From Chloropicon primus (lineage: Eukaryota), in the NCBI GenBank assembly GCA_023205875.1, contig CP060762.1, positions 744,001-767,277 of the forward strand: a DNA stretch of 23,277 nucleotides, written 5' to 3'. Of this stretch, positions 1 through 23,277 are shown in pieces; within the stretch, counting starts at the first letter, position 1, and each line of letters begins with the position of its first letter. The notes below the pieces were generated by a model. That model was not told where the DNA came from, ran no database searches, and saw only the letters and a program-made list of their open reading frames with translations. Position numbers and translations under genes: made by a program.

Positions 1-2
1 TT

Positions 3-167
3 CAGGGAAAGAAGCAGGAAGCGAAGGAAAGGCAAGAGAAGGAAGACAAGGAGAAGGAGTTGGCGACGCTCTCCAACGGGAAGCAGGTCGACCCTTTTGC
101 TGGCGCGGGCAACCTCGGGGACCTCCTTTCTAGTCCAGGCCTCACGGATAACGACATCATCTTCTGA
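3..167 (+). CDS. 3' end of a gene truncated by the window edge (charged, low-complexity C-terminus)
   Basis: Frame 3 is open from the window start, reading QGKKQEAKERQEKEDKEKELATLSNGKQVDPFAGAGNLGDLLSSPGLTDNDIIF, to TGA at 165-167. An AT-rich 3'-UTR-like stretch follows. Confidence 0.6.
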   Translation, partial: QGKKQEAKERQEKEDKEKELATLSNGKQVDPFAGAGNLGDLLSSPGLTDNDIIF

Positions 168-375
168 GCGCGTGAGTGAGGGGAGAGAACACAACCACCG
201 AGCGAGTGCCGCTGGTCATTGTATATTTAGGAATTGAATTGTGATACACGTTACTATACTCTTACTTTGTCAAAACAGTTTAGTACACCACTAGTATATA
301 AGAATGAGGCTCGGCCGAGCACGAGGAGTGACCTCCCTCTCCCTCGGGCCGAGCCGAGACCGCCCGCTTCCCTTG

Positions 376-675
376 CTACCTCTTCTCGTGCCTCTTGAGG
401 CGATCAAAGTGGAGCTCCTTGAGCACCTGGTTGATCTGCAAATATTCCTGCAAGTGCCGGAGCTTGTCCTCAAAGGGGGAGGCTTGGTAGTTGTTCCCGC
501 TCGCCGCTAGCGGCGGCGTTCCAACGTTCGGACTGAGTTGGTCGAAAGATTCCGAGGCGTGGAGTCTCTGCACCTTTTGCGTGAGGTGTTCGAGGGAGGT
601 CTCCTTGTCCTGTTCGTGTTGCCTCGTCCTCTTCCTCGCCCCGGGCTGAGGCGAGGTGAGCGTCGCCGTCGTCAT
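376..675 (-). CDS. small hypothetical protein (~99 aa)
   Basis: ATG at 675 (MTTATLTSPQPGARKRTRQ...), an NLS-like RKRTR and a helical C-terminus YLQINQVLKELHFDRLKR. It converges with the upstream gene across an AT-rich spacer. An upstream ATG at 756 is also possible. Confidence 0.55.
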   Translation of the reverse strand: MTTATLTSPQPGARKRTRQHEQDKETSLEHLTQKVQRLHASESFDQLSPNVGTPPLAASGNNYQASPFEDKLRHLQEYLQINQVLKELHFDRLKRHEKR

Positions 676-1023
676 GGACCCCTCCCTCCCAGAGCAACCC
701 ACCTCCTCCTTCCCCTTCCCTCCAACAGAAGAACCAGAAGAAGAGTGTCGCACCATGCAAACAATCCTCCTCCTCCTTCTTCTTCTTCTTCTCCTGTACG
801 CGTATGCTCAAGCACCGTGCCAAGCGCAGCGAGCCCGAAGCGAGGCTCGTCTCGTGGAGGCTCGGATGCTGATGCTTTCCTTTCGTCGTCCCGTCCTTCC
901 TGTCCTTCACTCGTCACTCGTCACTGGCCTCCTGCCTTCAGGCTCGACTGGTTCGCGCCGAAAAGGGAAGGAAAAGGAAGCGGCAGAGCGGAGGACGACG
1001 ACAACGACAACGACAACGACGAC

Positions 1024-1563
1024 ATGCAGGGTGGCGCGCAACTCCAACTCCCTTACGACGTGTACGTCACGATAGCCAGTAAACTGGCGGAGACCGCAAC
1101 CCGGCAGGAGTGCGTGGACTATTCCTTGGTTTGTAAAGCATTTCGTCAGGGGTTCCAGGTAAGAATCCGCAACATGAAATCAGACCATGCATGGGATGTA
1201 TGGGGAGAGAACCGTGACGAGACAATGGAGGAAGCAGAACGGAAGTTTGAAGAACTGGTCGATTCACTCGAACCACGGCAAGGCCTAGAGGGTTATGAGG
1301 CGGACGACATACTTTACGAAGCATACCAATCCTCGTCGGATGGCATCGACAAGGAGTGGTTGGATTGGCGGGTAACGGCAGCGGGTAGGGACTTTTTCAA
1401 GCTCTACTGTTCATTTTGTCAGAGGTGTTTTCACTACTTCGTCAAACACGAGGTCTATTGGTACAAGAGAGCGTGCGTTCCAACAAATTTGTATTCCGCA
1501 TGCGCCAATTGCCGAGAGATCCCTGAAGTAATGGATGCTGTTGCGGGTGAAGAACACTTGTGA
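1024..1563 (+). CDS. putative F-box-like protein with a Cys-rich C-terminus (179 aa)
   Basis: The N-terminus LPYDVYVTIASKL...DYSLVCKAFR fits the F-box pattern (LP.E/D....I...L......SLVCK.W/F). The C-terminus has CSFCQRC...C......CANC. The upstream part of the 538-1563 ORF is low-complexity antisense/UTR sequence. Confidence 0.6.
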   Translation: MQGGAQLQLPYDVYVTIASKLAETATRQECVDYSLVCKAFRQGFQVRIRNMKSDHAWDVWGENRDETMEEAERKFEELVDSLEPRQGLEGYEADDILYEAYQSSSDGIDKEWLDWRVTAAGRDFFKLYCSFCQRCFHYFVKHEVYWYKRACVPTNLYSACANCREIPEVMDAVAGEEHL

Positions 1564-1624
1564 TTTAAGATCTCTGGAGTCGAGGAATGGATGACGCAAC
1601 GCAAGGCATGGGCTGAGGAGGCGA

Positions 1625-3136
1625 TTAACTTGGCTTGTTGGTGTTCTGAGACTCTTCTTTAAGCTCAATCCACCGGGAGAAGTACTCAGTGGAACGGAGA
1701 GTGTTGTGCCAAAAGGCGTTTCCCGTGTAATCGTTATCTCTCATTTTCTGCAGCGTGGCCCGCCTCTCCTCGATGGCCTCCCCCACCACCGAAAGGTTCG
1801 CACGCCTGTCGAAGTTTTCGGACAGGATTCGAAGGCCATCCTGGCTCGCCTTCTCCCAAGTCTCCTTGTCTTCGTGCAGCAGCACCGCGGACTCGGCAAA
1901 CTCGGAGGCCGTGGTGGCGGAGCCGAGCCCGCCCCAGCCCCCCGAGTCGAGGAGGCCCTCCGAGCCCACGGGCGTCGTGCACACGGGCGTGCCGAAGGAC
2001 CAAGCGTCCAGGATCTTCGTCTTGATTCCTGGAAAGGGGGAAGGAGAGGGGGTCAGAAGTGCGTCCAACGGAGAGAACCATACGCGGAACGGTGGTTGGG
2101 ATGGGAACTCACCTGCTCCGTAACGGAGCGGGGCCACGAGGACCCTCGCCTTGGACAAGACGTCCCGCAGATCGCTGGCAAAGCCCTCGACCAGGAAGCC
2201 CTCTCCCTGATTGTGCATCTGAGCCAAACCGGCCTCGGTCTCAAAGTGGGCGCCATACACTCTCACCTCCATCTGAGAACCGCCTCGTTCCCGCACGACT
2301 TTCCAAATGTCCTGGCGAAGCCACCGCACGGCGTCCACGTTGGGCCCGTGCATCGCGGTGCCCAGCGTCACGAACCCCCTCCTCTCTTCGAAACTCGGCC
2401 CCCTCTCGATCCGGTCGTAAAAGAACGACGCGAGGCAAAGCTTGCGCGGGTCCACGCCGTAAGTCTCCGTCAGGAGGGACAGCTCGAAGGGGGAGCACAC
2501 CAGGGTGAGGTCGGACCTGTGGATCGCGGCGAGCTCCCTCTGCAGCTCCTTGTACGTGGCCGGGGGAGTGTCTGTGGAGGGGGAGGAGGCGCCCCTCGCT
2601 CTCCCCTCCCTCCACAGGCGGAGGGCGTGGGAGTCCTGCATGTCGAGAACCCGCAGGGCGTCCGGGGCCGCCGACCTCACCACCCACGAGTACTGCTCCT
2701 CGGAGGTGAACTGGTCGAACACCACGACGTCGGGCCTGACTCCCGACACAAGGTCCTCCAGCTCGTCCCTCCTATTCATCCTGCACCTCACCGTTCTGAC
2801 TCCCAAATCCCTCAACCTCTCGGAGCACTCGTTCTCCCTATTCGGCGAGGCGAAGTGCGCTGCCTCGTAGGACCAGTCCCCGAGGAAGGCCTCCAGGAGC
2901 GCCACCGTCCTGACCCCCGCCCCGCTAGCGTTCGCGTCCGGCCAGTACGCCCCGAAGAACAGGACCGAAGCCGAAGCCGAAGCTTTGGAGGCTCCAGGCT
3001 TCTGCCAGCTCCTACCACCACGCAGTGCGCTGCTGCTGCTGCTGCTGGTGGTGGTGGTGGTGGTGGCATTGGGAGGGGGATGCCGATGGTGGTGGTGGCG
3101 GCGCAAGAGCCCTCCTCCTCGTCGTCCGTCCTTCAT
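1625..3136 (-). CDS. GT-B fold glycosyltransferase (GT4 / Glyco_trans_1_4-like), two exons: 3136-2113, 2028-1625
   Basis: Motifs include PDVVVFDQF..EEQYSW, HGPNVDAVRWL, ARVLVAPLRYGAG|IKTKILDAWSFGTPVCTTPVGSEG and a C-terminal STEYFSRWIELK. Removing the GTGAG...CTGAC...TTTCCAG intron (2029-2112) restores the conserved RYGAGIKTK motif. Confidence 0.85.
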   Translation of the reverse strand: MKDGRRGGGLLRRHHHHRHPPPNATTTTTTSSSSSSALRGGRSWQKPGASKASASASVLFFGAYWPDANASGAGVRTVALLEAFLGDWSYEAAHFASPNRENECSERLRDLGVRTVRCRMNRRDELEDLVSGVRPDVVVFDQFTSEEQYSWVVRSAAPDALRVLDMQDSHALRLWREGRARGASSPSTDTPPATYKELQRELAAIHRSDLTLVCSPFELSLLTETYGVDPRKLCLASFFYDRIERGPSFEERRGFVTLGTAMHGPNVDAVRWLRQDIWKVVRERGGSQMEVRVYGAHFETEAGLAQMHNQGEGFLVEGFASDLRDVLSKARVLVAPLRYGAGEFPSQPPFRVWFSPLDALLTPSPSPFPGIKTKILDAWSFGTPVCTTPVGSEGLLDSGGWGGLGSATTASEFAESAVLLHEDKETWEKASQDGLRILSENFDRRANLSVVGEAIEERRATLQKMRDNDYTGNAFWHNTLRSTEYFSRWIELKEESQNTNKPS

Positions 3137-3646
3137 ACCCCGTCTGAGGTTGAGTTATCGATATCGATAGGGGTATCGCTGGACCGGGTTTCGGCGGGAG
3201 GTTGTCTCCCTCCTCCTCCTCCTCCTCCTCCTCCCCGCAGGTCCGTTTCCCTGTTGTCCTCTCCTACCCAATCCACAATCTCGCCCTCGCCCTCGCCCTC
3301 GCCCTCGCCCTCGCCCTCGTCCTGGTCGTGGTGTTGTTGTTCCCCCTGCACGCCCTCGTCCTGGTGGTTGTCCTCGTGGTCCTGCTCGTCGTCTTGGTCC
3401 TGGGTGGTGTCCTCACGTGATGCGCCACCTGGGTTGTGTTGTCCTAATCGTTGAGGAGACCCACCCCACCCCAAAGCCTCCGTCAGTGACAGGATTCCCT
3501 TTTTATCCTTTTCCTTTTTTCCCTCCGAAGAGGAGAGGAGAGGAGCGGTGAGCACAAGCCCCAAAAAAAACACGTTTCTGTCGGTTCACCACCACCACGA
3601 GGACGAGGACCACGAGGACGACGACGACGACGAGGACGAGGACGAT

Positions 3647-5236
3647 ATGAGGGGGACCGCGGTCAACACCAAGTGCCGTGCGGTGGGAAACAAAACAACA
3701 GGGGGAACAACAACAACAACAACAACACGAACAACAACACGAACAAGAGGACATAGACATCCTCTTCCTCTTCCTCTTCCTGTTCCTCAGAAACACCAGG
3801 GTCATGGGGCTCGACTGAGGCCTTTGTACGTGGCGCAGTACGGGGAGGAGATGGACACGGTGTCCGGGTTGATACCTGTGATGAACGAGAAGGATTGGAA
3901 CAGGCAAACCTGGAGGAACAAGCCTGCGCTCCAGCAGCCGGACTACCCCTGCCAGGAGGAGGTGGACAAGGTCCACAAGCAGCTCTGCGACCTGCCGCCG
4001 CTCGTGTTCGCAGGAGAGTGCAGGAACCTGAGCGACAAGCTCGCAAAGTGCTGCAGGGGAGAGGCATTCTGGCTCCAGGGCGGGGACTGCGCAGAGAGCT
4101 TCACCGAGTTCTCCGCGAACCACATCAGGGACACGTACAGGATCTTGCTCCAGATGTCCGTCGTGATGATGTTCGGGGGAGGCATCCCGGTGGTCAAGGT
4201 GGGGAGGATGGCAGGGCAGTTCGCCAAGCCGAGGAGCGAGCCCACGGAGGTCATCGATGGGGTCGAGTACCCGAGCTACAGGGGAGACATCATCAACGAC
4301 AGCGCGCTGGACTTTGACGCCAGGGTCCCCGACCCGAACAGGCTGGTGAGGGCGTACCACCAGTGCGCCTCCACCCTGAACCTCATCCGCGGCTTCAGCA
4401 GCGGAGGTTACGCGAGGCTCGACAGGGTCGACGAGTGGAACTTGGACTTCATGTCCAAGAGCGACGAGGGGAGGCTCTACATGGACTTGGCCGCCAGGGT
4501 CGACGAGGCCATCACCTTCATGGAGGCCTGCGGCGTGGGCTCCCAGAGCTCCATCATGTCGACCACGGAGTTCTACGTCTCGCACGAGGCCCTCCTCCTG
4601 GAGTACGAGTCCGCCCTGACGAGGGAGGACTCCACCACCGGCTTGTGGTACGATTGCTCCGCCCACTTGGTGTGGGTGGGGGAGAGGACGAGGCAGCTCG
4701 ACCACGCCCACATGGAGTTCCTGAGGGGCGTGGGCAACCCCCTGGGAATCAAGATCTCCCAGAAGGCGGACCCCACGGAGCTCATCGAGCTGATCCAGAC
4801 CCTCAACCCGAGCAACAACCCGGGAAGGCTGGCGGTCATTGTCAGGATGGGCGCCGACAACCTGCGGGAGAGGTTGCCCCTCCTCCTGAGGGCGGTGAGG
4901 GACGCCGGGCAGAACGTCACTTGGGTCTGCGACCCGATGCACGGCAACACCGAGAAGCTCAACGGGTACAAGACGAGGAGGTATGAGAACATTAGGGCTG
5001 AGGTGGAGGCCTTCTTTGACGTTCACGAGCAGGAGGGCACCATCCCTGGCGGCATCCACTTGGAGATGACGGGGAAGGACGTGACCGAGTGCACCGGGGG
5101 AGGAAGCAGCGTCGATGCAGAGCACTTGGGCGACAGGTACGACACTTACTGCGACCCGAGGCTGAACGCCGAGCAGTCTCTGGAGCTGTCCTTCTACATC
5201 GCTCAGAGGCTCAGGCAGAGGAGGCAAACCTCGTAA
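3647..5236 (+). CDS. DHS: class II DAHP synthase (phospho-2-dehydro-3-deoxyheptonate aldolase), plastid-type, 529 aa
   Basis: Motifs [54 protein letters not shown] and [17 protein letters not shown]. First ATG at 3647, followed by a Thr/Arg-rich transit-peptide-like leader. Confidence 0.95.
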
Positions 5237-5478
5237 AAAGGGGTCGGAGGCTGACGGTTTAGGAAAGAGCTGAGAGGAGGGGTATAGAGACCCCTTGTCT
5301 TCTTCTTCTTCAAAAAAAAGGAAAATTTCAATTCACAGACTTATCAGACATTTAGCGTCCACTTTTCCCAGAGAGAATGAGGGCGCGAAGATCATCTTTT
5401 TCCCTTCTGTTCGACCAATTTCTTTTTTTTCTCCTTTGAATATACAAGAATACTCTAGGCTTCCGCCCGCCGCTCCGC

Positions 5479-6521
5479 TCAGCAACACGACTTCTTCTTG
5501 GCCCCCTCCTCAGCTGGCTGGGTGACCACGATGGTCTGCCCCTCTCCCGGTCCCTTGGCGGCCGACTCGTCCGCCTGCAGGGTCTTCTGGCTAACTATCT
5601 TGTAAATCTGGGTCAGGATGTTCTCAAACGCTTCTTCTACGTTGGTGGCGTCCAAGGCACTCGTCTCGATGAAGGAGAGAGTCTCCTTCTCGCAGAAGGA
5701 CTTGGCGTCCTCGGCCTGGACCGACCTCAAGTGCCTCAAGTCGCTCTTATTTCCCACAAGCATGATCACTATGTTGCTATCCGCATGGTCCCTGAGCTCC
5801 TTCAGCCACCTGCCAACGTTGTCGAACGTGGCCTGCTTCGTGATGTCGTACACCAGCAAGGCACCCACAGCACCCCTGTAGTATGCGCTGGTGATCGCCC
5901 GGTACCTCTCCTGGCCAGCCGTGTCCCAAATCTGAGCTTTGACCGTCTTTCCGTCCACCTGGTTGGTTGGTTTCACAAAACAACAACAGCAACGACGACG
6001 AGAGGAGAGGTACGAGCACGGAAGAACGTTCGCGTCAGTCCACGCAACAAGCAACGGGTCGAGAGAGCAGAGTCGAGGGCGCTTGCTGTTCCTGCCCTCC
6101 CCCACCCCCCTTGTCAGGGGAAGGGGCAACGCCTTTCGTAGGCCGTGTGTCCTGGTGCCTTACCTGCATGCTCCTGGTTGCGAACTCAACCCCAATGGTG
6201 GACTTGGACTGCAGCATAAACTCATTGCGCGTGAAACGACTGAGAAGCTGCGACTTTCCCACCGCAGAGTCCCCGATGAGGACGACCTTGAACAGGTAGT
6301 CGAAACTGGAAAGCCGAAAGTCAGTGGACCTAGTCCAAAACAGTAGCACACTCTACCTCTGCCTCTCTCCCTTTCCCCGCCGCGCAGGCGCCCCGGGAGG
6401 AGGAGGAGGCAGGAGGCCAAGGGTTTCGAGTCCGACCCTTTCCTTCCTTCCTCCTCGTGTCGTGTCGTGTCGTGTCGTGTCTTGTCACTTACTCGTCGTC
6501 TGGTTTTCCTGGTAACGTCAT
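5479..6521 (-). CDS. RAB11: Rab11/RabA small GTPase, three exons: 6521-6493, 6305-6164, 5958-5479 (216 aa)
   Basis: Spliced product [28 protein letters not shown]...[45 protein letters not shown]...GNKSD...ETSAL...KKSCC. Both introns are GT-AG and phase-consistent. The terminal CC is a prenylation site. Confidence 0.95.
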
Positions 6522-6611
6522 GGTATGGTTCACGTTCTCTCTCGCCTGTCAGGAGTGCCTCGCTCTTCTCTTCTCGTTCTCGTTCTCGTTCTCGTTCTCG
6601 TTCTCGTTCTC
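6457..6611. repeat. microsatellites (GTGTC)n (~6457-6481) and (TTCTCG)n (~6571-6611) in Rab intron 1 and the 5' leader
   Basis: Tandem pentamer and hexamer runs read directly from the sequence. Confidence 0.85.
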
Positions 6612-7252
6612 GTGCACCACCAACACCAACAGCGTCGTCGCTCGTTGTTGTTGTTGTTCGTGTGTTGAGTTGGAGTCCCGTGGCCCTCTCCCTCTCCCTC
6701 GTCCTGGTCCTGGTCGTGGTCGTGGTCTCGTCGCTCGTCGCGTTCGTTCTTCTCTCTCTCTCTTCTCGCGTGTCTCTCTCCGATTCTGGCCTTCTTTGTA
6801 TTTGCGTCTTATCTCCCAAAACCTAAAGGAGACGGAGACACCTCAGGAGGGGAATCCCCAGGACCGGACGAGGACGAGGGAGGAGGAAGGACGAGGACGA
6901 GCGTCAACACCAGGGGGAGGGGAACGGAGCGGGGGGGCAATCCAAGGGAAGAACGGGGACCTTCCAAGGAGGGGGGAACGGGAACAAGATCAACTGGATG
7001 CGGGGGGAAATCAGGGGGGAGATCTCGGAGGGCTAGTCTCAAGCTTTGGAACGGAGGAATCAGCTGCAGACCAGCAGACCAGCAGGACAAGGAATGAATG
7101 AATGGATGAATGAATGACAACGAAATACAACAATTATATAACTATACAACTATACGATCACAAACGACAACACCCACCTCGTGCAAGCCTGATCCATCTA
7201 TCCTACACGCACGCACGCACGTACGCAGCGTCGGTCGTACTCCCGTCGCTCC

Positions 7253-8157
7253 TCACCTCCACGCCCCCTTGGACTGCTGCTGGACAAAGTCCTCCTGGTT
7301 GGGAATGTGCCCGTCGTAACTGAAGTCGATGGGGAAGAGGTAGGCACCGGGGGTGGAGGGCTCGGACACGTAATCGAACCTGAAGCCAAGCCAACAAGTC
7401 AACAAGGGAGCGGAGGACAGAATAAGTCAGAAACGACGCGTCTCGACGCACCAAGTTGATCGATCGTGGACCGAGGCTTACGTGATGAGATGGAAATCGT
7501 CCCCAACCTCGATGACGCCGCTTTCCCCCACGCCCAAGGTCGCGAAACCCCGGGAGGAGACCCCCAGGGAATGCCCCTCCAGGTAGAGTCTCCTGAGCAC
7601 CTCGCCGTGCGGCGTGTCAAGCACCTCCACCGTCCCCACCAGGGCGTCCCGCTCCCAGTGGAGCTCGACGAGCTGGTGGCTCACCCTCGTCAGATTGACC
7701 CTTCGGAAGGCCTGGGACCCCAAGCAAGGGCTCGGGTGGTCGAGCTCCCCGAAAGAGAGGCCCGCGGCGACCTTGTCCCTCAAGTACTTTACGACCTCCC
7801 TTTCCAAGACGTGCTTTGGGTAAACACGGCCGTTGCAGTTCATGACACCCGCCCGGTGCACAACTCCTTTCACCATTGCCGCAAGAGAAACCAGCAAAGG
7901 ACGAGCTCGGGTCAGTCCACCGGTCTTTCGGTAACAACAGGGGAACACCCCTGCTTCAGCAGGGAGCGAGGGGTTGGGAAAAAACCAAACACACTTTTCG
8001 TTGTTGTGGCGATGCCACCGCACCCACCTTTGACCACGAGCTTGCCATTGTTGAGCTTGATAGACCTCTCGCAGAGCTTCGAAAGCATCATGCGCTTGTC
8101 CGAGTCCGTGGTCTCTCCATCCATGGACGAAACCACGGTGCTCAGATAACATCCCAT
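7253..8157 (-). CDS. T4 gp21-type phage prohead core protein protease (peptidase S77/S80-like), three exons: 8157-8028, 7866-7482, 7379-7253 (213 aa)
   Basis: Spliced product ...KLVVK|GVVHRAGVMNCNGRVYPKHVLEREV...GELDHP...VSHQLV...EVLDTPHG...LGVSSRGFATL...VGDDFHLI|TFDYVSEPSTPGAYL. It is collinear with gp21 as I recall it (LYIEGIFMQAEVVNRNKRLYPK, GELNHP, GVSSRGLG, VDAVWGPS). Introns 7867-8027 and 7380-7481 are GT-AG with CTGAC/TTGAC branch sites and keep the frame. Confidence 0.88.
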
Positions 8158-8767
8158 CCTACGCCCCCTCGAGGTGAAACCCTTTGCTTGCCAGCAAATC
8201 GAACAGGGGCTCCCCTCAGCCCCCTCTAGGCCCGACCTCCTCGGACATCTCTCCACATCCGCGCTGTGCTGTGCTCCGCTGGTTGGTCCGGTCCCCTGCA
8301 ACGCAATCCAATCCCCTGTTCTCTTCCCTTCTTCCCTCCTCCACACCGTGGTGTGCTCTCTCGCGGCCCACCCAGTGTCTCGTCTGTCGTTGTCTTGAAG
8401 TTTTGGTAGCGTTGACCCTCTCCCCTTTCCCCCCATCCATCGCTCCTTCCCCTCCCCGGCGACCGGAGAGGGGAAGAGCAACCGACAACCCAAGTCTCCT
8501 GGCCCCTCCTCCCGCCACCTTGGCACTATACGATAAGATGGCACGTGACATGGCGCTGCAGGGAGAGGAACCTCGAGGACGAGGGCACTGGGTATCCAAG
8601 GAAGGCGATCAAGGGGGTGGGGAGGCGTGCCGAGCCAGGAGCCATCTTTCGTGTCGTGTCGTGTCCGCACCTGGGCCCTGCCTTGTGGATCCTTCTTTCT
8701 TTTCTTTCACAAAAATGAATCCTAAGGAAGATAAAGATACAGCCTAAACGGCCGGGTTTATGGGTTT

Positions 8768-9770
8768 TCATACACTTGTTTTGCTTGCCAAGCTCTTTGG
8801 CATGGCCATTCCCATGGACACGACGACCTCGAGTCCTTCTCCGACGGTCAAGTTGGTGTGGATGACGTCCTCCTTGGACAGCATGTAGATGTCCCCAACG
8901 TACATGTGGTTCGTGGGCACGTACACGATGACGAGCTCCCCCTGTTCCTCCAGAAAGCAGTGGCCCGTCACAAAGGCAAGGGCGTACTCGCCGTGCCTCG
9001 GGTGCTTGATCAGCACGCACTCCTTGAAGGCGGCGTTTTCGGTCTTGGGGTCTATGGCCTGTCCGATCTGCTTCGCCGCCGAGTAAATCTGGGTCACGAA
9101 CGGCACCTTGGCGAAGATGTTTTCGCTCAGCTGGATGAAGAAACCCCCGACCCAAGACTGCGCCAGCATACCTGAGGGAGGAAAGGGAAAGCGTGCGGAG
9201 CCACTCGTGTCAGCAATCGTCTGTCGAGGGGAGATAATCGCGCGGCTGGTCTGCCATTGGTTTGCTTCACCCACCCGACATAAATATCACAGCCATCGCG
9301 GTGAGAAAGCCAAGCCCTGTGGAGAGACACGAAAAACGAGGCAGTGTCAGCGAAGGGGCGCAGGGCGGTGGCCGAGAGGCGCAAGGGACCCTGCGATAAC
9401 GATGCCTACCAGGAAGATAAAAGCCTATGACGTCTTTGAACATGGGCGAGAATATCCCGTCAACCTTCTCTACAATCCAGCTCGTGACCGCGAGGGTGAT
9501 GAAGACGGGAAGCAGGATCGCGCACCCACTCATGAACGTCTTCGACACCCAGCTCGTCGTCACGGTGGTGATGGTGGCCTCCACTGCCCGCATCGACGGC
9601 GAGGCAAGCAGCAAATCCTCCTCCTCCGCGGCTTGGTCCGGCACGACCGAGGACACGAACGACCCCGCGCCGAGGAATGTCCTCGTGGATGTGGGCAGTC
9701 CGTCCTCCTCTCCATCCGGGTGGCCGTACCTCAGGTCGTCGTTCTTCTTCGCCATCCCATTCCCTTTCAT
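8768..9770 (-). CDS. COV1: COV1/LCV-like membrane protein (DUF502), three exons: 9770-9410, 9316-9275, 9171-8768 (268 aa)
   Basis: Motifs SWVSKTFMSGCAILLPVFIT...VDGIFSP, GLGFLT..AVIF..G|ML AQSWVG, PFVTQIYSAAKQI, AFKECVLIKHPRHGEYA and VYVPTNHMYVGDI. Introns are canonical and phase-consistent. Confidence 0.9.
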
Positions 9771-9849
9771 GTCGTCGTCCTTGTTGTTGTTATTGTTGTT
9801 AATGCCTGTGATGGAATAGGTGTGGTCGTGTAATGTAATGGTAATGGCT

Positions 9850-9992
9850 CGTTGTTGTTGTTGTTGTTTTGTATGTGTTTGTGTTCTCCTTGTCTCGTTG
9901 TTGTGTCGTGTCGTGTCGTGTCGTGTTGTGTTGTGTTGTGTCCCCTTCCTGGTTCCTGGTTCCTCCTCGGTCGTGTGTGTGTCTCGTGTGTG
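9850..9992. repeat. GT-rich microsatellite block: (TTG)n, (GTGTC)n, (GTGTT)n
   Basis: Tandem runs read directly, upstream of the COV1-like gene in the divergent intergenic region. Confidence 0.8.
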
Positions 9993-10561
9993 TCCTCAAC
10001 GCTCTCTCGGCCGTTTCCTCCTCCTCCTCCTCCTCCGTTGGGAGACGTTCCAGAACCCAGGAGCCGAGGGCATCAGAGGCCCGGAGGCCCGGAGAAGGGG
10101 CGTTCGCCCTCCTCCCCCTGGCCGTGGCCTACGGACGAGTACGATTGGGAGCCCCCCCCCCGGCCCCAAGGACGAGTGGAAAGAGCCCCCCTCTTCCTTG
10201 TTGTCTCCTGGTCTTGTCTCCTCTTGGGGGGGGGGTTGTGTCTTGGGTTCGTATAAGGTATTCTTGGCCTCGCCCCAGGGGGAGCCACCACGCCAAGACG
10301 GCTCCAACGAAGAGAACAAGAGCAAGAGCAAGAGGAAGAGGAAGAGGAAGAGGAACGACAGAGAGGGGGCGGAGGACGCGGTACGATTGGATCTTCCACA
10401 CCCCGCACCACCACAACCACCACAACCACCACAAGGAGGACGAACAGGAACACCCTTGAGACCGGGAACACGAGACACGGAGAACACAACAACAAGGGAC
10501 GGAAAGGACCTGACCTGACTGAACCAGGGAGACACGGCGCCGGACTGCACGACGAGACAAG

Positions 10562-11749
10562 ATGACCTTGGACACCTACAAGAGTCCACACTCCGCGTCG
10601 CCAGCGCCGGAAGGAGAGAGGCACAAGAGGGCAAAGGAAATTGCCACCGAGGTGAGACAACGAACGAACGAACGGGGCGCGCTCCTTGGACTCCGGATCG
10701 ATTACCTCTAACACGAACACTCTTGGTTTTGCTTCACAGGAACACCCTTTCAGGATTTACATGGGATATGACAGCCACGAGGACATCACGTTTGAGGTGG
10801 CCAAGCACTCCATCGAGTCAAGGTCCTCCGTGCCTGTGGACATCTTCCCTCTCAAGCGCAAAGAACTTCAGGTAAGGGCTCCGGGAGGATCGTGGGGGAG
10901 CGAGGAAGGAGGGTTGCTGACAGCATTTTGCTCGTAATGTTTTTCCACGCAGCACCGAGGGATCTACAGGAGGGACCAAGACCCAAAGCAGACCACCGAG
11001 TTCACTTACTGCAGATTCTTCGTGCCATACCTGAGCAACTACAAAGGTGAGTGGGAAGCAAAGCAAAGGAAAGCGTGTTCTCCTCTGACTTGACCTGGTG
11101 TTCTGACCCCTTGTTACGCGCGTCGTCGTGCGTGTGTGTGTTCATCCAAGGTTGGGCGATGTTTGTGGACGATGACTTCCTTTGGCTCGGAGATATTGCC
11201 GACCTGCTAGACTACTGTGACGACAAGTACGCCATCATTTGTGTGAAGCACGACTACAAACCAAGCGTGACGACCAAGCTGGCCGGGAGAGAGCAGAGCA
11301 TCTACCCAAGGAAGAACTGGAGCAGCATGGTCTTGTGGAACTGCTCCCACCCAGCTAACCAGAACGTCAGCCTGAGCATGATCAACAAGGAGGGCGGGGC
11401 TTTCTTGCATAGGTTCACCTGGATCGAAGACGATTCTCTCATCGGTGAGGTTCCTTACCACTGGAACTTCTTGGTGGACTGGTACACCCCGTACACCGAG
11501 GAGGAGATCGAGAAGAAGGGAGGCAAGCCTGGCGCGATCCACTACACGGAGGGAGGCCCATGGTTCCCCGATTACCGCGATACCGACTATAGCAAGGAGT
11601 GGTTTGAGGAGCTCAAGGCCTACGAAGCTACGCTGAGCAAGCCAAGGCTGCTTTGCCCCTACGAGAGGTTCTCCGAGAAGGGCGTGGCCCCTCTGGAAGG
11701 GTACGCCAACTCTGGCGATTTGTGGGATTGGGAGCAGGATGAGGGCTGA
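10562..11749 (+). CDS. CDI: CDI-like nucleotide-diphospho-sugar transferase (GT8-like, GT-A fold), four exons: 10562-10651, 10740-10871, 10953-11046, 11151-11749 (304 aa)
   Basis: Motifs FRIYMGYDSHED...HSI, TEFTYCRFFVPYL.NYKG|WAMFVDDDFL (DxD), KHDYKP...KL.G..Q..YPRKNWSSMVLWNCSHP, GAFLHRFTW, WNFLV and AIHYTEGGPWF. All three introns are GT-AG and phase-consistent. Exon 1 is the least certain. Confidence 0.88.
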
Positions 11750-12449
11750 ACGAGTCCATGCGCGGAACCGGGCGGGGATTTTGTCAGTCCAGTTCTAGTG
11801 GATTCTCCCCCTGCGGTTTCTTCCTCCCCAACCTTCCTTTTGCGCTCCTCGCAGGATGTGGAGGTGTGGATGCCGACCCCTCGGGGTTACCTAAACCATC
11901 CTACTACAAATAAGTTATTTTCAATGGTTTTGTGTGTTTGTCCGTCGTCCTCGTCCTCCTGCATGTGTTGGTCATTGCCCTCCTTGTCTTGGTCCCTCCT
12001 TGTCTTGGCTTTGTCCTGCCTCCTTGTCTTGTCTTGTCTTGTCCTCCTCCCTCGTCAGTCAACCCGTGTGTCGTATTTCATTAATCCTTTCCCAAGAAAA
12101 GAACCAAGAAAAGAACCAAAGGGAAGGAAAGGAAAGCCCCTTTCCCTTTCCTCGAGAGGGGAGAGGAGGGGAGGGGAGGGGATCCCAACCATTCCATTCC
12201 ATCATCACCAGGCAGGCGGACCCAACACCGGGGGACCCAACACAACACAACACAACACAACAAGACCACCTCGATCCCTGTGTTGCTTGGGTTTCATTAA
12301 GGCTGAAACCGGTTGGTGCGAGGGGACGAACGCGAACGCCGCGGAGGAACTCCATTGAGACCTTGGACTCCATTGAGAGCCAACACAGAAGAGGGACGGT
12401 CAAAGGTGGTGGTTCGCTGTTGCAGTGGACGTGGCTCAAGACAGGCAAG

Positions 12450-14237
12450 ATGCTCGCCCCGAGGAACAGGAGGAGGCTGACGGGTCGAACGAACTTGAAG
12501 CAGATGGAGGAGCAGGAGACCAAGGCGAGCTTGGAAAGGAAGAGGCAGGCCAAGCAGAGGGAAAAGGAAAGGAGGAAGGGGTCCAGGCCCCGGGACAGCG
12601 ACGAGGAGGTCGTGGATAAGCTGGTGGGGGATTTGAAGGAGCGCTTCTATGAGAGGGGAAGCCTCGCGAAGTCCTTTTTGCAGCTGGACAAGGACTACAG
12701 CGGCTCGATTAGCGTGGACGAGTTCAGCACGTTTTTCAAGAACCTCGGTCACTCTTTGACCTCCGCCCAGTTGGAGCTCCTCCTGGCCAAGACGGACAGC
12801 GACAACAACAAAGCGGTCGACCTTGAGGAGTTCTGCTCCAATTTCGACGTACTGACGGACTCCCTGAAGCAAGACCAAGGCTTCAGCAACGTGAACACTG
12901 CGATTGGGGAGCTGGAGGCCCACCACGAGAGGGAGGACAAGGACAGCCAGGAGGCGGACAAGCTGAGCGACAAGGAGAATGGGGACGATCTGAACTCTTC
13001 CGAGGGCCTCGCTTCCACGAGCCACGACCACTCTGCTGAGCACGACGATGTCACCGTGCGCGTGCACTCCATCATCTCGCAGCTCAAGCGCAAGGTGGCC
13101 CAGAAGGGCAGCATGAGGACCGTCTTCAGGGAGTACGACGCCAACCACGATGGTTCCATCTCCAGGGACGAGTTCAGAGACGCTCTGAACAACCTCAACC
13201 TCCGGGTAACGGACAAGGAGCTCGACGCTTTGCTTGGAATGGTCGATTCGCACCACGAGGACCACTCTGAGATTATGTACGACGACTTTTGTGCCAAGTT
13301 CGGCGATGAGCAGCAGGGCGGCGGGATGGACTTGGGCGTTCACTCGCTTCCTGACTTTACTTCGGCCAAGCACAAGGCCGCTAGGCTGACCCCCAAGCTC
13401 ACCGAGCTGGCTCACAAGCTTCAAAGCGGTTCTGGCCTGGTGTGCTACCACAAGGTCCTCAAGGCCTTCCGGGACTTCGACACCGATGGCGCGGGAATGA
13501 TCTCCAGGGACGACTTTCGGTTCGCTGTCGACCGCGTGAGCCGCCTCGGGGCGACTACGGGGGCGTCCTCCTCGGTAGCCGGCTGGGAGCACGAGGTGGA
13601 CACCAAGGGCGGAGGGTACGTGGACTACGTGGCGTTCGTGGAGAGGCTGAGGCAGGCCGGAGTCAGCAAGCCTGCAGACTTTTTCTGGGGGGCCACGCGG
13701 CAGCCTGGTGGTGGTGGGAGAGATCCCAGGCAGAAGACGAGCAGCAGCAACCAGGAGAGCTTTGACTCGACTGGGTCGGCCGGCAGCACCAGCCCGGCCT
13801 GGGTCCAGAGCCCGATGCAGAGGCCCACCCGCTTCGAAAAATCGATGAAGCTGAGGTACAAGAACACGTCGTACATCACTTGCCCGCAGGAGGGGAGCCC
13901 GAGCTTTGTCTCGAGCGAGGAGAGGTTCCGCACCACCAGGCAGAGCGGCCTCGTGCGCGTCAGCGGAAGCGCGCACCAGGGCAGCGGCAAGCAGATCCCC
14001 GAGGCCAAGGCCGAGAGGATCCGGAACAACCAGAGGAGGATAGAGCTCACTCTCAAGGAGGAGGCCACGAGGAAAGCCCAGCAGGAGGCCGCCCGAATCG
14101 ACTCTCTCTTCCACCAGAGGCAGAACTACCTGGACAGGGTCAACCAGGCCAGCAGCATCGGCCAGCCCAAGGGCGTGAGAAATGGAACGCAAGTGGGAGT
14201 GTCCCAGACAAACATACTCACGGGCCTCACCGAGTAG
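12450..14237 (+). CDS. multi-EF-hand calcium-binding protein (three EF-hand pairs), 595 aa
   Basis: EF loops DKDYSGSISVDE, DSDNNKAVDLEE, DANHDGSISRDE and DTDGAGMISRDD, plus two degenerate partners. First ATG of the frame is at 12450, and codons are GC3-biased. Confidence 0.85.
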   Translation: MLAPRNRRRLTGRTNLKQMEEQETKASLERKRQAKQREKERRKGSRPRDSDEEVVDKLVGDLKERFYERGSLAKSFLQLDKDYSGSISVDEFSTFFKNLGHSLTSAQLELLLAKTDSDNNKAVDLEEFCSNFDVLTDSLKQDQGFSNVNTAIGELEAHHEREDKDSQEADKLSDKENGDDLNSSEGLASTSHDHSAEHDDVTVRVHSIISQLKRKVAQKGSMRTVFREYDANHDGSISRDEFRDALNNLNLRVTDKELDALLGMVDSHHEDHSEIMYDDFCAKFGDEQQGGGMDLGVHSLPDFTSAKHKAARLTPKLTELAHKLQSGSGLVCYHKVLKAFRDFDTDGAGMISRDDFRFAVDRVSRLGATTGASSSVAGWEHEVDTKGGGYVDYVAFVERLRQAGVSKPADFFWGATRQPGGGGRDPRQKTSSSNQESFDSTGSAGSTSPAWVQSPMQRPTRFEKSMKLRYKNTSYITCPQEGSPSFVSSEERFRTTRQSGLVRVSGSAHQGSGKQIPEAKAERIRNNQRRIELTLKEEATRKAQQEAARIDSLFHQRQNYLDRVNQASSIGQPKGVRNGTQVGVSQTNILTGLTE

Positions 14238-14294
14238 GGAGGGAGGGAGGAGGAAGGACACTCCTCGGTGGGTTACACGCACACAAGGGATAGT

Positions 14295-14311
14295 TGTAAC
14301 TAGGAATGTAA
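14295..14311 (+). promoter_or_regulatory. two TGTAA motifs, candidate chlorophyte-type polyadenylation signals of the EF-hand gene
   Basis: TGTAA at 14295-14299 and 14307-14311, 57-70 nt after the stop. UGUAA is the known Chlamydomonas-type poly(A) signal. Confidence 0.4.
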
Positions 14312-14750
14312 CCGTCTTGAAATCGAAACTCGCTCGCGATTGCTCCGTCTGAGGCCTTCAGTCGTCTTCAGTTGTCTTCTTCTTCCTCGCTCCTCGGTGT
14401 GGGTTGGCCACAAAAAAAAAAGAAAAAAAGCGACGAAAAGAAACACTTGGTATCACAAGACGAGCGAAAACCACTCAAGGCCACATTAAATAAAGATGGA
14501 AAGGTGGTCTTGCACTTGCCGGACGGGCAGAGAAGGCAGCCGTATTCCAAGGCTCCCCTCCCCAACCCTTCCAGCGCTCCACCCCCTCTCCTGGTCTCCC
14601 CAGAGCCTCGAGCTCTCGTTCCCGCTCCGTCCCGGTCCCCGCACCTCTTCCCATCCTCCTCGGCCTCGTGGCACACATACCCTGCGCCCCTCCACCTCTC
14701 GAGATCGTCCGAAGCCCATGTCTGGCCTCAGGCGTTCCCTTGGGTGCTGC

Positions 14751-15071
14751 TTAGTCGAAGAGAGAGAATCCCATGTCGTCATCCGACTCCTCCTCCTCGG
14801 ACTCCTCCTTCTTCTCCTCGGCGTCACCTCCAGCGGCGGCCCCTCCCGCGGCTCCTCCCGCAGCTGGGGCTCCACCTCCCGCACCGACGTTGGTGATGAG
14901 TTCCTCGATGTCCTTCTTCTCCAACAACTTGGCGAAGAGTCCTGGCCAGTACGTCTCGAGTGTGACCCCAGCAGCCTTGCAGAGGGCGTCAATCTTATCG
15001 GCGGTGATGGCGATCCCGTCGTCGTGCAAGATAAGAGCAGCGTATGTGCAAGCGAGTTCCTGGTTGGACAT
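14751..15071 (-). CDS. RPLP1: 60S acidic ribosomal protein P1
   Basis: [27 protein letters not shown]...YWPGLFAK, an Ala/Gly hinge and a C-terminal [18 protein letters not shown]. Confidence 0.97.
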
Positions 15072-15409
15072 CTTGAAAGCTGTACTGTACGTCTAGGTAC
15101 TTGTTGTACTTTTTTTTTAAGCTCAAAGGGGTTTGTTGTTCCTTGGTCGAGCGCTAACAAAGCTTGTCTGAACCTCTGGCTTCTCTTCTCTTCTTCTCTT
15201 TGGGTTTTTTTTGGGGGGGGTTGGCGGCGGAATGTTGGTACATTTCCGTATGGGAATATTGGGAACATTTCTGGCGGGAGAGGGAGAACGAAGAACAAAG
15301 AAACACGAGAACGAGGAAGGCGGCCTTGTGGATAGGATAGGACGAGGGGACGGAGAGGGGGAACACGGAAGACGGGAGATAGGAGATAGGACACAGGATC
15401 AGGATCAGG

Positions 15410-16243
15410 ATGGCGATCACATACAACGGTAGACACTGTTACACTGGAATACACCATACCCAGACAACAACTGCCCCAGCAACAACTGCACCAGCAACAA
15501 CTGCGACGGCAACATGGAGGAGGAGGACCAAGAGGACGGTTGGAGTGTCCTGCCTCGCCTGGGGGACGGTGAGGGGAAGGAAAAACAACAACAAAAAGAA
15601 CAACAACATAAAAGGGGGGACAAACTGGGGAGGGGTTGTCGGGGCGGCGGGACCTAGGGACTTTGTCGTGTTCGCGGTGGAGGTGGAGGCCCTGGACGAG
15701 CTGGAGATGGAGACCATGGAGAGAATGGAAAAAGCGACAGAGAAGCTCGGGGAGAACTTGCAGACGATAAGGACGGGGAGGGCCACGCCCGCACTGCTGG
15801 AGGGGGTCATGGTGGACTACTACGGAGCCCCGACGCCAATAAAGTCTTTGGCGAGCATCACCGTGCAGGACGGCGCCAACATCGTCGTCCAGCCCTTCGA
15901 CAAGAGCTGCTTGGGGGACGTGGAGAAGGCCGTGAGGGACTCCGACCTCGGGCTGAGCCCCACCAACGACGGGAGCATCGTGAGGATCAACGTGCCTCAG
16001 CTGACCGAGGAGAGGAGGAAGGAGATGGTCAAGGTGGTGAGCAAGTTCGGGGAGGAGAGCAAGGTGGCTATCAGGAACATCAGGAGGGACTGCAAGAAGA
16101 CCATCGACAAGTACCAGAAGGACGGCCTGTCCGAGGACCTCTGCAAGGACAAGGAGCAGGACATCCAGACCCTCACGGACGATTTCGTCAAGAAGATCGA
16201 CGAGGCCGTCAAGGCCAAGGAGAAGGAGATCACCAAGGTGTGA
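15410..16243 (+). CDS. frr: organellar (probably plastid) ribosome recycling factor, 277 aa
   Basis: Motifs IRTGRATPALL, VDYYGAPTP, LGLSPTNDG..VRINVPQLTEERRKEMVK, KVAIRNIRRD and KEKEITKV. A Thr/Ala/Arg-rich N-terminal extension of about 90 aa precedes the domain. Confidence 0.95.
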   Translation: MAITYNGRHCYTGIHHTQTTTAPATTAPATTATATWRRRTKRTVGVSCLAWGTVRGRKNNNKKNNNIKGGTNWGGVVGAAGPRDFVVFAVEVEALDELEMETMERMEKATEKLGENLQTIRTGRATPALLEGVMVDYYGAPTPIKSLASITVQDGANIVVQPFDKSCLGDVEKAVRDSDLGLSPTNDGSIVRINVPQLTEERRKEMVKVVSKFGEESKVAIRNIRRDCKKTIDKYQKDGLSEDLCKDKEQDIQTLTDDFVKKIDEAVKAKEKEITKV

Positions 16244-17102
16244 GGAGTCTCGCGCGCGCGCCGCGTCGGAAGAAAGGTGAGTGGGCTCTTGTCGACCATC
16301 TCTCCCTCTATCTCCCTCTCTCTCTCTCTCGCTCTGGGGACGAGTCGGCGAGGGGCACCGCGGCCCAAGCTTGAGTTCGATGATTAAAAGTTTGACAGAG
16401 GTATCGTCCTTTGATCGGGGCGATTTGGAAACGGAAGGGAATGATGCTCGGTCAAACGAATGAAAAGCGACCTTCCTCCCTTCATCTCCACACCTGTTCG
16501 TCTTCCCCACGCTCACGTTTTCGGTCGCCAGTTCCCGGTTTCCGCCAGTGATTTTGTATTATGAGAGCTGAGGACTCAAGCGTTTGCGAGCCGGATTGCC
16601 CCCGCCCCGCCCCGCCCAGGCAGAGCGCGTCTTTTCGTCGCCGAAGCCTTCTTCGGCCTGGTGTTCTGACCTTCGCCTTTTCATTCTCTTGCAGCAGAGA
16701 GCAAGTGTGATTAGAATGCCGATGACTTTGACTTTGAATGTAGCCTTACGCTTTTCCTTTATGCACTTCTGCTTCTCGGTGTCCTCCTTTCCTTTGCGGC
16801 CTCGATCTCGATCTCTCTCCACTAGAGACCCGGCCCAGCCTCTAGCTAGATCTCTTCCTCTTCCTCCATCTCCATTTCCCTCCCTCCAGTCCAGTCCAGT
16901 CCAGTGCGATTGAGGACGAGGTCGTCATTCCCTCCTCCTCTTCCTCTTCCTCGAGGGCCTTCTCGTGAGAGATCTGCAGAGGCAGAGGCGGCGTCCTGCA
17001 GAAAGGCGAAGGAGAAGGCGGGAGAGAGGAAGAGGAAGAGGAAGAGGCGCCGGCGTTACGTACGCGCGGCACGAGAGGGCAGGACACGGGCGAGACAAGG
17101 GA

Positions 17103-17190
17103 GTGTGTTCGTGCGGTCGTGTGTTCGTGCGGTCGTGTGTTCGTGCGGTCGTGTGTTCGTGCGGTCGTGTGTTCGTGTGTTCGTGTGTTC
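17103..17190. repeat. minisatellite (GTGTGTTCGTGCGGTC)x4 followed by (GTGTGTTC)x3
   Basis: Perfect 16-mer tandem at 17103-17166, then the 8-mer half unit to 17190, immediately upstream of the ABCF ATG. Confidence 0.9.
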
Positions 17191-17207
17191 CTCACACTTG
17201 CTTGCAA

Positions 17208-19484
17208 ATGGAGGAGTCTGATGTGAGTGGGAAGGTGGAGGCGTGGTTCGCGGAGGAGGTGGGGAGGAAGCACAAGACGGAAGTGGACCCAGACGTGGTG
17301 GAGTATGTTGTCGGGGTCGTCACCACGGACGAGGACTTGGTCGAGGGTTGTCGGCAAGGGGACTACTCGATCATCGTGGACGCCCTCGGACCCATGCTTG
17401 AGGATTGCTTGGGCCTCGAGGACCAGGAGGAAAAGGTCGCGGCGCTCTGCGAGTCCTTCGCCAAGCAGGTCTTGGTCCAGGGGGATGAACAAGATCAAGA
17501 TCAACAGCAACTTGAGCCCAGGGGGAAGGGGGTCGAGGAGAACGGCAACGGGAGAGGAGGGGGCGGTGGGGGGTTCATGATCGCCGAGGCGGTGGCGAGC
17601 GACTCGTCTTACGCGGGCGAGCAGCGCCTGAAGGAGAACGTCCTTTCCTCGGAGCAGCTCATTGCGGAGTACCAGGTCCCTACCCTGCCCAAGGCGAGCG
17701 CCAAGGAAAGAGCCAAGCTGGAGAGGCGAAAGAGGAGGCAGGAGGAGCTCAGGGAGAAGGAGCTCGAGGAGCACAAGAAGCAGGTGCAGATGATGCTGGA
17801 CGAGCAGAGCGGAGGCGGCGAGGGGGAGGCGGCGATGCCCACCATTGTGAGGAACCAGGGCGGCCCGCCCATCGTGGACCTGAAGCTGGAGCAGCTCAGC
17901 GTGGACGTGGGAGGCAAGGAGCTGATCGAGAACTGCCAGCTGACCCTGATCAAAGGCCGGAGGTACGGCCTCGTCGGCAGGAACGGGACGGGGAAGACGT
18001 CCTTGCTCCGGCACCTGTGCAAGGAGAACGCCGTCAAGGGGATTCCCAGGAACTGCCAAATCCTCCACGTGGCCCAGGAGGTGAAGGGGGAGGACACCAC
18101 CGTGCTCGAGTCCGTGCTGGACTGCGACACGGAGAGGAAGCAGCTGCTGGAGAGGGAGAAGGAAATCCTTGCGCAGCAGGCCAAGGAGGGGGGAGGCAAG
18201 GGGGACGGGAAAGGGAGCGGGGAGCTGGAGCGGATCTACGACCGCCTGACGGAGATCGATGCCCACGAGGCGCCCTCGAAGGCCAGCAAGATCCTCCACG
18301 GCCTCTCCTTCGACGAGAGCATGCAGAAGAGGGCGACCAAGACCTTCTCGGGCGGCTGGCGCATGAGGATAGCCCTGGCCCGGGCGCTCTTCGTCCAGCC
18401 CGACCTGCTCCTCCTGGACGAGCCCACGAACCACCTGGACCTGCACGCGGTGATCTGGCTCGAGGAGTACCTGCTGAACTGGCCCACCATTCTCGTCGTG
18501 GTCAGTCACAGCAGGGGCTTCCTGGACTACCTTTGCACGGACATCGTCCACCTGCACTCCCGGAAGATCCAGGTCTACTCGGGCAACTACACCAACTTTG
18601 AGAAGGCGCGGAACGAGCAGCTGAGGAACGAGAAGAAGGCCTACGAGAGCGACCAGGCGAAGAGGAAGCACATGGAGGACTTCATCAACAGGTTCAGGGC
18701 GAACGCGAAGCGTGCCACGATGGTCCAGTCGAGGATCAAGGCGCTGAAGCGCATGGCGGAGGTGAGCCTGACGGAGGAAGATCCGGAGTACGTCTTCAGG
18801 TTCCCGGACCCCGGCCAGATCACCGGGTCTCTCATCTCCTTTGACGAGGTCTCCTTCGCTTACACGGGCAAGGACGGCGCGAGGGGCCCCACCCTCTTCG
18901 ACAAGGTCAGTTTCGGGGTGGACGCGGACAGCCGCATCGCGCTCGTCGGGGCCAATGGCGCGGGAAAGACGACCCTGCTCAACCTGATGACTGGCAGGCT
19001 GCAGTGCACCTCGGGGTACGTCAACAGATCCCCCCAAGTCCGGGTGAGCGTGTTCAGTCAGCACCACGTGGACGGCTTGGACTTGTGCCTGCGGCCCTTG
19101 GAGTACATGCTGAAGGAGTTCCCCAACACCAGCGACGACGTGATGCGCGGCCACCTCAGCAGGTTTGGGATCCCCCAGGAGCTGCAGATGCAGAACATGT
19201 ACAAGATGTCCGGAGGCCAGAAAAGCAGAGTCGCTTTTGCCAAGATCACCTTCGACAAACCCCACGTCTTGCTGTTGGACGAGCCCAGCAACCACCTTGA
19301 CATGGATGCCGTGGACGCCCTCATCCAGGGCCTCAACGTCTACAAGGGCTGCGTCATTCTCGTGTCCCACGACGAGCACCTCATCTCCGCATCGGCGAAC
19401 GAGCTGTGGGTGTGCGCGGACAAGAAAGTCACGAACTACAACGAGACCTTTGAGCACTACAAGAAGAGCTTGAGCAAAGCGTAG
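17208..19484 (+). CDS. ABCF3: ABC-F family ATPase (GCN20/ABCF3-like), 758 aa
   Basis: Two ABC domains (GRNGTGKT/FSGGWRMR/LLLLDEPTNHLD and GANGAGKT/MSGGQKSR/LLLDEPSNHLD), a linker FRANAKRATMVQSRIK, no transmembrane segments, and a eukaryotic N-terminal extension. Confidence 0.93.
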   Translation: MEESDVSGKVEAWFAEEVGRKHKTEVDPDVVEYVVGVVTTDEDLVEGCRQGDYSIIVDALGPMLEDCLGLEDQEEKVAALCESFAKQVLVQGDEQDQDQQQLEPRGKGVEENGNGRGGGGGGFMIAEAVASDSSYAGEQRLKENVLSSEQLIAEYQVPTLPKASAKERAKLERRKRRQEELREKELEEHKKQVQMMLDEQSGGGEGEAAMPTIVRNQGGPPIVDLKLEQLSVDVGGKELIENCQLTLIKGRRYGLVGRNGTGKTSLLRHLCKENAVKGIPRNCQILHVAQEVKGEDTTVLESVLDCDTERKQLLEREKEILAQQAKEGGGKGDGKGSGELERIYDRLTEIDAHEAPSKASKILHGLSFDESMQKRATKTFSGGWRMRIALARALFVQPDLLLLDEPTNHLDLHAVIWLEEYLLNWPTILVVVSHSRGFLDYLCTDIVHLHSRKIQVYSGNYTNFEKARNEQLRNEKKAYESDQAKRKHMEDFINRFRANAKRATMVQSRIKALKRMAEVSLTEEDPEYVFRFPDPGQITGSLISFDEVSFAYTGKDGARGPTLFDKVSFGVDADSRIALVGANGAGKTTLLNLMTGRLQCTSGYVNRSPQVRVSVFSQHHVDGLDLCLRPLEYMLKEFPNTSDDVMRGHLSRFGIPQELQMQNMYKMSGGQKSRVAFAKITFDKPHVLLLDEPSNHLDMDAVDALIQGLNVYKGCVILVSHDEHLISASANELWVCADKKVTNYNETFEHYKKSLSKA

Positions 19485-19705
19485 AGGGGGTTGAGGGGTT
19501 GAGGGGGGCGAGGAGGAGGAGGACGCGAGGCGGGATTGAGGCGGGGCGGGGCCTGTTGCGAAAACTTTCTGTAGGGTCAGAAGGGGTCGGCCTGCCGCCG
19601 GGAAGTTATTATGCGTTTCTTTCCTCTCCGTGTATGAATCATCACAGCAAACAAATGGAATTTTTTTGTGAAAAATTGTATTATTTTTTCTCCCCACCCT
19701 GGATT

Positions 19706-21655
19706 TCATCCCGCCCCCCGGGGCGAGACGATGCCGTCGATGGCCTCCACCAGCGCCTGCGTCTCGAACCGGAACTGGCCGTTCCCCTCGGGATCAAAAG
19801 AGTCCACCTCCACGACCCGCACGCCCAGTCCTGAGAGCCTCTCGAGGTCGGAGCTCGGGTCGTACACCGACCCGTGCCTCGGGACCAGCACGTGGGTGAT
19901 GTACTCCGAAGGGGAGTGGGTCAAAACCCCGTTCCTGCCCGACTCTCTCCGGTTCAGGGACGAGCAGACGGCGTTCACGCAGTCCGTGGCCGTGTACCCG
20001 GATATCTCCCTGTCGTGCCAACCGTTCAACAGCAGGATCTGCCAACACGGCGCAAAGACACCAACACACAAAGAAAAAGAAAAAGAATGAGATTCGTCAG
20101 CCGAGCGCGATCCAAGGAGGCACGACAAGCCGGCCGGGGTGCGCCGGGCGATGCGAGGTGTCTCTAATCCATTTTTAACCGAGATCATCGACGCTAAAGA
20201 TCTAACTCAGCCTATCATAAAACTAGAAGGACGCTGTGGGCACCACAAACTCTTGTCCTCGGACTCGGCAAGCAAATATAGAGAAAGGTTGCGAGCCGAT
20301 CCTCGTGCGATGCCGCCCCCAGAGGCGGTTTTCCTGCCCGCCAACGGCGTCGTTACCTTGGTCCTTACCTTCTTGACCCCCTCTCCCCTCTCCGCGATGG
20401 CCTCCCCCACCCCCTGCAGTATCAGGGACGGGCACAGGCTGGTGTAGAAGCTCCCCATTCCGTACACCACGCACGTGGCCTCCCTCAGTCGGTCCAGAAC
20501 CCTCTCGTTCGCCCTCATCACGATCTCGTGCTCGTGCGTCGCGCCCTCGTAGCTGAGGTACATCACCCTCCTGATGGGCGAGTCCAGGGGCTGCTCCGCG
20601 GCAGCCTTGGTCACCCCCAAGTTCGCGCCGCCGCCGTACTCCCTCTCACTCAAGGACATGGGGCTCTGCATCACCTTGGGGTGGCTGATCTCGTTCTGGC
20701 CCCTGATGACCGTGCCGTCCTCCAGCTCCGCCCCCAGCACCAACCGGTCCTCGGTGCAGACGCAAGGCAGCACCAAGCAGTTCTCCGGGATGCCGCTCAC
20801 CCTGCTGTACAGGAAGATGGCGGCCTCAAGGGACCGGAAGAAGATCCTCGCCCCCGCGAAGAAGTAGTTCCCGATGCTCCCGTTCGCAAAGTCAAACCTC
20901 ATGCTGCTCTGCCTCAAGATGTTCTGCTGGAAGTGGACCAGGAACGCCCTTATCGTGTTCTTGTACGGCTCGCTGATCTCCTCCCACAGCTCGTGGTCCC
21001 CCTCCACCACCCGGTACCACTCCGCCTTGGCCTCGTCGCTGTCCCTGGAGCACAGCCTGTGCCCCAAGAGCGCGTTCACCGCCCTCGCCTCCCCCGTGCT
21101 CTCCGAGCTCAGCCGAAGGCACCGGCTCCTGATGTCCCCCACCGCCGGACCGCCCAACACCCTCACGATCTCCGCGGTGCTCCCCCCGTCGTCGCTCACG
21201 GGGAGAACGTGAGTCACCGAGCGGGCAGACGACAGCGACGGCGGACGGAGGTGGCGGGCGCACGAGTTGAGCGCCGTCCCACCGCTGAACACCAAATAGT
21301 CCTCCCTCCCCATCCCCTGCTGGTCCCCCAGCACCATGTCCGAGTCTCTTGGAAGGGGAACGGCAACGACACTCGGCACGAGGTCCTGGTCCAGGTGCTG
21401 GTGCTGGTCCTGGTGCTGATCCTCCCGCGCGGTGGTCGCCGTCCTGCCCGGGTCACCTACCGCGCGAAGAGGAAAACGTCGTGGCCTCTCCTGCTGCTGC
21501 TGCTGCTGCTGCTGGAGGTGGTTGAACAACCGTTGTCCACCTCGTTGTCGTCGTTGGCCACGCCAGGCGTTCGACAACCCACTCCCGCCGCGCGTTGGCG
21601 TGCTCGTGCAAGTGTTCCGCCCGCCTCGAACCCGCGGTCCCGCCCACTGCTCCAT
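19706..21655 (-). CDS. UPF0052/CofD-YvcK family protein (eukaryotic MEE18/YNL011C type), two exons: 21655-20369, 20038-19706
   Basis: Motifs LVFSGGTALN, HVLPVSDDGGSTAEIVRVLGGPAVGDIRSR, FDFANGSIGNYFFAGAR, GAELEDGTVIRGQNEISHP, YGMGSFYTSLCPSL and K|ILLLNGWHDRE. The intron (20039-20368) is GTAAGG...CTGAC...TTGGCAG. The start codon is uncertain; the first ATG is at 21655. Confidence 0.9.
20156..20300 (-). ncRNA. candidate intron-encoded structured RNA (box H/ACA-like)
   Basis: By eye: a 5' hairpin (20259-20299), ANANNA = ACAAGA (20251-20256), a 3' hairpin with an internal loop (20163-20227) and ACA (20159-20161). No target was identified. Confidence 0.4.
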
Positions 21656-22315
21656 GCCTCGCCGAGCCCAACCCACCCCTCCCTCGTTGTTCTGTGGCGG
21701 TGCGAGGGTTGGGAGATGCCCAAGCCCCTGGTGTCGAGGGGAAGAGGGAGAAGGAGAGGAGATCTTGGGACAATGCGGAGTGGGAGAGGAGAGGAGGCAA
21801 GGAGAGGTGTGTTATGGGTAGTTGTTCGTGGATTGGATCATCTTGGTTTGGTTCATGCTGACTTGATTGTGTAATGTAGGTGTGTATGATATGATTCTGT
21901 TGCTATTATTGTCCATTTTGGGGCCTATTTTTTGGTACGAATAGTGGAGTGACGGATCCAGTTCGTGTCCGATGGCTGTAAAACTTTGTCAGAAGGGGCT
22001 TGTATTTTATATTTGGATACTGTTTGAATATGGTGTATGTACACGTAGTCCTTGAACCTGTAGAGGTCCATCTGTCGGACCACTAAAACCCAAACCACAG
22101 ACCTCCATGGATGATGATGATGTTGTGTGAATAGAGTCCGTGATGGAGAGACCTGTTCCGGGTGGAGTGCAATCTAGGGCACCAGAGAATAACGAGGTCC
22201 AATCGTAAACCTTACCCTGATCCACTCTTCTGCTGGAATCCGTCGTCTTATGCGACCTGGTTTAGGGCCGACTAAAACCCAGATCACACTTAAAACCTAT
22301 ACTAGAAGGAAAACT

Positions 22316-22817
22316 GCGGTGGCTCGGAGGCACCACGGAAAGCTTGGATGATGCGACGGTGTCTTTCTCTTAGGCTTCTTTTGTTCTCCGGCTCCTTTCC
22401 TTGGCCAAGTCGTCCTTCCTTTCTTCCTCGGGCAAACCCTACTCAAGACACTTCGGACCCACGAGAGGGCCTTTTAGGCGTTAGGTTTTGGGACTCCCAA
22501 GGCTTTAGGAAACGCGGTGACTCGGAGGCACCACGGCAAGCTTGGATGATGCGACGGTGTGTTTGTCTTAGGCTTCTTTTGTTCTCCGGCTCCTTTCCTT
22601 GGCCAGGTCGTCCTTCCTTCCTTCCTCGGGCAAACCCTACTCAAGGCACTTCGGACCCACGAGAGGGCCTTTTAGGCGTTAGGTTTTAGGACTCCCAAGG
22701 CATTAGGAAACGCGGTGACTCGGAGGCACCACGGCAAGCTTGGATGATGCGACGGTGTCTTTCTCTTAGGCTTCTTTTGTTCTCCTGCTCCTTTCCTTGG
22801 CCAGGTCGTCCTTCCTT
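22316..22817. repeat. subtelomeric tandem repeat, 198-bp unit, ~2.5 copies
   Basis: GCTTGGATGATGCGACGG recurs at 22342, 22540 and 22738 (period 198). Copies differ by a few substitutions, and the third is cut off at the telomere. Confidence 0.95.
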
Positions 22818-23277
22818 AGGTTTGTAGGTTTGTAGGTTTGTAGGTTTGTAGGTTTTAGGTTTTAGGTTTTAGGTTTTAGGTTTTAGGTTTTAGGTTTTAG
22901 GTTTTAGGTTTTAGGTTTTAGGTTTTAGGTTTTAGGTTTTAGGTTTTAGGTTTTAGGTTTTAGGTTTTAGGTTTTAGGTTTTAGGTTTTAGGTTTTAGGT
23001 TTTAGGTTTTAGGTTTTAGGTTTTAGGTTTTAGGTTTTAGGTTTTAGGTTTTAGGTTTTAGGTTTTAGGTTTTAGGTTTTAGGTTTTAGGTTTTAGGTTT
23101 TAGGTTTTAGGTTTTAGGTTTTAGGTTTTAGGTTTTAGGTTTTAGGTTTTAGGTTTTAGGTTTTAGGTTTTAGGTTTTAGGTTTAGGTTTTAGGTTTTAG
23201 GTTTTAGGTTTTAGGTTTTAGGTTTTTGGGTTTTAGGTTTTAGGTTTTAGGTTTTAGGTTTTAGGTTTTAGGTTTTT
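22816..23277 (+). repeat. telomere: (TTTGTAGG)x4 then ~60 x TTTTAGG
   Basis: G/T-rich strand runs 5'->3' to the end of the window. Variant octamers occupy 22821-22852 and heptamers start at 22853. Confidence 0.98.

Follow-up and report, generated by a model that had tools for sequence, protein, structure and literature searches.

A nuclear gene of the green alga Chloropicon primus encodes a phage-type prohead protease with a predicted lipid-anchor start

What is a gene for a phage prohead protease doing in the nuclear genome of a green alga? To our knowledge, no protease of clan SH has a known role other than virion assembly, and it is rare for a gene of a tailed phage to settle lastingly in a eukaryotic nucleus. 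The gene lies in a 23,277 nt stretch of contig CP060762.1 of Chloropicon primus, here called the window, to which all positions refer. Two things about it are already known: its name in databases, and the listing of S77 for Chlamydomonas, without a function, in a review. Added here, from sequence comparison, are the replacement of the phage N-terminus and the clade-specific changes in the active-site loops.

Joining the three minus-strand exons gave 642 nt encoding 213 amino acids, with a single terminal stop (Table 1). The spliced product was identical, letter for letter, to the NCBI model QDZ23205.1 (Chloropicon primus, locus tag A3770_09p57230), which carries the name 'prohead core protein protease'. 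The initial annotation, made from the letters of the window, had proposed this three-exon protein with canonical introns and with the same His, Ser and Asp codons, and it was rebuilt exactly. The gene is not as easy to miss as it had remarked: NCBI had already named the gene, and the review lists the Chlamydomonas gene as family S77.

Table 1 Features of the protease locus and its neighbours in the window.
Feature	Position	Strand	Basis or remark
Exon 1, Met1 to first base of Gly44	8028..8157	-	Predicted acylation start, followed by a helix and the first strand, both with homology to phage proteases
Intron 1, 161 nt, GT..AG, phase 1	7867..8027	-	Branch motif CTGAC at 7915; homologues bridge junction
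Exon 2, NCNGRVYP motif, catalytic His and Ser	7482..7866	-	Sequence and profile matches
Intron 2, 102 nt, GT..AG, phase 2	7380..7481	-	Branch motif CTGAC at 7430; read-through reaches stop after LIT
Exon 3, catalytic Asp, short tail, stop	7253..7379	-	Sequence and homologues
His87 (T4 gp21 His85)	7736..7738	-	Alignment; invariant in 133/133 aligned proteins
Ser147 (T4 gp21 Ser140), presumed nucleophile	7556..7558	-	Alignment; invariant in 133/133
Asp174 (T4 gp21 Asp168)	7373..7375	-	Alignment; Asp at at least 90% of 133 rows
MGCYLS, predicted N-myristoylation (Gly2, Ser6) and S-palmitoylation (Cys3) motif	8140..8157	-	Sequence pattern
Algal-clade loop after His-Pro, insertion ending in Phe-Arg/Phe	7703..7732	-	Alignment
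Phe151-Ala152, algal signature SSRG[WF]A after nucleophile	7541..7546	-	Alignment
Upstream neighbour, DUF502 host gene	8768..9995 (approximate)	-	Pfam; context
Downstream neighbour, Ras-family small GTPase	5479..6352 (approximate)	-	Pfam; context

The two-intron splice model is supported by homology across the junctions. Both were spanned gap-free by the homologues P0134 and P0254, which read K-G/Q-G-x-L-H and LIT-FDYV at these places, and the first was also spanned by the phage protein P0257, reading NNGKLVVKGV. The motif CTGAC was found ~50 nt before the acceptor in both introns, as in the introns of both flanking genes. Reads of three RNA runs compared with 7240-9180 left the protease gene and its neighbour practically uncovered, which counts neither for nor against transcription here. 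A search for orthologues with a shared intron position, suggested in the initial annotation, yielded other green algal members; 14 of the 15 members of the P0002 and P0003 clusters (environmental relatives) ended at LIT, the site of the in-frame stop in intron 2 here. Judging from these protein ends, intron 2 appears to be common to the 14 relatives. Four other acceptors of intron 1 keep the frame open, and were rejected because only 7866 restores the KG-V of the homologues. A translation start at ATG 7876 was also rejected, exon 1 being homologous to other family proteins. The frame of exon 1 is open from 8706, and an upstream in-frame ATG at 8436 likewise begins with Met-Gly; it could give a longer isoform or an extended N-terminus burying Gly2. 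Orthologues start at the Met equivalent to 8157. The accessible part of a published table gives two heterozygous coding SNPs for the locus, with 26 possible offsets along the gene.

As judged by sequence, predicted fold and triad, the protein is a member of family S77 that stands outside any prohead system. It scored 81.5 bits against Pfam S77 (PF03420; cut-off 27; E 7e-23), and 6/6 full-length algal-type proteins exceeded this cut-off. Exon 2 alone matched Pfam S77 (2.9e-18), PHROG 207 (1.7e-31) and PDB 5JBL (2.3e-7). A structure model from 133 sequences reached pLDDT 87 and pTM 0.82 (a model from the single sequence, pLDDT 34). Its top three Foldseek matches were chains of 5JBL, the T4 gp21 structure, with an E value of 2e-10 and an rmsd of 1.7-2.6 Å. 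H87, S147 and D174 aligned to H85, S140 and D168 of T4 gp21, where the T4 residues are His, Ser and Asp. These three T4 residues are reported to be the catalytic ones (Fokine and Rossmann 2016). The profile search and the model comparison with gp21 that the initial annotation had called for were thus run, and its claim of a prohead protease with an intact triad was confirmed by the S77 match above the cut-off, by gp21 as the best solved structure and by the triad on gp21 positions. T4 gp21 (MEROPS S77, PF03420, PHROG 207, PDB 5JBL) has the same fold, NxNxRxYP motif and His/Ser/Asp positions as the algal protein. Unlike it, the algal gene is nuclear, contains introns and has no head genes nearby, and the algal protein has an acylation-like start in place of the LLIE-type segment, an insertion after His-Pro and an aromatic residue after SSRG.

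His, Ser and Asp were present in all six full-length algal-type proteins, and they and Arg149 are conserved in three algal lineages whose proteins are just 41-46% identical. From this sequence conservation, the protein is likely to be an active protease. The loops beside the active site are remodelled, as they might be in a protein whose fold now serves binding or scaffolding and which has no more need of proteolysis; the retention of His, Ser, Asp and Arg149 at such low identity speaks against that reading, which we hold to be quite improbable.

The gene resembles its genomic surroundings. Its GC3 was 0.83; four long neighbours had 0.85-0.92, and the gene of a ribosomal P protein had 0.63. 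Its codon adaptation index was 0.62, compared with 0.63-0.64 for the two flanking genes and ~0.3 for introns. The closest phage gene, that of Microcystis phage Mel-JY01, had a GC3 of 0.25 and an adaptation index of 0.14. The host-like codon bias seen in the initial annotation was therefore reproduced, both measures lying near those of the flanking genes and far above those of the closest phage gene. So was its observation that capsid, portal and terminase genes are missing nearby: in a PHROG scan, the 14 other window ORFs matched no head or packaging family, and one matched a PHROG of unknown function. The neighbours, given there as Rab11 and COV1-like, matched the Ras family and DUF502. The families stood, the Ras-family gene being presumably Rab11-like and the DUF502 gene COV1-like. 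Spliceosomal introns (by homology), host codon use and host neighbours are what is expected of a domesticated gene.

The window ends in TTTTAGG telomere repeats, ~15 kb from the gene. Such a location would suit a recent or decaying viral insertion, an intron-bearing endogenous gene of a eukaryotic virus, or contamination. The host codon use, the ordinary neighbours, the intron 2 site common to 14/15 relatives and the orthologues in three lineages all count against this, and so do the viral sequences themselves. The signature SSRG[WF]A was absent from the 73 locus-encoded relatives in viral and metagenome contigs, and 59 viral relatives retrieved with algal patterns were at most 43% identical. 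According to the accessible text of PMC10827195, many eukaryotic assemblies contain protease markers of mirusviruses. For an endogenous mirusvirus or giant-virus gene, the ORFs scanned included no flanking viral marker, and among the viral contigs and herpesvirus proteases compared, the closest relatives were not from eukaryotic viruses. Herpesvirus assemblins (clan SH) belong to the same fold family (best Foldseek E 4e-5) and are far more distant in sequence, with at most 14% identity in the best matches; as a source of the gene, they were rejected on this ground. We regard an insertion or contamination as extremely improbable, and have little doubt that this is a domesticated phage gene.

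The relatives of the protein were collected in three protein searches (best 120 of 334, 165 and 4372 matches). The algal-type set comprised eight representatives (P0001, P0002, P0003, P0134, P0254, P0255, P0256 and P0264). Its named members came from Chloropicon, Pycnococcus provasolii and Hariotina reticulata, and 5/8 were environmental proteins. In every tree the eight rows formed one clade, with a support of 99 in the FastTree of 428 rows, an SH-aLRT of 99 in the tree of 81 rows and 100/99 in the mixture-model tree of 49 rows. For the 81- and 49-row trees, phage rows were thinned at 70% identity and five intein-bearing or split rows were left out; the 49-row set was chosen by hand. The alignments and trees held no sequences of Chlamydomonas, Volvox, Gonium, Micromonas, Ostreococcus or Coccomyxa. 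The algal clade fell inside a 31-row group (94/91) with phage proteases of ~200 aa; support for its nesting among these was weak, and a position as their sister could not be rejected (AU p 0.22). The tree proposed in the initial annotation, built here with algal and phage homologues, gave one algal clade (100/99, 49 rows), with the viral relatives outside.

Among the matches listed, the nearest relatives were ~200-aa proteases of large phages, 43-51% identical; the best isolates were Microcystis phage Mel-JY01 and, for the Pycnococcus protein, Flavobacterium phage immuto. These phage proteases (Mel-JY01, immuto and IMG/VR contigs) share NNG[KR]LxVxG and FD[FY]VSxPST with the algal protein. Unlike the algal gene, they sit in head modules of terminase, portal, protease and S21, and have a low GC3 (0.25 in Mel-JY01). 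Linked terminase, portal and capsid genes stand beside the phage relatives, and none was found among the algal window ORFs scanned. In Mel-JY01 and 2/80 sister loci, which were annotated, terminase and ribosomal protein S21 were found near the protease, and a portal was identified in both loci. These modules resemble those of the S21 phages predicted in the accessible text of PMC9723584 to infect Bacteroidetes. Since the sister phages resemble such S21 phages though Mel-JY01 is recorded as a cyanophage, they do not point to a single host for the donor, and they speak neither for nor against a donor route via the cyanobacterial ancestor of the plastid.

Some features of the sister phages were observed in passing. 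Mel-JY01 (PP395634) is recorded as a cyanophage, yet it has S21 in the head module and a protease near that of the Flavobacterium phage, like the Bacteroidetes-predicted S21 phages. S21 lies on the strand of the head genes at L107 14034-14234 and L141 13653-13853, and on the opposite strand in the phages described in the accessible part of PMC9723584. Several proteases of the sister group, including P0135 and P0136, have long inserts just after the catalytic His-Pro, in the same loop as the algal insertion. The insert of P0135 matched Pfam PF14890, which we take to be an intein family.

Prokaryote and metagenome data were also scanned. A search of prokaryote genomes with algal patterns gave no relative (0/17 stretches). 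Relatives of the phage sister protein occurred in 5/600 stretches (58/64 parts scanned), all in metagenome-assembled genomes. In this non-exhaustive scan, the restriction to metagenome sequences argues against a cellular bacterial family. The 16 loci returned by a metagenome scan were 28-46% identical, and none of them was algal. Four loci (L158-L161) carried relatives 60-97% identical to the phage sister protease in metagenome-assembled genomes labelled Pelagibacter, Bacteriovorax and uncultured bacterium; these are probably co-binned phage contigs. Metagenome records of this kind may explain the 'bacterial' label of S77 in the review.

How widespread and how old is the gene in green algae? 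The accessible part of Supplementary Data 2 of Lemieux et al. 2019 (PMC6731263) gives BLAST matches to A3770_09p57230 in 8/13 other green algae, one best match per genome. These are two Ostreococcus, two Micromonas, Coccomyxa, Chlamydomonas (Cre03.g157100, 4e-49), Gonium and Volvox, the Ostreococcus and Coccomyxa matches being weaker (1e-18 to 1e-26). The same part lists no match for Klebsormidium, Bathycoccus, Helicosporidium, Auxenochlorella and Chlorella. With no match in Bathycoccus, Chlorella, Auxenochlorella and Helicosporidium and weaker ones in Ostreococcus and Coccomyxa, the role would be dispensable in some lineages. Chloropicophyceae and Mamiellophyceae split ~950 million years ago, according to the same source. 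If the table matches are orthologues, the transfer is ~950 million years old and the gene was lost in several lineages. An Atlas cluster of 67 members was mostly Chlorophyta where the phylum was known (4 members). A single transfer in an early chlorophyte is likely from these sequence data, the species seen only in the table included.

By its best BLAST match (4e-49), Cre03.g157100 is probably the Chlamydomonas orthologue of the Chloropicon gene. The accessible part of PMC6369806 gives it as transcribed, at 2.1-8.8 in the units of its table, and rhythmic, with phase 21 and a peak at night, in cultures grown without any described infection. A strict link to cilia was considered and dropped: the non-flagellate Ostreococcus and Coccomyxa have matches, and the gene identifier was not found in the accessible part of a cilia and ectosome supplement, whose identifier format was unchecked. 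At the protein level, variation avoided the protease core in 2/3 sets of orthologues. Among near-identical orthologues, 0/156 core sites and 7/173 outside sites were variable in the first set, and 1/140 and 5/110 in the second. The third set (4/127 in the core, 1/21 outside) was without such a contrast. The initial annotation had described an old viral gene, captured and kept, and this description agrees with the single algal clade, the shared introns, the host codon use, the intact triad and the transcribed Chlamydomonas match.

The N-terminus of the algal-type proteins differs from that of their phage relatives. T4 gp21 has LLIE at residues 6-9. A pattern modelled on it for the present analysis, a hydrophobic-hydrophobic-(x)-D/E segment at the N-terminus, was found in 249/307 phage-type and 0/6 algal-type proteins among the matches listed. 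The six full-length algal-type proteins start with MGCYLS, MGCQAS, MGACCS, MRLWCC, MLCGVC and MSYLSL. A Cys in residues 2-7 was found in 5/6 of these, as against 5/307 phage-type proteins among the matches listed. A myristoylation pattern with an early Cys (Gly2, Cys and Ser6) was found in 3/6 algal-type and 0/307 phage-type proteins among the matches listed. All of these N-terminal counts cover six related algal-type proteins and are not independent. We take the myristoylation consensus to be PROSITE PS00008. The sequence pattern points to a lipid anchor at the N-terminus, which we favour on balance.

An alternative is that the domesticated protease is active and soluble, or located elsewhere, the acylation-like starts being incidental. 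P0134, with neither Gly2 nor an early Cys, is one protein in six without any motif, P0256 and P0264 have cysteines and lack Gly2, and the N-termini are otherwise poorly conserved, all of which would suit a soluble enzyme. On the other side, MGC..S or MGACCS starts were found in Chloropicon, an environmental relative and Pycnococcus, the first 27 residues had no variable site in either orthologue set, and the combined pattern was missing from all 307 phage-type proteins among the matches listed. We give a soluble enzyme a minor share of the probability, and continue with the anchored one. Further along, Cys29 (8073-8071, minus strand) in the N-terminal helix was found in 5/6 full-length algal-type proteins, and the phage proteins mostly have Ile or Leu there.

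The active-site loops differ as well. The loop after His-Pro was 14-24 residues long in 8/8 algal-type proteins; among the 348 other matches listed, it had 9 residues in 317, 10 in one and 12 in one, and was not measurable in 29. SSRG[WF]A was found in 8/8 algal-type proteins and in 0/348 others among the matches listed. [IV]TFD[FY]V was common to the six full-length algal-type proteins and likewise found in 0/348 others among the matches listed. The C-terminal helix of the phage proteins is replaced by variable tails in the algal-type proteins.

What could such an enzyme do? The accessible text of PMC9958956 describes T4 gp21 as a pentamer whose active site stays blocked by the N-terminal region up to the removal of nine residues, and that of PMC5694885 states that members of the gp21-type family cut after Glu. 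We infer catalytic activity, acylation, membrane location, Glu specificity and a host substrate from sequence and from analogy with this phage enzyme. The prohead protease gene of a large phage would have been taken up once by the nucleus of an early chlorophyte, and its N-terminal segment would have been replaced by a start for predicted fatty acylation (myristate or palmitate). The enzyme would sit on the cytosolic face of a membrane through its lipid anchor and, its substrate cleft remodelled, would cleave a host protein by limited proteolysis, after glutamate as in gp21. As the N-terminal block of the active site in phages is replaced in the algae, membrane location would become the control on where the enzyme works, in place of capsid closure. 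Taken whole, a phage-derived, membrane-tethered serine endopeptidase that cuts an algal protein and stems from one early transfer seems to us to have an even chance of being right. More tentatively, and somewhat short of even, a phage capsid protease may have been captured by a chlorophyte ancestor ~1 billion years ago, had its capsid-triggered safety catch swapped for a lipid anchor, and now be a Glu-specific, membrane-tethered clan SH enzyme whose substrate is purely cellular, in an undescribed green-algal proteolytic step.

The initial annotation had offered three roles: a processing or signalling protease, maturation of an HK97-fold or encapsulin-like shell, and antiviral cleavage of capsids. 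Given the predicted lipid anchor, the first is the best fit. Shell maturation is the one job established for the S77 family, and the shell here could be unlinked, with its gene at another place in the algal genome or in a resident virus. Yet the algal-type proteins lack both the N-terminal segment and the C-terminal helix of the phage enzymes, the scan of window ORFs gave no head gene, and the part of the C. primus supplements searched does not contain the words capsid, terminase or encapsulin. We rate this role as very improbable. An antiviral protease bound to a membrane would act on algal viruses as they enter or assemble, cutting their capsid, scaffold or other proteins. The ancestor did cleave proteins of the capsid and core after Glu, the patchy loss and the long branches of the algal clade fit defence genes too, and chlorophyte assemblies are reported, in the accessible text of PMC10827195, to contain mirusviruses whose capsids have the HK97 fold. 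Still, one best match per genome and the near-zero core polymorphism are more in line with a stable host substrate than with an arms race, and the Chlamydomonas gene follows the day-night cycle in cultures without described infection. An antiviral role is unlikely in our judgement, and the processing or signalling protease is kept as the preferred role.

The published record on algal S77 proteins is brief. In the accessible text of Zou and Bozhkov 2021 (PMC8643629), Chlamydomonas has S77 and Arabidopsis does not, the role is unknown and the family is labelled bacterial; this text gives no phage origin or mechanism for the Chlamydomonas S77. We liken Cre03.g157100 (S77, 'bacterial' type) to the Chloropicon gene by its BLAST score. 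Our literature search, with most subscription papers outside its reach, found no paper on the phage origin or the N-terminus of algal S77. The word 'prohead' does not occur in the main text of PMC6731263, PMC12301720 or 10.1101/2022.05.02.489867, nor in those supplements of PMC12301720, PMC13213038 and PMC6919629 that were readable.

Irwin et al. 2022, on gene transfer between viruses and eukaryotes, may list the S77 transfer. Eukaryotes have domesticated other viral genes, such as the T7-like organellar RNA polymerase, Twinkle and the retroviral-like proteases Ddi1 and ASPRV1. Like the algal protease, these are viral enzymes kept for a cellular job. They are replication or transcription enzymes or derive from retroelements, whereas the algal gene comes from a virion-assembly enzyme of tailed phages. 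A copy kept across green algae with an altered N-terminus and altered loops would show the shift of a capsid-maturation enzyme to cellular use.

Three further features of the window were recorded. A host ORF at 11051-11749 (plus strand), with a probable upstream exon at ~10656-10937, matched phrog_28018 of unknown function (8e-34), without a Pfam or NCBIfam match; it is presumably similar to CDI, a nucleotide-sugar transferase of plants. At 19706-21811 (minus strand), a CofD/YvcK-like gene (Pfam CofD 2.5e-32; TIGR04357 below the cut-off) is the last one observed ahead of the telomere. From 22311 to 23277, a 198-bp subtelomeric repeat occurs 2.6 times, and a few variant units and then ~65 TTTTAGG units follow.
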